Assembly (NCBI GenBank): GCA_028716045.1
Contig: JAQUQO010000001.1
Coordinates: 192,942-256,941 of the forward strand
Source: Patescibacteria group bacterium
Lineage (GTDB): Bacteria; Patescibacteriota; Patescibacteriia; JAQUQO01
Length of the DNA: 64,000 bases
Direction: 5' to 3'
In this document: piece after piece, positions 1 through 64,000 of the stretch
How the letters are laid out: the number at the start of each line of letters is the position of its first letter
Numbering within the stretch: the stretch's first letter is position 1
The notes under the pieces: model-generated
The model's database searches: none
What the model was told of the DNA's origin: nothing
The model's input: only the letters and a program-made list of their open reading frames with translations
Made by a program: the position numbers and the translations under genes

Positions 1-492
1 GTTTGGAAATCAGCGTCTACGCCACGGTGGTTTACGAGATAAAATAGCTGATAGCTAACAGACTACCGACTACAGCTTATGAGTTTTAGATTTGAAAATT
101 TAGAAATTTGGCAATTAAGTCGTTCTTTTGCGGGAGAAATTTACAGAAAAACCAAGAATTTCCCCAAAGAAGAAATTTTTGGGTTAGTTTCTCAATTAAG
201 ACGTGCCGCCATTTCTATTGTTTTAAATATCGCAGAGGGGAGTGATAGAAAGTCGGATATGGAATTTATTAGATTTTTAAGAATATCCGTTGCTTCTTTA
301 GATGAGGTTATTGCCGCTTTGTATATTGCTTTAGATCAAGAGTTTATGATGAAAGATGACTTTGATGCGCTTTATGCAGAAGCAAATATGTTGGCGGCTA
401 AGATAAATGCTTTGGTAAATTCAATTAAGAAATAATTATATTGGTTAGCGGTTTTAGCTGTAGTCAGTAAGCCGTAGACCGTAAGCTTTTTT
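1..492. repeat. Imperfect inverted repeats built of GACTAC/GTCTAC units bracketing the four-helix-bundle ORF. Left arm (1-78) reads ...cgtctacgcc...agactaccgactacagc; right arm (436-492) reads gctgtagtcagtaagccgtagaccgtaagc.
   Basis: Read directly: the reverse complement of the right arm carries the same ordered GTCTAC ... GACTAC-GACTAC-AGC modules as the left arm. The same family recurs at 4975-5047. The left arm may extend beyond the window start. Confidence 0.5.
79..435 (+). CDS. Four-helix-bundle protein (family of the so-called 23S rRNA-intervening-sequence / 'S23 ribosomal' proteins)
   Basis: 118 aa with the characteristic N-terminus FxxLxVWQxS...SIxxNIAEG of the TIGR02436-type four-helix-bundle proteins. 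Nested between inverted repeats. Confidence 0.7.
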   Translation: MSFRFENLEIWQLSRSFAGEIYRKTKNFPKEEIFGLVSQLRRAAISIVLNIAEGSDRKSDMEFIRFLRISVASLDEVIAALYIALDQEFMMKDDFDALYAEANMLAAKINALVNSIKK

Positions 493-1767
493 ATGAAAAT
501 TAAACAAATCCATGCCCGCGAAATTCTCGATTCCCGCGGTAATCCCACTATATCTGTGAAAGTAATTTTAACTGACGGAACGGTTGGCGTTGCTTCGGTT
601 CCTTCGGGCGCTTCCACCGGAGTACACGAGGCCTTGGAATTGCGCGATGGTGATAAAAAAAGATACGGCGGTAAGGGCGTGTTAAGGGCGGTAAATAATG
701 TTAATAAGAAAATATTTCCCAGATTGAAAGGAATGAATATTATAAACCAGCGGGAAATTGACGAGAAAATACTCAAGCTTGACGGCACGAAAAACAAAAG
801 CCGACTGGGAGCTAATGCGATTTTGGGGGTGTCTTTGGCTTGCGCCCATGCGGGAGCTAATTATAAAAAACAGCCGCTCTATAGATATATTCGTGGCGTT
901 TACCGTTTAAAATATAAGGGCTGGAAATTGCCCGTTCCGACCATGAATATTATTAACGGCGGCAAACACGCGGATAACAATTTGTCCCTGCAGGAATTTA
1001 TGATTGTTCCGCTTGGCAAGAAGATGAAAGAGCGGGTGAGAGTCGGCGCCGAGATATTTCAGGCGTTAAAGAAAATTCTCAAATCCAAAAAGCAAGTGAC
1101 GGCCGTGGGTGATGAAGGCGGTTTCGCGCCGAATTTAAAAAGCAACGAAGCGGCGTTTGAACTCATTATCCAAGCGATTAAAAAAGCTGGCTATAAATTA
1201 GGCAAAGACGTGGCTACTGCCTGCGATGTGGCGGCTTCGGAATTTCATAATGATAAAACCGGCGGCTATCGCTGGGATAAAGCGGATTGGAATAAAACCG
1301 GCAAAGTCAGAGAATTGTTTTACAAAGATTTAATCGCTAAATATAAAGCGTGGCCGAAAAAATACGGCGTAATTTCCATTGAAGACGGGCTGGCGGAAGA
1401 CGACTGGGAAAATTGGCGGAAGATGACCAGCCAAATCGGCAAAAAAGTGATTTTGGTCGGCGATGATTTATTTGTGACCAATAGCGAGAGGTTGCGGCAG
1501 GGGATAAAGACGGGAGTGGCCAATGCCATTTTAATCAAAGTCAATCAAATCGGGACTTTATCGGAAACGATTGACGCGATAAAATTAGCGCAGAAGCATG
1601 GCTATAAAACCAGCATTTCCCATCGTTCGGGCGAGACAGCTGACACCACCATCGCTGATTTGGCCGTGGCAGTCAATTCGGAATTTATCAAAACCGGTTC
1701 GCTGTCCCGCAGTGAGCGAGTGGAAAAATATAATCGGTTAATGGAAATTGAGGAGGAATTAAGATAA
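493..1767 (+). CDS. eno: Enolase (phosphopyruvate hydratase)
   Basis: 424 aa. N-terminus [19 protein letters not shown] and overall enolase motifs. Confidence 0.95.
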
Positions 1768-1789
1768 TGCTTAAACAAGTATTTTAAAT

Positions 1790-2668
1790 ATGAAAGAAAA
1801 ACCCCAAGAAAGACCTGAACTTAATCCTTCGCCCGAGTTTGATGTCGGACAGGAATGTGAAAGAGCTGGTTTTAAAATTGAAGATTATCCGGATTTAGCA
1901 GAACGTCTTACTGAACTTAACCAGACCGAATATCCGCATTTCAAAGATGCGGTGATTATGTCAAGAATTATTAAAGCTCTGGCCCAGCCGCTCAATGAAA
2001 AACTTAGATTAAACCTCTCTCCGCAAAAACTTGAAATAACTGCCCTTCTCCATGATATCGGCAAAAGCGGGCCGGCTGACGCCAATTCCGAGGAACGTTT
2101 ATTCGTGGCCGGTGTTATGTTTAACAATAAAAAATTCACGGGGATGAAAGAACTAACCATTAAAGAAGCCTTGAAACGTGAAAAGATTAAATTAAGCCCC
2201 TCTGGCGGTTCTTTTTTCACCCGTTTGGGCATTGATATCGGCAAAGAAAAGATGCAAGAATTTTGGGCGCGCCATATTTATTGGACCTACGATATTTTAA
2301 AAGAGAACAAGATTTTGGAAAAGGGCAAAAGCAAGTGGTTAGATGAGGAAATTATCAATACTGCCGCTTCGCACCATTTGCTCGAAGGACATAATCCGGC
2401 CAAGATTAATTTGGAAGAAGGGCATGGCGGCGCGGCAGCCATTGAAAGCATTGACCGTTATCAGTTGCTAATTTTAGTTGATAAATACCAGGCCTTTCGG
2501 GAACGAAGTTCTCAAACTCACGAAGAAGCAATCAAGATTCTAAAATTTTTGATTAATCAAAAATTGTCAGATGGTATCATCACCCCAAAGATGCACGAAA
2601 CATATACGACAATTCTTGACCTTTTGAATAAAGAGAAGGACAAAATTATTCCGCTTGTCTTTCCCTGA
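1790..2668 (+). CDS. HD-domain phosphohydrolase-family protein
   Basis: ALLHDIGK motif typical of HD domains; 292 aa. Confidence 0.55.
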   Translation: MKEKPQERPELNPSPEFDVGQECERAGFKIEDYPDLAERLTELNQTEYPHFKDAVIMSRIIKALAQPLNEKLRLNLSPQKLEITALLHDIGKSGPADANSEERLFVAGVMFNNKKFTGMKELTIKEALKREKIKLSPSGGSFFTRLGIDIGKEKMQEFWARHIYWTYDILKENKILEKGKSKWLDEEIINTAASHHLLEGHNPAKINLEEGHGGAAAIESIDRYQLLILVDKYQAFRERSSQTHEEAIKILKFLINQKLSDGIITPKMHETYTTILDLLNKEKDKIIPLVFP

Positions 2669-2683
2669 TAATCTTTTAGTGTT

Positions 2684-2711
2684 TTGACATTTTTTAAAAT
2701 TGACGTATATT
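2684..2711 (+). promoter_or_regulatory. Sigma70-like promoter (TTGACA-16-TATATT) for the 2792 gene
   Basis: Read directly; followed by RBS gaaaggag 8 nt before the ATG. Confidence 0.5.
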
Positions 2712-2791
2712 AAGAGAGGAGAGTCAAAAAAGACGTTCTTTTATAAAGAAAATTTTGGAGAGAAATTATTTAAACCAGAAAGGAGAAGTCA

Positions 2792-3280
2792 ATGAAAGCT
2801 TTTAAGATGGTGGTTATTATCGTTAATTTGGCGATTATTATGCTTTTGATTCAAGGAAGCGTCGCCGTGCAATCCAAAACCCCCTCGCCTTTGCCCGAGG
2901 AAAAAGCCGAGGTAATGCTTGCCTTCGTCAGTTGCAATTTTGACACCGAAAGCGGCTGCCCGGGGAAAAACCAGATATGTTGCAGGGACTGGTGTGTGCC
3001 CAAAGATCAGTGTGCCAGTTTTTTAAACAGATTGGAGGGGTCAAAACAGAATCAGCAAGCAAGTAATTCGCAAGACAGTAAAATCGAGCAGGTTAAAAAT
3101 TTTGATTGCCAGCAGTTAAAAGAGATTATTGCTAACGATCCGGACATCCTGAAAAAAGTAACTAAGGCTATTGAAGCCAAAAAAAGCAAGTCTGCCGCTC
3201 CTACCAAGGAGGAGCAAAAGATGTCGCCTGACAGAAGTACCGGCTACTTTTGTAACGGCTGGCGATGCGAGTATCGTTGA
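2792..3280 (+). CDS. Small secreted cysteine-rich protein (signal peptide, 10 Cys)
   Basis: N-terminal hydrophobic signal peptide; Cys-rich mature region; no recognisable family. Confidence 0.5.
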   Translation: MKAFKMVVIIVNLAIIMLLIQGSVAVQSKTPSPLPEEKAEVMLAFVSCNFDTESGCPGKNQICCRDWCVPKDQCASFLNRLEGSKQNQQASNSQDSKIEQVKNFDCQQLKEIIANDPDILKKVTKAIEAKKSKSAAPTKEEQKMSPDRSTGYFCNGWRCEYR

Positions 3281-3303
3281 CAGTACATTTTGAGTTTATT
3301 AAA

Positions 3304-3340
3304 ACACCGCCCTTATTATAAACGGGCGGTTTTTATTTTT
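3304..3340 (+). terminator. Rho-independent terminator
   Basis: accgccc...gggcggt stem followed by a T-run. Confidence 0.6.
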
Positions 3341-3357
3341 GAAAAAATCGCTGATAT

Positions 3358-4968
3358 TTGCTATTATTCATTCATAATATGATTAAACGCGGAAAGATTA
3401 GAAAAAATAAGAACAATAGCCCGTTGGTTTTGATTATTCTTGACGGCTGGGGTTTATCTAAAGAAAAAAAGGGTAATGCCATTGCCTTGGCTAATCCCAA
3501 AAATTTCAATCATTTTTGGGATAATTATTGGCACACCACTTTGTTTGCTCACGGTAAAAACGTTGGCCTTTTGCCAAATCAAGAAGGCAATTCCGAGGCC
3601 GGTCATTTGAATATCGGCGCTGGCAGAATCGTCAAACAGGACGTGGTTTATATTAACGAAGCGATTAAGAACGGAACTTTTTTTAAGAATACCGCTTTTA
3701 AAGAGACCTTAAAATACGCGAAAAAACATAATAGCAAAGTTCATTTAATGGGTCTGCTTTCTAATGGTCAAAGCGCGCACGCTTATCCTTTACATTTATA
3801 TTCTTTATTGAAGTTAGTTCATGAGTCGGGTATAAAAAAAGTTTTTCTGCACCTTTTTACCGATGGGCGCGATACGACCCGCTTTGCCGCTCCGCGGCTG
3901 ATTAAAGAATTAAAACAACGGATGTTTCCAGAACAAAAAATCGCTTCCATCATCGGGCGTTTTTACGCCATGGACCGGAATAAATATTGGGAAAGAACTG
4001 AAGCCGCTTATAACGCTATGGTTTTAGGCAAGGGTCTTAAGGCAAAAAATGAAATGGAAGCTATCACTTCCGCTTATAATCGCGGAGAAACGGATGAGTT
4101 TATCAAACCGACAGTTATCGTTAACGCCGCCGGAAAGCCCTTGACAACGATTGGCGATAAGGACGCCGTAATATTTTTTAATTTACGAAGTGACAGGGCA
4201 AGACAGCTCGCCAAGCCGTTTGTGCAGGCGAATTTCGAAAAAAGTAATGGCCGGGTTTTCAAAAGAAAAAAAGTTTTAAAAAATATCCGTTTTTGCGCTT
4301 TGACTGATTTTGGTCCGGACCTAAATCACATTTGGACGGCTTTTCCAAGCCATAACGTGGAAAAAAGTTTGCCGTTTGTTTTGGGGAAAAATAGTTTAAG
4401 ACAGCTCTATATCGCTGAAAGTGAAAAATACGCCCACATCACTTATTTTATCAACGGTGGCCATGCTGACCCAATCGGTAAAGAAGAGAGAATGAGGATT
4501 CCTTCTCCCCATGTTGACAGTTATGATAAGATTCCAGAGATGAGTGCTTTTAAAATAGCCAGTCGGGCAGTGGGGGCTTTAAAGTCTGGCAAATATAATT
4601 TTATAGCGGTTAATTTCGCTAATCCGGATATGGTGGGCCATACAGGAAATTTAGCGGCCGCAGTTAAGGCCATAAAAGCGGTTGATGAATGTATTGGTAA
4701 AATTTCCCGTGAGGCGGTTAGCAACGGCGGTTTGGCAATTATTACCGCCGACCATGGAAACGCGGAGAGCATGTATGATAAAAGTAAAAAAGAAATTTTG
4801 ACGGAGCATTCAAGAAATCCGGTACCATTTATTTTGGCCGGCAAGAAATATAAATTTAAAAAGGGAAAGAAAATATCCAAAGGTATTTTGGCAGATATAA
4901 CACCGACTATTTTAAAGATTTTAAATATATCAAAACCAAGAGAAATGGCAGGGAAAAGTTTAGTCTAA
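3358..4968 (+). CDS. gpmI: 2,3-bisphosphoglycerate-independent phosphoglycerate mutase (iPGM), paralog 1
   Basis: LIILDGWGL...GNSEAGHLNIGAGRIV; 536 aa. Confidence 0.85.
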   Translation: MLLFIHNMIKRGKIRKNKNNSPLVLIILDGWGLSKEKKGNAIALANPKNFNHFWDNYWHTTLFAHGKNVGLLPNQEGNSEAGHLNIGAGRIVKQDVVYINEAIKNGTFFKNTAFKETLKYAKKHNSKVHLMGLLSNGQSAHAYPLHLYSLLKLVHESGIKKVFLHLFTDGRDTTRFAAPRLIKELKQRMFPEQKIASIIGRFYAMDRNKYWERTEAAYNAMVLGKGLKAKNEMEAITSAYNRGETDEFIKPTVIVNAAGKPLTTIGDKDAVIFFNLRSDRARQLAKPFVQANFEKSNGRVFKRKKVLKNIRFCALTDFGPDLNHIWTAFPSHNVEKSLPFVLGKNSLRQLYIAESEKYAHITYFINGGHADPIGKEERMRIPSPHVDSYDKIPEMSAFKIASRAVGALKSGKYNFIAVNFANPDMVGHTGNLAAAVKAIKAVDECIGKISREAVSNGGLAIITADHGNAESMYDKSKKEILTEHSRNPVPFILAGKKYKFKKGKKISKGILADITPTILKILNISKPREMAGKSLV

Positions 4969-4974
4969 TTAATC

Positions 4975-5047
4975 GCTAATAGCTAATGGACTACGAACTA
5001 CCGTCGAAACTGCTGCCGTAGTCGGTAGTCCATAAGCTCTAAGCTAA
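4975..5047. repeat. Empty copy of the GACTAC-unit palindromic element: gctaatagctaatggactacgaactaccg - loop - cgtagtcggtagtcc...
   Basis: Imperfect hairpin; the left arm is near-identical to the left flank of the four-helix-bundle gene (gctRatagctaa..gactacNgactac). Confidence 0.55.
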
Positions 5048-5050
5048 TCT

Positions 5051-6640
5051 ATGAATGAAGTAATAAAAATTCCAAAACCGATTGTTCTCATTATTCTTGA
5101 TGGTTGGGGAGTGGCTCCGCCGGGCGCGGGCAATGCCATTACCGAGGCCGATACCCCCAATTTTGATAAAATGGTTAATTCATATCCAGCCATGGTTTTG
5201 AAAGCTTCCGGCGAGGTGGTTGGCTTGGGTGAAGGGGAGGCGGGTAATTCGGAAGCCGGTCATGCTACTATCGGCAGCGGGCGGATTTTTTATAAAGATT
5301 TAGTACGGATTAGCAAAACGATAAGGGAAGGCGTTTTGTTAAAAAACAAAAAATTACTCGGCGCTTTTAAACATGCCGCAAAACATAATTCCGACCTTCA
5401 TTTAGTCGGGCTTTTAAGTGACGGCGGTAAGGAAAGCCACAAAGAACATCTTTACGCCCTTTTAGATATGGCGCGCTCCGTGGGTTGGCAAGGAAAAATT
5501 TTTATCCATGCGCTTTTAGATGGTCGGGATGTGGCTTTTAATTCCGGAGAAGATTTTATCAAGGAATTACTGCAAAAGATGCCGCCGGAAGCGAAAATCA
5601 CTTCTCTTTGTGGGCGTTCTTACGCCCTAGACCGCGATGGCCATTGGGAGAAAACCGAAAAAGCTTATCGGGCCATCAGCGAAGGGAAAAGCGAGAAAAA
5701 TTTCAACGACGCTATCTCCGCCATTGAAAATTTTTATGAAAATAAAATTTACGATGAAGATATCCCGCCAATTGTTTTTACTGATGCTCAGGGGACGCCG
5801 TTGGGAAAGATAAAAGATAATGATGCGGTAATTTTCTTTAATTTCGGAATTAGCCGTCTTGAACAATTAATAAAAGCGTTTGCTGATAAAAGATTCAACA
5901 GTTTTAAAAAACAGCCGTTAAAAAATCTTCATTTGGTTTCTTTTTGGAGCCGAGACAGGGGGCTGGCGCTTTCTTTGCCTTTCCCCCGTGAAGTCGCCAG
6001 ACATTATTTAGCCAAAGAATTAAACGAGGCTGGATTGAAGCAGCTTCATGTTGCCGAAAGCGAAAAGTACGCCCACGCCACTTATTATTTTGACGCTTTT
6101 AACGAGGAAAAGGTAAAGGGAGAGGAGTGGGAGCTAATTCCTTCCAAGGGTTCCACGTGTATTGAAGAGCCGGCGATGAGCGCTCGGGAAATAAAAGACA
6201 GAGTGATACGCGCCATTAACAAAGGAGAAGAGGATTTTATAGTTCTAAATTTTGCCAACGCCGACATGCTCGGCCATTACGGGGATTTGGAGGCGGCCAA
6301 AAAGGGGATTGAAGTTTTGGATAAATGCATCGGAGAAATAAAAGAAACAGTTTTATCTAAAGATGGGGTGTTATTTATTGTTGGTAGCCATGGCAATGCC
6401 GAAGAAATTTTACATAGCGGCACCGGCCAAACGAAAAAGACCCATACCGCCAATCCGGTTCCTTTTCTGATTGTCGGCGATGCTTACGAAGGCAGAACCG
6501 GCGGAGTGGAAGTGCCCGGTGGAGACCTTTCTTTGGTAAAACCAGTCGGGAGTTTAATTGACGTCGCCCCGACCATTTTGAAGGTGATGAATCTAAAAAA
6601 GCCGAAAGAAATGAAGGGCAAATCTTTACTTAATAAATAA
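5051..6640 (+). CDS. gpmI: 2,3-bisphosphoglycerate-independent phosphoglycerate mutase (iPGM), paralog 2 (more canonical)
   Basis: IVLIILDGWGVAPPGAGNAITEADTPNFDKM...GNSEAGHATIGSGRIF; 529 aa. Confidence 0.9.
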   Translation: MNEVIKIPKPIVLIILDGWGVAPPGAGNAITEADTPNFDKMVNSYPAMVLKASGEVVGLGEGEAGNSEAGHATIGSGRIFYKDLVRISKTIREGVLLKNKKLLGAFKHAAKHNSDLHLVGLLSDGGKESHKEHLYALLDMARSVGWQGKIFIHALLDGRDVAFNSGEDFIKELLQKMPPEAKITSLCGRSYALDRDGHWEKTEKAYRAISEGKSEKNFNDAISAIENFYENKIYDEDIPPIVFTDAQGTPLGKIKDNDAVIFFNFGISRLEQLIKAFADKRFNSFKKQPLKNLHLVSFWSRDRGLALSLPFPREVARHYLAKELNEAGLKQLHVAESEKYAHATYYFDAFNEEKVKGEEWELIPSKGSTCIEEPAMSAREIKDRVIRAINKGEEDFIVLNFANADMLGHYGDLEAAKKGIEVLDKCIGEIKETVLSKDGVLFIVGSHGNAEEILHSGTGQTKKTHTANPVPFLIVGDAYEGRTGGVEVPGGDLSLVKPVGSLIDVAPTILKVMNLKKPKEMKGKSLLNK

Positions 6641-6650
6641 TCAAATATTT

Positions 6651-7100
6651 ATGAAAGTTAAAGACATAATGAAAAATGACATTGTTTCTATCAAAGTGGG
6701 CGCTACGCTTAAAGACGTAGCTCAGACATTGTTTAAAAAGCAGATTAGCGGGATTTTAGTAATGGCTGGCGAAAAATTAGTTGGTTTTGTTTCAGAAAAA
6801 GACATTTATCGTTTGCTTTATCCGCAGTATAATGATTATTATGAAAATCCGGAATTATCTACTGATTACGAGGATATGGAGAGTCGCGCTCAAGCGGTTA
6901 AGGATAAAAAAGTGGAAGAATTTATGAAAACGCCGGTGATTACACTCCGCCCTGATGACGCAGTAATGAGGGCCGGAGCTATTATGCTTTCCCGCAAACT
7001 AAATCGTTTGCCGGTGGTTGACGAGGAGGGGAAAGTTTTAGGAATAGTGAGCCGTCGCGATATTTATCACGCGATATTTAAAAAAGAATTAGGGATATAA
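6651..7100 (+). CDS. CBS-domain pair protein
   Basis: Two CBS-like segments (ISGILVM..., LPVVDEEGKVLGIVSRRDI). Confidence 0.7.
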   Translation: MKVKDIMKNDIVSIKVGATLKDVAQTLFKKQISGILVMAGEKLVGFVSEKDIYRLLYPQYNDYYENPELSTDYEDMESRAQAVKDKKVEEFMKTPVITLRPDDAVMRAGAIMLSRKLNRLPVVDEEGKVLGIVSRRDIYHAIFKKELGI

Positions 7101-7123
7101 ATTTTTAAGTTCAATTTATTATT

Positions 7124-7984
7124 ATGCCGGAGCTTCCGGAAGTGGAAACTATACGCCGTGATTTAGATTTGAAGTTAAGGGGTAAAAAGATAAGGGATAT
7201 CGCCACCGATAATCCCAAAATGTTTACCCCCAATTTTAATTCTGTCAGAAGGAAGGTAAAGGGCCGTGAGATTAAAAAGATAGAAAGACGCGCTAAAATG
7301 TTGATTATGGGATTAAACGGCGGGATTTTTCTTCTTTTCCACTTGAAAATGACCGGCCAGCTGGTTTATGTCCGCCAAGCGAAAATTACCGCCGGCGGGC
7401 ATCCGATCACGGGGGAGAGAGATTTGCCGAATAAATTCACACACGCCATTTTTTATTTTAATGATAAAAGTATTTTGTATTTTAATGACGTGCGGAAGTT
7501 CGGTTATATAAAATTGGTGGACGGAAAAGGATCGGAAAAAATTGAGGCGGGGATAGGGATAGAACCATTGGAGAAAGAGTTCACTTTGAAGAAATTTATT
7601 GAGCTTGTAAAAAAATATCCCCGCGGAAAAATCAAGCAAGTTTTAATGAGGCAGGAGCTGATTGCCGGCATTGGCAATATTTATTCTGACGAGATTTGTT
7701 TTTTTGCCAAGGTGAAACCAGCGCGGACAGTGGCGAGTTTGTCGGCAGCGGATTTTAAAAAACTTTTTCAGGGCATAAAAAAGATTTTACAGTCAGCCAT
7801 TAAGAATCGCGGGACTTCTTTCAACACCTACGTAGACGCGAGAGGGGAAAAGGGTAATTTTGTGCCCTTGCTTAAAGTTTACGGGCGGGCCGGAGCCAAG
7901 TGCCGTCGCGGGGACGGGGGAGTCATTAAAAAAATAAAGCTAGGCGGCAGAAGCTCGTGTTTTTGCCCGGTTTGCCAAAAATAG
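7124..7984 (+). CDS. mutM: Formamidopyrimidine-DNA glycosylase
   Basis: N-terminal MPELPEVE and C-terminal zinc finger CRRGDGG...CFCPVCQ. Confidence 0.9.
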   Translation: MPELPEVETIRRDLDLKLRGKKIRDIATDNPKMFTPNFNSVRRKVKGREIKKIERRAKMLIMGLNGGIFLLFHLKMTGQLVYVRQAKITAGGHPITGERDLPNKFTHAIFYFNDKSILYFNDVRKFGYIKLVDGKGSEKIEAGIGIEPLEKEFTLKKFIELVKKYPRGKIKQVLMRQELIAGIGNIYSDEICFFAKVKPARTVASLSAADFKKLFQGIKKILQSAIKNRGTSFNTYVDARGEKGNFVPLLKVYGRAGAKCRRGDGGVIKKIKLGGRSSCFCPVCQK

Positions 7985-8007
7985 GAATGTTATTTTTGAA
8001 AAGAACC

Positions 8008-8045
8008 CCCGGGCGTTGACTAACGTCCGGATTTTTTATATAACT
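8008..8045 (+). terminator. mutM terminator hairpin whose loop (TTGACT) doubles as the -35 of the thiI promoter (TTGACT-17-TATAAC)
   Basis: ccgggcg-ttgactaa-cgtccgg then T-run; spacing to TATAAC read directly. Confidence 0.5.
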
Positions 8046-8050
8046 AAAAC

Positions 8051-9208
8051 ATGGTCAAACATATTTTAATACATTACAGTGAAATTGGGTTGAAAGGGGG
8101 CAATCGGGATTTTTTTGAGAAGAAACTAATCTGCAACATCCAAATGGCCCTCGGCGATTTTGATGTTAGGATTAAGAATATTTTTGGGAGATTGCTCTTG
8201 ACTGGAGAATGGCAAGATGAAACGGAAGTGAGTGAAAAGTTATCGCGCGTTTTTGGTATTGCTTATTTTTCTTTTGCTTATTTGGTTAGGTCCGATTTGG
8301 AATCTATTAAAAAAGAGTCGCTGCGTCTTTTAAAAAATCGGGATTTTAAAACTTTTGCCGTGCGAGCGCGGCGGGGTACTAAGAATTTCCCGCTGAAATC
8401 TTTGGAAATAGAGCGGGAAGTCGGCGGTTATATTTTTGAATCTCTTGGTGATAAAAAAGTTAATCTAAAAAATCCGGATATCACTTGTCATATAGAAATA
8501 GTCAACGATTACGTTTTTATTTATTTTGACAAAATAAAAGGTCCGGGCGGATTGCCTGTGGGTACCGCCGGCAAACTAGTTTCCCTTATTTCCGGAGGAT
8601 TTGATTCGCCCGTGGCCTCCTGGCAGATGATGCGGCGCGGGGCGGAAATTATTTTTGTCCATTTTCACAGTTACCCGAATACTTCCAAGGGTTCCTTGGA
8701 AAAAGTCAGAGAGTTGGTTAAAATTTTGAGCCATTATCAGTTTGGCGCCAAATTATATCTTGTGCCGTTTTTAGATATTCAAAAAGAGATTTTTGCCAAC
8801 GCGCCGGAAAAATTAAGGATTGTTTTATATCGCCGGATGATGTTGCGATTAGCCGAAGCCATAGCCCAAAAAGAAAAAGCTTTAGGGCTTGTCACCGGCG
8901 ATAATTTGGGCCAAGTGGCCTCGCAGACATTGGAAAATATGTTGGCCATCGGCGCGGCGGTGTCATTGCCGATTTACCGGCCGCTTGTTTCCTGGGATAA
9001 GGAGGAAATTATAAACTTGGCTAAAAAAATCGGCACGCACGATATTTCCGCCGAACCATTTGACGATTGTTGCTCGCTGTTCGCACCGCGCCATCCGGAA
9101 ACAAGAGCGGATTTGAAAGAAGTGGGAGGGGCGGAAAAAAATTTGAATATTAAAGAAATAGTTGAAAAAACAATAGGGGAGATAGAAATAAGAGATATTG
9201 GATATTAA
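8051..9208 (+). CDS. thiI: tRNA 4-thiouridine synthase (ThiI; THUMP + PP-loop)
   Basis: ISGGFDSPVA PP-loop and overall ThiI architecture; 385 aa. Confidence 0.85.
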   Translation: MVKHILIHYSEIGLKGGNRDFFEKKLICNIQMALGDFDVRIKNIFGRLLLTGEWQDETEVSEKLSRVFGIAYFSFAYLVRSDLESIKKESLRLLKNRDFKTFAVRARRGTKNFPLKSLEIEREVGGYIFESLGDKKVNLKNPDITCHIEIVNDYVFIYFDKIKGPGGLPVGTAGKLVSLISGGFDSPVASWQMMRRGAEIIFVHFHSYPNTSKGSLEKVRELVKILSHYQFGAKLYLVPFLDIQKEIFANAPEKLRIVLYRRMMLRLAEAIAQKEKALGLVTGDNLGQVASQTLENMLAIGAAVSLPIYRPLVSWDKEEIINLAKKIGTHDISAEPFDDCCSLFAPRHPETRADLKEVGGAEKNLNIKEIVEKTIGEIEIRDIGY

Positions 9209-9268
9209 AATTAGTTGGTTCAATCTTAAAGATTGAACCAACTACTGTAATTTAGCTGTAATTTTAAA

Positions 9269-9326
9269 CTTGACCCGTCGGTCGCGACCGACGGGTCTTG
9301 ACGAAATTGTCAAAATGTGATATATT
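9269..9326 (+). promoter_or_regulatory. Hairpin-promoter module, copy A: cTTGAC-[gacccgtcggtcgcgaccgacgggtc]-TTGACG-17-TATATT
   Basis: Perfect 26-bp palindrome 9272-9297; -35 at 9298-9303; -10 at 9321-9326. Confidence 0.6.
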
Positions 9327-9329
9327 GAA

Positions 9330-9935
9330 ATGTTTTGTACATTACAGCCTGGAGACGTGACAAGTCTGCGGAATTACAAAAAGCTTTCTGATGTTCGCAA
9401 GGTAGTTCGCGGTCAAGCAAAAATCGTGTCCAAGGAGCCTCGTTGGCGCGAAAAAGACGGCGTTATCTATTTCTCGGTGACCTCTGACGGCACAACCGGC
9501 GAAGAGTGGATTAGACGCTTGATAAAGAAAGGCTTCCGTGTGAGCAACTATGCCGAGGACGTGTTATGCTCGTCGGACTTTAAGCCCACAAAAGGCGTCA
9601 CGACCGAGATTGCGGTGCTCAGGGGAAGGCTGTTCAATGACAACGAGCGCTTCACGAAGAATATTTGCGCCGAGGCAGACCGCCGCCACCTGACCGAACC
9701 CAACGCCGAAATCGCCTGTCTCATCCGCGAGATGTTTACGGATGGGGAGCTGGAAGCCATGGGGTTTCGGTGGATTGTTGCCATGCACAAACCCATCAAA
9801 GATTCCTTTGGCATTCAGCGCCTTCTGAGTGTGCACCAGCACGATGATGGTTGTTGGTTGCGTACGTGCTCCGACAGTCGTGGCGACAAGTGGGGTCGTG
9901 ACGATGGTTTCGCGTTCGTTGTCCGCAAGTGGTAG
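9330..9935 (+). CDS. Hypothetical protein encoded in a GC-rich (~53% GC) island; probable horizontally acquired gene. Start uncertain.
   Basis: Sharp GC and codon-usage shift relative to the flanks; several spurious long overlapping ORFs on other frames. The ATG lies only 4 nt after the -10. Confidence 0.5.
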   Translation: MFCTLQPGDVTSLRNYKKLSDVRKVVRGQAKIVSKEPRWREKDGVIYFSVTSDGTTGEEWIRRLIKKGFRVSNYAEDVLCSSDFKPTKGVTTEIAVLRGRLFNDNERFTKNICAEADRRHLTEPNAEIACLIREMFTDGELEAMGFRWIVAMHKPIKDSFGIQRLLSVHQHDDGCWLRTCSDSRGDKWGRDDGFAFVVRKW

Positions 9936-9992
9936 TTCTTTGGGCTAGTTCTTTAGGCCCCTAATGCGCAGTTTAAAGAAGGAAAAATTTTA

Positions 9993-10030
9993 TTAAAAAA
10001 CCGCTTGATAATTTGAGCGGTTTTTATTAT
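9993..10030. terminator. Bidirectional rho-independent terminator
   Basis: A-run / aaccgct...agcggtt / T-run between convergent genes. Confidence 0.6.
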
Positions 10031-10038
10031 TTTATTTT

Positions 10039-10473
10039 TTATCTCAATAGCATCCACCAATAAGTGACGATAAATCCTAAGGCCAATCCGGCAGTGATTT
10101 CCAGCGGCGTATGGCCCAAGCGGGTGGTGATTTCCGGAAATTGACTTTTATCTCTGACGTCTGCGATTAATTTTTTAAGAACTATGCCGTGATAACCCAC
10201 GCGGCGGCGCAGTCCGGCGGCGTCGCGGATAACGAGAATGGCAAAAATCAGGGCAATGGCAAAGGTAGTGGAATTAAGGCCGTCGGCAATTCCTACCCCG
10301 GTGACCAGCGCTCCGACAAAAGCGGCGTGGGAAGAAGGCATTCCGCCGTAGACAAACGGGTCTTTCCAGGTTTTTTTGCCCTGGATTGTTTCAATTAAAA
10401 TTTTTAATACTTGCGCGCCGAAACCAGCGATTAAGGTGGCGATTAAAATGTCGTACATAATTAGTATTTTCAA
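10039..10473 (-). CDS. Divergent PAP2-family membrane protein (DUF212/YuiD-like)
   Basis: 144 aa, multi-TM, PSSHAA motif. Confidence 0.6.
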   Translation of the reverse strand: MKILIMYDILIATLIAGFGAQVLKILIETIQGKKTWKDPFVYGGMPSSHAAFVGALVTGVGIADGLNSTTFAIALIFAILVIRDAAGLRRRVGYHGIVLKKLIADVRDKSQFPEITTRLGHTPLEITAGLALGFIVTYWWMLLR

Positions 10474-11144
10474 TAATGTTTAAAAGTTTTTCTTAAGCAA
10501 CAAGCCGCGCCGACAACGATGGAGCCAAGGAGCAGCCAGTCAAAAATTTTCCACTGGCGGCCAAAATTAGGCGAGATGTAAGCCCCTAAAACGTTATTTT
10601 GTTTTTTAGTATTATTAATAAAGATGAAAGTGTCATTTTTTTGGGTAGAAGGTTTGGCAAAAATTTGAACCACCAAAATTGTTTGCTGGCCATCGATAAT
10701 ACCTTCAACTTTTGCAATTCCAGTTTCTTCAAATTCTGGGTTAAAGATATTTTGTTTATGAGCCGGACTATTAAGCCAGGTTTCCAGCAATTTATCTTCA
10801 GCGCGGAAATCCTGCGCTAAATTTTCTCCAGCTGATTCAAAATAATACTCTTCTTTTAATAGTTCATCAATGAAAGTTTGCCCTTTGGGCGATTGATGGG
10901 CGAAGTATTGCCTTTTAAACATATCTTCCGCCCGGGCCCGGGCGGCGCGGTTTAATTTTTCATTCTCTTGAAGCGGGGATAATCTGTTTTGGATTCTAAG
11001 GCCATTGATTGATGCCGTAAGATTTTGTTCTTTAACATCCGCTCTCGCGACTGGCGGGGATAAAAAAAGTATACCGCTTGAGTATACCAATAAGATTAGA
11101 GCAGGTAAAATTAATTTTAAAAATTGGCTGTTTTTGTTTTTCAT
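10470..11144 (-). CDS. CAP/SCP (PR-1-like, YkwD-type) domain protein, membrane-anchored
   Basis: GENLAQ...WLNSPAHKQNI CAP motifs; N-terminal signal and C-terminal TM. Confidence 0.65.
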   Translation of the reverse strand: MKNKNSQFLKLILPALILLVYSSGILFLSPPVARADVKEQNLTASINGLRIQNRLSPLQENEKLNRAARARAEDMFKRQYFAHQSPKGQTFIDELLKEEYYFESAGENLAQDFRAEDKLLETWLNSPAHKQNIFNPEFEETGIAKVEGIIDGQQTILVVQIFAKPSTQKNDTFIFINNTKKQNNVLGAYISPNFGRQWKIFDWLLLGSIVVGAACCLRKTFKHY

Positions 11145-11233
11145 TTTTGTTTTTTTATTCTTTCCCGCCGGATTCTTTGAATCTTTTTTGTTTTTCTATT
11201 ATAATTATAGCATAGCTAAGCCCAAAATACAAG

Positions 11234-12946
11234 ATGATTAATCAACAGCTGGCTCAAATTTTTTATAACGTCGCCGATTATTTAGAGATGGATGAAATAC
11301 CGTTTAAACCAAGGGCCTATGCCAAGGCCGCCCAGTTTTTAGAGTCCTTAGATGAAAGCGCGGAGGATGTTTATAACAGGGGCGGGGTTAAAGCGCTGGA
11401 AGCCCTGCCAGCCATCGGCGCGAGCATGGCTAGGAAGATTGAAGAATATATTAAAACCGGCAAGGTTAGGTATTATAATGATTTGCGTCGGCAGATACCC
11501 ATTAAAATTGAAGAACTTACTGCCGTTGAAGGCGTGGGGCCAAGGGTGGCCAAGGAGCTTTATCGTCGTCTAAAAATCACAGACCTTGCTTCGCTGGAAA
11601 AAGCGGCTCGGGCGGGGAAAATTCACCGCCTGCCGGGGTTTAAAGAAAAATCAGAAGAAAACATTTTGCGCGGTGTAGAATTTTTAAAAAAGAGCAAAGG
11701 GCGCAAGCTTTTGGGGCAGGCGTTGCCCTTGGCGAGAGAAATTGAGAGTCGTCTTAATAAATTAGGTTATGTTAAGAAAGCGGCCGTGGCGGGTTCAGTG
11801 CGCCGGCGCAAAGAGACTATCGGCGATTTTGATTTTGTCGCCGCTTCCGGCAATCCAGAAAAAGCGATGGATTTTTTTGTTTCTCTGCCAGAGGTGGCGG
11901 AGATTCACGATAAGGGTAAAACTTTGTCGTCCGTAAGATTAAATAATGGCCTGGATGCGGATTTGCGAGTAGTGCGGGAAAACCAGTATGGTTCAGTTTT
12001 ACATCATTTTACCGGTGATAAATACCACAATATCGCTTTGCGCAGTTTGGCTAAAAGCCGGGGCTTGAAAATCAGCGAGTACGGGGTGTTTCGCGGGAGC
12101 AAGTGTTTGGCGAGCAGAACTGAAAAAGATGTCTATGCCACCCTGGGTTTGCCTTATATTGAACCGGAATTGCGCGTGAATAACGGAGAAATAGAGGCCG
12201 CCGCTGCCGGCAAATTGCCCAAACTTATTTCCTATAAAGATATTCGCGGCGATTTACAGCTCCACACCAATTGGACCGACGGCCATAATTCTTTGGAAGA
12301 AATGGTGATGGCGGCGAAAAAAATCGGTTATGAATATATTGCCATCACCGACCATACCAAATATCTGGCCATGGCTAATGGGTTAGACGAGAAAAGAATT
12401 TTAAAATACATTGAGGCTATCAAGAAAATCAACCGGCGCTTGAGAGGGATGCGAGTTTTGGCGGGAGTGGAAGTCAATATTTTAAAAGACGGCAATTTGG
12501 ATATCGAGAATAGTGTGTTAAACAAATTGGATATAGTTTTAGCGGGAGTTCATTCGCATTTTAATCAAAGCGGAGAAGAGATGACCCGGCGGATGGAAAG
12601 AGCCATGCGTAATCCCAATGTTGATGTGATAGTTCATCCGAGCGGGCGAGTGCTTCAAAGGCGCGAGGGCTACGCGATGGACTGGCCGCGAGTTTTTAAA
12701 ACAGCCGAAAACACCGGAACGATTTTGGAAATCAACGCCCATTTTAACCGTTTGGATATGGAGGCGGAAAGAATCAGGGAAGCGGTGCGCGCTGGCGTGA
12801 AACTGGAAATCAGCACGGACGCTCATTCCGTTGACCATTTATGGTTTATGGAATTGGGCATCGCCGAAGCGCGCAAGGGCTGGGCGAGAAAAGAAGATGT
12901 CATTAATACTTATCCCTTGGGAGAAATGTTAAAATTATTAAAATAA
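11234..12946 (+). CDS. polX: DNA polymerase X family protein with C-terminal PHP phosphoesterase domain
   Basis: N-terminal Pol-beta-like HhH region, GDFDFVA nucleotidyltransferase motif, C-terminal PHP His cluster; 570 aa. Confidence 0.8.
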   Translation: MINQQLAQIFYNVADYLEMDEIPFKPRAYAKAAQFLESLDESAEDVYNRGGVKALEALPAIGASMARKIEEYIKTGKVRYYNDLRRQIPIKIEELTAVEGVGPRVAKELYRRLKITDLASLEKAARAGKIHRLPGFKEKSEENILRGVEFLKKSKGRKLLGQALPLAREIESRLNKLGYVKKAAVAGSVRRRKETIGDFDFVAASGNPEKAMDFFVSLPEVAEIHDKGKTLSSVRLNNGLDADLRVVRENQYGSVLHHFTGDKYHNIALRSLAKSRGLKISEYGVFRGSKCLASRTEKDVYATLGLPYIEPELRVNNGEIEAAAAGKLPKLISYKDIRGDLQLHTNWTDGHNSLEEMVMAAKKIGYEYIAITDHTKYLAMANGLDEKRILKYIEAIKKINRRLRGMRVLAGVEVNILKDGNLDIENSVLNKLDIVLAGVHSHFNQSGEEMTRRMERAMRNPNVDVIVHPSGRVLQRREGYAMDWPRVFKTAENTGTILEINAHFNRLDMEAERIREAVRAGVKLEISTDAHSVDHLWFMELGIAEARKGWARKEDVINTYPLGEMLKLLK

Positions 12947-12953
12947 TTAAGAT

Positions 12954-14456
12954 ATGAATCAAAAAGAATATTCAGCCGGAGCGGTTATTTTTAGAAAAGC
13001 CAATAGTCGGAGAAAATATCTGCTTTTGTATTCCACGAATGGCTATTGGAGTTTGCCACGTGGGCATATAGAAAAAGGGGAAACGGACGTGGTGGCGGCG
13101 AAAAGAGAAATTCAGGAAGAGACAGGTTTAAAAAATCTAAAATTCATTTCCGGGTTTAAAGTTCGCGGCGGCTTTGTTAATAAGCAGAAAAATATTAATA
13201 AAGACATTGTATATTTTTTAGCCGAGACCAAAGAAAAAAATATTACGGTTTCTCCGCCGGAACACAAGGGGTATATTTGGGTTGATTATAAAGAGGCGAT
13301 GAGAAGAGCCGGGTATTCTAATACTAAAAATTTATTAAGGCAGGCGGAAGATTTTTTGAATAATCGCCGCGGCCAAATGAAACTCGTGATTATGGCCGGC
13401 GGCGGCGGCACGCGCTTATGGCCCATTTCCCGCATAAATTCTCCCAAACAAATCCATCCTCTAATCGGCAAAGACACCTTGCTTCAGGCGACCTGGAAGC
13501 GCGTGGCTGGTGATTTTAAAAAAGAAGATATTTTTGTTTCTTCCAATATAAAATACAGAGAATATATAAAAAGGCAGCTGCCGAATTTACATCTGGTCAA
13601 CCTGATTTTGGATCCGGAGAGAAAAGACACGGCCGCGGCTATTGGGCTGGCCGCTTTGAAGCTTTATCATGATAATCCGCGCAATATTTTAGTGACAGTT
13701 AATTCCGACGCCCATATTAAAAACTCCAAAGAGTATGTCAGAATTTTAAAGTTGACTGAACGGGTGGCAAGCGAGAATCCGGAACGAGCTGTTCTCGTTG
13801 GCATTAATCCGAGTTATCCCGAGACGGGTTATGGTTATATCAAGCTCGGTCGGCAGTGGAGAAAAATCGGTCAGGATGCGGTTTTTTACGGAGAGAAATT
13901 TGTGGAAAAGCCGGATCTGGAAACGGCTAAAAAATATTTTAAAAGATGGGATTATCTTTGGAACCCGGCAATTTTTGTTTTCAGGGTTGACCATCTATTG
14001 GACCTTTATGAAAAGCATTTGCCGGAAATGTATAATATATTGATGAATATCTATAAGGCCCTGGGCGGTCAAGATGAAGAAAAAATTATCAGAGAAGAGT
14101 TTCGGAAAATTAAACCGATTTCCTTTGATTACGGCATTATGGAAAAAATCGGTCAAGAAATGCTGGTGATACCGGCGGATTTCGGTTGGTCGGACGTGGG
14201 TCATTGGCGGACAATCAGAGATATTTTAGCCAAAAAAGAGGGGGAAAATGTCGCGAACGGAGAATATATCGGGATTGACAGCGGCGGGAATCTCGTTTTA
14301 AGTTTTAGCAAAAAATTAATTGCCACAGTGGGAGTTAAAAATCATATTATCGTGGAAACCGGCGACGCCATTTTAATCTGTCCGCAAGAACGGGCGCAGG
14401 AGGTGAAAAAGGTGGTGGCAGAACTAAAAAAACAAAAACTTAAAAAATATTTATAA
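12954..14456 (+). CDS. Fusion protein: N-terminal NUDIX hydrolase + C-terminal mannose-1-phosphate guanylyltransferase-like nucleotidyltransferase
   Basis: Nudix box GHIEKGETDVVAAKREIQEETGL, then MKLVIMAGGGGTRLWPIS GMPP-type N-terminus. Confidence 0.75.
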   Translation: MNQKEYSAGAVIFRKANSRRKYLLLYSTNGYWSLPRGHIEKGETDVVAAKREIQEETGLKNLKFISGFKVRGGFVNKQKNINKDIVYFLAETKEKNITVSPPEHKGYIWVDYKEAMRRAGYSNTKNLLRQAEDFLNNRRGQMKLVIMAGGGGTRLWPISRINSPKQIHPLIGKDTLLQATWKRVAGDFKKEDIFVSSNIKYREYIKRQLPNLHLVNLILDPERKDTAAAIGLAALKLYHDNPRNILVTVNSDAHIKNSKEYVRILKLTERVASENPERAVLVGINPSYPETGYGYIKLGRQWRKIGQDAVFYGEKFVEKPDLETAKKYFKRWDYLWNPAIFVFRVDHLLDLYEKHLPEMYNILMNIYKALGGQDEEKIIREEFRKIKPISFDYGIMEKIGQEMLVIPADFGWSDVGHWRTIRDILAKKEGENVANGEYIGIDSGGNLVLSFSKKLIATVGVKNHIIVETGDAILICPQERAQEVKKVVAELKKQKLKKYL

Positions 14457-14463
14457 AATTTTT

Positions 14464-15465
14464 ATGAAGTTTTTAGCCAAGCTTGGGCGGATTATTTTTA
14501 TCTTCGCGGTTCTTTCCATCATTTACGGACTCATTTTAATTTATGCGCCGTCACGTCCCGGGGAGGAGGCAAGTTTTATGATTAAGGAAGGCAGCGGAGT
14601 TAACAAAATTAGCCAAGATTTAAGTAACGCTGGGCTTGTCAGAAGCAAGCTTGTTTTTGAATTTTTTATTTGGGCGAAGGGGTTGGAAACAAATATCCAG
14701 GCCGGCGAGCATCGCTTAAACAAGGGATTAAGCATAAAAGAATTGACCAGCAAATTGGTTTCAGGGAGTTCTTTAAGCAATGAGCGTGTCATCACTTTAA
14801 TTGAGGGCTGGACTTTGCGTGATATCGGAGAATATCTTGAAAAAGAAGGAATTTCCAGGGCAGAGGATTTTTATAAATCCGCAGAAGCTGATTTGAGCGG
14901 CGAGTATGATTTTTTATCAAGCAAACCCACGGGCGTGGGTCTGGAAGGATATGTTTTTCCGGATACTTACAGAATTTATAAAAATTCCTCCGCGGAAGAG
15001 GTTATTAAAAAAGCGCTTAATAATTTGGGGCAAAAATTAACTACGGAACTTCAGGGGCAAATAAAGAATCAAGGCAAAACCGTTCACGAAATTATGACGC
15101 TGGCGAGTATTATTGAAAAAGAAGTTAAAAGCGACGCGGATAAAAAAATGGTCGCTTATCTTTTTGGTCGGCGGTTAAAAATCGGTATGCCGTTGCAATC
15201 CGATGCCACCGTCAATTACATCACTCATAAAAATACGGAGAGGCCGACATACGATGATATTAATATCGCCTCTCCTTACAATACCTATCGTTATCGCGGT
15301 TTACCCCCGGGGCCGATTTGCAACCCGGGTTTAGCGGCCATTGAAGCTGCGATTAACCCGACGCCGAATGACTATTGGTATTTTTTAACGACGCCCGATG
15401 ACAAAGTTATTTACAGCGTCACTTACGAAGAGCACTTGGCTAATAAAAGTAGATATTTAAAATAA
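14464..15465 (+). CDS. mltG: Endolytic murein transglycosylase MltG (YceG family)
   Basis: N-terminal TM, PYNTYRYRGLPPGPICNPG motif. Confidence 0.85.
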   Translation: MKFLAKLGRIIFIFAVLSIIYGLILIYAPSRPGEEASFMIKEGSGVNKISQDLSNAGLVRSKLVFEFFIWAKGLETNIQAGEHRLNKGLSIKELTSKLVSGSSLSNERVITLIEGWTLRDIGEYLEKEGISRAEDFYKSAEADLSGEYDFLSSKPTGVGLEGYVFPDTYRIYKNSSAEEVIKKALNNLGQKLTTELQGQIKNQGKTVHEIMTLASIIEKEVKSDADKKMVAYLFGRRLKIGMPLQSDATVNYITHKNTERPTYDDINIASPYNTYRYRGLPPGPICNPGLAAIEAAINPTPNDYWYFLTTPDDKVIYSVTYEEHLANKSRYLK

Positions 15466-15477
15466 GGAGCTAGAATT

Positions 15478-15517
15478 AAAAAAGACCGCCGAATATTCGG
15501 AGGTCTTTTGTTTTTTG
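15478..15517. terminator. Bidirectional terminator
   Basis: aagaccgccgaa-tattcggaggtctt followed by a T-run. Confidence 0.6.
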
Positions 15518-15520
15518 AAG

Positions 15521-16981
15521 TTAAAAAGCGAAAAATGCCATTAGACGGAATTCTTTGGGCTGGAATTGATTTAAAAAATCAAGTCCTAGTGCCGCTTCAA
15601 GCATGGGCAAGTTTTTGGATATCTTGAAAAGCAATCTTGGCCCTAGTGTTCCGCTTATACCCCTGTCTTTTTCTTGGGCGAAAGGTGTCCAGTTGTTGCA
15701 GATGCCAAATCCGGCGGCAATTGGTGTGGTGAAAAAGTAGTGAAGAGCAAATTCTTGTGAGAGGGCGTGTTGTGCTTTTTCCTTAAAATTCAGAAAATAT
15801 TTGTTGATAGACCAGATATTCACCCCCTCTTTCTCTCCGATTATTTTAAATCCGGCTACTCCCGTATTAAGCGAGAGCTTTTCTTCTGTGCTGATTTTTC
15901 CGCCAATCTCCGGTTTAAACGAGAAACCGTTAACGGTAAATCGCGGTCCACCTAGCAAGTTTATTGAGTTTCCTGTGAGTTGAAAGGCGGCGTTAGTTTG
16001 CCATGATTTCTCGGAGTGCTCATATTGGAAAGACATGGCATTGCCATTGCCACTACCAGAAAACACGGTGGTGATTACATCGTCGGCATAGGCGAAGATG
16101 GGAGATAAAAGTGTTGAGAAAAGGGAAGTGACGGTTATTGCTGTACGGGCTTGAGTTTTTGCTAATTCGGGTACTTTAGTTGCTTCTTCAACAACTTTGT
16201 CAATTCTTTCTAATGGGACCCTTGCGATTTCTTCCGCTAACAAAACTTCTTCTTTGGAGCATCCCCACGGCAATTTGTCAGGGAACATTTTGCTTAATAA
16301 GGAGTTTATCTTTTTCTCTAAAGTCGGAGTTCCATCCGGGTAGAACGATAGCCCAAGTATCCAGACGATTGAAGCTAGCATAATCTTCTGCGGAGCCAGT
16401 ATTAGTTCTTCTTTCAGGGAATAGCGTTCAGAATAAAAAAGTCGGCAACAAAGTATCAGAAAAGCGAAAGGAATAAAACATAAATACCACCAGCCTATAG
16501 TTTTAAGTATGCCGTCGCTAACCCTCGGTACGATCTCTAGTTTTTCCCTTGCTATGGCAATGTCATTATACATTTTCCACCAGTTATTGCCATTCTCCAT
16601 AGAAGCCTCGTAATTTTTTTTAAGTCGGTCAAGGGAAGTATCCGCAAGATAATTTACATATGCTATAGATTTTTTGTAGTAGAGATTTCCCTGCGGTAGC
16701 GTCATGTAGCCCTCGAGGTATTTCAACTCACTTTCCGTTTTTCTCAGGTCGTAAATATCTTGAGCAAAAATTTCGGCAGTGTAACTTTCTTTTTTGACGT
16801 TATTTTGAACGCGCTCAAAAAGTTTTTCTGCCTGGATAATGGTTTCGCCGGCCTCGGCGATTTTTTCTTCGCGGATTTTTTGGTTTTCCTTTATACGATT
16901 CGAAATTTCACCCCAAGGAATCATAATTATAAGAAATATTCCAAACAAAATCCAGGAAACAATTTTTTCTTTTTGGTTCAT
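15521..16981 (-). CDS. Hypothetical membrane-anchored protein (N-terminal TM, coiled region, beta-rich C-terminus ending FFAF)
   Basis: ORF with good upstream context; no recognisable family. Confidence 0.5.
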   Translation of the reverse strand: MNQKEKIVSWILFGIFLIIMIPWGEISNRIKENQKIREEKIAEAGETIIQAEKLFERVQNNVKKESYTAEIFAQDIYDLRKTESELKYLEGYMTLPQGNLYYKKSIAYVNYLADTSLDRLKKNYEASMENGNNWWKMYNDIAIAREKLEIVPRVSDGILKTIGWWYLCFIPFAFLILCCRLFYSERYSLKEELILAPQKIMLASIVWILGLSFYPDGTPTLEKKINSLLSKMFPDKLPWGCSKEEVLLAEEIARVPLERIDKVVEEATKVPELAKTQARTAITVTSLFSTLLSPIFAYADDVITTVFSGSGNGNAMSFQYEHSEKSWQTNAAFQLTGNSINLLGGPRFTVNGFSFKPEIGGKISTEEKLSLNTGVAGFKIIGEKEGVNIWSINKYFLNFKEKAQHALSQEFALHYFFTTPIAAGFGICNNWTPFAQEKDRGISGTLGPRLLFKISKNLPMLEAALGLDFLNQFQPKEFRLMAFFAF

Positions 16982-17061
16982 TTCTCACCTCTTTATGTTG
17001 GTTGTTAAAGTTCAAGTTTCATTATATTTTGGCATAATAGTGAAATTTTGTCAACACCTTC

Positions 17062-17090
17062 TTGACATTTTTTCGGTTTTGGTATAAATT
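17062..17090 (+). promoter_or_regulatory. Promoter for the 17142 gene; embedded in palindrome TGTCAA-N7-TTGACA
   Basis: TTGACA 17062-17067; TATAAA/TAAATT about 16 bp downstream; strong RBS aaggaggg. Confidence 0.45.
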
Positions 17091-17141
17091 GTAGAGATTT
17101 CTTTGAAAATTGAATAACAATCAAAATAAGGAGGGTTAAGA

Positions 17142-18278
17142 ATGGAAATAGTCGTTAGAACTGCTTACGGTGAAAAGAAATTTGACGCTGTGTCTTTGGA
17201 AAATACCAACATTTTTGCTGTTATTAAGCCCCGGGCGATTAAAAACGGGGGAGAGACGATTGAGATAGGGCGGGGGACTATTTTAATACCAAATTTGGGT
17301 AATTATCAATTTTTTCCTTACGGAGCTTATGAGGCCTTACGCAGTAAGAGGACGGCGGTGATTGGTTATGGTAAGACAAAACTGAGCGGCGGAGAGAAGA
17401 AAGAATTGGGAGATATTATAAATGATTTACGCGAAGCGGTTGCGGATATTTTGCGATTTTCCTCGCTATCCGATGAAGAAAAAGAAAAAATCAATAAATC
17501 CATAGAGAATCTCTACCTCCGTCTGTCAAAATCCCGCAATCTTTTAAAGAATGAGGCGAGGGATTATATAGAAAAGAGCTTTGACGTAATTGACAGCTTA
17601 GGGAGAATTAATCCTTCGGCGACTAGCGCTAAACTTTCGGCGGCCCGGGCGCGTCTTGAAGCGAGAATCAAGGAAGTTTACCGAATCTCCGAAAAACTTC
17701 ATTTTTGGGAGACAATTCTTCTCCAAACCATTAAAGAGTCAGTCGGGGTTTTTGACGAAACCGAACAGTTTACTTCCCGCATCTTAAATTCCAAAGAAGC
17801 AGAATTTTTTTCCGGACAGAAAGAAATAATTGAGGATTTGAGAAAATTTAAAGCCCAGCTTGATAATATAAAAGTAGCGCCTTTTTCCGCTACTGCTTAT
17901 TATTGCGAACTGGATTTATCGGGGGCTTTATCAGCTTTTCTCAATGAAGATTACGAAGGATTCCGCCAGAAAATTTCTCTGACCCGCAATGGCGCGCTAT
18001 GCAAATTGCGCCAGCGCGATTTAGAACGGATAATCTGGTGGTTTAAGGGCGAGAATTTAAAGGGCATTGAAAACCGCAAAGAATTTTTTCTCCAAGCGAA
18101 AGAGAAAGTGAAAGAATTTGAAAAAGGAATCAAGGGCAAGATAAGCGACGAAGGATTTATAAAGAAAGTTTTTACAGTTTCTTTCTGGAACAGGTTTGAT
18201 TCCGTTTATGAATTTTTAAGCCAGCACGATTTTGAAACTGCTTACGGCTATCTCAAATCAATTTCCCACGACCTTTAA
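17142..18278 (+). CDS. Hypothetical cytoplasmic protein (378 aa)
   Basis: Strong RBS; no recognisable motifs. Confidence 0.55.
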   Translation: MEIVVRTAYGEKKFDAVSLENTNIFAVIKPRAIKNGGETIEIGRGTILIPNLGNYQFFPYGAYEALRSKRTAVIGYGKTKLSGGEKKELGDIINDLREAVADILRFSSLSDEEKEKINKSIENLYLRLSKSRNLLKNEARDYIEKSFDVIDSLGRINPSATSAKLSAARARLEARIKEVYRISEKLHFWETILLQTIKESVGVFDETEQFTSRILNSKEAEFFSGQKEIIEDLRKFKAQLDNIKVAPFSATAYYCELDLSGALSAFLNEDYEGFRQKISLTRNGALCKLRQRDLERIIWWFKGENLKGIENRKEFFLQAKEKVKEFEKGIKGKISDEGFIKKVFTVSFWNRFDSVYEFLSQHDFETAYGYLKSISHDL

Positions 18279-18285
18279 AAAACGC

Positions 18286-18322
18286 TAACCCCGTTGCCGA
18301 ATAAATTCGGAACGGGGTTTTA
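18286..18322 (+). terminator. Rho-independent terminator, immediately followed by metK promoter TTGACT-17-TAAGAT (18323-18351)
   Basis: ccccgtt..gccgaataaattcgg..aacgggg then T-run. Confidence 0.6.
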
Positions 18323-18385
18323 TTGACTTTTTTTTGAAGCCGGGTTAAGATGAACAGAAGTTTTTATTTATAAGCGAATATCTTT

Positions 18386-19432
18386 ATGTATTTAAAAACA
18401 GCGGAAAGCGTGACGGAAGGCCATCCCGACAAGGTTTGCGACCAGATATCCGACGCCATTTTAGACGCCTGTTTGAGGCAGGACCCGAACTCGCGCGTGG
18501 CGGTGGAAACTTTTGGCGCCCACGGTCTTTTGGTAATCGGCGGGGAAGTGACGAGTGAGGCGAATTTTAATCCAGAACAGATTGCTCGGGAGGTTTATAA
18601 AAAAATCGGTTATAACGATGAGCTGGAAGTTATTTCTCATATTGTTCAGCAGTCGCCGGAGATTGGTCGGGGGGTTGATTTTGGCGGAGCGGGGGACCAG
18701 GGGATTATGTATGGTTATGCGACCATGGAGACGGGGGAGTATTTGCCAAAGTCGATAATTTTAGCTCATAATTTAGCTCGCCGTTTGGCTTATTTGCGAA
18801 GAAATGACCCGGAGTTTTTTTGGTTACGGCCGGACGGGAAAACTCAAGCCACTTTTGCCGACGGGAAAATTAAAACAGTTTTGGTTTCCACCCAGCATGA
18901 AGATAATATGAGTCAGGGTGATATTAGAGAAAAACTAATCAAGGGTTTGATAGAGCCGTTAGTTGGCGATTTGTCCGAGATTGAAATTTTGATAAACCCC
19001 AGCGGCAGTTTTGTCACCGGAGGTTTTATGGCTGATACCGGACTCACTGGCAGAAAAATAATGGTAGATACTTACGGTGGGCTTTTGCCTCACGGTGGCG
19101 GGGCTTTTTCCGGCAAAGACCCCTCCAAGGTTGACAGAAGCGCCGCTTATATGTGCCGCTTTGCCGCTAAAAATATAGTGGCCAGTGGGTTGGCCAAAAG
19201 TTGTCTTGTTTCAGTAGCCTATGCTATCGGCAAAGAAGACCCTTTGATGCTTGTGGCTAAAACTTCCGGCGGCCAAGATTTGACGGAAGTTCTTAAGAAA
19301 AATTTTGACTTTAGGCCAAGAGCAATTATTGAAAGGTTAGGGTTAAGAAGACCAATCTATCAACCCACAGCCGCTTATGGCCACTTTACCAATGCGGCCT
19401 ATCCCTGGGAAGAAATAGTGGGATTAAAATAA
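18386..19432 (+). CDS. metK: S-adenosylmethionine synthetase
   Basis: TAESVTEGHPDKVCDQISDAILDA N-terminus; 348 aa. Confidence 0.9.
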   Translation: MYLKTAESVTEGHPDKVCDQISDAILDACLRQDPNSRVAVETFGAHGLLVIGGEVTSEANFNPEQIAREVYKKIGYNDELEVISHIVQQSPEIGRGVDFGGAGDQGIMYGYATMETGEYLPKSIILAHNLARRLAYLRRNDPEFFWLRPDGKTQATFADGKIKTVLVSTQHEDNMSQGDIREKLIKGLIEPLVGDLSEIEILINPSGSFVTGGFMADTGLTGRKIMVDTYGGLLPHGGGAFSGKDPSKVDRSAAYMCRFAAKNIVASGLAKSCLVSVAYAIGKEDPLMLVAKTSGGQDLTEVLKKNFDFRPRAIIERLGLRRPIYQPTAAYGHFTNAAYPWEEIVGLK

Positions 19433-19441
19433 GATATTACT

Positions 19442-19480
19442 AAAAAAATCTCCCCCGTTAAACGGGGGAGATTTTTTATA
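19442..19480 (+). terminator. Rho-independent terminator
   Basis: atctcccccg-ttaaa-cgggggagat then a T-run. Confidence 0.7.
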
Positions 19481-19519
19481 TTTTACCCTTGAACCCTTGA
19501 TGCTGAAAGTGTTCAGGGT

Positions 19520-19577
19520 CTTGACCCGTCAGTCGCGACTGACGGGTCTTGACAAATCCTTCAAAACATGCTATGAT
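19520..19577 (+). promoter_or_regulatory. Hairpin-promoter module, copy B: cTTGAC-[gacccgtcagtcgcgactgacgggtc]-TTGACA-17-TATGAT
   Basis: Perfect palindrome 19523-19548; consensus -35 and -10 with 17-bp spacing. Confidence 0.6.
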
Positions 19578-19583
19578 ATAACG

Positions 19584-19980
19584 TTATAGTGCCTGGAAAA
19601 TTTAGTTGGCTAAGATTAGCGGAAAGCACTCTTTTGGGATGAAAATTTGGCTATAAATAGAGAAAATATAGCTAAGTTTCCATCCCGAGAGGGATGCCCC
19701 TTCGGGGGTCAAAGCTTATGTTTTGTCTTTTCTGCTATTCAGCCTTTTCCGGCTCTATAACGGATTTGCACATTACTTAAGCCCACAAAATTTTCCCCCC
19801 GAGAAGGAGGGTCAAAATTTAGAAAAGAACGTAGAAAGAGAGTAAAAAAACAATATAGAAATTTAAAGGAAACATTTTTTCATGAGAGTTTTCTCTCACA
19901 AAAAAATATTTTAAGCTTTTTAAGCTTAATAGTTTCCCCTCCAAATTTCTCTTACTCTCCTTTTCCTCTACGTTCTTTTT
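19584..19980 (+). ncRNA. Candidate structured non-coding RNA of unknown class, driven by module B
   Basis: About 400 nt with no ORF of 60 aa or more on either strand. Consensus promoter directly upstream. Local hairpins with GNRA (catccc-GAGA-gggatg) and UUCG (cccc-TTCG-gggg) loops. Long inverted repeat 19815-19845 / 19945-19978. Confidence 0.3.
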
Positions 19981-19984
19981 CTTT

Positions 19985-20695
19985 TTATTTTATTTCTAAA
20001 CCAGCCACCATGTCTTCAAAAACTTTTTTATATCCCCGGTCGTCGCTGTCCAAAGCGCCTTCCATTATTTTGTCGGCCATTTTAAAGAAGTAGTGCGCGA
20101 AGATTTGGCCGTTTTTATTTTTATAAAATGCTTCCAGCCCGTCGAAACCATTAATAGTAATTTTTTCGCTGGAAGAAAGTTTCCAGTCCTTATTTTCGGT
20201 TAACAAGCTTTTTTCTGCCGCCTCCTCTAAACTTTTCTCCGGGCTGATAGTAAATTTTATTGTCCCCTCGCCCCCGATTTTTAATTTTGGATAAAATTCA
20301 GCGATAGTCTCCGGGTCAAAAGTGGAACTCGCGTAAGTCCAATTTTTTGGATATTGGACGGTGAATTTATAAATGTCATTGGTGTAAATTTGCGGAGCAT
20401 TTGAAGCGGAGTTATTAGTTGTCGGCTCTGCCAGTGTTCCGAGTTTTTTATTCTGTGAGTTAATATCTTTTTGCTGTTCGGAGTAGCGGGAGTAGTATTG
20501 CTCCGCAGTTTCGGCAAAATAATTAGAAACGATGTGAAGTTGTCTGGTGAGGAGCGCCATCCAAAAAAGCAGACCGATATTAAGCGCGATTAGAATGATA
20601 ATTGCTCCGCTGGTCAGAGAGATTTTTTTATTATTTTTTCCGGAGTTTAATTTTATTTTTTTGAAGATTTTCTTTCCGCCGCCTAGTTTCAACAT
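19985..20695 (-). CDS. Hypothetical membrane-anchored protein (N-terminal TM)
   Basis: 236 aa ORF; no family recognised. Confidence 0.5.
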   Translation of the reverse strand: MLKLGGGKKIFKKIKLNSGKNNKKISLTSGAIIILIALNIGLLFWMALLTRQLHIVSNYFAETAEQYYSRYSEQQKDINSQNKKLGTLAEPTTNNSASNAPQIYTNDIYKFTVQYPKNWTYASSTFDPETIAEFYPKLKIGGEGTIKFTISPEKSLEEAAEKSLLTENKDWKLSSSEKITINGFDGLEAFYKNKNGQIFAHYFFKMADKIMEGALDSDDRGYKKVFEDMVAGLEIK

Positions 20696-20823
20696 AGGTT
20701 TAATTTTATTTTTTAAAACGCAGGGTAATTATACCATATTTTATTATTTCTCCCAATAATACTGTGGATTATTTTATAATTGCTCCGCCGGCCGATAAAT
20801 GATATTATAACTAAATACTTTTT

Positions 20824-21369
20824 ATGTACGATTTGATACAAAAAGCCGTGAAAATTGCGGTGATGGCGCATGGCAATCAAAAAAGGAAAGACAACAAAAA
20901 GTTGCCATTTATTTTCCATCCGATTTCGGTGGGAATGATTTTATTAAAAGAAGGATTTAATGATAAAGTTGTGGCCGCGGGGATTCTGCACGATGTTTTT
21001 GAGGATACTAATTTTAGCAAAGAGGAAATGATAAAAGAAGTAGGGGAAGACGTTGTAGAAATAGTAGAATATGCTACCCATAACAATCGACTGTTTTGGG
21101 AGGAAAAAATGGAAGAATACATAAAAAAATTAAGGTTTGCTCCCAGCGGAGCCAAGGCGGTCGTGGCTGCCGACAAAATTCATAATTTAAGCTGTTTTTG
21201 CGAGACTTACAAAAAATCCGGTCAAAATTTATGGAAAAAATTTCACGGCGGGCGAAGTGCACAGATTAAATTTCATGAGAATGTTTATTTGTCTTTAAGC
21301 AATGAGTGGGGCCATCGTTTGCTCAGGGAGTATAAAAAGTTGATTCAGAAGTTTAAAAAGTTAAAATAA
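20824..21369 (+). CDS. Small alarmone hydrolase (SpoT/RelA-type HD (p)ppGpp hydrolase domain only)
   Basis: AHGNQKR...FIFHPISVGMILL...VVAAGILHDVFEDT matches the RelA/SpoT hydrolase HD signature; 181 aa. Confidence 0.75.
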   Translation: MYDLIQKAVKIAVMAHGNQKRKDNKKLPFIFHPISVGMILLKEGFNDKVVAAGILHDVFEDTNFSKEEMIKEVGEDVVEIVEYATHNNRLFWEEKMEEYIKKLRFAPSGAKAVVAADKIHNLSCFCETYKKSGQNLWKKFHGGRSAQIKFHENVYLSLSNEWGHRLLREYKKLIQKFKKLK

Positions 21370-21371
21370 TT

Positions 21372-22046
21372 ATGTCTATAAAGAAAAAGAAAAAATGGCT
21401 GTCGCATAGCGGACTTTCCGGCAAGGAACGTTGTCCTAGGTGTTTTTGGCTGCAATATAACAAAGGAATTTACCAGCCCGAAGGAATAGTTTCCCGTTTG
21501 GCTAACAGATTTGACAATGTTATTAAGAATTATTTTGACCTTTATCGGCCTTTAGGAGAATTGCCGCCGATGATTGAGGGGAAAGTGAAAGGTAAATTAG
21601 AAAATCCTTTTCAGGAGATATATTTTTATGATTATGATAATGATTATGGTTTTTACGGCAAGCTGGACGAATGTTTAGTCGGTAAGGACGGTAAATATAC
21701 GCCGGTGGACCACAAAACTTCCAGTTCCGACCCGCGCGAAAAAGAAACCTTGCCGGCTTATCAGGAGCAATTGGACGCCTACGCTTTTCTCTTGGAAAAA
21801 AACGGGAAACCGGCGAGCGGCATCGGTCATCTTATTTATTTCTATCCCGACCATAGTGAAAAACTGCACAATGGTTTCCCGATGATTATCCACGTGGAAA
21901 CACTAAAAACCAATACCAAAAATACTTTAAAGAGAATAGAGGAGGGGATTAAAATTTTACGCGGCCAGATTCCGGAGCCGTCTGCCGCTTGCCCCTTTTG
22001 TTCGTGGTACGATGCCTTGTCCAAAGAATTAAAAAATAAATTATAG
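21372..22046 (+). CDS. PD-(D/E)XK nuclease-superfamily protein (Cas4/RecB-like, with N- and C-terminal CxxC pairs)
   Basis: CPRCFW ... LDECLVGKDGKYTPVDHK ... CPFCSW; no cas genes or CRISPR array nearby. Confidence 0.5.
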   Translation: MSIKKKKKWLSHSGLSGKERCPRCFWLQYNKGIYQPEGIVSRLANRFDNVIKNYFDLYRPLGELPPMIEGKVKGKLENPFQEIYFYDYDNDYGFYGKLDECLVGKDGKYTPVDHKTSSSDPREKETLPAYQEQLDAYAFLLEKNGKPASGIGHLIYFYPDHSEKLHNGFPMIIHVETLKTNTKNTLKRIEEGIKILRGQIPEPSAACPFCSWYDALSKELKNKL

Positions 22047-22049
22047 TTT

Positions 22050-22391
22050 ATGAAATTATTTTTGCGCTGGATGATTTACGCCGCCGCCCTTATTTTAGCG
22101 GCTTATTTGATTCCCGGCGTGGCAGTAGCCAGCTTTTATTCGGCTTTGATAGCCGCCCTGATTCTCGGACTGATTAACGCGCTCATCCGGCCGCTGGTTA
22201 TTATTCTGACTTTGCCCATAAATATCTTGAGTCTGGGGATTTTTACTTTTATTATCAATGCCCTGATGTTGTGGTTAGCCAGCACTATGGTTAAAGGTTT
22301 TTATATAGCGGATTTTGGTTCAGCTCTGTGGGCGGCCTTGCTTTTGTGGATTATTTCTTTAGCTGTTAATTGGATTTTTAAAGAAGATTAA
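22050..22391 (+). CDS. Phage-holin-4_2 (DUF360)-like 4-TM membrane protein
   Basis: 113 aa; MKLFLRWMIYAAALILAAYLIPGV pattern typical of this family. Confidence 0.6.
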   Translation: MKLFLRWMIYAAALILAAYLIPGVAVASFYSALIAALILGLINALIRPLVIILTLPINILSLGIFTFIINALMLWLASTMVKGFYIADFGSALWAALLLWIISLAVNWIFKED

Positions 22392-22560
22392 AATTATTTG
22401 CCGTTGATTATGAAAAACCATTCGCGCCGAAATTTAAACAAAAAAGAGGTCGCTTATCGGATGCCGTCGCGTTTTTTGGCCAATAAGCCCCAAAAAGCGA
22501 GTTTGCCGGTTGAAGAAACACCGCACAAAGGGAGCAGAGAAAAGAAAGAGAGAATAAAAT

Positions 22561-23247
22561 ATGCCATCTAAAAAAGTAGTTATTTCCCTGGGCGGTTCTT
22601 TGGTGTATACCAAGTCGGGGATTGATGACAATTTTTTGAGAAAATTCAGAAATTTTATAGTTGCGCAAACTAAGAGAAACGTGAAATTCATTATTGTCGT
22701 CGGTGGCGGAGTTTTAGCGCGAAACTATCAGGAGGTTGTCAGAAAGATAAAAACCGCCAGCGATGTTGACCTTGATTGGGCGGGGATAATGGCGACGCGA
22801 GCCAATGCTTCGTTAGTGAAAATCGCCCTCGGTAATTTATGCGAAGACCAAATAGCCATTAATCTTAATGGCACGATAAAATGGTCTAAAAAAGTTTTGG
22901 TAGCCGCCGGCTGGAAACCGGGGTGGTCAACAGATTATGATGCCGTATATTTAGCAGACAAATTTAAAATTAAAACCGTTGTTAATTTATCCAATGTTGA
23001 TTTTATTTACGATAAAAATCCCCTGAAATATAAAACCGCCCGCCCCCAAAAAGAGTTGTCATGGAGAGAATATCTGAAAATAGTCGGGAATAAATGGGTG
23101 CCGGGGTCCAATCTGCCGTTTGACCCCATTGCCAGCCAGTTGGGGAAAAAGAAAAAAATAAGAGCGGTGTTTTTAAATGGCCGGAATTTTGTTAATTTAG
23201 AAAGATGTTTGGGCGGGAAAAGTTTCAAGGGGTCGGTAATTAAATAG
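22561..23247 (+). CDS. pyrH: Amino-acid-kinase-family protein, probable UMP kinase (archaeal-like)
   Basis: KKVVISLGGSLV ... IIVVGGG motifs; 228 aa. Confidence 0.5.
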   Translation: MPSKKVVISLGGSLVYTKSGIDDNFLRKFRNFIVAQTKRNVKFIIVVGGGVLARNYQEVVRKIKTASDVDLDWAGIMATRANASLVKIALGNLCEDQIAINLNGTIKWSKKVLVAAGWKPGWSTDYDAVYLADKFKIKTVVNLSNVDFIYDKNPLKYKTARPQKELSWREYLKIVGNKWVPGSNLPFDPIASQLGKKKKIRAVFLNGRNFVNLERCLGGKSFKGSVIK

Positions 23248-23315
23248 ATGACTGGTCGGGCGAAATTTAAGCCGGGGGTTGATTATAGCGTCTAAAATGA
23301 CGCTTTTTTAAATCG

Positions 23316-23400
23316 CTTGACCCGTTGGTCGCGACCGATGGGTCTTGACCAGTCAGTCGCGACTGACTGGTCTTGACAGATTTTTAGGGTTTGTTATAAT
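23316..23400 (+). promoter_or_regulatory. Hairpin-promoter module, copy C. Tandem double hairpin (23319-23344 and 23347-23372) sharing TTGAC units, then TTGACA-16-TATAAT.
   Basis: First hairpin preserved by two G-T wobble pairs on the + strand. Second hairpin perfect. -10 at 23395-23400. Confidence 0.6.
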
Positions 23401-23552
23401 AAGTTAAAAGTTAATAATTTAGTTAATTTTTAACCACAGACAGCGGGGTCCCGAGCGTTCGGGATTAAACCCAAACCCTGCCGAGGTTAGCAGAAGATAT
23501 TCTTAGTATCTGTGGTTTTTCCGCAGATTTTTTATTTTTAATCCATAAAAAT
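23401..23552 (+). promoter_or_regulatory. Probable L10 (rplJ) leader autoregulatory structure
   Basis: About 150-nt structured leader (ccacagaca...tatctgtgg outer stem with internal GC-rich hairpins) directly upstream of rplJ, as in known L10 leaders. Class assignment is by position, not by covariance model. Confidence 0.4.
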
Positions 23553-24068
23553 ATGCCCAAAACTAAACAAAAAAAACAGGAAATTTTAAAAAGTTTTAAA
23601 GATAAATTAGCCACCGCTAAAGCGGTTGTTTTTGCCAAATTTACCGGTTTAACCGTTAAGGACATAACTGATTTACGCAATAAATGCCGCAAGGAGGGGG
23701 TTTTTTACGGCGTAGCCAAAAAGACCTTGTTAAAGAAAGCTTTAGATGAGGCCGGCTTTAATCTTCCCTTAGACGGTGAAATTGCCGTGGCTTTTTCCGA
23801 AAAAGACGAAGTAGCCGCTGCTAAGATTTTAGACATTTTTGCCAAAGACCACGAGCAGGTTAAATTTTTATCCGGTATTTTAGAAAATAAGATTTTGACC
23901 GCCGAAGAAGTCAAAGGTCTTGCCAAGTTGCCTTCAAAGAAAGAATTATTGGCTAAAATGGTAGGCAGTATTCAGGCTCCGGTGAGCGGGTTTGTCAATG
24001 TTCTCGCGGGTAATTTACGCGGTTTAGCGAACGTGCTCAACGCTATTAAAAATCAAAAAACTAATTAA
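23553..24068 (+). CDS. rplJ: 50S ribosomal protein L10
   Basis: 171 aa, typical L10 sequence. Confidence 0.9.
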   Translation: MPKTKQKKQEILKSFKDKLATAKAVVFAKFTGLTVKDITDLRNKCRKEGVFYGVAKKTLLKKALDEAGFNLPLDGEIAVAFSEKDEVAAAKILDIFAKDHEQVKFLSGILENKILTAEEVKGLAKLPSKKELLAKMVGSIQAPVSGFVNVLAGNLRGLANVLNAIKNQKTN

Positions 24069-24094
24069 TCATATAATTAACTAACAAAAAACAT

Positions 24095-24499
24095 ATGAGC
24101 GAAGAAAAAAAAGAAGTTATTGTTCCCGAAAAGTTTAAATCTTTAGTTGGGGAAATCGAAAAAATGTCCGTTTTGGATTTAGCTGAGCTGGTTAAAATTT
24201 TAGAAGACAAGTTCGGCGTTTCCGCCGCCGCTCCGGTGGCGATGGTCGGCGCTATGCCGGGAGCCGCCGCTCCGGCCGTGGAAGAAAAAGATTCCTTTAA
24301 TGTGGAATTAACTGAATCTGGCGCCAATAAGATTGCCGTTATCAAGGCGGTTCGTGAAGTTACTGGTCTTGGTCTAAAAGATGCTAAAGATATGGTTGAT
24401 GGAGCCCCGAAGGTTGTTAAAGAAGGAGTCGCTAAAGCCGATGCTGAAACAATGAAGAAGAAATTGGAAGAAGCCGGCGCCAAAGTGGCCCTGAAATAA
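24095..24499 (+). CDS. rplL: 50S ribosomal protein L7/L12
   Basis: Ala-rich hinge, C-terminal [28 protein letters not shown]. Confidence 0.95.
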
Positions 24500-24519
24500 G
24501 ATTGTTAATAAAGTTTACA

Positions 24520-24560
24520 ATTCAAAAACTCTCCCGAATACTCGGGAGAGTTTTTGAATT
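24520..24560. terminator. Bidirectional terminator
   Basis: aaaaactctcccgaatactcgggagagttttt. Confidence 0.7.
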
Positions 24561-24562
24561 GG

Positions 24563-27115
24563 TTATTTTAAGTGAGTAGCATTAATACTGTAAATTTGCG
24601 TTCCGTTTAGCAGGTAGATTTTTTTTAATGTTTCATCAACGGTAAAATCTTTCAGGTCGTTAAATTTGTCGGAATAATATTGAACCGTCAGCTTTCCGTT
24701 TTTATCAAAAACAAGCAATCTTTTCTCTGGGGGTTCAAGAACATAGAGGTAGCTTGACTTTGCGGAAGTCCATAATTTAGAAGGATTGGCCCAAGCGGGG
24801 TCAGGCAGAGTTGGTTCAAATTTTTGTTTATAGCCGCTTAGAAATTTTAATATTTCGCCGTTATTTTTGAGTACATAGGCGCCGCCGTCTACCGCGAAAG
24901 AAACGAGGCCGTCAAGGTTTACCGTTTCATCTTTTATCCAGGCATTGCCGCGGGCGTATCCGTCCAAAGCTTCATTGTGGCGGAAAATCTGGCGATTAAA
25001 AGTATCCAATAAGTAAAGTCTATTATTATAGAGAGACATTTCTTTAATATCCGCGCTGCTGTTATTTAGGTTAATAGCTACATCTTTGAGGGTATTATCT
25101 TTGATGTTTAATTCTACGAGGCTGCGGTTACTGCGGTAAAAAAGGATTGTGTTTTCATTTTTATTTATAGCTAAATTAAGATGCCCGAGTGAAGTAGAGC
25201 TTTCTTTTAAAATATCAATCGTATTTTCCGCTCCGAGATTGAGCCGATAGATCACGTTATTAAAGGGGTTAAAAGTGAAAAGTTTATTGCCGCTGGCAAT
25301 AATTTTAAATAATTGAATCGTCGGGTCAACGGTTTTAAAATCAGCTACTACTATTGGGGCAGAGATGTTTTCCACCTTTCTCAATTTTTCCAATAAGACA
25401 TTTAGCTCATCAAGAAGATTAGATTTTGTTTCCCTTTGTTTTTTTTGCCCAGCAGGGAGGGTTTCAACCAATTTTTTCGCTTCCCAAAGCAAGCCCCGAC
25501 CCTTATTTTCGTCGTTATAGATGATACTTGCTTCGGCGGCGTTTTTCTTATTTTCTATTTCTTGCAATTGGTCATTGTAGGCGATTGCAGATTCTTCACT
25601 TTTTTGTTTTAAAGAAAGAACGGCGATACTGCTAATAAAGAGTATCCCCAAGACAATAGTTATGATAAGCAAAATTTGGCTGGTGCGCGGCAATTGTTTA
25701 AATTTAAATTTCAGGTAATACAGTAATCTTGCGAATTTTTCCCCAAATTCTTTAGTTTTCGTTTTTAATTTTTCATTGTCAATAATATGGGCCGGAGAGA
25801 ATTTTCTGATTTTTTCCGCATCAGCTGTTTTTTTAACGGTTTTTTCCATCCACAGCCAGCCATTAAAGAAAGAAATTTTTAAAAAGCCGGCCAGCTTAAA
25901 TAATCGGCCGTAGACGTTCCCACATAAAAGGGCAATTTTTCCGGGTTTATTCGGGAGAATTTCAGTCAGCTCGGGAATTATTTCCGTCGCTACCGCATCC
26001 GCAGTTATTTTTTGCTCCTCCCCGTCAATAGTGATTTTTTGACTTTGCTCTAAAATCAACATTTTCTTTTCTTCTTCAATTTTTCTTTGTTCCAAGAGCC
26101 ATTGCTGTTTTCGCAGTTGTCTGGTTTTTAATTTTTTTTGTCGGGCGGTGTGATATTCTTTTTTATATTCCTTGATTTTTTCCAGGAGTTTTTTCACGAA
26201 AATTTTGCTCCGCATATTTAAAATTCCAGATGTTCTAGATAAATTCCTCCGGATGTTCAACAATAGAGAGGGAGAGAGGAATTCTTTGGTTTTTTCTTCG
26301 GTGCCAAGGAGTTGGGCGATAGATGTCTGGGAGGTCAGTTTAGATGGCTGGTTTGAAGGTTTTTCCCTTTGGTCGCTTAATTTGGCCACAATCGCCGCCA
26401 CGCTTACATTGGGGTTTGCCTCGTTAAGCAGATTTTTCAATTGTTGAAGAGCCGAAGTGACAGTTAGGGTGGTGAGCGTAGTTTTAAGTTTTTCCAAAGA
26501 GAAATAATCCAGTAAAGCGGAAGTGCAAAACAGTAAAGAATCTTCAGAATTGATTTTCCCGCTGATTATATTGGAAAAAATTCGTATAAGGTTTAATCTT
26601 TCGCTTTCACTCGGCGCGCCTTCCAGGACATTAAGCATGATGTAATCGTCATTTTTCTTTTTATGAATTAAAAAAGCATTGGTTTGGCCAATGTTTGTAA
26701 AATAAAGATATTTATTTTTAATAACCCCGATAAGAGCATTTAATTTTTCCGGAACTAAATCGAGATTCTGCTCTTTTATCAAATGAGTTAATTTTTGATT
26801 TATCTTTTGCAGGGATTCTTCAAAAATTGTTTCTATATTTTCCAGCCCGTCCAAATAAAGTTGGGTCGCTCCTGCCGGTTGATTAAGCATCAATTTATTA
26901 AAGGTTCCATAATAAGCATTTTCCATTTCAGCGATTATAGTATTGATTATCTTTTGGCTGTCTTTGCTCTGATAATTGATTTCGATGATACCAAAAAGAT
27001 TCCCGAGAGAATTTTTTTCATCGGGAGTGATATTGGAAGTAAAAGCATAGCAAGTCGAACGACTTCGCGGGGAGGTGATAATTAAACGGTCAATTTGGAC
27101 AGCGGGTCTAATCAT
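24563..27115 (-). CDS. Large hypothetical membrane protein (cytoplasmic N-terminal domain, central TM, extracellular beta-rich C-terminal domain)
   Basis: 850 aa ORF with a single central hydrophobic helix (LLIITIVLGILFISSIAVLSL). Confidence 0.55.
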   Translation of the reverse strand: MIRPAVQIDRLIITSPRSRSTCYAFTSNITPDEKNSLGNLFGIIEINYQSKDSQKIINTIIAEMENAYYGTFNKLMLNQPAGATQLYLDGLENIETIFEESLQKINQKLTHLIKEQNLDLVPEKLNALIGVIKNKYLYFTNIGQTNAFLIHKKKNDDYIMLNVLEGAPSESERLNLIRIFSNIISGKINSEDSLLFCTSALLDYFSLEKLKTTLTTLTVTSALQQLKNLLNEANPNVSVAAIVAKLSDQREKPSNQPSKLTSQTSIAQLLGTEEKTKEFLSPSLLLNIRRNLSRTSGILNMRSKIFVKKLLEKIKEYKKEYHTARQKKLKTRQLRKQQWLLEQRKIEEEKKMLILEQSQKITIDGEEQKITADAVATEIIPELTEILPNKPGKIALLCGNVYGRLFKLAGFLKISFFNGWLWMEKTVKKTADAEKIRKFSPAHIIDNEKLKTKTKEFGEKFARLLYYLKFKFKQLPRTSQILLIITIVLGILFISSIAVLSLKQKSEESAIAYNDQLQEIENKKNAAEASIIYNDENKGRGLLWEAKKLVETLPAGQKKQRETKSNLLDELNVLLEKLRKVENISAPIVVADFKTVDPTIQLFKIIASGNKLFTFNPFNNVIYRLNLGAENTIDILKESSTSLGHLNLAINKNENTILFYRSNRSLVELNIKDNTLKDVAINLNNSSADIKEMSLYNNRLYLLDTFNRQIFRHNEALDGYARGNAWIKDETVNLDGLVSFAVDGGAYVLKNNGEILKFLSGYKQKFEPTLPDPAWANPSKLWTSAKSSYLYVLEPPEKRLLVFDKNGKLTVQYYSDKFNDLKDFTVDETLKKIYLLNGTQIYSINATHLK

Positions 27116-27185
27116 TTTTGGGGTGGTATTTGTTATTCACATTTATTTATATTATAATATAAATAGCTAAAAAGTAAAAGAATCT

Positions 27186-27833
27186 TTGTTAATATCTTAT
27201 TTTATGCTTGAACACTTATTTGGTTCAAAAGCCAGGGTGAAATTATTGCGCCTGTTTTTGAATAATCCGGATAAACCATTTTTTGTTCGGGAGCTTAGCC
27301 GTTATTTGAAATTACAGATTAATTCCATCAGAAGAGAATTGCAAAACCTAGAAACCATTGGCATCATTATGGTGGATAGGGGAGCGGCGGAAGAGTCGGC
27401 TCCGGGCAAGGGTAAAGGAAAGAAGGGAGGTAAAATAAAAAAGAGCCGCGCTAGCCAGAAGAAATTTTTTAAGGCGGACAGAAGTTTTATCCTTTACAAA
27501 GATTTAAAAAATCTTTTGGTCAAAGCACAGGTTCTTTTAGAGAATGATTTTATTAAAAAGTTAAAAAAATTCGGTAGCCTAAGTTATTTGGCTTTATCCG
27601 GAGTTTTTGTCGGGCAGGACAATTCCTCGACCGATATTTTGATTGTTGGCAAAATGGATAGAAGAAAATTGAAAAGATTAGTGCGAACATTTGAGAAGGA
27701 GCTGGGAATGGAATTGCGGGTGACACTGATGGCGGTGAAAGAATTTGAATATCGCCGTAATATAACGGATAGATTTTTATATGGTATTCTGGACGGCAAG
27801 AAGATAGTTTTAGTAGATAAGTGGGGCAAATAA
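27186..27833 (+). CDS. Winged-helix transcriptional-regulator-like protein
   Basis: N-terminal KARVKLLRLFLNNPDKPFFVRELSRYL wHTH-like segment; Lys/Gly-rich linker. Confidence 0.45.
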   Translation: MLISYFMLEHLFGSKARVKLLRLFLNNPDKPFFVRELSRYLKLQINSIRRELQNLETIGIIMVDRGAAEESAPGKGKGKKGGKIKKSRASQKKFFKADRSFILYKDLKNLLVKAQVLLENDFIKKLKKFGSLSYLALSGVFVGQDNSSTDILIVGKMDRRKLKRLVRTFEKELGMELRVTLMAVKEFEYRRNITDRFLYGILDGKKIVLVDKWGK

Positions 27834-27839
27834 AAAGCT

Positions 27840-28250
27840 ATGTTTTTATTTATTAATACAGCCGAAGAAGAGAGATTACTGGCGGGGCTGATTTCCGCTA
27901 CTGGAACAATTTTGAAAGCCGCGGAAATTAAGGAAGGTGCGGAGAGAAGGGAATCGTTGTTAGGGTTGGTTGATAAATTATTATTGGCCAGCAAATTTTT
28001 TTCCGAAAAAATAAAAGGAATTATCGTAGTGACCGGTCCGGGAAGATTTAGCCGTTTGCGGTCAGCTGTTGTTTTAGCCAATACTTTATCTTTCGCTTTG
28101 GGTATCCCCGTGGCTGGAATGAATTTGGAGGAAGTGAAAAATCAAAGCGGTCTTATTAAAAAGGGCATAGCCAAGATTAAAAAAGGAGGGGATACGGTAG
28201 TCGCCCCTTTCTACGGCAAAGAGCCAAACATCACCCGCCGGAAATCTTGA
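27840..28250 (+). CDS. tsaB: Short TsaB (YeaZ)-like protein (t6A biosynthesis partner)
   Basis: IIVVTGPGRFSRLRSAVVLANTLSFALGIPVAG matches the TsaB N-domain GPGSFTGLRIGI..A.GLA region. Confidence 0.55.
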   Translation: MFLFINTAEEERLLAGLISATGTILKAAEIKEGAERRESLLGLVDKLLLASKFFSEKIKGIIVVTGPGRFSRLRSAVVLANTLSFALGIPVAGMNLEEVKNQSGLIKKGIAKIKKGGDTVVAPFYGKEPNITRRKS

Positions 28251-28303
28251 CACGTCGGTCGCGACTGACGTGTCTTGACAAATTCAGCTTTTTATGCTAT
28301 ATT
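28246..28303 (+). promoter_or_regulatory. Hairpin-promoter module, copy D: cTTGAC-[gacacgtcggtcgcgactgacgtgtc]-TTGACA-17-TATATT. The tsaB stop codon lies inside the first TTGAC.
   Basis: Palindrome 28249-28274 closed by one G-T wobble on the + strand; -10 at 28298-28303. Confidence 0.6.
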
Positions 28304-28329
28304 ATTTATATAAATAATAAGTTAAAATT

Positions 28330-28695
28330 ATGAGTTTTGAATTTATGCCAAATAATAGTCAACAATCTTCAGGGTCAAGATCTGAAAGGCCAAGAATTGT
28401 AGAAGCCAAGCTTGAGCAATTATTACCTACGGCACAGGAGATGCTAGATGACCCCGATAAAATTGACACTTATATTAATATGAAGGTTGCTCAGTTAGAC
28501 CCTGTGACCAAGGGGTTACTTAGCGAGGAAACAGGTAAAACCGGCATAAAAAAAGAAGATAGGTTTAGAGAAGCTATACGACGCGCTCTGCCCACTCATT
28601 TAGAGTCCGTGGAGAACTATGGACAAACTAACGAGGCTTTCGAAAAAGCAGTAAACAACGTGATAAGGAAAACCATAGAGGGTTTCAAGATGTAA
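28330..28695 (+). CDS. Hypothetical protein (121 aa)
   Basis: ORF downstream of module D; no family recognised. Confidence 0.5.
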   Translation: MSFEFMPNNSQQSSGSRSERPRIVEAKLEQLLPTAQEMLDDPDKIDTYINMKVAQLDPVTKGLLSEETGKTGIKKEDRFREAIRRALPTHLESVENYGQTNEAFEKAVNNVIRKTIEGFKM

Positions 28696-28715
28696 GATTT
28701 ATTAGATAAAATAAA

Positions 28716-28757
28716 AAACACTCAAACTATTTTTACAGTTTGGGTGTTTTATTTTTT
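28716..28757. terminator. Bidirectional terminator
   Basis: aaaaacactcaaact...agtttgggtgtttt flanked by A/T runs. Confidence 0.6.
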
Positions 28758-29159
28758 GCATTCCAGTCGAATGTTTTTCAAAATGACACCCATATATTCC
28801 CGGGATTTTTCCTGGTCTTTTGTGGCAGTGATTTCTATTGTCAGGGCAATGCCAATGGAAATGGCCAAATCCTTGTTTATCTTTCCCCACTTTTCAAGTT
28901 CTCTCAGAAATTCCCTATAGAGATTTTTACCTTGGTTTTCTTTGTTGACCCGTTTACTCGTTTCTGGGGTTATGATAAGTTCGGTCGTTAAAATCCTTTG
29001 ATTTTTGATTTGTTCAAGGATTTTTAATAAACACAGCATCACTTCTGGTTTATTAACAAAACCTTTATCTAACAGCGCTTGGCTAAGGATTTCAAAGATT
29101 ACCGGATTTTCTACTTTGTACTTAGCCATTTCTTCCGCCACGTACTCGGTATTTCCCAA
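28749..29159 (-). CDS. Hypothetical protein (136 aa)
   Basis: ORF; no family recognised. Confidence 0.45.
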   Translation of the reverse strand: MGNTEYVAEEMAKYKVENPVIFEILSQALLDKGFVNKPEVMLCLLKILEQIKNQRILTTELIITPETSKRVNKENQGKNLYREFLRELEKWGKINKDLAISIGIALTIEITATKDQEKSREYMGVILKNIRLECKK

Positions 29160-29258
29160 TTCTTTCTCACCTCCTTTGTTGTCAAAAAGCTTGATTTTTA
29201 ACCCCTGATGGGGCTGGTTGGGTTATCCAACGCCTTAACTTATCATAAAAAATAGGAC

Positions 29259-30782
29259 TTGTCAAGAGCTTTGATTTTTGTTACATTTATTAGTGTTATG
29301 GCATTGACTGACAGGCAAAAATATCGTCTTTTAGAAATTTTCCCGGGAGCTCTGCTTTGGGGAGTTTTTATTTTATCAATCATCTTATCTTTTGTCAGGC
29401 CGATTTGGGTGGTTTACTTTATTATCGTTTTTACCGTTTACTGGCTTTTCCGCGTGACCTATTTTGTTTTTTACATGGTTTATTCTTGGCGGAGATATAA
29501 GTGCGAGGTGAATACCGATTGGATGGCCAAACTAAACGAACTTTCCAATTGGCGCGATTATTATCATATGATTTTTATTCCTACCGCCGGCGAGCCGCTG
29601 GAAGTTCTTCGGACCACCCTAAACAGTATCACCGCCAACGAGATGCCGCTTGATAAATTTATTCTTGTTTTGGCGGGCGAAGGTAGGAAGGCGGACGATT
29701 TTTTGCCCAAAGCCGAAATTTTAGAAAAAGAATACGGCCGCAAATTTTTTAAATTTATAGTGACGGTTCATCCCGACGGAGTGATTGGAGAAATCAAAGG
29801 CAAGGGTTCAAACGCCAATTATGCCGGCCGGGAATCTAAAAAAATTATTGACGGGTTGGGCATACCCTATGAAAAAATCATTGTTTCTTATTTTGATTGT
29901 GACACCTGCGTCCATCCGAAATATTTTTCTTGTCTGACTTATAAATACGCCACCCACCCCAATCCCACCCGCACTTCTTTTCAACCGGTAGCTCTCTATA
30001 ATAACAATATCTGGAATGCTTTGTTTTTCACTCGTATCACCGCTTTCGGCACTACTTTTTGGCTGATGACGGAGCTGGCTCGCCCCGACCGATTATTTAC
30101 TTTTTCTTCCCATTCCATGAGTTACAAGGCGTTGGTGGATGTTGGGTTCTGGCAGAAAGACATAGTTTCCGACGATTCCAGAATCTTTCTGCAATGTCTT
30201 ATACATTACGATGGAGAATATTCAGTCGCGCCGATGCACATTCCTATTTCCATGGATACGGTGATGGCGGGGAATATTTGGGAGAGCGTTAAGAATCTCT
30301 ACAAGCAACAGAGAAGATGGGCTTGGGGTATAGAGAATTTTCCTTTCATGGTTTATCATTTTCTGCGTAATAAAAAAATCCCGTTGTTTAAAAAGATAAA
30401 ATATACCTGGAATCAAACCGAGGGGATGTTTTCGTGGGCCAGCGCTCCGATTTTACTTTTTGTTTTAGGACGATTACCCTTGCTGGTGGCGTCAGAAACA
30501 ATTAAAACCGAGGCAATTATTCAGAATGCTCCTTTGGTCTTGGAAAAATTAATGGTCGCGGCTATGCTTGGTATTTTGGTTTCGGCGATTTTTGGGCTTT
30601 TGCTGATGCCGCCACCGCCGGCAGGAAAAGGCAGATATACTTATCTTATTCTGGCCCTGCAGTGGATTTTTTTACCGGTGACTTTGATAATATTCGGGTC
30701 TTTGCCGGCAATAGACGCGCAAACCCGCCTGATGTTTGGCAAGTATTTGGGATTTTGGGTGACGGAAAAAATACGAAAATAA
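29259..30782 (+). CDS. Processive family-2 glycosyltransferase, membrane-embedded (cellulose/chitin/hyaluronan-synthase-like)
   Basis: DCD motif (YFDCDT) and Q(Q/R)xRW motif (KQQRRWAWG) with multiple TM helices at both ends. Confidence 0.75.
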   Translation: MSRALIFVTFISVMALTDRQKYRLLEIFPGALLWGVFILSIILSFVRPIWVVYFIIVFTVYWLFRVTYFVFYMVYSWRRYKCEVNTDWMAKLNELSNWRDYYHMIFIPTAGEPLEVLRTTLNSITANEMPLDKFILVLAGEGRKADDFLPKAEILEKEYGRKFFKFIVTVHPDGVIGEIKGKGSNANYAGRESKKIIDGLGIPYEKIIVSYFDCDTCVHPKYFSCLTYKYATHPNPTRTSFQPVALYNNNIWNALFFTRITAFGTTFWLMTELARPDRLFTFSSHSMSYKALVDVGFWQKDIVSDDSRIFLQCLIHYDGEYSVAPMHIPISMDTVMAGNIWESVKNLYKQQRRWAWGIENFPFMVYHFLRNKKIPLFKKIKYTWNQTEGMFSWASAPILLFVLGRLPLLVASETIKTEAIIQNAPLVLEKLMVAAMLGILVSAIFGLLLMPPPPAGKGRYTYLILALQWIFLPVTLIIFGSLPAIDAQTRLMFGKYLGFWVTEKIRK

Positions 30783-30793
30783 AACGCGTCTTT

Positions 30794-31003
30794 TTAAGGC
30801 GCGTTAGTTATTTTTTTGATGGTTGAGAAAATAATGGATATACCGCCGATGGTTAGACCCAAAAAGATAAATCCTATGGGTATAACTATTAGGGGGTCGG
30901 TATTGCCAGGTAGAATTTCCCCTAGGCCAGTCGTAATCATTACCGTTCCCATGCCAGTCGTAATCATTAAAGACCCTATTAGTATTTTAAGTAAATCCTT
31001 CAT
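30794..31003 (-). CDS. Possible small membrane protein (69 aa) containing an internal 17-bp direct repeat
   Basis: ORF ends next to a terminator hairpin; repeat gccagtcgtaatcatta x2 at 30923-30969. Coding status uncertain. Confidence 0.3.
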   Translation of the reverse strand: MKDLLKILIGSLMITTGMGTVMITTGLGEILPGNTDPLIVIPIGFIFLGLTIGGISIIFSTIKKITNAP

Positions 31004-31056
31004 AATCCCTCCTTTGTAAAGGTGCGATAATTAGATTGTAGGAAAATCTTAAATAT

Positions 31057-32067
31057 ATGTCAATTAGTCCAAAAATATTAATAAGTTTAGTAACCTGGAA
31101 TAGTAAAAAATTTCTACCCTTTTGTTTACCCGCTATTTATAGCCAGACGTATAATAATTTTCAGTTAGTTGTTTTAGACAACGATTCTTCTGACGGGACA
31201 GCGGATTTTGTTTTGAAAAATTATCCAGAGGCGGAATTAATCAGGAACGGTAGAAACGAAGGATATGTGGCGCATAATAGAAATATAGAATATGGGCTAA
31301 GAAATATGGGAGAAGGATTTGAATATGTTTTAGTGATGAATCCTGATATTGTGATGGAGCTAGATTGTTTGGGTAAATTGGTGGAGGCGATGGAGGGAGG
31401 AGAGAAGTTGGGTAGTGTTGGCCCGAAGTTGAAGCGCTTTGAATTTGGCGAGGACTTGAAAAATATAGTTAAAACCGATATAATTGATTCTACTGGTTTA
31501 AAAATGTTCCGTTCTCGCCGAACCGTTGACCGTGGGGCCGGAGAAATTGATAATAGCCAATTTGATGGTCAAAAAGAGGTTTTTGGAATTTCCGGAGCCT
31601 TAGCGCTTTACCGTCTAAACGCCCTACAAGGGGTTAGGTTGGCTGAAGGAGAGTATTTTGATAAAGATTATTTTATGTATAAAGAAGATGTTGATTTGGC
31701 TTGGCGGTTGAAGAATAGGGGTTGGGGGGCGGAGTTGGTACCAAAAGCAGTTGCTTATCACTATCGCGGTGCCGCGGGTGGTGAAAAAGTTGGCGCAATT
31801 AATATTATTAAAAATAGAAAAGAAAAGTCAAAATTAGTTAATTATTATTCTTACAAAAATCACCTTTTGACTTTAGTAAAAAATGAGCGGTGGGGCGACT
31901 TTTTGAAAAATTTTCCTTTTATATTTTGGTACGAATTAAAAAAGTTTTTATATATTTTATTTTTTGAATGGCCGACTCTCAAAGCGATTCCCGAATTCTT
32001 TAGGCAATTGCCAAACTCTTTAGAAAAGAGAAGATTAATATTTTCGAAATATGCTAAAAATAAGTAA
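31057..32067 (+). CDS. Family-2 glycosyltransferase
   Basis: LVVLDNDSSDGTADFV ... typical GT-A fold motifs. Confidence 0.8.
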   Translation: MSISPKILISLVTWNSKKFLPFCLPAIYSQTYNNFQLVVLDNDSSDGTADFVLKNYPEAELIRNGRNEGYVAHNRNIEYGLRNMGEGFEYVLVMNPDIVMELDCLGKLVEAMEGGEKLGSVGPKLKRFEFGEDLKNIVKTDIIDSTGLKMFRSRRTVDRGAGEIDNSQFDGQKEVFGISGALALYRLNALQGVRLAEGEYFDKDYFMYKEDVDLAWRLKNRGWGAELVPKAVAYHYRGAAGGEKVGAINIIKNRKEKSKLVNYYSYKNHLLTLVKNERWGDFLKNFPFIFWYELKKFLYILFFEWPTLKAIPEFFRQLPNSLEKRRLIFSKYAKNK

Positions 32068-32704
32068 GATATTTTTTCCCCTGGCAGTGCTATTTCTAAT
32101 TGGGTCATTTTTTTGGTATGTGATGGCACCATTTTTTTATTTTATTTATAGAATTGATAAGTTTATATTTATATTAACAATTTTACTGGTGATAGTTTTT
32201 ATTTTTTTATTTATTAATAAGAATTGCAAACGATATGTGAGAGAAAACTTGGCCATATCAATATTGACAATATCATCAGTTATTTTGATATTTTTAACTT
32301 ATTCTTTTAGTAGCTACAATTATTTTACACGAGAAGTGGGCATCATAAGAAATGTCTTTCAGTATAATTTGTCAATTGCAAATTATATTCTTAATAATCA
32401 GACAAAATTGTTATATAATAATTATTTTCATACCGACATATTATTTAATAATTCTAGTCGTATTACCGATAATATGTCAGATAAATGTCAGTACAAGTTT
32501 TTGGTTACTCTTTCTAAAATGGAGGGGGCTAATAAAATTAATGATTCCATCCATTTTATATACAATTTATTAATGGGGTCGGGGTGGAATACTAATCAAA
32601 AAAAGAATGCTGACCTCGCCTCAGACCAATATTATGAAAGTTTTTTTAATGATATAAAAGAGATACAGAGTAATATATTGTATTTAACCGAAAATTGTCA
32701 TTAA
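32051..32704 (+). CDS. Hypothetical membrane protein in an extremely AT-rich segment
   Basis: 217 aa, N-terminal TM helices; GC far below the window average. Confidence 0.5.
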   Translation: MLKISKIFFPLAVLFLIGSFFWYVMAPFFYFIYRIDKFIFILTILLVIVFIFLFINKNCKRYVRENLAISILTISSVILIFLTYSFSSYNYFTREVGIIRNVFQYNLSIANYILNNQTKLLYNNYFHTDILFNNSSRITDNMSDKCQYKFLVTLSKMEGANKINDSIHFIYNLLMGSGWNTNQKKNADLASDQYYESFFNDIKEIQSNILYLTENCH

Positions 32705-32707
32705 ATT

Positions 32708-33520
32708 ATGGACCTCTCCATAGTAATTCTAAATTATAAAACCAGAGGATTTTTAAAGACCTGTATCCGCGGGATAGAGATGTTTAACCATGGGCTAAAT
32801 TATGAGATAATAGTAGTGGATAACGCCTCGGGCGACGGTTCGGCGGAAATGATTAAGGAAAATTTTCCCAATGTTAAGTTGATTGAAGCGCCGGTGAATT
32901 TAGGCCACGCCAAAGGAAATAATTTAGGAATAAAAGAAGCGCAAGGCAAATACATTTTACTTTTAAATACCGACATTGCTCCGCTTGAAGGAGGGGTAAA
33001 GAATCTGTATGACTTTTTGGAAAAGACGCCGGATATTGGTTTGGCCGGGGCTAAATTATTAAATCCCGACAAAACGCCGCAACAGTCCTGTTTGCGTTTT
33101 CCCTCAAAACTCACGCCGCTTTTCCGCCGCACTTTTTTGGGACGTTGGTCTTTTGCTAAAGCGGATATAAGTCGTTATGTTATGGCAGACTTTTGCCATG
33201 ATCGCAGCTGCCCCGTAGAATGGGTGATGAGCAGCGCCATTATGGTGAGGCGAGAGGCGATGAAGAAAGTTGGTTTGATGGATGAAAGGTTCTTTGTCTA
33301 TTTTGCTGACGTTGACTGGTGCCGCCGGTTTTGGGAAAACGGTTATAAGGTTTATTACGTGGCGGAAGCGCCGATGGTTCATTATCATCGCCGCGAGTCG
33401 GCGGAAAACAAGGGTTTGGCCTCTGTGTTTAACCCCCTTACCCGCATTCATATTAAAGATTGGATTAAGTATTTGAGAAAATATAAAAATAGCGATACTC
33501 CCCAAATCTATGGAAATTAA
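32708..33520 (+). CDS. Family-2 glycosyltransferase
   Basis: IVILNYKTRGFL...IIVVDNASGDGS. Confidence 0.8.
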   Translation: MDLSIVILNYKTRGFLKTCIRGIEMFNHGLNYEIIVVDNASGDGSAEMIKENFPNVKLIEAPVNLGHAKGNNLGIKEAQGKYILLLNTDIAPLEGGVKNLYDFLEKTPDIGLAGAKLLNPDKTPQQSCLRFPSKLTPLFRRTFLGRWSFAKADISRYVMADFCHDRSCPVEWVMSSAIMVRREAMKKVGLMDERFFVYFADVDWCRRFWENGYKVYYVAEAPMVHYHRRESAENKGLASVFNPLTRIHIKDWIKYLRKYKNSDTPQIYGN

Positions 33521-35555
33521 AGGAGATTTTTTAAGACGCCATTTGATTTTTCCTTGGCAGCGCCGGCGCAGAAAGTTTTTTCAAATTGTTAAAGCGTTTT
33601 TTTTAGCAGTCGTGATTATAATCATCGCCGGAGGATTTTTTATTTACCCCTTTATCGGCACGGCGCGGGATATCTATGCTTTAGCCAAAGAGGGGAGAAA
33701 TAATTTGGAGCAGGCCGAGGATTACGCCGGGAGATTAGATTTGGAAAATGCCGAAATTTTTTTAATAAAAGCGGAAAGCGACTTATCTGCGGCCCGGGAA
33801 AAATTTGCAAAGTTTTATCTTTTTAAAAAATTGCCGATTATCGGGAAACAAGTTTCCGCCCTGGACAATCTTCTGCTCACCGGCATAGAAACCACCTCGG
33901 CCGTTAAGGAAATCGTTTTGGTTGCGAAGGATATTTTTAAAACCGTTGAGATGGCTTCAATATTGAGCGGGCAGACTGATTTTGGCGAGGGCGATTTGTC
34001 TTTTGACAAAATTTCCAAAGAACAGAAAAAAAGAATTTTAAAAACTTTATTTGAGTCCTCACCGCAGCTTCAGGGCGCCAAAGCCAAGATAGACTTGGCG
34101 ATGCTTTCCTTTAACCAGATACCGGAAGATGAAATTTTTTATCCGTTTAAAAAAGCGATTGAACCGTTGCGCGATAAACTTCCGGCGTTGCAGGAAACAA
34201 TCAGTAAAGCCATTCCGGCTTCGGAAATTTTACCGCAGGTTTTGGGATATCCATATCCCAAGACATATTTATTTCTTCTGCAAAATAACCACGAAATTCG
34301 TCCCACCGGCGGATTTATCGGAACTTTTGGCATTGTCAAATTAGACAGCGGGGATTTGGTCACTTTTGCCACGGACAATATTTATAAATTGGATTTTTCG
34401 GTAATCAATACTTTGAAAGTTAATCCGCCCGAACCGCTTAAAAAATATTTATTGGGCCAGAACGGCTGGTTCTTGCGCGATTCCAATTGGTCGCCGGATT
34501 TTCCCACCAGCGCCCGTCAGGCAGAGTGGTTTTATAATCAAGAAATTCAGTCGCATCTTAATAAGGGAGAAGATGATATCTGGAAAGCGACGGTGGAGCC
34601 GAAAATTGACGGAGTGATTGCCATTACGCCCAATCTTATTCGAGACCTTTTAAAGTTGGTTGGACAGATTAAAATTGACGGGCAAATTTTTGACGCTGAA
34701 AATTTAGTGGAGGCCCTGGAATATCAGGTAGAAAAGGGTTATTACGAGCAGGGGGTACCGGATATCCAACGCAAGGAAATCGTAGGCAAACTGGCGGTGG
34801 AACTCAAAAAACGTTTATTTGAATTACCATCCTCGCGGTGGCCTGAGGCCCTGGATATCCTGAAAAAGAATTTAAACGAAAAGCAGGTTTTGGTTTATGA
34901 TAATAGCGCGGATTTGCAGATGCTTGTTGATGAGAACAATTGGGGCGGGGCGTTGGTAAAATATGACGGAGATTATCTCTCGGTCATTGATTCCAATATG
35001 GCCAGCTTAAAAACCGACCAGGTGATGGCTCGAAAAATAAATTATACCGTCAGCGTAGAAGGAGACGATTTGATTGCCGAAGCGGGAATCACTTATACCA
35101 ATAATGGCAATTTTAGCTGGAAGACAACTCGTTATCGCACGTATACTCGTTTTTATGTGCCGCAGGGGAGTGAGCTCATTGAAGTTAGGGGCGCAATGGA
35201 GAATGATAAAGTTAAAGATCCCGAAAGAAAACCAGGGCAAGCCGATGTTGGCGAAGAGTTAGGGAAAACTTATTTCGGAGCATTTGTTGCCGTAGAACCC
35301 GGAGAGACAAGGAGTTTAAGCGTGAAGTATCGTTTGCCCAAATGGGTAAAAACCAAATACGACCTGGGGCTGTATAAACTTTTTGTTCAAAAACAATCTG
35401 GCACGGAAGGACACAGTTTGACAATAGACCTTAATTTTGATAAAAAGATTAAGTCCTGGCTGCCGCTCGGATATTCTTCCCGCCAGCAAAGCGATAAGCA
35501 GATAAAGTTTATTTATACCCTGCGGCAAGACAGAGAATCCCTAGTGCAGTTTTAA
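33510..35555 (+). CDS. Membrane-anchored DUF4012-like protein
   Basis: 681 aa, single N-terminal TM; resembles DUF4012 proteins often found in polysaccharide loci. DUF assignment is from memory. Confidence 0.45.
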   Translation: MEIKGDFLRRHLIFPWQRRRRKFFQIVKAFFLAVVIIIIAGGFFIYPFIGTARDIYALAKEGRNNLEQAEDYAGRLDLENAEIFLIKAESDLSAAREKFAKFYLFKKLPIIGKQVSALDNLLLTGIETTSAVKEIVLVAKDIFKTVEMASILSGQTDFGEGDLSFDKISKEQKKRILKTLFESSPQLQGAKAKIDLAMLSFNQIPEDEIFYPFKKAIEPLRDKLPALQETISKAIPASEILPQVLGYPYPKTYLFLLQNNHEIRPTGGFIGTFGIVKLDSGDLVTFATDNIYKLDFSVINTLKVNPPEPLKKYLLGQNGWFLRDSNWSPDFPTSARQAEWFYNQEIQSHLNKGEDDIWKATVEPKIDGVIAITPNLIRDLLKLVGQIKIDGQIFDAENLVEALEYQVEKGYYEQGVPDIQRKEIVGKLAVELKKRLFELPSSRWPEALDILKKNLNEKQVLVYDNSADLQMLVDENNWGGALVKYDGDYLSVIDSNMASLKTDQVMARKINYTVSVEGDDLIAEAGITYTNNGNFSWKTTRYRTYTRFYVPQGSELIEVRGAMENDKVKDPERKPGQADVGEELGKTYFGAFVAVEPGETRSLSVKYRLPKWVKTKYDLGLYKLFVQKQSGTEGHSLTIDLNFDKKIKSWLPLGYSSRQQSDKQIKFIYTLRQDRESLVQF

Positions 35556-35573
35556 CATCAATTTCTAATTAAT

Positions 35574-36581
35574 ATGTTTATCAAAAAAATCGGAATAGAT
35601 TTAGGGACAACCAATGTTTTAGTCTATATTCCTAAAAAAGGCATCATTATTAATGAGCCATCGGTGGTGGCTATTTCTGTTGTTGATAAAAAGATATTAG
35701 CTGTCGGCAGTGAAGCCAAAGAAATGCTTGGCCGTACTCCCGATACTATTATCGCTTCTCGGCCGTTGAAAGACGGAGTTATTGCAGATTACAAAACTAC
35801 GGAAGCCATGCTCCGATATTTTATTAATAAGGCGCTTGGCGGAGTTCATCTTTTTCGGCCGGAAGTAATGGTTTCCGTTCCGGCGGGCATCACTTCCACC
35901 GAAAGACGCGCGGTGATTGACGCGACTATCGCCGCCGGAGCCAAAGCCGCTTATATTATTAAAGAGCCGATTGTGGCCGCTATTGGAGCGGATATTCCGA
36001 TTGGCAGTGCTTCCGGGCATATGATTATAGATATCGGCGGAGGAACGGCGGAGATGGCGGTGATTTCTTTGGGCGGGATTGTCGCTTCTGATTCCGTGCG
36101 CATCGGCGGCAACAAACTTGACCAAGCCATTTTGGAGTATGTGCGCCGCAAATTCGGCTTGGCTATCGGTGAACGCACGGCCGAAGATATAAAAATAAAA
36201 ATCGGTTCAGCCACACCCTTGGAAAATAAATTATCCATGGAAGTCAAGGGGAGAGATATGGTCTCTGGCCTTCCCAAAACAATTATTATCAACTCTGACC
36301 ATGTCACCGAAGCCATTCAAGACGAGTTAAACGGAATAATTTCCGCTTGCCGGGAAGTTCTTCATAAAACACCCCCCGAACTATCTGCTGATGTTATGGA
36401 AAAGGGGATGGTTTTGACCGGTGGAACAGCTCTGCTCCGTAATATAGATATTTTATTGTCGCAGGCGACCGGAGTGCCGGCCTATGTGGCTGATGATGCC
36501 TTGCTTTGCGTAGCCAAGGGTACAGGCGTTGCTTTAGAAAATTTGGAATCATATAAAAGGTCAATATTAGCGACAAGATAA
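35574..36581 (+). CDS. mreB: Rod-shape-determining actin homolog MreB
   Basis: IGIDLGTTN ... actin-fold phosphate motifs; 335 aa. Confidence 0.9.
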   Translation: MFIKKIGIDLGTTNVLVYIPKKGIIINEPSVVAISVVDKKILAVGSEAKEMLGRTPDTIIASRPLKDGVIADYKTTEAMLRYFINKALGGVHLFRPEVMVSVPAGITSTERRAVIDATIAAGAKAAYIIKEPIVAAIGADIPIGSASGHMIIDIGGGTAEMAVISLGGIVASDSVRIGGNKLDQAILEYVRRKFGLAIGERTAEDIKIKIGSATPLENKLSMEVKGRDMVSGLPKTIIINSDHVTEAIQDELNGIISACREVLHKTPPELSADVMEKGMVLTGGTALLRNIDILLSQATGVPAYVADDALLCVAKGTGVALENLESYKRSILATR

Positions 36582-37696
36582 TGCTCATCGGCATTGACGC
36601 TTCGCGCGCCAACAAAAAAGAAAAAACCGGGACCGAATGGTATTCTTACTATCTGATTCAAGAATTTAAGAAACTGAACTCCGAAGGGGATCAGTTTATT
36701 TTATATTCTAAAGAAGCTCTGTGTGACGGTTTAGAAAATTTGCCGCCTAATTGGCGTTCTAAAATTTTAACATCTTCTTTGCGCCGATTTTGGACGCAGT
36801 GGCGCCTGTCGTGGGAAATGATAAAAGACAAGCCGGATATTTTATTCGTTCCTGCGCACACCATACCGTTGATTCATCCTAAAAGAACCGTTACTACTTT
36901 ACATGACATTGGTTTTGAGAGATTTCCTGAAATTTATAATTTTCAGGAATTAGCTTACCATCGTTTTTCCGCCCGTTTTGCCATTAAACACGCCAAGCGC
37001 GTTATTACTGTTTCCAATTTTTCGAAACAAGAGATGATTGATATTTACGGCGCCGACCCGGAGAAAATTTCCGTTGTTTATAATGGATATAATTCTGATT
37101 TATATAAAAAATTGCCGAAAGAGGAAGCTAGTTCCATATTAGAGAAATACAATATCAGTCAACCATACTTTTTGTTTTTAGGCAGATTGGAAGAAAAGAA
37201 AAATGTGGCGGGACTGATAAGGGCTTTTAATCTTTTGATGCGAGATGAGAGGTTTGGCGATTATAAATTAGTATTGGTCGGTCGGTCCGGATATTTTGGT
37301 TATCAAAAAATAAAAGATGAAATTTTTCATTCTCCGGTTAAAGATAAAATTTTAGAGCTCGGTTGGGTGGAGGAGCAGGATTTGCCAGCTTTTTATAATG
37401 GCGCTACAGCTTTTATTTTTCCCAGTTTTTACGAAGGTTTTGGAATCCCGATTACAGAGGCCATGGCTTGTGGCACGCCGGTAGTTTGTTCTAACCGCGC
37501 GGCTTTGCCGGAGATTGCGGGCGGGGCAGGAATTTTAATAGAACCGGAAAATTTTGAGGAATTTGGCCGGAAGATGGGGGAAGTTGTAAATGATGAAAAT
37601 TTAAGAAGAACGCTTATTGAAAAGGGCCTGGAAAGGGCGAAATTATTTTCTTGGAAAAAATGCGCGGAGGAAACGATGAAAATTTTAAAGCAATAA
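36581..37696 (+). CDS. Family-4 (GT-B) glycosyltransferase
   Basis: EGFGIPITEAMACGTPVV motif. Confidence 0.85.
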   Translation: MLIGIDASRANKKEKTGTEWYSYYLIQEFKKLNSEGDQFILYSKEALCDGLENLPPNWRSKILTSSLRRFWTQWRLSWEMIKDKPDILFVPAHTIPLIHPKRTVTTLHDIGFERFPEIYNFQELAYHRFSARFAIKHAKRVITVSNFSKQEMIDIYGADPEKISVVYNGYNSDLYKKLPKEEASSILEKYNISQPYFLFLGRLEEKKNVAGLIRAFNLLMRDERFGDYKLVLVGRSGYFGYQKIKDEIFHSPVKDKILELGWVEEQDLPAFYNGATAFIFPSFYEGFGIPITEAMACGTPVVCSNRAALPEIAGGAGILIEPENFEEFGRKMGEVVNDENLRRTLIEKGLERAKLFSWKKCAEETMKILKQ

Positions 37697-37703
37697 TTAT
37701 TTT

Positions 37704-38381
37704 ATGGCAGGAGGGGATAAAAAGTTTAATCGCCAGTCGATTCGTTTAAAAAATTATGATTATAGTGAATCGGGATATTATTTCGTAACGATTTGCGTAC
37801 AAGGTAGTAAATGTTTATTTGGCGAGGTGGTTAATGGTGAGGTGATATTAAATAGTATTGGCGAAATGATTAAAAAATGGTGGCTGGAATTAGAAAATAA
37901 ATTTTTCCGCGTTGAATTAGATAAATTTATTGTAATGCCGAACCATTTTCATGGAATAATAAATATAACCATAGGGATTGTAGGGGCAGACCTGCGTGTC
38001 TGCTCTAATCTTAAAAAGGGCGAACACGTAGGTTCGCCCCTACACAATCGCGAACACGTAGGTTCGCCCCTACACAATCGCGAACACGTAGGTTCGCCCC
38101 TACACAATCGCGAACACGTAGGTTCGCCCCTACATGATATTGTAAAATGGTTTAAAACAATGACGACGAATGAATATATTAAAAATGTTAAACAAGGCGG
38201 TTGGCCGCCATTCGATCGGAGATTATGGCAGCGCAATTATTGGGAGCACGTAATCCGTACCGAAAAATCATTAAATAATATTCGTGAATATATACTGAGC
38301 AATCCCGAAAATTGGAGTGGCGAAGCGGAGGATTTTAATGTATTTGTGGGTAAATTTATTGTTAAATCCGCCGCTTTATGA
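37704..38381 (+). CDS. REP-associated tyrosine transposase (RAYT / IS200-like TnpA_REP) with an in-frame repeat insertion
   Basis: YYFVTICVQG ... MPNHFHGII (HuH) ... RNYWEHV (catalytic Tyr). Decapeptide HVGSPLHNRE repeated about 4 times. Confidence 0.8.
   Translation: MAGGDKKFNRQSIRLKNYDYSESGYYFVTICVQGSKCLFGEVVNGEVILNSIGEMIKKWWLELENKFFRVELDKFIVMPNHFHGIINITIGIVGADLRVCSNLKKGEHVGSPLHNREHVGSPLHNREHVGSPLHNREHVGSPLHDIVKWFKTMTTNEYIKNVKQGGWPPFDRRLWQRNYWEHVIRTEKSLNNIREYILSNPENWSGEAEDFNVFVGKFIVKSAAL
38021..38140 (+). repeat. 3.8 tandem copies of a 30-bp unit (cgaacacgtaggttcgcccctacacaatcg), each containing hairpin gcgaac-acGTAG-gttcgc, embedded in-frame in the RAYT gene
   Basis: Read directly; unit length 30 = 10 codons. 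Confidence 0.9.
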
Positions 38382-38394
38382 TAGAATTCTCTAT

Positions 38395-39405
38395 ATGATA
38401 CAGAAGGGGATACAATGGAACTGGAGGGTGATTGGCAATCGTAATATTGCCGATTTTTTACAAAATAACATTGCCAAAAACAATTTAGCTCACGCCTACC
38501 TTTTTGCCGGTCCGGAAAAAGTTGGCCGCAAGATTCTGGCCTATGAATTTATCTCTTCGTTATTTTGCGAGGATAAAAACGTGAAACCCTGTGGCAAGTG
38601 CCGGCAATGTCAGCAAATCGCCAAGGGAATCCATCCGGACGTTTATCATCTTTCTAAATTGGAAGAAAAAAAAGACATCATCATTGAGCAGGTGAGAGAG
38701 TTACAAAATAAATTAAGTTTAGGCTCCTTTTCTAACGGTTATAAAGTGGCGGTAATTGATGGCGCGGACTTATTGAATGAATCTTCGGCCAACAGTTTTT
38801 TAAAGACGCTGGAAGAGCCGACAGCCAAGACGATTATTATTTTGATAGCCGAGAAAGTTGATTTTTTGCCGGCAACAATTCTGTCGCGTTGTCAGATTTT
38901 AAAATTTTTACCAGTTAAAGAAAAAGAAATTTTTGATTATCTTTTATCCTTGGGCGCTCAACGCGCGGAGGCGGAAAATTTGGCGCACTTGTCCTTTGGC
39001 CGGCCGGGCCTAGCTCTTGATTTATTCCGCCAACGGGATTTGCTGGAAGAACATAATAAGAGAGTGAATGACTTTTTTCTCTTGTCTCAAGGCGAAATTT
39101 ATGAAAGGTTTGAAATCATAAATAATTTGGCCAATAGCAAGATAGAGAGAAATGTTTTGGTTAAAAATTTGGACAGTTCGCTCGGGATTTGGGCGTCGCT
39201 TTTAAGGGACATGGCCTATATCAAGAATGATTCTCTCGATTTTATCGCCAATTTGAATGTCAAGGAAAAATTACAAAAACTAGCGCAAAGATACTCTTTG
39301 GAGAAAATTGTGGAACTAATGGAAGAGCTTAACAAAACCAGGGATTATTTGGAAAGGAACGTGAATATCCGTTTGGCCCTGGAAAACTTTGTTTTAAATC
39401 TATAA
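38395..39405 (+). CDS. holB: DNA polymerase III delta-prime subunit
   Basis: AHAYLFAGPEKVGRK ... CGKCRQCQQIAKGIHPDV zinc module. Start chosen at 38395 to avoid overlap with the RAYT gene. Confidence 0.8.
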   Translation: MIQKGIQWNWRVIGNRNIADFLQNNIAKNNLAHAYLFAGPEKVGRKILAYEFISSLFCEDKNVKPCGKCRQCQQIAKGIHPDVYHLSKLEEKKDIIIEQVRELQNKLSLGSFSNGYKVAVIDGADLLNESSANSFLKTLEEPTAKTIIILIAEKVDFLPATILSRCQILKFLPVKEKEIFDYLLSLGAQRAEAENLAHLSFGRPGLALDLFRQRDLLEEHNKRVNDFFLLSQGEIYERFEIINNLANSKIERNVLVKNLDSSLGIWASLLRDMAYIKNDSLDFIANLNVKEKLQKLAQRYSLEKIVELMEELNKTRDYLERNVNIRLALENFVLNL

Positions 39406-39423
39406 ATTTTAAACATTATCCGT

Positions 39424-40482
39424 ATGTCCAGTAAAAAATTTTTTTTACTTTTCTCGGTTTTAACTATCTTTGTTTTATCCGGCGCCGGTTGCATCAGTTT
39501 TAAAAAATCCGGGAATGATTTGGGCGTTTTTAGAAGCGGTGACAAGGGCGATAATTGGCAGCAGAAAGTGTCGGTGGCGCACGTGGGCGTGGCAGATGTT
39601 TCCATTGCCGGAGTGAATATCAAAGATTTTGAAATTGATCCGTCGGACAGCAACGCTCTTTACGCTCTAAGCGAAGGTCAGGGTATTATCTATACTTACG
39701 ACAATGGAGACAGTTGGCAGTTGGTGAAATTTTTTTCCGGGAAAACAATTAATTCAATTGCCGTAGACAATAAAGATAAATGTAATCTTTATGCCGCGGT
39801 AGATAATAAGATTTTCAAATCCGATGATTGTAATCGCACCTGGAAGCTTATTTACGATGACCCGCGCGCGGACAATAAAATCAACGCCTTGGATTTGGAT
39901 TCTTTCAATACGCAGATTGTTTATGCCGGCTCATCGCAAGGGGATGTTCTTAAAAGTTTGGACGGAGGCAAAAGCTGGAAAGCGATTAATCGGCTAAAAA
40001 GCTCGGTGGAAAAAATTTTGATAAATCAAGCCAATGATACGCGCGTGGTCTTTGTGGCTACCCAGAAGAATGGTGTTTATAAAACCGCCAATGCCGGAGA
40101 GAGCTGGGAGGAATCGCAGGATATTTTAAGGACCTACGGCGGCGGTTTGGAATTTCGCGACATGGTTTATCAAAAGAATAGTTTAATTTTAGCCACCAAA
40201 TACGGCCTATTAAAAACTACGCTGGGCAATGAATGGCAGGCCTGGCAACCCATTAACTTGATTACTGCTCCGGGGACGGCTACTATTTATTCTTTGTCAG
40301 TTAACCCGCAGAATTCCGCGGAAATTTATTATGTGGCCGATAAAACATTTTATCGCACTGCGGACGGCGGGAAGACCTGGACAACCAAGGCGTTGCCGAC
40401 CACCGGCGCGGGGACGGCGTTACTTGTTAATTACGCCAACCCTAATATGTTGTATCTCGGAATTACCAAAATAAAGAAATAA
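39424..40482 (+). CDS. Secreted (possibly lipo-) protein with BNR/Asp-box beta-propeller repeats (Ycf48-like)
   Basis: Repeated S/D-x-D/N-G-G-x-S/T-W motifs (DKGDNWQ, DNGDSWQ, DGGKSWK, NAGESWE, DGGKTWT). Confidence 0.7.
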   Translation: MSSKKFFLLFSVLTIFVLSGAGCISFKKSGNDLGVFRSGDKGDNWQQKVSVAHVGVADVSIAGVNIKDFEIDPSDSNALYALSEGQGIIYTYDNGDSWQLVKFFSGKTINSIAVDNKDKCNLYAAVDNKIFKSDDCNRTWKLIYDDPRADNKINALDLDSFNTQIVYAGSSQGDVLKSLDGGKSWKAINRLKSSVEKILINQANDTRVVFVATQKNGVYKTANAGESWEESQDILRTYGGGLEFRDMVYQKNSLILATKYGLLKTTLGNEWQAWQPINLITAPGTATIYSLSVNPQNSAEIYYVADKTFYRTADGGKTWTTKALPTTGAGTALLVNYANPNMLYLGITKIKK

Positions 40483-40494
40483 GTTTTAAATACT

Positions 40495-41049
40495 ATGCAT
40501 CAATTAATCCAAAAACACGAGGGGGAATTCGCCCAAGCCCTTGAATTTATAAAAAAGGAAGTTTCCACTATCCAAACCGGCCGGGCCAACGCCGCGCTGG
40601 TGGAGGATATTTCGGTTGAGGCCTATGGGGTCAGGACACCCTTGAAACAATTGGCCAGCATTGGCGTGCCGGAAGCGAGAACGATTACCATTGAACCCTG
40701 GGATAAAAATATTGGCAAAGATATTGAAAAAGCCATTAGGGACTCCGGTCGCGGGCTGAATCCGATAAATGAAGGGGGGGTGGTCAGAATAAATATCCCG
40801 CAGATGACGGAGGAAACGAGAAAGGATTTATTGAAATTGCTTAATAAAAAAATAGAAGAGGGGAAGATAAAGCTAAGGGCGGTTCGCGAGAAAATTCGCG
40901 AAGAAATTATTGCCGCCGAAAAGAGCAAAGAAATTACCGAGGACGATAAATACGCTTTGCAGAAGGAGCTAGATGAGGTGACCGGGGATTATAATAAAAA
41001 AGTGGAAGAAATTACCAAAAAGAAAGAAGAAGAAATCACCACGATTTAA
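40495..41049 (+). CDS. frr: Ribosome recycling factor
   Basis: 184 aa, typical RRF sequence. Confidence 0.9.
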   Translation: MHQLIQKHEGEFAQALEFIKKEVSTIQTGRANAALVEDISVEAYGVRTPLKQLASIGVPEARTITIEPWDKNIGKDIEKAIRDSGRGLNPINEGGVVRINIPQMTEETRKDLLKLLNKKIEEGKIKLRAVREKIREEIIAAEKSKEITEDDKYALQKELDEVTGDYNKKVEEITKKKEEEITTI

Positions 41050-41052
41050 ATT

Positions 41053-42522
41053 ATGGCAAAAAATAAAAAAGAAGAAGCTCCCGTTTCCGCTCAAAACGGA
41101 AAGATGGAAAAGATTGTGTCTCTTTGCAAGAGGCGCGGTTTTGTTTTCCCGGGCTCGGAGATTTACGGCGGATTGGCCAATTCGTGGGATTACGGCCCTT
41201 ATGGCGTGGAGATGAAAAATAATATCAAGCAAAAATGGTGGAAATTTTTTGTGCAGGAACGCGAAGATATGGTGGGGATTGACGCCGCTCTGATTATGAA
41301 TCCTAAGGTTTGGGAAGCGAGTGGGCATTTGAAAGAGTTTTCTGACCCATTGGTGGAATGTAAAAATCAGAAATGTCATAAACGTTTTCGTTGGGATCAG
41401 ATAAAAGTTATGTACGAAGGGCCTCGAGCAGAATTAGATGAGCTTGGTCCAGATGAAGATATACTCGGTGCTTTTTGGATTTGTGAAAATTGTGGAACTA
41501 AAAACCTTGGCATTGAAACAAAAGGTAGAGAAGGTGATTTAAGAGGAAAATTTGATGTTAAACAATTTAATCTGATGTTTAAGACTTTTATCGGTCCGTC
41601 AGAGGAACAAGCGAATGTCGCTTATTTGCGGCCGGAAAACGCGCAAGGGATGTTCGTTAATTTTAAAAATGTTTTGAATACCACTCGTCGGCGTTTGCCT
41701 TTCGGCATTGCTCAAATCGGCAGGAATTTTCGCAACGAAATTACGCCCGGCAATTTTATTTTCCGCACGCGCGAATTTGAAATCGCGGAGCTGGAATATT
41801 TTATCAGACCGGAAGGTTGGGAAAAGAAATTTGAAATGTGGTTAGAGGACATCAAAATTTGGTGGCGAGATGTCATGCGGATTAATATGAATAATTTAAT
41901 CTGGCACGAAATCCCCGATGGAGAACGGGCGCATTATTCTAAACGCACAGTTGATATTGAGTATAAATATCCTTTTGGTGTAAAGGAACTGCATGGTATC
42001 GCTTATCGCACAGATTTTGATTTGCGCCGGCACGAGGAAGTTTCCGGGGAAGATTTAAAATATACCGACCCGGAAACGGGGGAAAAGATATTGCCGCACG
42101 TGATTGAGCCGACGTTTGGCGTGGACCGCATGTTGCTGGTTTCTTTGCTGGAAGCTTATCAGGAAGAAAGCGCGCCAACGGGCGAAGGGGAAGAGGATAC
42201 GCGCGTGGTAATGAAATTTCCCTCGTGGCTTGCGCCCATTAAAATCGCCATTTTACCTTTATCTAAAAAAGAGGATTTATCAAAACTATCGCACGAGATT
42301 TATAACGAACTGCGTAAAAATTATACGTGCGAATATGATGAGACCCAGTCCATCGGCAAGCGCTACCGCCGGCAGGACGAAATTGGCACGCCGTATTGCG
42401 TGACGGTTGATTTTGAAAGTTTAGAAGATAAAAAGGTGACCATCCGTGAGCGCGACAGTATGAAACAAGAGAGAGTTGATATTGCCGACTTGGTAAATAT
42501 TTTTCAAGATAAGTTAAAATAG
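41053..42522 (+). CDS. glyQS: Glycine--tRNA ligase (alpha2 dimeric type)
   Basis: FVFPGSEIYGGLANSWDYGPYGVEMKNN N-terminal signature. Confidence 0.9.
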   Translation: MAKNKKEEAPVSAQNGKMEKIVSLCKRRGFVFPGSEIYGGLANSWDYGPYGVEMKNNIKQKWWKFFVQEREDMVGIDAALIMNPKVWEASGHLKEFSDPLVECKNQKCHKRFRWDQIKVMYEGPRAELDELGPDEDILGAFWICENCGTKNLGIETKGREGDLRGKFDVKQFNLMFKTFIGPSEEQANVAYLRPENAQGMFVNFKNVLNTTRRRLPFGIAQIGRNFRNEITPGNFIFRTREFEIAELEYFIRPEGWEKKFEMWLEDIKIWWRDVMRINMNNLIWHEIPDGERAHYSKRTVDIEYKYPFGVKELHGIAYRTDFDLRRHEEVSGEDLKYTDPETGEKILPHVIEPTFGVDRMLLVSLLEAYQEESAPTGEGEEDTRVVMKFPSWLAPIKIAILPLSKKEDLSKLSHEIYNELRKNYTCEYDETQSIGKRYRRQDEIGTPYCVTVDFESLEDKKVTIRERDSMKQERVDIADLVNIFQDKLK

Positions 42523-43800
42523 ATGTACGAGAAAAAAGTTTTACCCAATGGAGCAAAATTGATTTTTATCCCTCAAAAAGAAACCAAAGCAGTCACCGCT
42601 CTGGTTCTTTTTCGTGTTGGCTCAAGATACGAATCCGGAGAGTTGAACGGCGTTTCCCATTTCATAGAGCATCTGATGTTTAAGGGCACCAAGAAGCGTC
42701 CGACGACGTTGGCCATTTCCCGCGACCTCGATTCCATCGGCGCGGATTATAACGCTTTTACCGCTAAAGACCATACGGGCTATTATATCAAAGCTAATAA
42801 AGAAAAAGTCGGCGTGGCCTTGGACGTTCTTTCTGACATACTCTGGCAGTCAAAATTCAGCGCCGGGGAATTGGAAAAAGAACGGGGCGTGATTATTGAA
42901 GAAATTAATATGTATGAAGATACGCCGATGATATATCTGGACGATCTATTTGAAAAGAATTTATACGCCGGAAACAAACTTGGCCAGCTGATTTCGGGCC
43001 CCAAAGAAAATATCCAGCGGCTGAAGAGGGAGGAAATACTGGGCTATAAAAATAAATTTTATTCTCCGGAAAATATGGTGGTGGCGCTGGCCGGCAATAT
43101 CGGCGGGGGAGACAGAAAGTTAGCGGAAAAATATTTTGGCAAAATTAAGGCCGGCGGTGAAGTCACGCCCACTTTTGAGAATTTTAAAATTTCACCAAAA
43201 AATTTCGCGGGTCCGGATGTGGCCATTTTTTACAAAGAGACTGAGCAGATTCATCTGGCTTTAGGGTGGCCGGCTTTATCGCATGATGACCCGAGAATTT
43301 ACGCCCTGAATTTACTTGGAATTATTTTGGGTGGGACAATGAGCTCGCGCTTGTTCATTAATATCCGCGAAAAGAAAGGCCTCTGTTATTATATCAGCGC
43401 CGGCGCGGAGACCTATGAAGATACGGGTCATTTCAAAATCCAGGCCGGGCTTGATAAATCCAGAATCAAAGAGGCGATTCCGTTGATTCTGGCGGAGGTG
43501 CGGAAAGTTCTCAACGCCGGAGTGACGGCCGCGGAACTTGTTCGCGCTAGAGATTATCTTAAAGGACGGACGATTTTGGCGTTGGAGGATTCCAGCGCGC
43601 TGGCGAGCTGGTTTGGCCGGCAGGAGCTTTTGTGTAAAGAAGTTTTAACGCCGGAAGAAAAATTTGCTAAGATAGACGAAGTGGGGAGTAATGATATTTC
43701 GGCTGTGGCGCGCGAGGTTTTTCAGCCGGATTTTTTGCGGGGCGCGCTGATTGGGCCGTTTAAAGATTTTGGAGAATTTCGCCCCTTGCTAAAATTTTAA
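42523..43800 (+). CDS. M16-family zinc peptidase (insulinase-like)
   Basis: HFIEHLMFKGT inverted zinc-binding motif HxxEH. Confidence 0.8.
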   Translation: MYEKKVLPNGAKLIFIPQKETKAVTALVLFRVGSRYESGELNGVSHFIEHLMFKGTKKRPTTLAISRDLDSIGADYNAFTAKDHTGYYIKANKEKVGVALDVLSDILWQSKFSAGELEKERGVIIEEINMYEDTPMIYLDDLFEKNLYAGNKLGQLISGPKENIQRLKREEILGYKNKFYSPENMVVALAGNIGGGDRKLAEKYFGKIKAGGEVTPTFENFKISPKNFAGPDVAIFYKETEQIHLALGWPALSHDDPRIYALNLLGIILGGTMSSRLFINIREKKGLCYYISAGAETYEDTGHFKIQAGLDKSRIKEAIPLILAEVRKVLNAGVTAAELVRARDYLKGRTILALEDSSALASWFGRQELLCKEVLTPEEKFAKIDEVGSNDISAVAREVFQPDFLRGALIGPFKDFGEFRPLLKF

Positions 43801-43812
43801 TCCTTAATTAAT

Positions 43813-44583
43813 TTGGTTATGAAAATTTTTTTTACTATCGCCAATTGGAAAATGAATTTAGGGTTAAAAGATTCGGTCAAGCTTGCCCGCGCTGTCATTA
43901 AAATTAAAAATAATCATAAAAAGAATAAAATAGTGCTTTGCCCGTCGTTCACCAGTTTGGAAAGGGTCGGAAGTTTGATTAAGCGCACGCCCCTAGAACT
44001 AGGCGCGCAGGATATGTTTTGGGAAGAAAGGGGAGCGTTTACCGGAGAAATTTCCCCGGCGATGCTCAAGGAGGCGGGGGTTAAATACGTAATTTTGGGG
44101 CATTCGGAAAGGCGGAATTATTTGAAGGAAACCGATAAAATAGTGGGGCTGAAAACCCGCGCGGCTCTAAAAAATGGCCTGATTCCAATTGTTTGTATCG
44201 GCGAAACCGCCGAAGAAAGAAGGGCGGGAAATTATTGGAGAGTTCTAAGCGGGCAAATCGCCGAGATTTTCAGAGACCTTAAACTTTCTCCGGGAGTCAG
44301 GATATTTGTGGCCTATGAACCAATTTGGGCAATAGGTACTGGGAAATTTTTAGATGCCGCCGCAGCCGCTGAAGCGCATCTGTTTATCAGAAAGAAAATT
44401 TCGGAAATTTTTTCATCCACTGTGGCGCGGAGTAATTTTACTATTATCTACGGCGGCAGTGTTGACAGTAAAAGCATTTTAGGGTTTACTAAAGAACAAG
44501 AAATACAAGGAGTGTTGGTAGGCGGGGCGGCGCAGAAGCTTGCCAGTTTTAAAGAATTAATAAAGAAATCGCAATGCTTATAA
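43813..44583 (+). CDS. tpiA: Triosephosphate isomerase
   Basis: ANWKMN, GHSERR, IAYEPIWAIGTG motifs. Confidence 0.9.
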   Translation: MVMKIFFTIANWKMNLGLKDSVKLARAVIKIKNNHKKNKIVLCPSFTSLERVGSLIKRTPLELGAQDMFWEERGAFTGEISPAMLKEAGVKYVILGHSERRNYLKETDKIVGLKTRAALKNGLIPIVCIGETAEERRAGNYWRVLSGQIAEIFRDLKLSPGVRIFVAYEPIWAIGTGKFLDAAAAAEAHLFIRKKISEIFSSTVARSNFTIIYGGSVDSKSILGFTKEQEIQGVLVGGAAQKLASFKELIKKSQCL

Positions 44584-45356
44584 ACATAAGTTTGATAATT
44601 TTGGGGGGTTGTCTTTTAATTTTAATTGTGATTGCCGTGAGAAAATTTCCCAACTTGGCGGCTATTGACGTCAAATCAATACCCGAGGAACAACAAGCGG
44701 AAAAGAAGGAGCAAATTTTGACCAGTCGATTTAAGGGATTACTCGGTAAAATTAAATCTTGGGGTAAAGAGCTTTTTGGGCCTACCAGCGATATTTTAAG
44801 GGAAAGTTTTTGGAGACTGCATAACAAGCTTTTAGATTTGGAAAAAAGATACAAAAAATCCTCTATGGTAACTGCGGAAAATGGAGAAAACATTGAGCAA
44901 AAAATCACTCATCTTTTACGCGAAGCGGAAGAATTAATTAAAGAAAAAAAGTTCATGGAAGCGGAGCAGAAATATATCACGATTATTAGTTTGGATATAA
45001 AAAATACCGAGGCCTACGAGGGGCTGGTAGGGATTTATATTGAGGGAAAGGAATACGAGCAAGCTCTTCAGACGCTTGATTATTTGATTAAAATCAATCC
45101 GCAAAATTTTGTTTATTATATTGAACTGGGAGAAATTTTTAAGATTCTGGGCGATAAGGAAAAATTATTGGCCAATGCCAAATTAGCGGTTAAATCTTCG
45201 CCCCATAACCCTCGCACGCTTGATTTCCTTTTAGAATCTGCTATAATAGGAGAAAATAAAAAATTAGCCGAGGATACTTTGAAAAAATTAGAAGAGGTAA
45301 ATCCAGAAAACGAAAAATTATCGGAATTTAAAGAAAGGATTAAGGAAATAAAATAA
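44574..45356 (+). CDS. Membrane-anchored TPR-repeat protein
   Basis: N-terminal TM then TPR-like helical repeats. Confidence 0.55.
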   Translation: MLINISLIILGGCLLILIVIAVRKFPNLAAIDVKSIPEEQQAEKKEQILTSRFKGLLGKIKSWGKELFGPTSDILRESFWRLHNKLLDLEKRYKKSSMVTAENGENIEQKITHLLREAEELIKEKKFMEAEQKYITIISLDIKNTEAYEGLVGIYIEGKEYEQALQTLDYLIKINPQNFVYYIELGEIFKILGDKEKLLANAKLAVKSSPHNPRTLDFLLESAIIGENKKLAEDTLKKLEEVNPENEKLSEFKERIKEIK

Positions 45357-45357
45357 T

Positions 45358-45470
45358 GCCGTTGTAGCCCGCCCGGCACGCCTACGGCGAAGCCGTGGCG
45401 GACGGGTTCAGTTGGTAGGGCGGGGCGAGCAGTTGGCTGACCAGCCTTTGGCTGGGACTAATATTTATTC
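45358..45470 (+). repeat. Partial 5' copy of tRNA-Thr(GGU) (gccgttgtagc ... tcagttggtag) interrupted by a 39-bp GC-rich imperfect hairpin
   Basis: The first 11 nt and the D-loop segment are identical to the tRNA at 45479. The insert cccgcccggcacgcctacggcgaagccgtggcggacgggt is about 75% GC. Confidence 0.55.
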
Positions 45471-45478
45471 GTTTATAT

Positions 45479-45551
45479 GCCGTTGTAGCTCAGTTGGTAG
45501 AGCAACTCCATGGTAAGGAGTAGGTCCGCGGTTCAAGCCCGCGCAACGGCT
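45479..45551 (+). tRNA. tRNA-Thr (anticodon GGU)
   Basis: Hand-folded cloverleaf: acceptor gccgttg/caacggc, anticodon loop aTGGTaa, T-loop ttcaagc. Confidence 0.75.
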
Positions 45552-45653
45552 CAGAGGCCTTTTTAAAAAATATTTTGTAGGTGCGATACCGCTGTCGCAC
45601 CTCTGTTTTAAGATAAAAGAGCGACAGTTTTGCCTGCCCGCCAGTCGCTAAGT

Positions 45654-45726
45654 GCCGAGGTAGCTCAGCTGGTAGAGCAGCAGTTTTGTAAACTGCGGGT
45701 CGCAGGTTCGAATCCTGTCCTCGGCT
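45654..45726 (+). tRNA. tRNA-Thr (anticodon UGU)
   Basis: Acceptor gccgagg/cctcggc, anticodon loop ttTGTaa, T-loop ttcgaat. Confidence 0.75.
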
Positions 45727-45759
45727 CTGGTTCAGTAAGTAAATCAATTGCTCCTTTTC

Positions 45760-45830
45760 GGTTTCCGCCAAAGGCGGACCCGGTCGGATGACCGGGCGAA
45801 TCCGACGGGTGGCTTCAGATTATTAATTAA
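45760..45830 (+). repeat. GC-rich nested hairpins (ccgccaaaggcgg; gacccggtcggatgaccgggcgaatccgacgggtgg) resembling an expanded version of the GTCGCGAC-core hairpin arms
   Basis: Arms gacccggtcgg / ccgacgggtgg read directly. Confidence 0.4.
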
Positions 45831-45840
45831 TTTTATTTTT

Positions 45841-45996
45841 ATGTCACAAGACAATCTCATTAAATTAGAATGCTCGGAATGCAAAAGGGTTACCCATTTT
45901 TCTAAGAAAAATAAAAAAACACTTAGAGAGCGTTTAGCGATGAAAAAATATTGCCGACATTGCAAAAAACACACACCGCATAAGGAAACAAAATAG
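45841..45996 (+). CDS. rpmG: 50S ribosomal protein L33
   Basis: MSQDNLIKLECSECKRVTHFSKKNKKTLRERLAMKKYCRHCKKHTPHKETK. CxxC...CxxC and KNxxxxPxRLELKKYC pattern of L33. Confidence 0.85.
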   Translation: MSQDNLIKLECSECKRVTHFSKKNKKTLRERLAMKKYCRHCKKHTPHKETK

Positions 45997-46026
45997 TCGA
46001 TGACTATAAGCCGATAGCTTATAGTT

Positions 46027-46097
46027 CTCGGGGGGTTCGTATAATGGTAGTACAGGGGTCTCACCCGTCAGTCGCGACTGACGGGTGTCTCCAAAAC
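46027..46097 (+). pseudogene. Partial 5' copy of tRNA-Trp (acceptor through anticodon loop) with a 25-bp GTCGCGAC-core hairpin (46063-46087) inserted in the anticodon loop
   Basis: ctcggggggttcgtataatggtagtacaggggtctc + acccgtcagtcgcgactgacgggtg + tctccaaaac; the flanking tc(tc) is duplicated. Confidence 0.6.
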
Positions 46098-46101
46098 TTT
46101 T

Positions 46102-46353
46102 ATGTATTATATTTATATTCTACATATAGAAGGGATTAAGGGTAAAAATTTTTATATTGGTTATACTGCGGATTTGAAAAATAGACTTAAGGAACATTTA
46201 CTAGGGAGAGTTAGAACAACCAGAGGTAGAAACCCAAAATTAATTTATTTTGAAGCTTATGGTGGTAAATATCTAGCTTTAAAAAGAGAAAAAGGTTTAA
46301 AAAATAGTGGTTCCGTTTATAATGCCTTGTTGAGACGTTTAAGTTTAAAATAA
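46102..46353 (+). CDS. Small GIY-YIG nuclease-superfamily protein (YhbQ/UPF0213-like)
   Basis: YYIYILH..GIKGKNFYIGYTADLKNRLKEH..G.....RGR.P.L.Y.E......AL..E..LK matches the YhbQ-type GIY-YIG pattern. Confidence 0.7.
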   Translation: MYYIYILHIEGIKGKNFYIGYTADLKNRLKEHLLGRVRTTRGRNPKLIYFEAYGGKYLALKREKGLKNSGSVYNALLRRLSLK

Positions 46354-46359
46354 AAACTC

Positions 46360-46433
46360 GGGGGGTTCGTATAATGGTAGTACAGGGGTCTCCAAAACCT
46401 CTAGCGTGGGTTCGATTCCTACACCCCCTGCCA
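46360..46433 (+). tRNA. tRNA-Trp (anticodon CCA), 3' CCA encoded
   Basis: Acceptor ggggggt/accccct (G1-U72), anticodon loop ctCCAaa, T-loop ttcgatt. Confidence 0.75.
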
Positions 46434-46448
46434 GAATTAATTAAAAGT

Positions 46449-46658
46449 ATGAATCGAGAAAATATTAATTCAAGCCCAGAACAAAAGAAAGAGTTAAGGA
46501 GGTATGTTTACACGGACCATAAGATTGAAAAGGTTATTTTTGAATGTGAAGCCGGGGATATTCTAGAAGCCGATGAGTTGTATAAAAAAGCCACTGGCAA
46601 TGATTCAAGTAAGCAAGCTTACGTTGGCATTCAGATTTTGGAAATAAAGAAAGAATAA
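46449..46658 (+). CDS. Hypothetical small protein (69 aa)
   Basis: ORF starting just after the tRNA; the track ORF 46374 would overlap the tRNA, so the later start was chosen. Confidence 0.4.
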   Translation: MNRENINSSPEQKKELRRYVYTDHKIEKVIFECEAGDILEADELYKKATGNDSSKQAYVGIQILEIKKE

Positions 46659-46708
46659 GAATTCGTTTTCCGGGCGTTTTTTAATATAGTTGAGTAAATT
46701 TTTTAAAT

Positions 46709-47656
46709 ATGTTCAAATCAACATTTGAAAAGCCCGCCAAGGGGGAGAAGCGACAGGAAAAATTTGCGGAGTTGATTAAGAATATCGCGGCGGAGACAAA
46801 TGAATATCTCAATCGCTTTATTGAAGACGAAAGGGGTAAAAATATCGTCGGGGAAGACGGGCATATTGAGATGCGTTCTTTTTGGACAAAAAAGGGCGGA
46901 CCGTTTGCTAAAACCGGAGAGGGGAGCGTAAGCGAAGACGAAGATTTTGTCTTAGAGCGCCGAAAAATTTTCAGCGGAATTTGGAATGATGACGGTAAGG
47001 AAGATAAAAACATTAAAGATTATTACCGCGATACTTTTAATTGTGGCACCGAAGAGGAAATGGTGAAACAGTGGAGCAAGAATCAGGAAAAAAGCTACGG
47101 GGCGTTGTTGGAAAAGGCGCTTTTGAGTATTTTATATAAGGCCCTGCGCAAGGATTTCATTGTGGTTCATTCCTCGGTTTACGACGATTATGCCAACGGC
47201 GTGGATTACGTGATTGTCAATAAAGAAACGGGCGATGTGGCTTGCGCTTTTGACGGGGTTAATGACGATAAGGGAGGGGAGAGATTTGAGAAAAAAATAA
47301 AAAAAATCAGGGATAAATCAAAAAAAGACGGAGCGGTATTGAAATACGGAATTACTTTTGAAAAATCTGATGGTGGGAAGAAGCTGGTTAAAAAGGAACT
47401 AAGCGGCATTCCGGTTTTTTGTCTGTCAATTTCCCGCGACGAACTGGATAAATTATTGGGCAAGATGAATTATGATTTATCCGGCGGTTTATCAGATGAG
47501 GAGGCAGAAGTTTTCGGTAATTTGATTGAATTGTTAAAATCGCAGACGGCGGATTTGGAACATGCCGGTTTATCGGAAAAAGTAAAAGATAATCTGGCGA
47601 AGTTTAAAATTTCTTTGGCTAAAATGGAGGAGTCAGCTGCGAAAAAGAGAAATTAA
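46709..47656 (+). CDS. Hypothetical Lys/Glu-rich protein (315 aa)
   Basis: ORF; no family recognised. Confidence 0.5.
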   Translation: MFKSTFEKPAKGEKRQEKFAELIKNIAAETNEYLNRFIEDERGKNIVGEDGHIEMRSFWTKKGGPFAKTGEGSVSEDEDFVLERRKIFSGIWNDDGKEDKNIKDYYRDTFNCGTEEEMVKQWSKNQEKSYGALLEKALLSILYKALRKDFIVVHSSVYDDYANGVDYVIVNKETGDVACAFDGVNDDKGGERFEKKIKKIRDKSKKDGAVLKYGITFEKSDGGKKLVKKELSGIPVFCLSISRDELDKLLGKMNYDLSGGLSDEEAEVFGNLIELLKSQTADLEHAGLSEKVKDNLAKFKISLAKMEESAAKKRN

Positions 47657-47798
47657 TTTTAGTATTATGAAAATAATTTTTTATTTAAATAGCGTTTTTT
47701 GAATATTAATAATCTAACCAACAGAGGGCAAAACAATGAGTGATGAAAGAGAAAAGAAAGGGCAAAATGGCTAGGAAAAACCGCCGGTAAGCGGAATC

Positions 47799-47984
47799 GT
47801 GATTGTGTATGGTTCCGATAGCAACGGCAATCCGCTTGGCAGCGATGAAGCCAAAAAGATACAAGGAATTCTTAATATACCAGAGGTGGCAGCAAAGATA
47901 TTTGTTTCCGATGAAGAGTACGAAAAAGAGTTGGATAAAAAATTTCGTAGGAAATTTCTGCCAAAAAATAACCAAACGGAATAA
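47799..47984 (+). CDS. Possible small protein (GTG start, 61 aa)
   Basis: ORF only. Confidence 0.25.
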   Translation: MIVYGSDSNGNPLGSDEAKKIQGILNIPEVAAKIFVSDEEYEKELDKKFRRKFLPKNNQTE

Positions 47985-48147
47985 ATCCATTGCCCAAAAC
48001 GGGGAGCATAACATTGCTTTCCGTTTTTTATTTTCCAGAAGATATTTTAGATGGCGAGAAACACCCTTGACTTATTATCCTTTTGGAGCTATTGTTAGAT
48101 TATATGAAATCATTTTTAAGATTAAAAAAATTAATAACAATAATAAT

Positions 48148-48212
48148 CCCGCCGGCGGATGGTAGTTTTGATTTGTCTTTTACCACCCGCCATTAAACCG
48201 GCGGGTTTTTTG
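48148..48212 (+). terminator. Extended hairpin terminator (cccgccgg ... ccggcggg then TTTTTT)
   Basis: Read directly. Confidence 0.55.
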
Positions 48213-48219
48213 TTTATAT

Positions 48220-48294
48220 TCTGGGGTAGTTTAACGGTAAAACGCTGCACTGTTAATGCAGTTAGTGGAGGTTCGACTCCTCCCCCCAGAGCCA
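48220..48294 (+). tRNA. tRNA-Asn (anticodon GUU), 3' CCA encoded
   Basis: Acceptor tctgggg/ccccaga, anticodon loop ctGTTaa, T-loop ttcgact. Confidence 0.7.
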
Positions 48295-48325
48295 GTTTAT
48301 TTGGTGTTGTGGATAACTTTTTTTA

Positions 48326-48385
48326 TTGACATATTAGCTTGACAACTTTACAATTAAGTCATAAACTATGATTTAAAAATCATAG
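48326..48385 (+). promoter_or_regulatory. Promoter TTGACA-17-TACAAT followed by a 9-bp perfect inverted repeat (ctatgattt-aa-aaatcatag, 48366-48385) in the 5' UTR / operator position
   Basis: Read directly; RBS aggagggtg follows. Confidence 0.45.
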
Positions 48386-48423
48386 AGTTCTTTTTAACTT
48401 TCAACTTAGTAAAGGAGGGTGAA

Positions 48424-48831
48424 ATGGCAAAAGAACACCGCGTCAGCAGTGCCGTGCCGTCGTTTGTCTATCTTGCCACAGTTCAGGTTTGTGATGTTGG
48501 TCAAATCATAAACAAAGATAATTTGCGGAAGTTTGTCGATAAGCTTTGCGAAGCGATTGAGATGAGAAAGATGCGCCAGAATCCGATCGTGGACGAGCTT
48601 CCCTCGGAAATTTTCGGGGTGAAGTCATATTCGGTCAGCCAACCGCTTATGACATCAATTCTAAGCTTGGACACTTGGCCGGAGGAAGACAGTTTTGTTT
48701 TACTCATTCATTCCTGCAAAGAGTTTGACCCGCAAATTGTGGCGAATACAATCACCGAATTTTTCAAGGGCGCGAAGATTTTCAAAGAATCTTTCATTGA
48801 CCGCACCCTTAGAAAGAGCGGGTCGCAATGA
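48424..48831 (+). CDS. S-adenosylmethionine decarboxylase (SpeH/class 1b)-like protein
   Basis: TSILSLDTWPEEDSFVLLIHSCKEFDP aligns with the ESHISIHTWPE...VDVFTCGDHVDP core of SpeH. Confidence 0.45.
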   Translation: MAKEHRVSSAVPSFVYLATVQVCDVGQIINKDNLRKFVDKLCEAIEMRKMRQNPIVDELPSEIFGVKSYSVSQPLMTSILSLDTWPEEDSFVLLIHSCKEFDPQIVANTITEFFKGAKIFKESFIDRTLRKSGSQ

Positions 48832-48874
48832 GACGTAAATTTAAAAAAGACAATGAAGGTTATGGCACTCTTCC

Positions 48875-48925
48875 GACCCCTGCATAAAAGCTCAACGTAG
48901 CATAGCAGGGGTCTTTTATTTTTTT
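48875..48925 (+). terminator. Rho-independent terminator
   Basis: gacccctgc...gcaggggtc then a T-run. Confidence 0.65.
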
Positions 48926-48976
48926 AAAGAATATGGTAAAATAGGTTAATGAGTTCTTTAAACAAAAGGAGGTAAA

Positions 48977-49192
48977 ATGTTTACATTTTTAATCGTTGTT
49001 TATCTGACAATCGGTTTGGCTGTCGGGTGGGGCTGGTTCCGAAAAAATAAACAGGGATTTGAAAATAATCCCTTGGAAGCAAAAATTTTCATCCCGGTCC
49101 TCGTTGGTCTTATTTGGCCCTTGCCTATGGTAATATGGATTTTCGAATATGGTGATAATTTATTGGCAAAGAAGAATATAACCCCGCCGTAG
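48977..49192 (+). CDS. Small membrane protein (71 aa, 2 TM)
   Basis: Strong RBS aaaaggaggt; hydrophobic. Confidence 0.5.
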   Translation: MFTFLIVVYLTIGLAVGWGWFRKNKQGFENNPLEAKIFIPVLVGLIWPLPMVIWIFEYGDNLLAKKNITPP

Positions 49193-49209
49193 TGGGGTTA
49201 TTTTAAATT

Positions 49210-49584
49210 ATGGGAAATGAAACTAAAAAATTTAAAGATATTTTAGAAGAATATGGCTCTGCGGATTTTAGTCAAGAAAAGGAGTTGGGAGAACTGGAAT
49301 ATAGAAAGAATCCGCGTCATTCTTTACATCCACCAATCGGAGCGGAGCTTGACCTCCACGGCCAGCGCGTTCGCGACGCCATTTTGAATCTAAAAATTTT
49401 TATTAAAGATTGCCAAAAGAGGGGAGTATCCAGAGTTTTAATTATCACTGGCAGAGGCGAGGGTATATTGCGGGAGGTTGTCGGAGAAAATTTGGCGGGG
49501 TTAAAAGATGACGGAGAGATTAGGTTATATAAAGCAGTAGTGGATAAATCGGGGGAGGCGGGCCCTTTTGATGTTAAACTTTGA
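49210..49584 (+). CDS. Smr (MutS2 C-terminal-like) domain protein
   Basis: LDLHGQRVRDA...LIITGRGEG motif. Confidence 0.75.
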   Translation: MGNETKKFKDILEEYGSADFSQEKELGELEYRKNPRHSLHPPIGAELDLHGQRVRDAILNLKIFIKDCQKRGVSRVLIITGRGEGILREVVGENLAGLKDDGEIRLYKAVVDKSGEAGPFDVKL

Positions 49585-49624
49585 ATTTGCTATAATTAGT
49601 TAAAGTTTAAAAATAATTATTTAT

Positions 49625-50356
49625 ATGAGTAATACCTTGAAGCCGTCGAAAGATAAGCGAGAAATTCTTGAAGAAATAAAAAGATTTCAGGCGCCGATGG
49701 AGCCGTTCACCAGCCAGGCCAGCTGGAAGATTTTTAAAATTATGGCCGAGTTTATTGAGGGGTTTGAATTTTTATCAAAACTAAAAAAAGAGGTGACGTT
49801 CTTCGGTTCGGCCAGAGTGACGGAATTTGATGAGGATTACAAAGACGCCCGCCAGCTGGCCTATAAATTAGGCAAGGCGGGATTCGCGATAATTACTGGC
49901 GGCGGGCCGGGCGTGATGGAAGCGGCTAACAGAGGGGCTTCCGAAGCCGGCGCCAATTCCATAGGCCTGAATATCCAGTTGCCGACAGAGCAGAGAATTA
50001 ATAAATACGTGAAAAGAGGAACAGGTTTTTATTATTTTTTTACCCGCAAAGTAATGCTTTCAATGTCCGCTCGCGCTTACATCTATTTTCCTGGCGGTTT
50101 TGGCACTTTGGATGAATTTTTGGAAATCATCACTTTAATTCAAACAAGAAAAGCGCCGCCGTTGCCAGTGGTGCTGATGGGCAAAGAATATTGGGAACCG
50201 TTTACAAAATTTATTAATGATACGGTTTATAGAAAATTTGGCGCCATAGAGAAAGCGGATATGGACATTTTTTATCTGGCGAAAAATGTTGATGACGCCT
50301 ATCATTATATTTTGAAAAATTCCAAACCAAGAAAGTTTTTTACGACTAGAGATTAA
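49625..50356 (+). CDS. LOG-family (TIGR00730) phosphoribohydrolase/Rossmann-fold protein
   Basis: TGGGPGVMEAANRGA ... FPGGFGTLDEF motifs. Confidence 0.8.
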   Translation: MSNTLKPSKDKREILEEIKRFQAPMEPFTSQASWKIFKIMAEFIEGFEFLSKLKKEVTFFGSARVTEFDEDYKDARQLAYKLGKAGFAIITGGGPGVMEAANRGASEAGANSIGLNIQLPTEQRINKYVKRGTGFYYFFTRKVMLSMSARAYIYFPGGFGTLDEFLEIITLIQTRKAPPLPVVLMGKEYWEPFTKFINDTVYRKFGAIEKADMDIFYLAKNVDDAYHYILKNSKPRKFFTTRD

Positions 50357-50380
50357 TTTCTTAAAATCGTTTTGTAAAAA

Positions 50381-50415
50381 GTGGGCGAGAATCCGAATTC
50401 TCGCCCACGTGTTTT
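50381..50415 (+). terminator. Terminator hairpin gggcgagaat-ccga-attctcgccc then a T-run (family shared with 50995-51022)
   Basis: Read directly. Confidence 0.6.
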
Positions 50416-50662
50416 TAAAAAAGAAAGCGCCATTTATTGGCGCTATTTAGATACGTTTACTTGGTTTTATGTTTTTGATATTTTTTTATTTGTCATTCTG
50501 AGCGTAATCCCGATTATTCGGGATGAAGCGAAGAATCTATATGCTTATTTTTAGAGATCCTTCGTCGCTCCGCTCCTCAGGATGACAAAGTGGGTTTTTA
50601 AAAAAAGAAAGCGCCGTTTTACTGGCGCTTTTTAGATTGGGTTACTTGGCTTTATTTTTTTT
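50411..50662. repeat. Two ~65-bp direct repeats (50411-50477; 50592-50662, about 85% identical, each holding hairpin gaaagcgcc...ggcgct) flanking a ~115-bp inverted-repeat-bounded structured insert (TIR ttgtcatYctgag)
   Basis: Read directly. Confidence 0.6.
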
Positions 50663-50851
50663 GACTTTGGGCGGTAAAACTTTGGGGCAACCCATTTCTT
50701 CCTGGGTCCATAATTTGTCCCAGGTATTCATAATTGCGTCCCCGTCGGCTTGGTCGGCTTTCGCCATTTCTTCATAAAGCTCCTCGCCTTCTTTTTTGAG
50801 CTCTTTGAGCTCTTTAGAAGTAAACCTTTTCTTTTTTAATTTCTCTGTCAT
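50642..50851 (-). CDS. Hypothetical small Lys/Glu-rich protein (69 aa)
   Basis: Good RBS (aaaggagaat); promoter module F upstream. Confidence 0.45.
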   Translation of the reverse strand: MTEKLKKKRFTSKELKELKKEGEELYEEMAKADQADGDAIMNTWDKLWTQEEMGCPKVLPPKVKKNKAK

Positions 50852-50927
50852 GGTATTCTCCTTTGTTAAAAATCATCTTTTTAAACCATGGAGAGAAGTA
50901 TAAAACCGCAAAAACCAAGTATATTTC

Positions 50928-50988
50928 ACAATATCACAAACTTAGAAATTTGTCAAGGCCAGTCAGTCGCGACTAACGGGTCAAGCCC
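50928..50988 (-). promoter_or_regulatory. Hairpin-promoter module, copy F (minus strand; degenerate hairpin, TTGACA-17-TATTGT)
   Basis: Reverse complement reads cttgacccgttagtcgcgactgactggccttgacaa...; weaker -10. Confidence 0.4.
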
Positions 50989-50994
50989 TTGTAT

Positions 50995-51022
50995 GAAGGC
51001 GAGAATTCGAATTCTCGCCTTC
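50995..51022. repeat. Hairpin gaaggcgagaat-tcga-attctcgccttc (second member of the gcgagaat family, with compensatory flank changes)
   Basis: Read directly. Confidence 0.5.
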
Positions 51023-51078
51023 ATATTTTGGAACGTTTCCAACCCCAGCCCCTTGTCAGGGGGCCAAAAAGGTCTATC

Positions 51079-52032
51079 TTACCTTGTTTCTTTCAAAATT
51101 TTTTCCAGTTCTTTTAATGTGGATATTTTAACCAATTTTTCTCTTAATTTTTTTGCGCCCAGGACGCCTTTAAAATATTGTACCAAGTGCTTGCGGAAGG
51201 TGAGAATTTTGTCTTGGCCGTAAAATTTTAAGTGGAGTTTGGCGTGTTCTAAAACTATTTTTTTAATTTCTACAGCGGTTATTTTTTGGGGAACGATATT
51301 TTTATTCAGCAAATTTTTGGTTTGCCGGAAAATCCAAGGATTGCCAATGGCGCCGCGGGCAATCATAATGCCGTCACAGCGGGTTTGTTCAAGTGCCCGT
51401 TGGGCGTCTTCAGCGGAGAAGATGTCGCCGTTTAAAATCACGGGGATTGCCAATTGTTTTTTTACTTCACCGATTATTTGCCAATTGGCTTTTCCACTAT
51501 ACCCCTGTTTTTTTGTCCGGCCATGGATAGTAATTAAATCCCCGCCGGCTTTTTCAATTATTTTTGAAAATTCCAAAATTTCTTTTTCGTCGCTCCAGCC
51601 GGTTCTCGTCTTTACTGATACTGGAACACTCACCGTTTTTTTTACTTCCCGAATAATTTCAGCGGCCAGCTTTGGGTCGCGCATGAGCGAAGCGCCGTTA
51701 AAATCAGCAATGATTTTTTTAGCGGGACAGCCCATATTAATGTCAATGCCGTCCGGTCTAAATTTTTTTGCGATGATTTTAGCGGCTCGCGCCATCACTT
51801 GCGGGTCTTTGCCAAAAATTTGCTGGATAATCGGGCGTTCGGATTTTTTGAATTCGCACATTTTTAAAGTTTTTGCCGAGCCGCGGACAATTGCTTCGGC
51901 CGAAACCATTTCGCGAAAAATCACTTCCGCCCCCATTTTTTTACAAATCAAAGAGAATGGCTCGTCGGTAATGTCAGCCATGGGAGCCAGAGCGATAATT
52001 GGTTTTTTTATTTTTCGCCAATCTAAAATCAT
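51079..52032 (-). CDS. dus: tRNA-dihydrouridine synthase
   Basis: ALAPMADITDEPFSLICKKMGAEVIFREMVSAE...INMGCP motifs. Confidence 0.85.
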   Translation of the reverse strand: MILDWRKIKKPIIALAPMADITDEPFSLICKKMGAEVIFREMVSAEAIVRGSAKTLKMCEFKKSERPIIQQIFGKDPQVMARAAKIIAKKFRPDGIDINMGCPAKKIIADFNGASLMRDPKLAAEIIREVKKTVSVPVSVKTRTGWSDEKEILEFSKIIEKAGGDLITIHGRTKKQGYSGKANWQIIGEVKKQLAIPVILNGDIFSAEDAQRALEQTRCDGIMIARGAIGNPWIFRQTKNLLNKNIVPQKITAVEIKKIVLEHAKLHLKFYGQDKILTFRKHLVQYFKGVLGAKKLREKLVKISTLKELEKILKETR

Positions 52033-52160
52033 AGTTTTTATATTATAGTATATTTTTATGTTTATACACAGTTGAGTGCCTGCTAAAAAACTAAAAAAAT
52101 GGTATAATATAAGGGATTTTTAAGAGCGGGCGAATAGGGAAAATTGAGAAAAAACATTTT

Positions 52161-53108
52161 ATGTTTGATAATCTTGGAATTTTTGCTTTAATAGCCGTTT
52201 TATTTTATCTTTTGGGCCGGTCGGCTGATTTAGTCGTGATTAATTTAAGGCGCGTGGGAAAGGGATTAAACGTTTCTTTATTTTTTTTGGGAATTTTTCT
52301 CGGAGTATTTACTACCTTGCCGGAATTTGTTTTGGGTATCAACGCTTTGATAAGCGGGGTGGGGGAAATTTCTTTCGGCAACTTGGTGGGTGGGATTGTT
52401 GTTTTACTTGGTTTAATTTTAGGGGGTAGCGCGATTTTAAACAGGAAGATAGCCGCCAGCGGAGAGCTATCATCTTTTTTGTCAGCTTTAGCGATTCTTT
52501 TTATACCTCTGCTTTTGGGTCTAGATGGCAAAGTGGATTGGGCTGATGGTGTTTTTATGATATTGGCTTATTCCGCGGCAGTATTTTATTTATATTTGAG
52601 AAACAAAAAAAAGGAACCAACATTCCCGTCCGTTGAGATAACCAATACCCGAAAGATAATAAAAAATATTTTTGGCGTCATTATCGGAGTGGCTTTGGTA
52701 GCGATTATCGCCAATTTAATCATGAGATATACTTTTATTGTTTTGGAACGTTTGGATTTGCCGGCATTTTTTGTGGGCCTGTTGGTTTTTTCTTTGGGAA
52801 CAAATTTGCCGGAGATTATCGTTTCTTTAAGGGCTTGGCGGCGACACGTGGAGGAATTGTCGTTAAGTAATATTTTAGGTTCGGCAATCGCCAATGTTCT
52901 TATCATTGGAATTTTATCCGTATTTAAGAATATCGGGGTGTCAGTGAATAGCTCTTATTATTTATTGTTTATAATTTTTGGAGTGTTATTTCTTCTTTTG
53001 GCGATTTTTTACAGAACCGGACGGCAATTGACAAACAGAGAGGGCGCGGTGTTAGTTTTGATTTACGCGGTTTTCGTGATTGCCCAGTCATTTATCTTAG
53101 CAAGATAG
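52161..53108 (+). CDS. CaCA-family cation (Na+/Ca2+) antiporter
   Basis: Two alpha-repeats (GTNLPE..., TTLPEFVLG...), about 10 TM. Confidence 0.65.
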   Translation: MFDNLGIFALIAVLFYLLGRSADLVVINLRRVGKGLNVSLFFLGIFLGVFTTLPEFVLGINALISGVGEISFGNLVGGIVVLLGLILGGSAILNRKIAASGELSSFLSALAILFIPLLLGLDGKVDWADGVFMILAYSAAVFYLYLRNKKKEPTFPSVEITNTRKIIKNIFGVIIGVALVAIIANLIMRYTFIVLERLDLPAFFVGLLVFSLGTNLPEIIVSLRAWRRHVEELSLSNILGSAIANVLIIGILSVFKNIGVSVNSSYYLLFIIFGVLFLLLAIFYRTGRQLTNREGAVLVLIYAVFVIAQSFILAR

Positions 53109-53113
53109 AAAGT

Positions 53114-53578
53114 ATGTTTAGAGAGAAGTTTTACGTAATCGCCCACAACATCAGGAGTTTGTATAATGTCGGGACTATTTTTAGGACGGCTGATGCTCTC
53201 GGAATTTCTAAAATTTTTCTCACCGGCTATACCGGCCAGCCGCCGAGAAAAGAAATCAGCAAGGTGGCTTTGGGAGCGGAAAAAACGGTTGCTTGGGAGC
53301 AACAAAAGAGAGTTGGGGTGGTTATAAATAAATTAAAAAAGGAGGGGGTGAAGATAATCGCGCTGGAAACCGGAAGCAAGGCGACGGATTATAAAAAATT
53401 TAAGCCGAAATTTCCCCTAGCCCTTATTCTCGGTAATGAAGTGGCTGGCATTTCCGGTGGTCTTTTGCAAAAAACTGATAAAGTAATATCTTTGCCCATG
53501 GCCGGAGAGAAAGAATCATTAAATGTCGGAGTGGCCATGGGCGCCGCTGGCTATTATCTGAATAATTTTAGAAAATAA
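53114..53578 (+). CDS. SpoU/TrmH-family (SPOUT) RNA 2'-O-methyltransferase
   Basis: 154 aa; LILGNEVAGIS...NVGVAMG motifs. Confidence 0.75.
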   Translation: MFREKFYVIAHNIRSLYNVGTIFRTADALGISKIFLTGYTGQPPRKEISKVALGAEKTVAWEQQKRVGVVINKLKKEGVKIIALETGSKATDYKKFKPKFPLALILGNEVAGISGGLLQKTDKVISLPMAGEKESLNVGVAMGAAGYYLNNFRK

Positions 53579-53587
53579 TTTAAATAT

Positions 53588-54049
53588 ATGCCGGAAAAAA
53601 TTTTAACAAACATCAACTGGGGGCGTTGGCTGATTTCTTCCCTCGTTTTTGCCGTTTTGGCGCAGATTGTTCACACGGTTGGCGCTATGGTCAGTATGAA
53701 GTATTATTTAGACCCGCAGTACTTTGCGGTGTGGAGCAAATTGATGATGCCGGAAGCCGGTCCGCCGCCGACTTCTTTCATGTATTACTCTTTTATTTTT
53801 TCTTTTATCGGGGCGTTGATATTCACCGGGCTTTATATTTTTTTAAGAAATAAAATTTTCGGAGAAGTTTCCAAAACCAAGAGCGGATTATTTTATGGCG
53901 CAATGTATTTTTTGGCGGCAGTTATTCCTTATTCCCTGACAATGGTTCTTCTGATAAATCTGCCAGCGGGTTTACTTATTTGTTGGGCGGCGGAGTCCGT
54001 TATTGTTTATCTTTTAGGCGGGATGTTGGCGGCTGTTATTAATAAATAA
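53588..54049 (+). CDS. Hypothetical membrane protein (4 TM)
   Basis: Hydrophobic ORF. Confidence 0.5.
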   Translation: MPEKILTNINWGRWLISSLVFAVLAQIVHTVGAMVSMKYYLDPQYFAVWSKLMMPEAGPPPTSFMYYSFIFSFIGALIFTGLYIFLRNKIFGEVSKTKSGLFYGAMYFLAAVIPYSLTMVLLINLPAGLLICWAAESVIVYLLGGMLAAVINK

Positions 54050-54054
54050 TTCAT

Positions 54055-54951
54055 ATGCTTTGGCTGTGGACCTCTTTTGTCGGGTATTTTTTTAATGCCG
54101 TTTCGTCTGTTATAAATAAGATACTATTGGGCAGGTCAATGCCTAACCCCCGGATTTACGCTTTTCTAGTGGGCGTTTTAGGGCTCTCGGGGTTTATTTT
54201 AGCTCCCTGGGGTTGGTCTTTGATTTCTGGGTATTGGATGCTTATTTCTTTAGTCACTGGCGCTTGTTTTATAATTGCTTTGTTGCTTTTTTTCACGGCT
54301 TTAAGAAAAGACGAGGCCTCGCAAATGGTGACTTTGGTCGGGGCGACGCAGGCAATAATTATTTTTGTTCTGGCTTTTATCTTTTTAGGGGAGCGCCTTT
54401 CAGGATGGCAGATTGCCGCTTTTTTGTTATTAGTGCTCGGAGGAATTTTTATAAGCATTGACCCTACTGGTCGGGGGAAAAGCGGTCAAAGTGGCGGAGT
54501 TATTTTAGCTTTGTCCGCCGGCATATTTTTCGCCCTGTTTTATATTTTGACTAAATATATATTTAACAATTTGAGTTTTGTGGATGGGTTTATCTGGCCA
54601 CGCCTCGGCTCTTTTATCGCCGCTCTGTTTTTATTGTTTGACGTTGAAACGAGAAAGAATCTTTTTAGCGGCGGCCAGGAGATGACTGCCAAGGTTTATC
54701 TGATTTTTTTAGGCGGGCAAATTTTAGGCGCTTTAAGTTTTGTTTTTATAAATTACGCCATTTCTTTGGCCAGCGTCACTTTGGTTAATGCTTTGCAGGG
54801 GGCGCAATATGCCTTTGTCTTTATTTTGGCGTTGTTGCTGATGTCTCGCTTTACCAATCTTTTGAAAGAGCAAATGGCCCCCCGGGTTATCTTACAGAGA
54901 GTCATTGCCATTGTTATAATAGGCGTAGGAATTGCCATAATAAATTTTTAA
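54055..54951 (+). CDS. EamA/DMT-family transporter
   Basis: 10-TM duplicated-domain pattern. Confidence 0.65.
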   Translation: MLWLWTSFVGYFFNAVSSVINKILLGRSMPNPRIYAFLVGVLGLSGFILAPWGWSLISGYWMLISLVTGACFIIALLLFFTALRKDEASQMVTLVGATQAIIIFVLAFIFLGERLSGWQIAAFLLLVLGGIFISIDPTGRGKSGQSGGVILALSAGIFFALFYILTKYIFNNLSFVDGFIWPRLGSFIAALFLLFDVETRKNLFSGGQEMTAKVYLIFLGGQILGALSFVFINYAISLASVTLVNALQGAQYAFVFILALLLMSRFTNLLKEQMAPRVILQRVIAIVIIGVGIAIINF

Positions 54952-54954
54952 AAA

Positions 54955-55959
54955 ATGAACAGATTAAAAAATATAATTTTTGGCGTAATTTTCATAATTC
55001 TAGCGGGAGCGGTGGCGGTTTTAGTTTTTCTCTACGCCGTTAGTTTGCCGCTGGAAAAACAACCACTGGAATGGGGAGTTTCTTTTTCTTGGGACTATGC
55101 CAAGTATCTTGGGCTTAATTGGCAGGAGGCCTATTTAGCCGTTTTAGATGATTTAAAAGTAAAGTGGGTAAGGATACCGGTTTATTGGGACGATTTAGAA
55201 TTGAAAGAAGAGAATTTTAATTTTTCCAAGATTGATTGGCAGGTAAGCGAGGCCTCCAAACGGGGAGTGAATATCCAATTGGCTATAGGATTGCGTTTGC
55301 CGCGCTGGCCGGAATGCCGCGCGCCCGGCTGGTGGTGGGGGTTGGGAGAGAAAGAGAGGCAGGATAAAATACTTACAATGTTGAGAGAAATCGTAGAGAG
55401 ATATAAAAGGGAGCCGGCTTTAAAATATTGGCAAGTGGAGAACGAGCCATTTTTAGACGTTTTTGGCGAGTGTCCGCGGCTGGATAAAAAGTTTTTTGAA
55501 GAAGAAGTAAAGTTAGTTAAATCTTTGGATGGAACGAGACCGGTAGTGGTTACTGACAGCGGGGAGTTGTCCAGTTGGCGTAGAATTGCTAAAATATCCG
55601 ATATCTTGGGGGTGAGTATGTATCGGGTGGTTTGGAACAAGAGATTTGGTTATTTTGAGTGGTTTGTGCCCCCTTCTTTTTACCGTATTAAGGCCTATTT
55701 AGTGAGAAATCACGTGCAAAAGGTAATAAACACGGAGTTGCAGTTAGAACCTTGGTTACCTTCGGGTTCGGCGTTAAATACGCCCTTAAGCGAACAAAAA
55801 AAATCAATGAATCTTGAGCAAATGAGGAAGAATGTCCGCTTTGCCGAAGAGGTTGGTTTTTCCCCGACTTTTATTTGGGGGGCGGAATGGTGGTACTGGA
55901 TGAAAAATATAAAAGAAGATGCTTCTTTTTGGGAAGAAGGGCGCCGCCTTTGGCAATAA
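54955..55959 (+). CDS. Membrane-anchored clan GH-A (GH5-like) glycoside hydrolase
   Basis: WQVENEPF catalytic NEP motif; N-terminal TM. Confidence 0.5.
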   Translation: MNRLKNIIFGVIFIILAGAVAVLVFLYAVSLPLEKQPLEWGVSFSWDYAKYLGLNWQEAYLAVLDDLKVKWVRIPVYWDDLELKEENFNFSKIDWQVSEASKRGVNIQLAIGLRLPRWPECRAPGWWWGLGEKERQDKILTMLREIVERYKREPALKYWQVENEPFLDVFGECPRLDKKFFEEEVKLVKSLDGTRPVVVTDSGELSSWRRIAKISDILGVSMYRVVWNKRFGYFEWFVPPSFYRIKAYLVRNHVQKVINTELQLEPWLPSGSALNTPLSEQKKSMNLEQMRKNVRFAEEVGFSPTFIWGAEWWYWMKNIKEDASFWEEGRRLWQ

Positions 55960-55981
55960 TTTCAAATTAAATTATAAAAAT

Positions 55982-57775
55982 ATGTTTAAAAATCAGGAAG
56001 GTAAAACTTCTTTTAGTAGTTTGATATTAGGATTTTTAGTTATTGTTCTTTTGGGGATAGTGGTCTTACAGGTAAAAGAGAACATTGATTTGAAAGTTTC
56101 TTTAAAGAATAATGAAGAGCAGGCGTCAACCAGTGAAAAGATTACTCCTTTGGCGCTTAATTTGTCCTGGCAGCAGGGTAAGGTTTTTGTTGAAGAACCG
56201 GGGGCGGATTTTACCACCGTGGAAACGGGCGTGCTATTGAAAGAGGGTTGGGCGATAAAATTAGATAAGAACGCGCGGGCGATTTTGGAGTTTGCCAGCG
56301 GCGGGGTTTTGAGATTGGACGGCGGGGCAGAGATTGTCTTAACTAAATTAAGTAAGGAAGAAATTGTTTTGACTCAAATCAGCGGTTCTTCTTATCATCG
56401 GGTTATTGTAGACGAAAATGGTGTATACAAAATTGATTCACTCGGCCAGACGATTGTCGCCTTAGGAACGGCGTTTAACGTCGCTTGCGATAAAGACGGA
56501 GGCGCTCTTAAAGTGGATGTGATAGAGAATAAGGTTAAGGTGGAAATCAAAAAAGAGGGGAAAGTTAAAGAAGAGAAAACCGTGGAGGCCGGTCAGGGGG
56601 CCAAAGTGGACAGCGCCAAAGAATTAGCCGAAGTGGCCAAGTTGACGGAAGCTGACTTAAAAACGGATTGGTATTTATGGAACAAGGAAGAAGATAGTAA
56701 AAAATCTTATGAGTTAGGAGTGTTAAAGGATATTAAGAAAGATGAGGAGTTAAAAGAAGAAGAAAATGAGGAAGATGAGGGGGCGGGGAGCAGTGCGGAG
56801 GAAAATAAAAAAAGCGAATATCTTACTCTTTGGGGTACGGCGCAAGATGACGGTATTCATCTTTCCTGGACGCCTTATGCCGGCGATAATTTTTCTTATT
56901 ATAAAATCGTGCGTTCGGAAAATAATCCCGATTTAAAATATCCCGCTGACGGATATATTAAAGTTTCTTCGGATAAAAGTTTTTCTTCTTCTATTGACTC
57001 CACCGCTAAAAAGGGGGCGGAGTATTATTATCGCATTTGCGCTAAGATCGGAGAGGAAATAAAATGCGGAAACGTGATTCAAAGAACGGCTGTCAACGAG
57101 AGTAAAGAAGAGGAAACGGAGAAAAAAGACGAGGCAAAGAACACTTTCACATTGGTTGAAAATGCCCTGAATTTGAGCGTTGAAGCCAAGACCGACGGCA
57201 TTCACCTTTCCTGGACGCCTTATGCCGGTACGGATTTTTCTTATGGTAAAGTCGTGCGTTCGGAAACCAACGCTAATTTATATTATCCGAATGACGGTTA
57301 TATTAAGGTTTTAAATGATAAGGAATCGGTCGCTTACCTTGATTCTTCGGCTAAGGGCGGTACGGATTATTATTATCGCATTTGCGTTAAAACAAGTTCG
57401 GGTGAAGTTAAGTGCGGCAATGTCATGAAAATAAAAGCTGCCACGGCCGGCGGAGAGGAAACATCCCAGACTGAAGGGTTTAAGGCTATCACGGGTGAAC
57501 TTCAGCTTTCTGTTTCCAAGGCCAGCGACGGCGTGCATCTTTCCTGGACGCCGCGCGCCGGAGAAGGTTTTATGTATTATAAAGTCGTGCGTTCGGAAAC
57601 CAATCCGGACCTGTATTATCCCAACGATGGTTATATTAAATATTCAACGAAAAGAACTTTTAATTCTTATCTTGATGCTGACATAGCCGCTGGAAAAACC
57701 TACTATTACCGAGTTTGCAGTAAAGAGGAAAGCGGGGAGGTGTGGTGCGGCAATGTCGTGACGGTTAATAATTAA
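55982..57775 (+). CDS. Membrane-anchored surface protein with three tandem ~100-aa FN3-like repeats
   Basis: Repeat GxHLSWTPxAGxxFxYYKxVRSExNxxLxYPxDGYIK...YYYRxCxK...CGNV three times. Start set at 55982 to avoid overlap. Confidence 0.6.
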   Translation: MFKNQEGKTSFSSLILGFLVIVLLGIVVLQVKENIDLKVSLKNNEEQASTSEKITPLALNLSWQQGKVFVEEPGADFTTVETGVLLKEGWAIKLDKNARAILEFASGGVLRLDGGAEIVLTKLSKEEIVLTQISGSSYHRVIVDENGVYKIDSLGQTIVALGTAFNVACDKDGGALKVDVIENKVKVEIKKEGKVKEEKTVEAGQGAKVDSAKELAEVAKLTEADLKTDWYLWNKEEDSKKSYELGVLKDIKKDEELKEEENEEDEGAGSSAEENKKSEYLTLWGTAQDDGIHLSWTPYAGDNFSYYKIVRSENNPDLKYPADGYIKVSSDKSFSSSIDSTAKKGAEYYYRICAKIGEEIKCGNVIQRTAVNESKEEETEKKDEAKNTFTLVENALNLSVEAKTDGIHLSWTPYAGTDFSYGKVVRSETNANLYYPNDGYIKVLNDKESVAYLDSSAKGGTDYYYRICVKTSSGEVKCGNVMKIKAATAGGEETSQTEGFKAITGELQLSVSKASDGVHLSWTPRAGEGFMYYKVVRSETNPDLYYPNDGYIKYSTKRTFNSYLDADIAAGKTYYYRVCSKEESGEVWCGNVVTVNN

Positions 57776-57777
57776 AT

Positions 57778-58758
57778 ATGAACAAAAAGCAGATAATTTT
57801 TTTAGCCATTTTTGTTCTCTTGGTAATTTCGGGCATTTTTTTCCTGGCGATTTTTGAGAAAGCAAACGTTAAAGAACAAAAATCAGAAGAAAAAAAATTA
57901 CGAGTGGTGACGACCGTTTTACCGCTCTATGCTTTTACAAAGAATATAGTCGGTGACAAAGCGGAGGTGGAAAATCTTCTGCCGGCGGGCGCCGGTTGCG
58001 CTCACGATTATTCTTTTACTCCCGCTGACGTAATTAAAATTTTTAAAGCCGATGTGGTGATAAAGAACGGCGCTCATCTTGACGATTGGGTGGATGAAAT
58101 TATAGAAAGTGCCGGCAGGGGAAATTTAAAAGTTATTGACGCGAGCGAAGGGATAGAACTTTTAGGCGTGGTCGAATCAGCTAAAAAACCAGAGGAAGAT
58201 GAGCACGCTCATAGCGAGGAGGGGAACCCGCACGTTTGGCTTGACCCTCTTTTAGCCGTTAAGGAAGTGGAAAAAATCGGCGGGGGGCTGATGGAGGCCG
58301 ACCCGGGAAACAAAAGCGTTTATTTGGAAAATTCCATAGCTTACATAAGAAAATTGCGGGATTTGGATAAAGAATTAGAATTGGGACTTCAAGATTTAAA
58401 AACAAAAAATTTTATCTCTTTCCACGCGGCCTTTGATTATTTTGCCAAACGGTATGGTTTGAATCAGGTAGCGGTGCTTGAAGAGTCCCCCGGCAAAGAG
58501 CCTGGAGCGCAATACATTGCCAATCTAATAAATTTAATAAAAAAATATAAAGTACCGGCCTTGTTTACCGAACCGCAATACTCTCCCAAACTTATGGAAA
58601 CTTTGGCGGCTGATTTGAAATTGCCGGTTTTTGAGCTTGACCCTCTGGTCACCGGCGAGTTTACTTTGGATTTTTACGAAAAAGGCATGAGAAAGAACAC
58701 GGAAATTTTAAAAGAGGCCTTGGGAGTGAAAAACGAAGAGAATAATACTGAAAAATAA
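57778..58758 (+). CDS. znuA: Zinc/metal ABC transporter substrate-binding protein (TroA/ZnuA family) with a His/Glu-rich loop
   Basis: LPAGAGCAHDYSFTPADV...EEDEHAHSEEGNPHVW. Confidence 0.8.
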   Translation: MNKKQIIFLAIFVLLVISGIFFLAIFEKANVKEQKSEEKKLRVVTTVLPLYAFTKNIVGDKAEVENLLPAGAGCAHDYSFTPADVIKIFKADVVIKNGAHLDDWVDEIIESAGRGNLKVIDASEGIELLGVVESAKKPEEDEHAHSEEGNPHVWLDPLLAVKEVEKIGGGLMEADPGNKSVYLENSIAYIRKLRDLDKELELGLQDLKTKNFISFHAAFDYFAKRYGLNQVAVLEESPGKEPGAQYIANLINLIKKYKVPALFTEPQYSPKLMETLAADLKLPVFELDPLVTGEFTLDFYEKGMRKNTEILKEALGVKNEENNTEK

Positions 58759-58762
58759 TTGT

Positions 58763-60589
58763 ATGTGCGGAATAATCGCTTACATCGGAGATAAGGAGGC
58801 CTTGCCGATTTTAATTAATGGGCTTAGGCGTTTGGAATATCGCGGTTATGATTCCGCCGGCGTGGCTTTATTTTTTAACGGCGAGATGAAAAGGGTCCGG
58901 GCGGTCGGCAAAATTGATAATCTAGCCGAGAAAATTAAGGGCGAAAATCTGGCGGGTTCGGTCGGTATTGCTCATACTCGCTGGGCGACTCACGGCGGAG
59001 TGAGTGAAGCCAACGCGCATCCGCACAGCGCCTGCGCCGACGATATCATGATTGCCCACAATGGCATCATTGAAAATTATCGCGAACTCAAAAGACAGTT
59101 TTTATCCGAACATCAAATAAAATCCGAAACCGATACGGAAATTTTAGCTCATCTAATAGAAGTTTTTTATGACGGCGATTTGTTAAAAGCCGTACGCCGG
59201 GCTTTAGCCGAAGTGCGGGGCACTTACGGCTTGGTGGCCATGCACGTTGCCGAACCGGATAAAATTGTGGCGGCGAGAATGGGAAGCCCCTTGGTGATCG
59301 GCGTGGGGGAGGGGGAATATTATATTGCTTCAGACACCTCGCCGATGCTGGCCTACACTAAGAAAGTTATTTTTCTGGATGATGGCGAGCTGGCGGTCAT
59401 CGAGAAAAGCGATATGCGGATTTATAATATTAATGCCGAGACGATTGAAAAACACGTGGAACAAATAGACTGGGATGAAGCGCAGGCGCAGAAACAGGGT
59501 TTCCCGCATTTTATGCTCAAAGAAATTTTTGACCAGCCGAAAGTGATACAGGATGCCCTGCGCGGTCGCTATAATTTAGAAGAAGGTACGGCGCATTTGG
59601 GAGGTCTGAATATGAGCGAGGAAGAAATGCATCGGGTAAAAAAAGTGGTATTTCTGGCGTGCGGTACGGCTTATTACGCCGCTCTGGTCGGCAAATATGC
59701 CTTTGAAAGATTGGCCGGATTACCCGCGGAGGCGGATGTGGCGAGCGAATTCAGATATCGGGACCCAATTATAGACAAAGAGACGTTGGTATTTGGGATT
59801 TCGCAATCCGGGGAGACAGCCGACACCCTGGCCGCTTTAAGGGAGGCCAAGCGCAAGGGCGCTTATGTGCGCGGTATTGTCAATGTGGTGGGTTCTACGA
59901 TTGCTCGTGAGACAGATGGCGGCACTTATATCCACGCCGGTCCGGAATTAGCCGTGGCATCCACCAAGGCCTATACCAACATGGTGGCGGTTCTAATCCT
60001 CTATGCTTTGCAATTCGGACGTCTGAATCGCGTGTCTTTGGCTACTGGCCAGCGCTTGCTTAACGCTCTGACGGAAATCCCTCAAAAGATGGAAGGGTTT
60101 TTAAAAAATAACAACGAGGGGATAGCGGCCCTGGCGGAGAAATATCAAAATTTTAAGAATCTTCTTTTTTTGGGGCGAGGTATTAATTATCCGGTGGCGC
60201 TGGAGGGGTCGCTGAAGCTGAAAGAAATCACTTATATTCATAGCGAGGCCTATCCGGGCGGGGAGATGAAACACGGGCCAATCGCGCTTTTGTCGGAAGA
60301 TTTTCCGGTGGTGGCGATTATGGCCAAGGACCAGCTTTACGACAAAATGAGAAGTAATGTTGAGGAAATTCGCGCCCGAAAAGCGCCGCTGATTTTAATC
60401 GCGACTGAAGGCGATGCCAAAGCCGCAGAGCTGGCCGAAGAAGTGATTTATGTTCCGGAAACAATGGAGCTTCTACAACCCCTGCTTAATGTTTTACCTT
60501 TGCAATTATTGGCTTATCATATAGCCGCGGGATTGGGGCGGGACGTTGACCGGCCGAGAAATTTGGCCAAGAGCGTCACGGTGGAATAA
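58763..60589 (+). CDS. glmS: Glutamine--fructose-6-phosphate aminotransferase
   Basis: MCGIIAYIG N-terminal nucleophile; two SIS domains; 608 aa. Confidence 0.95.
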   Translation: MCGIIAYIGDKEALPILINGLRRLEYRGYDSAGVALFFNGEMKRVRAVGKIDNLAEKIKGENLAGSVGIAHTRWATHGGVSEANAHPHSACADDIMIAHNGIIENYRELKRQFLSEHQIKSETDTEILAHLIEVFYDGDLLKAVRRALAEVRGTYGLVAMHVAEPDKIVAARMGSPLVIGVGEGEYYIASDTSPMLAYTKKVIFLDDGELAVIEKSDMRIYNINAETIEKHVEQIDWDEAQAQKQGFPHFMLKEIFDQPKVIQDALRGRYNLEEGTAHLGGLNMSEEEMHRVKKVVFLACGTAYYAALVGKYAFERLAGLPAEADVASEFRYRDPIIDKETLVFGISQSGETADTLAALREAKRKGAYVRGIVNVVGSTIARETDGGTYIHAGPELAVASTKAYTNMVAVLILYALQFGRLNRVSLATGQRLLNALTEIPQKMEGFLKNNNEGIAALAEKYQNFKNLLFLGRGINYPVALEGSLKLKEITYIHSEAYPGGEMKHGPIALLSEDFPVVAIMAKDQLYDKMRSNVEEIRARKAPLILIATEGDAKAAELAEEVIYVPETMELLQPLLNVLPLQLLAYHIAAGLGRDVDRPRNLAKSVTVE

Positions 60590-60609
60590 AGAAATATTTT
60601 TAAGATATT

Positions 60610-61320
60610 ATGCCGTTTTTTGAGGCAAAAAATTTAACTGTCAGATATGGAGACGCCGTTATTTTAGACAAACTTTCTTTTTCTATTGATGACGGTGATA
60701 TCGTCGCTATCATCGGTCCGAATGGTTCCGGCAAGACGACTTTGGTTAAGGCCATCCTTGGTCTGATAAAATATGACGGAGAGATAAAATGGGCCCGCGA
60801 TGTGAGTTTTGGTTATGTCCCGCAGAAACTGGAATTTGACCGCAGTTTTCCCATCACCGTCAGGGAATTATTTTTTTTAAGATTGCCAAACGTGTTTTTC
60901 GGTTCCGGCAAGAAGCGGACTACGGAGAAAGTAAGATTTCTTCTTTCCCGCGTCGGCGCCGAAAAATTATTGGAAAAACAAATTGGCAGTTTGTCGGGAG
61001 GGGAGTTGCAAAGGGTGCTGGTGGCTTACGCTCTGGTCGGCCGTCCGCAAGTTTTATTTTTTGACGAGCCGTCGGCCGGCATTGATATCGGCGGAGAAGA
61101 AACTATCTATAATCTCATTCACCAGGTCTGCCACGAGGAACGATTGACTGCCTTCTTCGTTTCCCATGATTTGGATGTGGTTTTTGACCATGCTGACAAA
61201 GTGGTTTGCTTAAATAGGAAGCTCATTTGCCAGGGGATTCCGCAGAAAGTTTTAACCGGCAGAAAATTAGAAGAGATTTACGGCCACGGGGTGGCGACCT
61301 ACGAACATCATCACGAATAA
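60610..61320 (+). CDS. znuC: Metal ABC transporter ATP-binding protein
   Basis: Walker A GPNGSGKTT, signature LSGGELQR. Confidence 0.85.
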   Translation: MPFFEAKNLTVRYGDAVILDKLSFSIDDGDIVAIIGPNGSGKTTLVKAILGLIKYDGEIKWARDVSFGYVPQKLEFDRSFPITVRELFFLRLPNVFFGSGKKRTTEKVRFLLSRVGAEKLLEKQIGSLSGGELQRVLVAYALVGRPQVLFFDEPSAGIDIGGEETIYNLIHQVCHEERLTAFFVSHDLDVVFDHADKVVCLNRKLICQGIPQKVLTGRKLEEIYGHGVATYEHHHE

Positions 61321-61331
61321 TTTTTTTACCC

Positions 61332-62147
61332 ATGTTTGAATTTCTCGCCTATTCTTTCATTCAGAGAGCCCTGATTGCGGGCGTTATTATCGGCATTATC
61401 ACTGCCGTGCTTGGCGTTTTCGTTATTCTGCGCAAGATGTCTTTTTTTTCCGACGCCATTGCCCATTCCAGCTTGACCGGCATCGCTCTCGGCGCGCTCC
61501 TGAATTTTGACCCGCTTTTAGGCGCGGTGGTTTTTTGTATTTTGGTCGCTCTGGGCATTGCTTTTTTAAATAAAAAAAGCGTCCTTTCCATAGACGCCAT
61601 CATCGGCGTATTTTTTTCCGCTTCCGTCGCTTTGGGCGTGGTAGTCATCGGATTTCTGCGCGGTTATCGGGTGGATTTATTTAAATTTTTGTTCGGCGAT
61701 ATTTTAGGGGTGACCAGCTGGGATATTATTATTATTTCCGTTTTGGGAATCGCCGTGCTGGCTTTAGTGGCTTTTTTATTTAAAGATTTTGCCAAAATCG
61801 CTTTTCATCGGGACTTGGCCGAAGTTGAGGGACTGGCCGTTGATTTTTACGATTATCTTTTTATGTTTATTCTGGCGCTCACGGTGGCGGTAGGATTAAA
61901 AATTGCCGGCGCCATTCTTATCGGCCCTTTGCTTATTATTCCCCCGGCCACGGCGAAAAATATGGCTATTAATCTGAAAGAGATGCTGGTGTTTTCGGTG
62001 ATTGTCGGCGTTTTGTCAGCTCTTATCGGCATTGTCGCCTCTTATTATCTAAATACCGCCTCCGGCCCGACCATTGTTTTGGCCAGCTCGGTTATTTTTA
62101 TCTTTAGTTTATTTTACAGAAGATTTGTTTTGGGCAGTTCTTTGTGA
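61332..62147 (+). CDS. znuB: Metal ABC transporter permease
   Basis: MFEFLAYSFIQRAL...; start chosen at 61332 rather than the track's overlapping 61227. Confidence 0.8.
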   Translation: MFEFLAYSFIQRALIAGVIIGIITAVLGVFVILRKMSFFSDAIAHSSLTGIALGALLNFDPLLGAVVFCILVALGIAFLNKKSVLSIDAIIGVFFSASVALGVVVIGFLRGYRVDLFKFLFGDILGVTSWDIIIISVLGIAVLALVAFLFKDFAKIAFHRDLAEVEGLAVDFYDYLFMFILALTVAVGLKIAGAILIGPLLIIPPATAKNMAINLKEMLVFSVIVGVLSALIGIVASYYLNTASGPTIVLASSVIFIFSLFYRRFVLGSSL

Positions 62148-62252
62148 TAAAGCGGAAATTTTTGTAAGGATAGCGGGGCTTGAAGAAAATTTAATAATAT
62201 ATTAGTATAAAACTATATAATTGTTGTTTAACATTTAACAAGGAGGATACAA

Positions 62253-62432
62253 TGGATGGAGAAAACATGGGAGAAAGCGCAGGAAGGGCATCGGAAGCCC
62301 CAAAAAAGAAAAGGAGAAAACTGACACCAGAGGAGAAAGAGGAAATTATGAAAGCATATCTTAGAGATAAAGATATTGAAGCGTGGCAATCCGCAAGCGA
62401 TCAACTATTAAAACCTAAACAAAAAGATTAGC
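62253..62432 (+). CDS. Possible small basic protein (59 aa; KKKRRKLTPEEKEEIMKAYL), perhaps a transposase HTH-type N-terminal remnant
   Basis: Strong RBS caaggaggatacaATGG; below the 60-aa track cutoff. Confidence 0.3.
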
Positions 62433-62457
62433 ATGTTCTTTCGCCAAAATAATTAGG

Positions 62458-62485
62458 GTAGAGTATAATCTCTACCTTTTTTATT
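62458..62485 (+). terminator. Terminator hairpin gtagag-tataat-ctctac then a T-run
   Basis: Read directly. Confidence 0.5.
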
Positions 62486-62787
62486 TGTTCTAAGTATTTT
62501 CAATTTCCACACTTGATTGGAAATAATTAAAGGGACGGACGGTGGATTTCACTATTCGTCCTTTTGGTTGGTTAGCGGCGATTGGGCCCTGCAGAAGTAG
62601 AGGAACGCTCAAGAGAGGGAAAAGACCCGGAATTTCTGGCTTTTGAGAGAAAGACACGTTGGAATCTTCTTTCCGTCTTAAAGAAGAAAAAGTGAGGGCT
62701 ATGTTTATTCAAAATCCACCGCTATTAAGCAGTGGATTTTTTATTTTTATTAATTCTCCCCTTAAGATAAGGGGAGGGGAGGAGGGG

Positions 62788-63588
62788 TTAGGATTTTAAG
62801 AGGGGGGTTTCTACTACCACCATTATTTTCTGCCCGGTGTAGATATTTTCTTTTGTGCCGTTCCAATCGTGAACGGCATTCAAAAGATTATCATATTTAT
62901 ATTTAAACCCCTCGCCACGCTTGGTGCCCGGGTCATTGGTGATAAACTCGTTGCGGTCATAGCCGCGGATGACAAGCATATGATAAGCCGGTCCTTCGCC
63001 GGAGAAATAGGGATTGTCCAAAAGCCGCCCGGCAGTGGGGACGATGATTAAATTGCCCTTGTTTAATTCCTCCTTGATTTTATCCGCGGATACTTCTTTT
63101 GAGGTCCGCGCTTTGACATTATAATATTTATCCAAAATTTCCACGACATTCTCGGCCGTGGAATCTTCCCAAAAGCCGAAATAATTTTTTTCCCATTCCA
63201 CTAATTTTAATATCTCGTCATTCATTATATTTTTATCCAGCGGTTCGTCCTTGAAGTATTTGGCCGCCATAATAATACTGGCTTCTTCGCAGGCCTCCTG
63301 ATAAGGCATCCCCCAGTCGGCGAATGGCGCTTGGGGGGCGAAGGGGACGGGGATGTCTAAAGTTGTTTTGATTTGGATAATTTCTTCCGGAGCGGCCGGC
63401 GGGGTTTCTATTGGTGGTTGGTCTTCCGGCTGGGCTTCGGCAGGCGGAAGCTCCTCTTCGGAAAAATTCCCCGAGTCCGTCTTTTGCTCGGGTTGATTAA
63501 GATTTTGTTCCGGCTCGGAAGGTTTTGTGAAATCACAGCCGCCCAGAAACAAGGTTATTATTACAATAAGAGGTAAAAGTCCGCGCAT
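62788..63588 (-). CDS. Lipoprotein with papain-like peptidase C39-like (C39_2) domain
   Basis: Lipobox LFLGGC; Pro/Glu-rich linker; C-terminal domain with candidate Cys (CEEAS) and His (AYHMLVIRGYD). Confidence 0.45.
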   Translation of the reverse strand: MRGLLPLIVIITLFLGGCDFTKPSEPEQNLNQPEQKTDSGNFSEEELPPAEAQPEDQPPIETPPAAPEEIIQIKTTLDIPVPFAPQAPFADWGMPYQEACEEASIIMAAKYFKDEPLDKNIMNDEILKLVEWEKNYFGFWEDSTAENVVEILDKYYNVKARTSKEVSADKIKEELNKGNLIIVPTAGRLLDNPYFSGEGPAYHMLVIRGYDRNEFITNDPGTKRGEGFKYKYDNLLNAVHDWNGTKENIYTGQKIMVVVETPLLKS

Positions 63589-63713
63589 AAAATTGGCAAT
63601 TTAGTTTTTAGCTCGTAAACAATTTAATTATAAGACCATGGTTTAATAAAGGCAACGGTTGGTGGCGTGGTTTTTCAAATATGATATAATAGAAACATCT
63701 AATAAAAAAAACT

Positions 63714-64000
63714 ATGAATAAAAAATTATTAAAGAAGAAGCTGGCGGGATTTACCCTGATTGAACTTTTGGTAGTTATCGCCATTATCGTTATTCTTTTC
63801 GCGGTGATTTTGGTGGCCGTGGACCCGGCTAAGCGCATTGGTCAGGCGCAGGACGCGGTCCGGCGCCAGGATGTGCGCGATATTTCAGAAGCGATTCAGG
63901 AATACATCGTGGACAATAATGGTTCTTTCCCGTCCGGTTTAATTGCCGATGGCAGTTATAAAATGCTTGGCGCTTGTTCAAGCGGAGCCAGTTGCGTCGC
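63714..64000 (+). CDS. Type IV pilin-like protein (N-terminal class III signal/prepilin motif), truncated by the window end
   Basis: KKLAGFTLIELLVVIAIIVILFAV; -10 TATAAT at about 63685. Confidence 0.75.
   Translation, partial: MNKKLLKKKLAGFTLIELLVVIAIIVILFAVILVAVDPAKRIGQAQDAVRRQDVRDISEAIQEYIVDNNGSFPSGLIADGSYKMLGACSSGASCV

What the first reader, a model, noticed from the sequence alone, without database searches (positions are those of the whole stretch)
23316..23400. Recurrent GC-rich hairpin fused to a consensus promoter (TTGAC-[GTCGCGAC-core 26-bp palindrome]-TTGACA-17-TATAAT), seven copies
Copies lie at 9269-9326, 19520-19577, 23316-23400 (tandem double), 28246-28303, 50928-50988 (minus strand, degenerate), and a bare hairpin at 46063-46087.

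Each copy has a perfect or near-perfect 26-bp palindrome gacNcgtYRGTCGCGACYRacgNgtc flanked by TTGAC direct repeats. In four copies the 3' TTGAC(A/G) sits exactly 16-17 bp from TATATT, TATGAT, TATAAT and TATATT.

The arms covary between copies (ccgtcg/cgacgg, ccgtca/tgacgg, cagtca/tgactg, acgtcg/tgacgt). Two copies keep pairing only through G-T wobbles on the + strand. That points to selection for a single-strand hairpin rather than a fixed duplex protein site. This is the kind of substrate HuH/RAYT transposases use, and a RAYT gene is present at 37704.

The module precedes very different cargo: a GC-rich foreign gene, a candidate ncRNA, the rplJL operon and two small hypotheticals. It is also found inside a tRNA fragment. 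It therefore behaves like a mobile promoter-carrying miniature element, or the operator of a global regulator.

In this AT-rich genome a 75%-GC palindrome is far from background.
Basis: seen in the sequence. Interest (0 to 1): 0.85.

Follow-up and report, generated by a model that had tools for sequence, protein, structure and literature searches.

The report
Tiny palindrome inserted beside promoter boxes
A 26-base perfect palindrome from a repeat family found across the ultra-small Patescibacteria has been inserted directly against the -35 box of five promoters in this window; two of them could be compared with relatives and existed before the insertion, so it behaves as a miniature mobile repeat that lands on promoters, not a module that carries one.

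Summary
There are seven copies of a 26-bp GC-rich palindrome with core GTCGCGAC, against about 0 expected by chance. Six copies, at five promoters, abut a TTGAC(A/G)-N16-17-TAnnnT promoter. One copy lies in a tRNA-Trp fragment.

Relatives of this Patescibacteria MAG (GCA_028711565.1) keep the same rplJ and tsaB-downstream promoters, spacer included, without the palindrome. The promoters are therefore ancestral, and the palindrome is a 28-bp insertion at C|TT|GACA.

Across about 60 distinct instances in other Patescibacteria, the 24-bp core AC..GT is flanked by 4-5 bp direct repeats of at least 11 different sequences (36 of 63; null 3.8). The arms covary strongly. Tandem and nested insertions occur, and the contexts differ: -35 boxes, 5' UTRs and tRNA relics.

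The one conserved copy sits in a duplicated 5' half of tRNA-Trp, next to a small GIY-YIG (UPF0213-like) gene. It was present in every cassette sampled.

The RAYT-like gene is not flanked by the palindrome and carries a different hairpin repeat of its own.

Best reading: a new, very small MITE/REP-like element with a preference for the -35 edge. The mobilising enzyme and any effect on the promoters are unknown. A regulator operator is not excluded but is disfavoured.

The parts
9272..9297 (+). Copy 1, perfect 26-bp palindrome GACCCGTCGGTCGCGACCGACGGGTC. Flanked by cTT / TTGACG. The -35 is at 9298-9303 and the -10 TATATT at 9321-9326. It precedes ORF 9330-9935.
19523..19548 (+). Copy 2, perfect palindrome GACCCGTCAGTCGCGACTGACGGGTC. 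The -35 is at 19549-19554 and the -10 TATGAT at 19572-19577. It precedes a ~180-nt rod-like non-coding RNA candidate.
23319..23344 (+). Copy 3a, the upstream member of the tandem pair. It has two G.T pairs on the + strand.
23347..23372 (+). Copy 3b, perfect palindrome of a different variant (CAGTCA/TGACTG). The -35 is at 23373-23378 and the -10 TATAAT at 23395-23400. The L10 leader (23416-23543) and rplJ-rplL follow.
28249..28274 (+). Copy 4, with one G.T pair. The -35 is at 28275-28280 and the -10 TATATT at 28298-28303. It precedes ORF 28330-28695. An orthologous empty site is seen in L163.
50957..50982 (-). Copy 5, decayed (three broken pairs). On the minus strand the -35 TTGACA is at 50956-50951 and the -10 TATTGT at 50933-50928. 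It precedes the 69-aa ORF 50851-50642.
46062..46087 (+). Copy 6, CACCCGTCAGTCGCGACTGACGGGTG, flanked by TCT/TCT. It lies in the anticodon loop of the tRNA-Trp relic. Its inner 20 nt are identical to copy 2.
46030..46097 (+). tRNA-Trp relic: an exact duplicate of tRNA-Trp positions 1 to about 40 (46030-46061 plus 46091-46097), interrupted by copy 6 and a repeated TCT.
46102..46353 (+). 83-aa GIY-YIG nuclease gene consisting of the catalytic domain only. Its closest solved relative is the UPF0213 protein BH0048. In other Patescibacteria it is always found between the hairpin-bearing relic and the intact tRNA-Trp.
46360..46433 (+). Intact tRNA-Trp (CCA).

Best explanation
The palindrome is a miniature non-autonomous insertion element. 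It consists of a 24-26 bp perfect inverted repeat and nothing else. It belongs to a repeat family found widely among the Patescibacteria (CPR) sequences recovered.

Shown:
- In this genome, copies have been inserted exactly at the upstream edge of existing sigma-70-type -35 hexamers, at the target C|TT|GACA. The TT (read another way, CTTG) is repeated on both sides. That repeat plus the element's own terminal GAC is why TTGAC appears on each side.
- A second insertion at the same junction produced the tandem pair in front of rplJ.
- The promoters are ancestral and are not supplied by the element.

Inferred:
- The -35 association comes from target preference. C-TT-GAC resembles the junction of two abutted element ends. 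In addition, a 28-bp insertion survives only in the short intergenic regions of this compact genome.
- Symmetry of the two arms is maintained either by the copying mechanism or by selection for a hairpin or cruciform.
- The family's only conserved copy lies in the tRNA-Trp relic next to a small GIY-YIG nuclease gene. It is the likely source of the dispersed copies.
- The enzyme that moves the element is unidentified. Candidates are the GIY-YIG protein, the RAYT-like Y1 protein, or a transposase encoded elsewhere.
- Each insertion pushes the native AT-rich upstream DNA 28 or 56 bp away from the -35. It may therefore change promoter strength, but no effect has been shown.
For: Empty versus filled sites:
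- Relatives with 73% and 64% identical L10 (L163/L164, L166) have the same rplJ promoter. Window: TTGACAgatttttagggtttgtTATAAT. L163: TTGACAgtttttttaggggtgtTATAAT. L166: TTGACAtatttttatcctatgtTATAAT. None has a palindrome upstream.
- L163 has aaagcTTGACAaaat... where the window has aaatcTTGAC[acgtcggtcgcgactgacgtgtcTTGAC]Aaatt.
- No GTCGCGAC palindrome occurs in about 45 kb from three relatives.

Direct repeats:
- Of 63 distinct instances in low-GC loci, 36 have direct repeats of at least 4 bp around the 24-bp core. Flank shuffles give a mean of 3.8 and a maximum of 11 in 2000.
- At least 11 different repeat sequences occur: CTTG, GTCTC, TAAA, CACG, CAGG, CGGG, TCAA, TGAA, TTAA, CATCG, GCCCC.

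Repeated insertion at one site:
- Tandem pairs are made of different variants: window copy 3a versus 3b, and two different cores in the relic of L087/L133.
- L120 has a nested second palindrome with a TCCA repeat.

Contexts differ:
- -35 edges in this genome and in the seven loci from other 50-61% GC assemblies (the identical GACACGTCGGTCGCGACCGACGTGTC, each with cTT on the left and TTGAC plus a -10 16-18 bp downstream).
- 10-14 nt upstream of ATG in AT-rich lineages.
- tRNA relics and 3' ends of genes.

Other points:
- Covariation: 93.7% of cells are paired, 9 of 11 pairs have changes on both sides, and 0 of 500 shuffles reach this.
- The copy at 50957 has decayed, and genes downstream of promoter-type copies are unrelated to one another, e.g. 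TopA, an amidohydrolase-like protein and unknowns. This fits a selfish or neutral repeat.
- In four GIY-YIG loci sampled without reference to the palindrome, the relic hairpin is the only copy present. Dispersal is therefore lineage-specific.
Against: - No enzyme has been linked to the element. No full-length element with the same ends separated by a transposase gene was found in about 1.5 Mb of held sequence.
- An element of 24-26 bp is smaller than any MITE I know of.
- The flanking repeats always begin and end with complementary bases. Neither simple target-site duplication nor a fixed HUH-type target motif explains this (notebook).
- All five dispersed sites in this window share the same target, CTTGAC. 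A fixed -36 position at 12 promoters in several genomes, with an identical 26-mer in seven loci of other assemblies, is also what a conserved protein-binding site would look like.
- Relative L162 has unexplained TTGAC repeats at exactly the two occupied sites. Its filler sequence is not significantly similar to the element.
- Only two orthologous sites could be compared. Synteny is lost at copy 2.
- No further copies were found in 19 kb flanking the window in the source contig. The genome-wide census is missing.
Confidence: 0.6

Rival explanations
1. The palindrome is the operator of a lineage-specific global transcription factor (activator or repressor). The factor would bind as a dimer immediately upstream of the -35, centred near -48.5, and co-regulate rplJL, a small RNA and several small proteins.
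For: - The position relative to the -35 is fixed in 6 window copies and in 7 loci of other genomes.
- An identical 26-mer occurs in those seven loci, which come from several assemblies with 50-61% GC.
- A tandem pair at a ribosomal-protein promoter could give cooperative binding.
- Mobile repeats can carry protein-binding sites, so this reading is compatible with an insertion origin.
Against: - Within one genome the half-sites change together. That is expected for a hairpin or a copying mechanism, not for positions a dimer does not contact.
- The same palindrome sits in a tRNA relic, in 5' UTRs and after genes.
- Orthologous promoters in relatives lack it and keep the same -35, spacer and -10.
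- Downstream genes share no theme within or between genomes.
- One promoter copy has decayed.
- No regulator gene is adjacent to any copy. ORFs 9330, 28330 and 50642 match no family.
Confidence: 0.15
2. The element is a REP-type repeat mobilised as single-stranded DNA by the RAYT-like Y1 (HUH) transposase at 37704-38381. It would insert 3' of a fixed motif (CTT^G) that the element also carries at its own 3' end, so nothing is actually duplicated.
For: - A Y1_Tnp / REP_Tyr_transpos-like gene is present.
- The element forms a stable hairpin.
- All dispersed copies in this genome share the same junction motif, C-TT-G(AC), at both ends. Tandem arrays follow naturally from this.
- The G.T pairs are all on one strand.
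Against: - The gene scores below the NCBIfam cut-off (58 vs 80 bits).
- It lies 7 bp after the upstream gene's stop and overlaps the ORF called for the downstream holB-like gene. It has no flanking palindrome.
- It contains 3.8 copies of a different 30-nt hairpin repeat, GGCGAAC-ACGTAG-GTTCGCC. If it has a substrate, that repeat looks the better candidate.
- The palindrome is perfect and has no unpaired GTAG or CGTC tag. Its CGTC is paired inside the stem (compare PMC3733652).
- Within the single metagenome contig Ga0209417_1000094, the flanking repeats differ (TCAA, TAAA, none). That argues they come from the target and are not carried by the element.
- No RAYT homologue was found in any other held locus that carries the palindrome.
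Confidence: 0.08
3. The palindrome is the substrate of the neighbouring GIY-YIG nuclease. The relic-hairpin-GIY-YIG unit at tRNA-Trp would be the master copy, and the nuclease's short staggered cuts would seed the dispersed copies. This would be a hairpin/GIY-YIG counterpart of REP/RAYT.
For: - In every one of more than 20 loci holding this GIY-YIG gene, a 26-nt hairpin of this family lies in the tRNA-Trp relic. It lies 14-35 nt upstream of the ORF in most; in L059/L126 (and in L117 and L120) the ORF precedes the relic hairpin. The four loci sampled through the protein alone are included.
- The stem varies by compensatory changes: cores AGTCGCGACT, GCTCGCGAGC, GCTCGTGAGC.
- The inner 20 nt of the window's relic copy equal dispersed copy 2.
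- From general knowledge, GIY-YIG enzymes make cuts staggered by 1-2 nt. That is compatible with short flanking repeats.
Against: - No dispersed copy is next to a GIY-YIG gene, and the window holds only one such gene.
- Genomes with the cassette usually have no dispersed copies. The cassette alone is therefore not sufficient for dispersal.
- The protein is a bare 83-aa catalytic domain of the UPF0213 type, whose function is unknown.
- No biochemistry is available.
Confidence: 0.12
4. The whole 58-bp module (TTGAC-palindrome-TTGACA-17-TATAAT) is a mobile element that brings a promoter with it. Alternatively, the hairpin is a terminator or insulator for the upstream gene.
For: - Copies precede unrelated genes.
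- A GC-rich hairpin lies between genes.
Against: - Spacer and -10 sequences differ between copies. They match the orthologous promoters of relatives that lack the palindrome.
- Separate canonical terminators with T-runs already lie upstream of copies 2 and 3 (19443-19477, 23288-23310). The palindrome itself has no T-run.
Confidence: 0.03

Closest known systems
REP / REPIN repeats with RAYT transposases (enterobacteria, Pseudomonas); GTAG- and CGTC-tagged REP super-families (Di Nocera et al. 2013, PMC3733652)
   Same: Short (20-40 bp), GC-rich, extragenic, hairpin-forming repeats dispersed in a compact genome. They sometimes occur in tandem or clustered. A Y1 transposase-like gene is present in the same genome.
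   Different: - REPs are imperfect palindromes with an unpaired GTAG or CGTC tag and a loop. This element is a perfect palindrome with zero spacer, and its CGTC is paired.
- REPs lie mostly downstream of genes. These copies lie at the -35 edge.
- RAYT genes are flanked by their REPs. This one is not.
- These copies have variable 4-5 bp flanking direct repeats.
MITEs such as Neisseria Correia elements
   Same: Non-autonomous, with terminal inverted repeats, short target duplications, presence/absence polymorphism between relatives, and insertion next to genes where promoters can be affected.
   Different: - Correia elements are 100-155 bp, duplicate TA, and themselves carry promoter and IHF sequences (from my own knowledge).
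- This element is 24-26 bp, has no internal sequence, and lands beside a promoter that already exists.
- No parent IS was found.
IS5-type insertion at a symmetric 4-bp target (YTAR/CTAG) with 4-bp duplication; abutted-end junctions of IS30/IS3-family circles
   Same: - The flanking repeats here are Y-NN-R tetramers with complementary outer bases (CTTG, CACG, TAAA, TCAA and others).
- The element looks like two terminal repeats abutted, and the preferred target C-TT-GAC resembles such a junction.
   Different: The resemblance is recalled from the literature and was not tested. No transposase of these families was seen. The inner two bases are not fixed. Repeats of 5 bp also occur.
IS200/IS605 family and their palindrome-associated derivatives (PATEs)
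   Same: Hairpin-dependent, strand-specific, with insertion next to a short specific motif that also occurs at the element's end. They are Y1 HUH enzymes.
   Different: Those elements have two different sub-terminal imperfect hairpins and give no duplication. Here there is one perfect palindrome, and the flanks vary within one genome.
CIRCE/HrcA-type conserved inverted-repeat operators
   Same: A perfect inverted repeat conserved across a phylum and positioned at promoters.
   Different: CIRCE has a 9-bp spacer, a fixed chaperone regulon and a known repressor, and orthologous promoters retain it. None of these holds here.
Free-standing GIY-YIG homing endonuclease genes in tRNA clusters (phage T4 SegB)
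   Same: A GIY-YIG gene embedded among tRNA genes. Duplicated tRNA sequence around it would allow it to be copied by break repair while leaving the tRNA intact.
   Different: The protein here has only the catalytic domain (UPF0213-like) and no DNA-binding domain. The intact tRNA beside it would still be a target. The obligatory hairpin in the relic has no counterpart in T4.

Membership tests
REP/RAYT system | A RAYT (Y1 HUH) gene that meets the family threshold | tested here: inconclusive
   Pfam Y1_Tnp scores 25.2 bits against a cut-off of 23. NCBIfam REP_Tyr_transpos scores 58.4 bits against a cut-off of 80.
REP/RAYT system | The RAYT gene is flanked by its cognate REPs | tested here: not met
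   The gene at 37704-38381 starts 7 bp after the upstream gene's stop and overlaps the next ORF. No GTCGCGAC palindrome lies within 8 kb.
REP/RAYT system | An imperfect palindrome with an unpaired GTAG or CGTC tag at one end | tested here: not met
   The palindrome is perfect with zero spacer. Its CGTC at positions 5-8 pairs with GACG. Family definition from PMC3733652.
REP/RAYT system | No target-site duplication | tested here: not met
   Direct repeats of 4-5 bp flank 36 of 63 instances; the shuffle null is 3.8.
MITE (non-autonomous TIR element) | Terminal inverted repeats | tested here: met
   The element consists of two abutted 12-13 bp inverted repeats.
MITE (non-autonomous TIR element) | Short target-site duplications whose sequence varies | tested here: met
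   At least 11 different flanking repeats. Their complementary outer bases remain unexplained.
MITE (non-autonomous TIR element) | Presence/absence at orthologous sites | tested here: met
   rplJ promoter: absent in L163 and L166. tsaB-downstream promoter: absent in L163.
MITE (non-autonomous TIR element) | A parent autonomous element with the same ends | tested here: not met
   No separated half-sites bracketing a gene were found in the window or in about 170 held loci. Whole genomes were not searched.
IS200/IS605-type (PATE) | Insertion 3' of one fixed tetra- or pentanucleotide, without duplication | tested here: inconclusive
   Within this genome the data fit CTT^G. Within contig Ga0209417_1000094 the flanks differ.
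Transcription-factor operator | Fixed position relative to the promoter | tested here: met
   The palindrome always abuts the -35: 6 window copies and 7 loci elsewhere.
Transcription-factor operator | Retained at orthologous promoters, with a coherent regulon | tested here: not met
   Absent from orthologous promoters of relatives. The downstream genes are unrelated to one another.
Transcription-factor operator | A cognate DNA-binding protein | not testable with these tools
   No adjacent regulator gene was seen. A pull-down or EMSA is needed.
Promoter-carrying mobile element (Correia-like) | The element supplies the -35 and/or the -10 | tested here: not met
   Empty sites keep TTGACA-17-TATAAT/TATTAT with a homologous spacer.
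Intrinsic terminator | A GC-rich stem followed by a T-run | tested here: not met
   TTGAC follows the stem. Separate T-run terminators lie upstream.
Free-standing GIY-YIG homing endonuclease (for 46030-46433) | A GIY-YIG catalytic domain plus a DNA-binding domain, with sporadic presence at the target gene | tested here: inconclusive
   The catalytic domain is present (PF01541, 3e-11). The protein is only 83 aa and has no second domain; its best PDB match is the UPF0213 protein 1zg2. Sporadic presence was not testable because loci were sampled through the protein or the hairpin.

The most novel reading that the evidence does not exclude
The palindrome and the 83-aa GIY-YIG protein form a previously undescribed mobile pair in Patescibacteria, a hairpin/GIY-YIG analogue of REP/RAYT. 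The master copy would be kept in a duplicated 5' half of tRNA-Trp. The bare 24-26 bp hairpin would be copied to new sites with 4-5 bp repeats. In some lineages it colonises the C|TT|GAC edge of -35 boxes, rewiring the upstream promoter DNA of core genes such as rplJL.
Probability: 0.12. Interest if true: 0.85.

Novelty: new variant of a known kind. Interest (0 to 1): 0.58.

Why it matters
If this reading is right, the element is, as far as I know, among the smallest insertion elements described: two abutted 12-13 bp ends with no internal sequence. It lives in bacteria whose sub-megabase genomes are thought to carry few repeats.

Its preference for the edge of -35 hexamers would make it a natural, repeated perturbation of promoter-upstream DNA, including at a ribosomal-protein operon. 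That effect can be tested directly by comparing filled and precisely emptied promoters.

The family also gives a handle on an unstudied arrangement that recurred in every Patescibacteria locus recovered with this GIY-YIG gene or with the relic hairpin. Small GIY-YIG genes sit between a hairpin-bearing 5' relic of a tRNA gene and the intact tRNA. This may be a way for a nuclease gene to spread into tRNA genes without an intron.

In practice, these palindromes break assemblies. One Logan contig ends inside the tandem pair. They can also be misread as regulatory motifs.

Tried and rejected
- Known RNA families: nothing in Rfam beyond tRNAs and the L10 leader. The hairpin gives only sub-threshold miRNA noise.
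- Literature: searches for GTCGCGAC, for CPR/Patescibacteria palindromes, MITEs, REPs and regulon motifs, and for GIY-YIG with Patescibacteria found no description.
- Virus contigs: no exact match to the pattern.
- CGTC-tagged REP membership: rejected after reading PMC3733652.
- CRISPR repeat, integron attC and a dif-like recombination site (10+6+10 architecture): considered and rejected by reasoning. There are no spacers and no extrahelical bases. Seven directly oriented recombination sites within 64 kb would delete essential genes.
- Full-length parent element: not found.
- Decayed copies in relative L162: the filler between its TTGAC repeats is not significantly similar to the element (p 0.34-0.46).
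- Empty-site test for copy 2: failed, because synteny after metK is not conserved in relatives.
- Out-of-sample test in 19 kb flanking the window: no further copies, so uninformative.
- The genome-contig scan returned mostly chance hits in GC-rich genomes, and the source genome is not in that collection. The internal control was weaker than hoped. All five free positions were complementary in 9 of 20 hits from loci with GC below 0.58, against 6 of 64 from loci with higher GC.
Full report
**1. Observation**

All seven GTCGCGAC octamers in the 64-kb window lie inside the copies, against 0.30 expected. The 26-mer pattern with up to three mismatches finds exactly these seven, against 0.00 expected.

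The palindromes are at 9272-9297, 19523-19548, 23319-23344 and 23347-23372 (tandem, period 28), 28249-28274, 46062-46087 and 50957-50982.

Six copies, at five promoters, abut a promoter of the form TTGAC(A/G)-16/17-TAnnnT. Each is preceded by cTT, so TTGAC reads on both sides.

As single-stranded DNA the intact copies fold at -10 to -14 kcal/mol. The minus-strand copy has three broken pairs and no longer folds.

**2. Source and surroundings**

The window comes from contig JAQTRY010000001.1 (812 kb) of GCA_028711565.1, annotated as a Patescibacteria group bacterium. GC content is about 41%. GC skew is positive throughout, and most genes are on the + strand.

The copies precede these features:
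- an unannotatable 201-aa ORF with 53% GC;
- a non-coding stretch of about 400 nt whose first ~180 nt fold into a long rod (z -5.6);
- the L10 leader and rplJ-rplL;
- a 121-aa ORF and a 69-aa ORF with no family match.

Upstream of copies 2 and 3 there are separate terminators with T-runs. The palindrome is therefore not the terminator.

**3. The promoters are older than the palindrome**

Relatives with 73% identical L10 (L162; L163/L164/L165) and 64% identical L10 (L166) share the gene order rplJ-rplL-(850 aa, minus strand)-(215 aa)-tsaB-(113 aa).

Their rplJ promoters align with the window's from the -35 onward, including the spacer:
- window: TTGACAgatttttagggtttgtTATAAT
- L162: TTGACAgatttttggggtatgtTATAAT
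- L163: TTGACAgtttttttaggggtgtTATAAT
- L166: TTGACAtatttttatcctatgtTATAAT

None of the relatives has the palindrome. The window has two 28-bp units immediately 5' of the -35.

At the tsaB-downstream promoter, L163 reads aaagcTTGACAaaatcg. The window reads aaatcTTGAC[acgtcggtcgcgactgacgtgtcTTGAC]Aaattc.

No GTCGCGAC palindrome occurs in about 45 kb from these relatives.

It also shows that the element does not bring the promoter with it.

L162 is odd. It has TTGAC three times upstream of rplJ, and TTGAC-31 nt-TTGACA at the other site. The filler is not significantly similar to the element, so I leave this unexplained.

**4. A family found across Patescibacteria**

Scans of one genome per species and of JGI metagenomes with degenerate patterns returned many chance hits in GC-rich genomes. 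They also returned about 60 distinct true palindromes in low-GC loci. Those carrying a taxon label are mostly named Patescibacteria or candidate phyla within it: Moranbacteria, Uhrbacteria, Parcubacteria. There were none in virus contigs.

The contexts differ:
- (i) CAC..GTG copies flanked by TCT, in a tRNA-Trp fragment.
- (ii) The identical GACACGTCGGTCGCGACCGACGTGTC at seven loci in assemblies with 50-61% GC. Each has cTT on the left, and TTGAC plus a -10 16-18 bp downstream on the right.
- (iii) AAC..GTT copies in AT-rich genomes, 10-14 nt upstream of start codons and downstream of a TATAAT.
- (iv) TAC..GTA copies embedded in longer palindromes.

Over 36 distinct 26-mers, 93.7% of cells are paired. 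Nine of 11 pairs show changes on both sides, and 0 of 500 shuffles reach the observed covariation.

**5. Insertion signatures**

Taking the 24-bp core AC..GT as the unit, 36 of 63 distinct instances have direct repeats of at least 4 bp on both sides. Flank shuffles give a mean of 3.8 and a maximum of 11 in 2000.

At least 11 different repeat sequences occur: CTTG, GTCTC, TAAA, CACG, CAGG, CGGG, TCAA, TGAA, TTAA, CATCG, GCCCC.

Tandem pairs are built from different variants:
- window copies 3a and 3b differ at three symmetric positions;
- L087/L133 have two different cores side by side, each followed by TCT.

L120 has a second palindrome nested with a TCCA repeat.

Within the single metagenome contig Ga0209417_1000094, the repeats differ (TCAA, TAAA, none). 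This fits target-derived duplication better than a motif carried by the element.

One regularity is unexplained. The repeats always begin and end with complementary bases, and that is why the palindrome reads as 26 bp.

**6. Why the -35?**

All 12 promoter-type sites, in the window and elsewhere, have the same junction: C|TT|GAC.

The window holds 165 TTGAC pentamers and 17 sites of the form TTGAC-N16-18-TAnnnT. Five of those 17 are occupied.

I infer two causes:
- a target preference for C-TT-GAC, which resembles the junction of two abutted element ends (GTC-TT-GAC);
- survival only in intergenic DNA, since a 28-bp insertion in a gene shifts the reading frame, and in this compact genome an intergenic TTGAC is usually a -35 box.

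The insertion replaces the AT-rich DNA just upstream of the -35 with GC-rich DNA. It moves the former upstream sequence 28 or 56 bp away. An effect on promoter strength is plausible but untested.

**7. The tRNA-Trp copy**

The region 46030-46097 is an exact duplicate of the first ~40 nt of the tRNA-Trp gene at 46360-46433. It is interrupted in the anticodon loop by the hairpin plus a repeated TCT. An 83-aa GIY-YIG ORF follows at 46102-46353.

The same arrangement occurs in every related locus examined: an L33 gene where the upstream sequence is held, then relic with hairpin, GIY-YIG, and intact tRNA-Trp; in L059/L126 the GIY-YIG ORF precedes the relic. That is more than 20 loci, including four retrieved through the protein alone. 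In those four the hairpin core differs but the stem is preserved (AGTCGCGACT, GCTCGCGAGC, GCTCGTGAGC), and no dispersed copies are present.

In L001 the relic differs from the resident tRNA. In most other loci it is identical to the resident tRNA.

Similar GIY-YIG cassettes with other hairpins sit at tRNA-Thr and tRNA-Tyr.

The protein is a bare catalytic domain, closest to the UPF0213 protein BH0048.

The relic hairpin is thus the conserved member of the family. Dispersal to promoters, as in this genome, is lineage-specific. The inner 20 nt of the window's relic copy equal dispersed copy 2. Whether the nuclease acts on the hairpin is unknown.

**8. The RAYT lead**

The ORF at 37704-38381 is a weak Y1/REP-transposase relative. 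It is packed into an operon with no flanking palindrome. It contains 3.8 perfect in-frame copies of a 30-nt unit that has its own hairpin, GGCGAAC-ACGTAG-GTTCGCC. No homologue was found in the other palindrome-bearing loci.

The G.T pairs cited as evidence for single-strand selection are all C-to-T changes on the + strand. That strand has positive GC skew, so mutation bias is a sufficient explanation.

The RAYT link is therefore possible but unsupported.

**9. Operator rival**

A fixed position at -36, and an identical 26-mer in seven loci from several assemblies, would suit a conserved binding site. Five observations count against it:
- symmetric co-variation within one genome;
- copies in non-promoter contexts;
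- absence from orthologous promoters;
- unrelated downstream genes, e.g. TopA, an amidohydrolase-like protein and unknowns;
- one decayed copy.

The two ideas are not exclusive, because a mobile repeat can be bound by a host protein.

**10. Comparison with known elements, and verdict**

The element works most like a MITE or REP. It fails the defining tests of REP/RAYT: no tag, not imperfect, RAYT not flanked, and flanking repeats present. It also lacks the parent element and the size of a classical MITE.

Nothing matching was found in Rfam or in the searchable literature.

I rate it a new variant of a known kind. It is a 24-26 bp palindromic insertion element of Patescibacteria with a preference for the -35 edge. 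A conserved founder copy lies in a GIY-YIG/tRNA-Trp cassette. Confidence in the insertion-element reading is about 0.6. The enzyme and any regulatory consequence remain open.

Noticed in passing
window 46030-46433; L001, L024, L040, L056, L059, L073, L167, L169, L171, L172 and many metagenome loci: A conserved cassette in diverse Patescibacteria: the 5' half of tRNA-Trp duplicated, a 26-nt hairpin in its anticodon loop, an 83-aa GIY-YIG gene, then the intact tRNA-Trp. The relic is usually identical to the resident tRNA, but in L001 it differs. In L167 and L169 the relic carries further hairpin insertions in the D-loop.
   Followed up: partly
L040 (reverse strand, about 5350-6200 of the reversed locus); L167 8050-8600; L059 3100-3560: The same architecture at other tRNA genes. 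GIY-YIG paralogues are preceded by 5' relics of tRNA-Thr or tRNA-Tyr carrying unrelated hairpins (ccccgcaaatgcgggg, tcccgccttggcggga). L040 also has a tRNA-Thr(TGT)-like gene apparently split by an insert that contains an intact tRNA-Thr(TGT).
   Followed up: no
window 38020-38134: 3.8 perfect in-frame copies of the 30-nt unit GCGAACACGTAGGTTCGCCCCTACACAATC inside the RAYT-like ORF (protein repeat EHVGSPLHNR). Each unit holds the hairpin GGCGAAC-ACGTAG-GTTCGCC. The motif occurs nowhere else in the window.
   Followed up: partly
window 19583-19765 (up to about 19980): The promoter behind copy 2 drives a non-coding region. Its first ~180 nt fold into a long irregular rod (268 nt: -91.5 kcal/mol, z -5.6). 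There is no Rfam hit, no ORF over 40 aa and no similar sequence in the held loci. It is a 6S-like RNA candidate.
   Followed up: partly
window 50381-50408 and 50992-51025: A second perfect-palindrome family with core GGCGAGAAT(C/T)CGAATTCTCGCC. It has two copies, bracketing the small-ORF region beside copy 5. They lie after the LOG-family gene and after dus, and probably act as terminators.
   Followed up: no
window 9330-9935: A 201-aa ORF with 53% GC in a 41% GC window. It matches nothing in Pfam, NCBIfam or PHROGs, and may be foreign.
   Followed up: partly
L162 1780-1840 and 7520-7570: A relative without the palindrome carries TTGAC three times upstream of rplJ (spacing 12 and 14) and TTGAC-31 nt-TTGACA upstream of the orf28330 homologue. 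These are exactly the two sites occupied in the window. The filler is not significantly similar to the element.
   Followed up: yes
L110, L111, L116, L143, L145, L158, L091, L129 (AT-rich metagenome loci): AAC..GTT members of the family lie 10-14 nt upstream of start codons and downstream of a TATAAT. They keep a constant asymmetry at pair 5-22: C.A on one strand and G.T on the other.
   Followed up: no
L120 around 980-1050; L001 590-690: Other palindrome families with a CGCG centre (TCCAGCCGTCCGCGAACGGCTGGA; cores TTCGCGAA and ATCGCGAT) are nested in, or next to, tRNA-Trp relics.
   Followed up: no
L086 (Logan SRR22315506 contig), position 1: An independent assembly of the same organism breaks exactly inside the tandem palindrome pair upstream of rplJ. 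The repeat disrupts short-read assembly.
   Followed up: no

Follow-up and report, generated by a model that had tools for sequence, protein, structure and literature searches.

The 64-kb stretch of Patescibacteria DNA that we analysed (hereafter the window) very probably carries an intact RAYT gene of subclass 2.4, in which a loop of the protein is encoded by an inverted pair of putative cognate REPs and the right-hand unit of the pair has been amplified. This confidence belongs to the identity of the parts and is much lower for the dynamics of the array. The gene and the candidate functional motifs of its product are the following.

37704..38381, plus strand: tnpA_REP/RAYT-like gene with an ATG start, 225 aa, subclass 2.4-like (open reading frame list, Pfam, NCBIfam and Foldseek)
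37941..37952, plus strand: HuH motif N80-H81-F82-H83, in the strand of residues 81-88, aligned to E. coli PEHMH
38226..38258, plus strand: W175-Q176 ... E181-H182 ... R185 (LWQRNYWEHVIR), aligned to residues 94-104 of 4ER8
38289..38306, plus strand: catalytic Tyr motif Y196-I-L-S-N200-P201 (class 2 signature Y---NP), aligned to E. coli D-Y115-IYI-N119-P

By profile, sequence and predicted fold, this open reading frame appears to encode a HUH/Y1 enzyme of the RAYT type, as an earlier note on this DNA had proposed. The protein matched Pfam Y1_Tnp (PF01797) with 25.2 bits against a gathering threshold of 23, and a sequence search of the PDB returned 4ER8, TnpA_REP, as its closest entry. The predicted model gave the same answer: in a Foldseek search against the PDB the top match was 4er8_A (E = 7.6e-6), a structure of TnpA_REP in complex with a REP hairpin, and the next 29 chains were TnpA of the IS608/ISDra2/IS200 type. 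Among the NCBIfam models, the best match was the equivalog NF047646 (REP_Tyr_transpos), which scored 58.4 bits, below its cutoff of 80, in a match broken up by the insertion between the motifs, while the IS200 model NF033573 reached 15.9 bits against a cutoff of 55. Weak matches to basigin in the PDB sequence search (E about 0.5-0.8) were caused by the repeat and were dismissed, and our own Pfam scan did not reproduce a precomputed PF26602 tag (P0018 and P0042). Its neighbours, a glycosyltransferase gene and a DNA polymerase III delta'-like gene, leave it little room: the gap on the upstream side is 7 bp, and the downstream gene overlaps it. The gene is the single RAYT copy in the window (the genome measures ~0.8-0.9 Mb). 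It is most likely a domesticated transposase of the HUH/Y1 class.

Alignment to 4ER8 assigned the residues expected to carry out catalysis and guide recognition. N80-H81-F82-H83 lies opposite H59/H61 of E. coli TnpA_REP, in line with the HuH motif (NHFHGII) first picked out from the letters, and shows no variation among 40 homologues. Y196, in REYILSNP, is opposite the catalytic Y115, and N200 is opposite N119, two residues whose roles in the E. coli enzyme were described by Messing et al. 2012; Y196, I197 and N200 are invariant in the 40 homologues. The Tyr motif had initially been placed in RNYWEHV. The tyrosine of RNYWEH is ruled out as the catalytic one, being opposite F98 of E. coli TnpA_REP, and the stretch around it is instead the counterpart of the GTAG-recognition residues. 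Here, W175, Q176, E181, H182 and R185 correspond one-to-one to E. coli W94, Q95, E100, H101 and R104, which have been assigned to recognition of the GTAG guide (Quentin et al. 2018, PMC6006769), and the WQ...EH...R set is invariant in homologues. Since the catalytic and guide-recognition residues are all present, the full motif set suggests that the enzyme is probably functional and active.

Between the HuH and Tyr motifs, Tandem Repeats Finder reported a repeat at 38020-38134 with a period of 30, 3.8 copies, 100% matches and a score of 230, the top-scoring tandem repeat of the window. In codon phase it reads as four full 30-bp units (38016-38135) that leave the open reading frame unbroken, and both descriptions agree with the ~3.8 in-frame copies of a 30-bp unit noticed earlier. 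The candidate REP units and the spacer between them are listed here.

37980..38005, plus strand: left (forward) REP unit GTAG-GGGCAGAC-CTGCGT-GTCTGCTC, located by the scan described below and by inverted repeat I1; peptide VGADLRVCS
38006..38015, no strand assigned: AT-rich spacer (TAATCTTAAA) from the left unit to the first 30-bp unit, the loop of a long REPIN-like hairpin
38016..38045, minus strand: right (inverted) REP unit 1, foot at 38043, 8-bp stem; plus-strand peptide KGEHVGSPLH
38046..38075, minus strand: right REP unit 2, foot at 38073, 6-bp stem; peptide NREHVGSPLH
38076..38105, minus strand: right REP unit 3, foot at 38103, same as unit 2; peptide NREHVGSPLH
38106..38135, minus strand: right REP unit 4, foot at 38133, only its last base unlike units 2 and 3; peptide NREHVGSPLH

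On the minus strand, right unit 1 reads GTAG-GGGCGAAC-CTACGT-GTTCGCCC. It differs from units 2 and 3 at two bases (GG versus TC), and all variation among the four units amounts to 3 edge bases. A search of the window for the 18-bp hairpin, as the earlier note had advised, recovered four occurrences of the 18-mer GCGAACACGTAGGTTCGC (0 expected from 100 shuffles) and none outside the array, even with 3 mismatches allowed. The REP segment also stands out in composition as a GC island inside the gene, with a GC content of 0.548 compared with 0.342 in the rest of the gene and 0.413 in the window.

We scanned all 64 kb of the window for REP architecture, defined as a 5' GT[AG]G foot and, behind it, a stem of 6 bp or more without mismatches. 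Five related units came out and no others: one lies on the plus strand and four on the minus strand, each of them a G:C-bottomed hairpin behind a GTAG foot. The plus-strand unit, with its foot at 37980, was reported as GTAG-GGGCAGAC-CTGCGT-GTCTGC, and the minus-strand units, with feet at 38043, 38073, 38103 and 38133, as GTAG-GGGCGAAC-CTACGT-GTTCGC(CC). The GTAG tetranucleotide of classical REPs precedes the hairpin on its 5' side (Messing et al. 2012). A different GTAG, located in each plus-strand hairpin loop, had first been taken for the tetranucleotide recognised by RAYTs; because a classical foot GTAG is found on the opposite strand of every unit, we rejected the loop GTAG as recognition element. 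By position, the relevant GTAG appears to be the 5' foot on the minus strand, and the one in the plus-strand loop incidental.

The same first reading had correctly seen REP-like units in frame within the gene and had overlooked the fifth, forward unit at 37980-38005. This left unit is of the GCAGAC type, with a slightly decayed 3' end, and homologues have VGADLRVCP where it encodes VGADLRVCS. Together with the first unit of the array it makes up an inverted REP pair of the REPIN kind that the earlier note had suggested looking for (inverted repeat I1, with 28-nt arms at 37979-38006 and 38017-38044, 79% complementary, separated by a 10-nt gap). In both the MFE and the centroid folds, the left unit and right unit 1 came together in a long REPIN-like hairpin, and the predicted energies were -39.5 kcal/mol for single-strand DNA (z = -5.6 versus shuffles) and -79.8 kcal/mol for RNA (z = -8.3 versus shuffles). 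By their architecture the five internal units are REPs, and two inverted ones among them are capable of forming a REPIN.

An AlphaFold model of the protein, built with 40 homologues, placed a strand at residues 81-88, coil at 89-141 and a helix at 142-164. The pLDDT was 89-98 in the core and below 50 over most of residues 93-138. The REP-encoded loop is predicted to be disordered and to lie between the HuH strand and the long helix, and in homologues, whose comparison the earlier note had recommended, the corresponding segment is found between the HuH motif and QWFKTMTTNEY.

A protein search (E <= 1e-5) recovered 5608 relatives from many phyla. Nearly all of the best 120 of these 5608 contain VGADLRVCP...G-x-H-x-G-x-P-L between HuH and QWFKTMTTNEY, and the same 120 span 179 to 393 aa because one or the other half is expanded in many relatives. 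V-G-A-D...V and G...P-L were invariant in a 40-sequence alignment. Among 112 proteins, the insertion measured 26-219 aa (median 60.5, with 62 aa in the RAYT studied here), and a 5-aa word was repeated inside it in 68. Complete right-arm peptides were present once in 73 of the 112, twice in 30 and three or more times in 6, so the four right-hand copies seen here belong to the upper tail of the family and are not unique. Homologues from many independent assemblies have right-arm expansions of 2 to 9 or more copies; amplification within the insertion is common in this family. A full-text literature search for characteristic insertion peptides (e.g. GADLRVCP, GEHIGSPL) gave no match.

We then turned to the DNA of the homologues. 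Eighty genomic loci were fetched from named genomes, and the gene and its GTAG-footed units were located in 73, of which 47 had both arms, 16 had one and 10 had none. In each of the 44 genes with a strict GTAGGGG foot on both arms, every plus unit came before every minus unit (44/44): the site and the orientation of the REP pair are fixed across phyla. Of 50 left units, 48 shared one reading phase. The right units used two phases (25 versus 34), which yield unrelated peptides, ...GSPL or ...APT, from one DNA element. Among 109 units picked by the foot alone, 90 had a perfect 8-bp stem, and these stems were built on 15 or more distinct complementary cores. For the covariation analysis we used 46 distinct units with a GTAGGGG foot and kept the 6-nt-loop register alone, which makes the set mildly structure-informed. 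In this set 97.3% of stem cells were paired, compared with 82.2 +/- 1.1% in shuffles, none of which (0/500) reached as high, and sliding the 3' partner along gave a pairing of 55% at most. Five of the eight stem pairs had changed on both sides, in 67 cells where 21.8 were expected. The peptide variants E/S, A/A, K/L, T/V, G/P and R/L arise because stem complementarity requires matched changes. These results show that selection acts on the DNA hairpin and not on the peptide.

Outside the RAYT open reading frame, no related REP unit was found in the 64-kb window, which covers ~7-8% of the genome. With zero extragenic units there, the window shows no set of REPs on which the enzyme could act, and the classical REPtron arrangement is missing, which counts against our main explanation. 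Related units did lie outside the gene at 27 of the 73 homologous loci, mostly within 1 kb. The external unit was identical to an internal one at 13 loci and no more than 2 of 26 bases apart at 22, suggesting that the internal units belong to the genome's own REP family. Absence of a related external unit is also frequent: of the 26 two-armed genes whose flanks extended for 3 kb or more on each side, 19 had none, like the gene in the window.

The exact 24-mer of the window was present in at least 120 metagenomic contigs, and 94 of its 135 occurrences were outside RAYT right arms. Many of the metagenomic copies adjoin an inverted GCAGAC-type unit. Some show half-unit stutters (L097, L100 and L149) or full tandem copies (L157, with a period of 36), and since extragenic copies stutter too, the tendency to tandem amplification would belong to the element rather than to the gene that hosts it. 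A metagenome scan for the same lineage, using 29 nt of lineage-specific flank, gave 0 matches.

The features described so far can be placed in a published classification. Quentin, Siguier, Chandler and Fichant (2018, BMC Genomics 19:475, PMC6006769) split the TnpA_Y1 proteins into subclasses, of which subclass 2.4 equals RAYT group 4 of Bertels et al. 2017. According to that study, subclass 2.4 is marked by the motifs NH[IFV]H (HuH), WQ and YIxNNP, by an 8-residue insertion at the end of alphaB, by a low copy number per genome and by an insertion of variable length between beta3 and alphaC, modelled as a peripheral extension, whose length heterogeneity is accounted for by short DNA repeats. 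[quoted passage not shown] Our gene has NH[IFV]H, WQ, the beta3-alphaC insertion and in-frame internal REPs, and its Y motif carries the Y---NP class signature with one deviation from YIxNNP, S for N. Flanking REPs were the one trait not found, in the 64-kb window. Judged on every sequence trait tested except flanking REPs, we assign the gene to subclass 2.4. Because in-frame internal REPs have been a hallmark of this subclass since 2018, the arrangement, which the earlier note had regarded as unusual, is a further example of a published phenomenon and not a new one.

The gene thus has in common with subclass 2.4 the HuH/WQ/Y---NP motifs, the GTAG-footed, G:C-bottomed in-frame REPs and the variable peripheral loop, whereas it differs from other members in having no REP at its flanks or elsewhere in the 64 kb, in the position of its four full tandem right-hand units at the upper end of the range, and in its host, as Patescibacteria (CPR) are absent from the phyla named in the summary table of PMC6006769. 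With E. coli TnpA_REP (YafM; REPtron, BIMEs; PDB 4ER8; subclass 2.2) it shares the fold and the catalytic residues and, by analogy, would share the substrate logic of a 5' GTAG foot and an imperfect hairpin. In both systems the REPs come in two subtypes that are inverted and often form tandem clusters. In E. coli, however, the REPs lie outside the gene, on its flanks, whereas those studied here are internal, and the E. coli protein has a short loop (PEGDDDFS) and ~16% identity to ours over the Foldseek alignment.

In-frame GTAG and CGTC REPs have also been described in other protein-coding genes (Di Nocera et al. 2013, PMC3733652). Such intragenic REPs, the Rickettsia palindromic elements (RPE) and the units described here are all palindromes translated in apparently functional proteins. 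Intragenic REPs and RPE occur singly, as dimers or in clusters that code for tens of residues; they are scattered over genes and sites, whereas the RAYT-internal REPs keep to one family and to a fixed site and orientation. The host family of the latter is the very enzyme believed to act on the repeat, while RPE-type insertions are in unrelated genes. Finally, TnpA of IS200/IS605 elements (IS608, ISDra2) has in common with our system the HUH/Y1 fold and, presumably, the recognition of DNA hairpins through a 5' guide tetranucleotide, the hairpins being subterminal in IS200/IS605, but these elements are multicopy and mobile, carry their hairpins at their ends and have a Y---Q motif, in contrast to the Y---NP motif and the absence of flanking hairpins in the RAYT studied.

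The origin of the array, like any role of the internal REPs, is something that we infer. In the explanation we favour, the surface loop that joins the HuH strand to the helix after it would be encoded by an inverted REP pair, with a forward GCAGAC-type unit followed by opposed GCGAAC-type units and with the GTAG feet facing outward. The right-hand unit and its short linker would then have been amplified locally to give four head-to-tail copies. The identical linkers and the strict 30-bp period point to local amplification of one unit, and the identity of the copies suggests that this was probably recent. Hairpin-promoted replication slippage or unequal recombination would be the most likely route, and the enzyme's own single-strand DNA cleavage and joining a less likely one. 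Selection would keep frame-preserving lengths alone, which would account for a period of 30 bp, or 10 codons. The protein may tolerate the 30 extra residues of the amplified array because the loop would be disordered, peripheral and dispensable.

The four units might instead stem from separate REP transpositions by the RAYT into its own gene, with no local amplification. This enzyme class is thought to mobilise REPs, which are known to enter coding regions in frame (PMC3733652), Quentin et al. (PMC6006769) call the internal REPs insertions, and extragenic REPs of the exact sequence are known in other organisms. Such self-targeting, which the earlier note had put forward, nevertheless seems unlikely for the array, given that units 2-4 are identical including the linker and are spaced by exactly 30 bp, and that a donor copy is absent from the 64 kb. 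The pair moreover has the same site and orientation across phyla, which speaks for a single homologous, conserved site that was later expanded locally. The array or its copy number could also be an assembly artefact, as the source is a metagenome-assembled genome, short-read assemblers can miscount copies that are 100% identical, and the metagenome search for the same lineage found no match. We think this quite unlikely. Two long contigs at NCBI (812 kb and 928 kb, possibly not independent assemblies) encode an identical 225-aa protein, the array of 120 bp is within the span of single reads, and homologues from many independent assemblies carry comparable expansions; at least one right unit would be expected at the site regardless.

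Two further readings concern what the repeat is kept for. The hairpins may act mainly in RNA, by affecting how well the transposase mRNA is translated or how stable it is, or through autoregulation by the protein on its own message, in keeping with the very stable RNA fold, with the published influence of REPs on mRNA stability and translation, and with the sense orientation of the left unit, which puts a GUAG foot within the mRNA. However, the units are also kept outside genes, on either strand, as DNA elements, and the enzyme of this family binds single-stranded DNA (Messing et al. 2012), so that we give a mainly RNA-based role a slim chance; such a role could coexist with our main explanation. 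It is very improbable, by contrast, that selection acts on the decapeptide repeat itself as part of the protein, for instance as a linker or a repeat used in binding, with the palindromic DNA as by-product. V-G-A-D...V and G...P-L are indeed as conserved as the catalytic residues in the 40 aligned homologues, and the earlier note had allowed for a conserved decapeptide unrelated to REP sequences. Against this, the residue pairs that vary in the peptide track stem complementarity and the stems covary, the DNA unit is translated in two frames into unrelated peptides, the segment is predicted to be disordered, 10 homologous genes lack the arms altogether, and identical units are found outside genes elsewhere. 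An inverted pair of putative cognate REPs with an amplified right-hand unit remains the reading that we prefer.

The family-wide results leave the basic published picture unchanged. The fixed site and orientation, the covariation, the two reading frames and the frequent lack of external copies do sharpen the published account, in which the internal REPs are described as 'insertions'. Tentatively, and with considerable doubt on our part, the inverted REP pair could be an ancestral and maintained component of subclass 2.4 RAYT genes, that is, a REPIN nested in its own transposase gene, with the gene as substrate of its own product. If this were true, the nested REPIN would hold enzyme and substrate genetically linked, and the pair could persist without extragenic REPs, for example in a Patescibacterium of ~0.9 Mb. 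A RAYT acting on its own gene would also generate in-frame variation in copy number. The RAYT described here, whose visible hairpins in the 64-kb window are inside its own gene alone and which belongs to a streamlined genome, offers a compact natural test case, and it bears on how REPs spread and on what domesticated RAYTs are kept for.

The gap between the end of the upstream glycosyltransferase gene and the start of the RAYT gene is 7 nt, and the RAYT 3' end overlaps by about 44 nt (window 38338-38381) the annotated start of a downstream DNA polymerase III delta'-like gene, a start taken from the gene call in locus L081. RAYT thus sits squeezed within a run of housekeeping genes, namely those for a DUF4012 protein, MreB, the glycosyltransferase, the holB-like protein, a BNR-repeat protein and ribosome recycling factor. 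The same short gap and overlap mean that intergenic space for flanking REPs is absent at the gene.

Elsewhere in the window lie the following features:

9215-9245, hairpin TTGGTTCAATCT-TAA-AGATTGAACCAA, 12-bp perfect stem, 3-nt loop
23316-23377, a tandem pair of 28-bp units (surrounding region 23300-23400)
23416-23543, ribosomal protein L10 leader (Rfam RF00557)
50381-50408, GTGGGCGAGAATCCGAATTCTCGCCCAC, a perfect palindrome of 28 nt bordered by runs of A and T

The palindrome at 50381-50408 was caught by the scan for hairpins with a GT[AG]G foot but is unrelated to the REP units; it directly follows an ORF ending at 50356 and looks like a bidirectional intrinsic terminator. The AT-rich hairpin at 9215-9245, whose stem is preceded by a minus-strand GTAG, is probably a terminator and likewise does not belong with the REP family.

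Each of the tandem 28-bp units opens with CTTGAC and holds a 24-nt palindrome (ACCCGTTGGTCGCGACCGATGGGT in the first, ACCAGTCAGTCGCGACTGACTGGT in the second), the arms of which vary between the copies with compensating changes. After both units CTTGAC occurs a third time, followed by a TATAAT box, just upstream of the L10 leader; the two units may serve as operators or as terminator hairpins preceding the rplJ promoter. Four clustered tRNA genes (Thr-GGT, Thr-TGT, Trp-CCA and Asn-GTT) at 45479-48294 on the forward strand are ordinary.

Among RAYT homologues, the precomputed annotation of P0018 and P0042, two proteins rich in VGADLRVCP repeats, carries Pfam PF26602. A Pfam scan of both proteins did not recover this family, the sole match being Y1_Tnp. 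PF26602 may be a family made from translated REP repeats.

Extragenic copies of the same REP in five metagenome loci (L097, L100, L132, L149 and L180) are often preceded by two to four tandem 'stutters' in which just the first half of the REP unit is repeated (GGGCGAACAC with a further 4-8 nt). This half-unit pattern recurs inside many homologous genes, where it yields GEHxxGEHxxGEHIGSPL-type peptides, and it suggests a directional, hairpin-associated duplication process.

Follow-up and report, generated by a model that had tools for sequence, protein, structure and literature searches.

Hairpin-interrupted tRNA gene remnants in a Patescibacteria genome as possible scars of small selfish cassettes

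Results

In the 64,000-nucleotide stretch of Patescibacteria DNA analysed here (the window), the intact genes for tRNA-Thr(GGU), tRNA-Thr(UGU) and tRNA-Trp lie beside pieces of older copies that carry GC-rich hairpins or palindromes (Table 1). We read positions 45358-45830, together with the tRNA-Trp locus, as scars of small selfish cassettes that break and rebuild tRNA genes, and give this reading an even chance of being right. It builds on features observed directly: the remnants, their nesting, the positions of the inserts, the target duplications, the inverted-repeat ends and the placement of GIY-YIG nuclease genes.

Table 1. Features of the tRNA-Thr and tRNA-Trp loci, in window coordinates.
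Feature	Positions	Strand	Remarks
Older tRNA-Thr(GGU) remnant, positions 1-11 (GCCGTTGTAGC)	45358-45368	+	Identical to 45479-45489
Composite hairpin insert	45369-45407	+	39 nt, 79% GC, without target duplication
Thr(GGU) remnant resumed, tRNA positions 12-25	45408-45421	+	13/14 identical; repeat family D5
GC-rich debris	45422-45456	+	GGGGCGAG; second CAGTTGG D-loop copy at 45430-45436; hairpin CCAGCC-TTT-GGCTGG at 45441-45455
Live intact tRNA-Thr(GGU)	45479-45552	+	ARAGORN; Rfam tRNA model, 66.9 bits
Terminator-like hairpin, then T-run, downstream of tRNA-Thr(GGU)	45579-45609	+	
Older tRNA-Thr(UGU) 5' remnant, positions 21-35 (AGAGCGACAGTTTTG)	45618-45632	+	Ends in the anticodon at G35; 87% identical to 45674-45688, repeat family D14
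Spacer CCTGCCCGCCAGTCGCTAAGT, from 5' remnant to live gene	45633-45653	+	Resembles L041 spacer CCTGCCTGCCTAAGCCGACCCAT
Intact tRNA-Thr(UGU)	45654-45727	+	ARAGORN, tRNA model; acceptor GCCGAGG/CCTCGGC
Older tRNA-Thr(UGU) 3' remnant	45739-45763	+	Anticodon 3' side (GTAAA...) to T-stem 5' strand plus TT of the T-loop; middle diverged
Double hairpin in the T-loop, between T55 and C56	45764-45796	+	TCCGCC-AAA-GGCGGA and CCCGGTC-GGAT-GACCGGG
Older tRNA-Thr(UGU) end (CGAATCCGACGGGTGGCT)	45797-45814	+	Remaining T-loop, T-stem 3' strand, acceptor 3' strand
tRNA-Trp 5' remnant	46027-46062	+	3 nt leader plus positions 1-33; 36/36 vs 46357-46392
Perfect 24-nt palindrome ACCCGTCAGTCGCGACTGACGGGT in the anticodon loop	46063-46086	.	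GTCTC duplication on both sides
End of tRNA-Trp remnant (GTCTCCAAAAC)	46087-46097	+	GTCTC duplication plus remaining anticodon loop and stem
83-aa minimal GIY-YIG nuclease gene	46102-46353	+	Slx1/UPF0213-like; between the Trp remnant and live tRNA-Trp
Live intact tRNA-Trp	46360-46433	+	ARAGORN, tRNA model

A split 5' copy of tRNA-Thr(GGU)

The partial copy of tRNA-Thr(GGU) that the sequence-only reading had described upstream of the gene proved real: 45358-45421 corresponds to tRNA positions 1-25, interrupted by a hairpin. Repeat alignment within the window matched 45356-45368 (ATGCCGTTGTAGC) to 45477-45489 at 13/13 positions and 45408-45421 (TCAGTTGGTAGGGC) to 45490-45503 at 13/14. The insert between both parts folds, as single-stranded DNA, at -15.4 kcal/mol (z = -3.0 vs shuffles). 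A search for the pattern GCCGTTGTAGC-N20-50-TCAGTTGGTAG gave one occurrence in the window and none in 100 shuffles; the similarity therefore exceeds the 11-nt acceptor string to which it might have been limited. Two other assemblies (L002 and L003), independently made, contain the split fragment with the same sequence.

The remnant starts 2 nt past the stop codon of an upstream TPR-repeat gene; at this site, 1-3 nt past the stop, relatives L006 and L139 have an intact tRNA-Thr(GGU). From this position, where relatives keep the intact gene, the fragment appears better explained as a displaced part of an older gene copy, and no support was found for the earlier suggestion that hairpins seeded recombination or duplication between tRNA genes. 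The core of the insert is CCGCC...GGCGG with an inner hairpin ACGGC-GAA-GCCGT, and shorter CCGCC..GGCGG hairpins lie at the same site in relatives L004 and L005. The debris at 45422-45456 has a counterpart in L005 (GGCGGGGCAGG+CAGTTGG). ORF and Pfam scans found no gene in the 57 nt that separate the fragment from the intact tRNA. Promoter-like hexamers at 45327-45354 were dismissed as probable AT-rich noise, as transcription from them would begin inside the fragment; those at 45220-45247 are the better candidate promoter. A role for the hairpins as intrinsic terminators was also rejected, as T-runs do not follow them, the 45579-45609 hairpin excepted.

A tRNA-Thr(UGU) gene nested in another allele

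Sequence comparison placed the live tRNA-Thr(UGU) between remnants of a different, older allele, in the order 5' remnant, CCTGCC spacer, live gene and 3' remnant of another allele. The acceptor of the remnant, GGGTGGC, differs from that of the live gene; judged by these alleles, the live gene is nested inside a different one. The 5' remnant aligns with the 5' halves of locus L041 and ends on the identical base, and the 21 nt between it and the live gene are gene-free (ORF and Pfam scans).

At the 3' remnant, the T-stem TCGG/CCGA is predicted to close around the 45764-45796 insert, which folds at -14.9 kcal/mol (z = -5.9). Locus L038 has an insert of the same type at the same T-loop site, and GGATGACCGGGCG is common to the double hairpin and a pseudogene in L006. 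The terminal piece, 45797-45814, is identical at 17 of 18 positions to the 3' ends of intact tRNA-Thr(UGU) in L006 and L041. The region 45760-45830 had been likened to an expanded GTCGCGAC-family hairpin. Hairpins are indeed present there, with the z-score just given, but the supposed right arm (CCGACGGGTGG) is the T-stem and 3' acceptor strand of a tRNA. An expanded GTCGCGAC palindrome at 45780-45810 was accordingly rejected, the structure being a T-arm remnant (45739-45814) plus the double hairpin.

The tRNA-Trp locus and its GIY-YIG gene

The parallel tRNA-Trp duplicate noticed about 600 bp downstream was confirmed, with all 36 positions of the remnant matching the live copy and its leader. 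About 260 nt separate the remnant from live tRNA-Trp, and the 83-aa GIY-YIG gene there is the only gene in the gaps at the three tRNA loci of the window (ORF and Pfam scans). Palindromes of the ACCCGTCAGTCGCGACTGACGGGT family occupy the same Trp site in L132, L135 and L139; in L020, L031, L052, L053 and L058 they sit at TCCA. In L139, moreover, the live tRNA-Trp is followed by dead 3' parts of two distinct alleles. When the window was scored with the tRNA covariance model (Infernal), the three intact genes were the only matches (45479-45551, 45654-45726 and 46360-46430), while the remnants scored nothing, even at E <= 10.

The product of 46102-46353 matched Pfam PF01541 with E = 3e-11 (43.8 bits, cut-off 22.6), and the GIY-YIG profile retrieved 1zg2 (3e-11), 1ywl (5e-10) and SLX1 (6e-5) from the PDB; NCBIfam contained no family for the protein. 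The catalytic-motif residues Y5, Y18, G20, R28, H32, E51 and R62/E63 are invariant in nine homologs. The protein is a catalytic core without the C-terminal DNA-binding domain that defines the Seg/I-TevI type, and it groups with the structure-specific SLX1 and UPF0213, not with DNA-binding homing enzymes. A scan of viral contigs found no relatives.

Within 391 kb of related loci, all of them fetched through the TPR gene, each of the 12 GIY-YIG ORFs lies upstream of an intact tRNA on the same strand. These tRNAs are Trp, Tyr or Thr-GGU, each intact gene is preceded by a 5' fragment of itself, and none of the 12 ORFs lies outside the gap between fragment and gene. In L038 a homolog occupies the Thr(GGU) gap. 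GIY-YIG presence is patchy at the same syntenic site among related loci. In an independent sample of 78 metagenomic homologs, 16 had a tRNA at most 400 nt downstream and 62 did not; 12 of the 16 also had a partial copy of that tRNA (Trp, Ala, Val, Gly, Ser or Glu) on their upstream side. At a metagenomic Gln locus a downstream 3' fragment replaces the upstream one, and the mirror arrangement of intact tRNA, GIY-YIG gene and 3' fragment was found as well. Overall, about a quarter of the 78 homologs are placed between a tRNA fragment and the intact tRNA.

Remnants, hairpins and palindromes in related loci

Self-fragments (at least 11 nt, within 600 nt of the tRNA, same strand) accompany 35 of 103 tRNAs in 45 related loci, against 1 (reverse complement) and 4 (reversed) in the controls, 27 of 31 catalogued inserts are in loop or linker positions, and the density of GC-rich hairpins is 6.4-fold higher within 300 nt of tRNAs; all three statistics overstate independence, because fragments were detected by exact k-mers and many inserts in different genomes may be inherited. 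Some fragment-bearing loci are nested, with 5' halves, intact gene and 3' halves in succession. L041 contains three copies of a 5' half with spacer, then the intact gene and 3' halves, its flanking spacers forming inverted repeats, and in L008 and L031 an intact Thr(GGU) with inverted-repeat flanks is enclosed by a split older copy, with overlaps of 2 and 4 nt. Two identical tandem units of 5' half, palindrome and GIY-YIG gene in L039 count for the cassette reading, as a sign of recent activity. Relatives L014 and L025 have compact clusters, with 1-4 nt between neighbouring tRNA genes.

Every hairpin-bearing tRNA copy examined is truncated or split and has an intact copy beside it. Such structures have analogues in dozens of unrelated assemblies and recur across Patescibacteria, often with a tiny nuclease gene. 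The proposal that hairpins target tRNA 5' halves holds for their recurrence in partial copies, in the window and in many related genomes, but not for a preference for 5' halves, as 3' remnants carry hairpins too (45764-45796 in the window; L029, L038, L135 and L139). Double hairpins in tRNA-Tyr fragments are kept in four genomes.

The inserts differ in their ends. TCGCGA-centred 24-nt palindromes occupy the tRNA-Trp anticodon loop in at least 10 organisms, with 4-5-nt target duplications, and the window holds seven copies vs 0 expected. They occur in both orientations and resemble MITEs in their terminal inverted repeats, target duplications (GTCTC, TCCA or CTTG) and many copies. The palindrome arms co-vary, both sides having changed in 6 of 10 pairs, with 96% of cells paired, in a set partly chosen for being palindromic. 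The CCGCC-type hairpins, including 45369-45407 and 45764-45796, have no target duplication, and at most sites their overlap is 0 nt relative to the intact tRNA. CCCTCAC...GTGAGGG inverted repeats enclose GIY-YIG units of 283-304 nt, with duplications of 9 nt (tRNA) or 4 nt; the inner parts of these repeats vary between units yet remain complementary, and solo hairpins of 36 and 100 nt have termini identical to those of the units. In L061 a GIY-YIG ORF and a CCCTCAC...GTGAGGG hairpin lie within the 23S gene.

No Rfam family, at gathering or permissive thresholds, accounts for the fragments or hairpins, and neither the window nor any of 11 related loci matched a group I or group II intron covariance model. 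A gene resembling RAYT (REP-associated tyrosine transposase) is located at about 37704-38381; it scored 25 bits with Pfam Y1_Tnp and 58 bits with NCBIfam REP_Tyr_transpos (cut-off 80), and hairpin scans of the window detected no GC-rich hairpin beside it. As for REP tags, CGTC is found inside palindrome arms, and the GTAG comes from the tRNA D-arm itself. Two origins of the palindromes were discarded. A common 9-mer, CCGACGGGT, pointed to the tRNA-Thr 3' end as a source of the arms and was judged coincidental, because the arms differ freely between genomes; and palindromic 'P-nucleotide' repair scars would have arms that repeat the flanking target in inverted form, which these arms do not. Inserts in this genome are also found directly upstream of -35 boxes.

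Discussion

According to the cassette reading, a small selfish cassette would invade an existing tRNA gene at loop-encoding DNA (D-arm, anticodon loop or T-loop) and would supply a whole tRNA or the missing part, thereby restoring a functional gene next to the piece that it displaced. Autonomous cassettes would carry only a minimal Slx1/UPF0213-type GIY-YIG nuclease, positioned for reading from the tRNA promoter. In the window this form would survive only at tRNA-Trp, while the Thr(GGU) and Thr(UGU) loci would retain only displaced 5' and 3' pieces. The GC-rich palindromes and hairpins could be non-autonomous relatives or companions that insert at the same structure-prone sites, and they may persist only in dead copies because insertion into a live copy would be lethal. 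We infer both the role of the nuclease and the mobility of the cassettes: the enzyme would make a structure-specific break in hairpin-extruding tRNA DNA, and repair of the break would copy the cassette, which could also yield tandem arrays.

The two Thr loci of the window retain neither a GIY-YIG gene nor a coding remnant, nor clear inverted-repeat ends; they are linked to the cassettes by analogy with L038 and other loci, which suggests that they may once have carried a GIY-YIG gene. Several points count against cassettes. The CCGCC-type hairpins, unlike the palindromes, lack target duplications, the 83-aa protein lacks a DNA-binding domain and its family is not known to mobilise DNA, 62 of the 78 metagenomic homologs are without a tRNA in the 400 nt downstream, and the live tRNA has the sequence of the supposed target, with no visible immunity. 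No empty-site polymorphism was seen among the three assemblies of the organism, which are identical. The RAYT-like gene could mobilise the hairpins independently.

A wider proposal, which we put forward tentatively and hold to be somewhat doubtful, is that these are undescribed autonomous elements of ~0.3 kb, with a minimal Slx1-type GIY-YIG as sole gene. Their hallmark would be the shape of the DNA, given by co-varying inverted repeats or palindromes, and not its sequence; they would insert at loop sites of tRNA and rRNA genes and rebuild the broken tRNA. The hairpins would be their miniature non-autonomous forms, and serial invasions would make tRNA alleles in Patescibacteria turn over and be replaced horizontally. 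In open-access papers and preprints we did not find this pattern described for tRNA genes, neither tRNA remnants with hairpins nor GIY-YIG genes nested in tRNA genes. If the reading is true, the tRNA genes of minimal-genome bacteria are not static, being repeatedly broken and rebuilt by tiny selfish cassettes that sometimes import foreign tRNA alleles. A widespread orphan family, the bacterial UPF0213/Slx1-like GIY-YIG proteins, would then have a function, the unexplained non-intron insertions in CPR rRNA genes would gain a tRNA counterpart, and the debate on the origin of split and intron-bearing tRNA genes would have a bacterial parallel. In practice, such loci would break assemblies and may mislead tRNA annotation, tRNA counting and the calling of mobile-element boundaries in metagenome-assembled genomes.

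The remnants could instead reflect ordinary decay alongside unrelated hairpin repeats, an explanation we regard as unlikely, though one that keeps an appreciable share of the probability. Fragments would then arise by tandem duplication or by homology-facilitated illegitimate recombination after DNA uptake, at tRNA genes because no other anchors are as well conserved; GC-rich hairpins of the REP or MITE kind, which the RAYT-like transposase may move, would accumulate in dispensable DNA, and the GIY-YIG genes would merely sit behind strong tRNA promoters. The RAYT-like gene of the window suits this account, although it falls below the family cut-off and has no detected GC-rich hairpin beside it. 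The CCGCC-type hairpins lack target duplications, as IS200/REP-type insertion predicts, the live Thr(UGU) allele looks foreign, and most GIY-YIG homologs lie away from tRNAs; in the loci fetched through the TPR gene, however, all 12 lie in a gap between a fragment and an intact tRNA. Unequal crossing-over can make tandem arrays, but tandem duplication does not give the inverted-repeat flanks of nested inserts. Also against decay, some GIY-YIG units are bounded by inverted repeats and target duplications and share their termini with solo hairpins, and identical hairpin families and positions accompany GIY-YIG genes in distant organisms. A selected RNA structure (a 5' leader, 3' end stabiliser, insulator from the upstream operon, or decoy for tRNA precursor folding or processing) seems improbable. 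It would agree with the start of the fragment just behind the TPR-repeat gene, with the hexamers at 45220-45247, from which the fragment is probably co-transcribed with the tRNA, with the strong predicted folds, and with conservation, as relatives whose TPR-repeat protein is 65-67% identical keep a hairpin at the Thr(GGU) fragment and four genomes keep the tRNA-Tyr double hairpins. Relatives with compact clusters nevertheless do without fragment and hairpin, the hairpin varies in sequence and length among close relatives (16, 20, 39 nt), no T-run follows the hairpins and no Rfam family matches. Nesting, target duplications and GIY-YIG genes are left unexplained, and an RNA role could be a secondary use and not the origin.

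Three further accounts carry little weight. Partial and complete tRNA copies in direct orientation, as found here, are the classic signature of such integration (PMC9897764), and could be attachment-site scars of integrase-driven prophages or islands that were later lost. The gaps, however, are 57-330 nt and contain only a GIY-YIG gene and no integrase (ORF and Pfam scans), the 5' parts are often the duplicated ones, and nested remnants lie on both sides of the live gene; gap size and content rule this reading out for practical purposes. Equally slight is the chance that the copies with hairpins are functional and have their inserts removed from the RNA, as in rRNA intervening sequences or archaeal tRNA introns. 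The loop positions and the GC-rich complementary flanks, which recall split archaeal tRNAs, speak for it; against it, these copies are truncated or split beside an intact copy, no group I or II intron matched, and no tRNA splicing endonuclease is known in bacteria. Chance similarity or misassembly of repeated tRNA sequence is scarcely conceivable. Assemblers do struggle in the region, where contigs of relatives break (L002, L004, L005), but shuffles did not produce the split match (0/100), analogues exist in dozens of unrelated assemblies, and an artefact was rejected because three assemblies are identical.

The cassette reading shares elements with several known systems. Integrase-mediated integration of prophages and islands leaves partial tRNA gene copies at attL/attR (Williams 2002, as cited in PMC9897764); there too tRNA genes are favoured targets and the incoming DNA restores the interrupted gene, whereas here the intervening DNA is short and without integrase, 5' parts are duplicated no less often than 3' parts, remnants can lie on both sides of the live gene and GC-rich hairpins are inserted in them. 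In phage T4, the free-standing GIY-YIG homing endonuclease SegB resides in a tRNA cluster and, by cleaving the tRNA region, causes its gene and flanks to be inherited preferentially (PMC2330249). A GIY-YIG gene embedded among tRNA genes is common to both cases, but enzymes of the SegB type include a DNA-binding domain and fall in the homing-endonuclease/UvrC branch, whereas the proteins here are cores of ~80 aa from the Slx1/UPF0213 branch (PMC1564403). Seg homing involves neither duplicated gene parts nor hairpins, and the viral-contig scan found no phage relatives of the proteins.

Short, dispersed GC-rich palindromes with variable complementary arms recall REP/RAYT systems, CGTC-tagged REPs, Rickettsia palindromic elements and MITEs (PMC3733652). 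The window resembles REP/RAYT systems (PMC3733652) in its RAYT-like gene and in the CGTC within palindrome arms; it departs from them in that no hairpin adjoins that gene, the TCGCGA palindromes make 4-5-nt target duplications, inserts lie inside RNA-gene remnants and solo hairpins have the termini of GIY-YIG units. Patescibacteria tRNA genes also contain group I introns at position 35/36 (PMC13011429), which share with the present inserts the phylum, the anticodon loop and being missed by standard tRNA finders; the inserts here match no intron model, are hairpins of 19-60 nt or whole tRNA/GIY-YIG units, and leave the interrupted copies as fragments.

The non-intron insertion sequences in rRNA genes of CPR bacteria come from the same phylum, involve the same protein family and are likewise not group I or II introns; the word 'tRNA' is absent from the text of the paper on them. 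They lie at the tops or bases of stem-loops in structural RNA genes, comparable to the loop and linker positions counted here, and sometimes encode a GIY-YIG protein, and L061 ties the same type of element to 23S rRNA. In those insertions the interrupted gene stays in use, whereas here the interrupted tRNA copy is dead and a fresh copy lies beside it.

In archaea with split or multi-intron tRNA genes (Nanoarchaeum, Thermoproteales), the halves are broken in the anticodon loop, with GC-rich complementary sequences after the 5' half and before the 3' half, and multi-intron genes have inserts in D-, anticodon- and T-loops. Anticodon-loop breaks, GC-rich complementary flanks and inserts in the same three loops are found here as well, but an intact copy is always present, and the halves surround a live gene and are not joined.

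tRNA gene remnants in the window

The window (~41% GC), from a Patescibacteria metagenome-assembled genome, contains four tRNA genes, for Thr(GGU), Thr(UGU), Trp and Asn. Upstream of tRNA-Thr(GGU), bases 45356-45368 (ATGCCGTTGTAGC) are repeated identically (13/13) at 45477-45489, and bases 45408-45421 (TCAGTTGGTAGGGC) match 45490-45503 at 13 of 14 positions. The halves are separated by a 39-nt insert (79% GC), which folds as DNA into a nested hairpin (-15.4 kcal/mol, z = -3.0). The window has a single instance of this split-match pattern and 100 shuffles gave none, bearing out the sequence-only reading, which had described a hairpin-split 5' fragment before the live gene. The fragment received no score with the Infernal tRNA model. 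Fragment and hairpin were found unchanged in two further assemblies from separate sequencing runs.

Remnants were also found on both sides of tRNA-Thr(UGU). Bases 45618-45632 (AGAGCGACAGTTTTG) correspond to positions 21-35 of this tRNA, ending inside the anticodon, and are separated from the live gene by the spacer CCTGCCCGCCAGTCGCTAAGT. On the 3' side, 45739-45814 reads GTAAA...TCGGTT, then the double hairpin TCCGCCAAAGGCGGA CCCGGTCGGATGACCGGG, then CGAATCCGACGGGTGGCT; the double hairpin lies between T55 and C56 in the T-loop of a Thr(UGU) 3' remnant, and the final 18 bases match the intact tRNA-Thr(UGU) 3' ends of two relatives (L006 and L041) at 17 of 18 positions. The structure had been taken for an expanded GTCGCGAC hairpin, but it is the T-arm remnant of an older Thr(UGU). 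Since the remnant acceptor strand GGGTGGC is not compatible with the live acceptor (GCCGAGG/CCTCGGC) and remnants lie on both sides, the live Thr(UGU) is a different allele nested inside the older one.

Coordinates of tRNA genes and associated features
Feature	Location	Coordinates	Strand	Details
tRNA-Thr(GGU)	window	45479-45552		
tRNA-Thr(UGU)	window	45654-45727		
tRNA-Trp	window	46360-46433		
tRNA-Asn	window	48220-48294		
Six further copies of 24-nt palindrome ACCCGTCRGTCGCGACYGACGGGT	window	9273-9296, 19524-19547, 23320-23343, 23348-23371, 28250-28273, 50958-50981 (minus strand)		
RAYT-like gene (REP-associated tyrosine transposase)	window	about 37704-38381	+	225 aa; Pfam Y1_Tnp 25 bits
Hairpins and ORF	contig L061	1276-1311, 2059-2158, 2501-2740		

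The same locus in related genomes

Contigs of relatives and 40 species-level loci were obtained through homologs of the TPR-repeat protein encoded upstream. The order TPR gene, tRNA-Thr(GGU), tRNA-Tyr, tRNA-Thr(UGU), rpmG, tRNA-Trp is widely kept, the window lacking tRNA-Tyr. The intact Thr(GGU) of L006 and of L139 begins 3 nt past the TPR stop codon, the site occupied by the fragment in the window, which indicates that this fragment is the 5' end of the old gene, since replaced by the intact gene 121 nt downstream. A fragment at the Thr(GGU) position is also present in the closest relatives, L004 and L005 (67% and 65% TPR protein identity), where the hairpins at this site are of the CCGCC...GGCGG kind but shorter. 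Contig ends fall inside the fragment/tRNA region in L002 (the organism's second sample), L004 and L005, these short-read assemblies being broken by the fragment/tRNA repeats.

Nested copies are common. In L041 three 5' halves come first, all with the same 23-nt spacer behind them; next comes an intact Thr(UGU), and last a set of 3' halves, all with an inverted-repeat spacer in front. Every half is broken at G35|T36. In L008 and L031 a split older copy encloses an intact Thr(GGU) flanked by inverted repeats (overlaps of 2 and 4 nt), at least four hairpin inserts interrupt a Thr(UGU) pseudogene in L006, and in L139 two different dead tRNA-Trp 3' alleles stand in a row behind the live gene. Each of these alleles carries a palindrome in its anticodon loop (L139, 2815-2960). 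Overall, same-strand self-fragments detected by exact words (11 nt or longer, no more than 600 nt away) accompany 35 of the 103 tRNAs in 45 loci, compared with 1 and 4 in the controls. L006 has a tandem pair of tRNA-Trp 5' fragments at 4977-5200, both ending in GGGGTCT|TGTTACG-N16-TATAAG, a promoter-like junction with the downstream DNA that recalls the GGGT|CTTGACA palindrome-promoter junctions of the window.

A GIY-YIG nuclease gene beside the remnants

The parallel drawn earlier with tRNA-Trp proved exact: 36 bases (46027-46062) are duplicated without change. Next come a perfect 24-nt palindrome between GTCTC copies, the remainder of the anticodon loop, an ORF of 83 aa (46102-46353) and the intact tRNA-Trp. 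The ORF encodes a GIY-YIG domain with conserved catalytic residues; a profile built from nine homologs has matches in UPF0213 (1zg2, 1ywl) and in SLX1, a structure-specific endonuclease, and the protein belongs to the minimal Slx1-like branch (PMC1564403).

In 391 kb of syntenic loci, all 12 GIY-YIG ORFs lie upstream of an intact tRNA on the same strand, and each of these loci has a 5' fragment of that tRNA upstream of the intact gene. One of them (L038) occupies the Thr(GGU) gap, and 3' of its live gene is the 3' part of the outer gene, with a T-loop double hairpin. By analogy with such genomes, the two Thr loci of the window may be tied to GIY-YIG cassettes. An independent sample, 80 metagenomic homologs with 78 usable loci, gave 16 with a tRNA within 400 nt downstream, and 12 of these had an upstream fragment of the same tRNA (Trp, Ala, Val, Gly, Ser, Glu); the Gln locus had a 3' fragment downstream instead. 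A few further loci are in mirror form (intact tRNA, GIY-YIG, 3' fragment). The tRNA-Trp layout is repeated at close homologs of the nuclease (59-73% identity), one of which, in a Moranbacteria genome, has a 24-mer palindrome identical to that of the window. At L039 5669-6431 the intact tRNA-Trp is preceded by two tandem units with a 336-nt period (leader, tRNA-Trp 1-37, 22-nt palindrome, GIY-YIG gene) that are 100% identical to each other, suggesting very recent amplification.

Classes of inserts

The intact tRNA supplies the uninterrupted sequence, so insert junctions can be read exactly. One class, 24-nt TCGCGA-centred palindromes in either orientation, interrupts the anticodon loop of tRNA-Trp and is accompanied by duplications of 4-5 nt (GTCTC or TCCA). 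Their arms vary among genomes yet remain complementary, in a set partly chosen for being palindromic. Within this one genome, mirrored arm changes were seen (ACCAGTC..GACTGGT, ACACGTC..GACGTGT), and at L135 (about 1440-1470 and 1860-1885) the palindromes of the 5' and 3' tRNA-Trp remnants are mutually reverse-complementary (23/24). Across 675 kb these palindromes are confined to tRNA-Trp remnants and, in the genome of the window, to sites directly upstream of -35 boxes: each of the six ACCCGTCRGTCGCGACYGACGGGT copies has CTTG|...|CTTGACA flanks, followed after ~17 nt by a TATAAT-like box, which places it immediately upstream of a -35 element. The L10 leader has two such copies in tandem before it.

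A second class consists of single or double CCGCC...GGCGG-type hairpins without target duplication, including both Thr inserts of the window. Among catalogued inserts 27 of 31 lie in loops or linkers and four in the D-stem or T-stem, and the density of GC-rich hairpins within 300 nt of tRNAs is 6.4 times that found elsewhere; both figures treat some inherited events as if they were independent, and they pool coding with intergenic DNA. A hairpin family, CCCGCCCGCATYGCTACGC...GCGTTGCGGGCGGG, is common to four organisms: it lies inside a tRNA 5' fragment in L093, L104 (both with a GIY-YIG gene directly 3') and L006 (3314-3362), and in a fragment downstream of intact tRNA-Thr(GGU) in L050 (4986-5029).

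Some GIY-YIG genes form transposon-like units: at four tRNA-Ala/tRNA-Val loci, CCCTCAC...GTGAGGG inverted repeats bound the gene, their inner parts varying between units with complementarity kept. These units duplicate 9 nt (tRNA positions 3-11), and their break after ..TAGC is the position of the window Thr(GGU) insert. Two more units lie outside tRNA sites with a TGAA duplication. In contig L061, solo hairpins of 36 and 100 nt have the same termini; the 23S rRNA gene contains the longer one and a GIY-YIG ORF, and the shorter precedes that gene. The tRNA-associated units are thereby connected with the non-intron insertions already known from rRNA genes of CPR bacteria, some encoding GIY-YIG and others short, ORF-less and at stem-loop tips (PMC11270868). 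That paper does not mention tRNA genes.

Proposed mechanism and alternatives

The remnants, nesting, insert sites, duplications, inverted-repeat ends, strict gene placement and identical tandem units were observed directly. Nuclease-driven cassettes that break and rebuild tRNA genes would explain them, a proposal to which we give an even chance. The Slx1-like nuclease would nick hairpin-extruding DNA at sites encoding loops, and repair would copy a cassette with the nuclease gene and/or part of the tRNA; re-cutting of the live copy and repair from the upstream repeat could then yield tandem arrays. The hairpins would be miniature relatives persisting only in dead copies, and a remnant serving as 5' leader might let the old promoter express both nuclease gene and tRNA. 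The Thr loci of the window would be old events that have since lost the nuclease gene.

Plain duplication or uptake-driven recombination, with REP-like hairpins arriving independently, is a less likely candidate, in favour of which the window holds a RAYT-like gene. Its product scores 58 bits with NCBIfam REP_Tyr_transpos, below the cut-off of 80, and hairpin scans of the window placed no GC-rich hairpin beside it. This gene is packed tightly between a glycosyltransferase gene and holB. A selected role of the remnants as leaders or stabilisers is improbable as the explanation and can coexist as a secondary use. Integrase scars and intervening sequences excised from working tRNAs are both very improbable, and chance or misassembly is hardly credible. 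Our search of open-access papers and preprints found no description of tRNA remnants with hairpins or of GIY-YIG genes nested in tRNA genes; related topics are group I introns at 35/36 of Patescibacteria tRNAs (PMC13011429), T4 SegB (PMC2330249), att-site tRNA fragments (PMC9897764), REP families (PMC3733652) and the CPR rRNA insertions.

Other features of the tRNA region

The stretch 45553-45653 lacks the tRNA-Tyr(GUA) that some two dozen related loci have between their two Thr tRNAs; a terminator-like hairpin and the Thr(UGU) remnant are all that it contains. Upstream of tRNA-Asn, 48149-48219 contains CCCGCCGGCGG and CCACCCGCC-ATTAAACC-GGCGGGT, then a T-run, and has the 8-mer GGTAGTTT in common with tRNA-Asn; it may be a decayed remnant or just a terminator.
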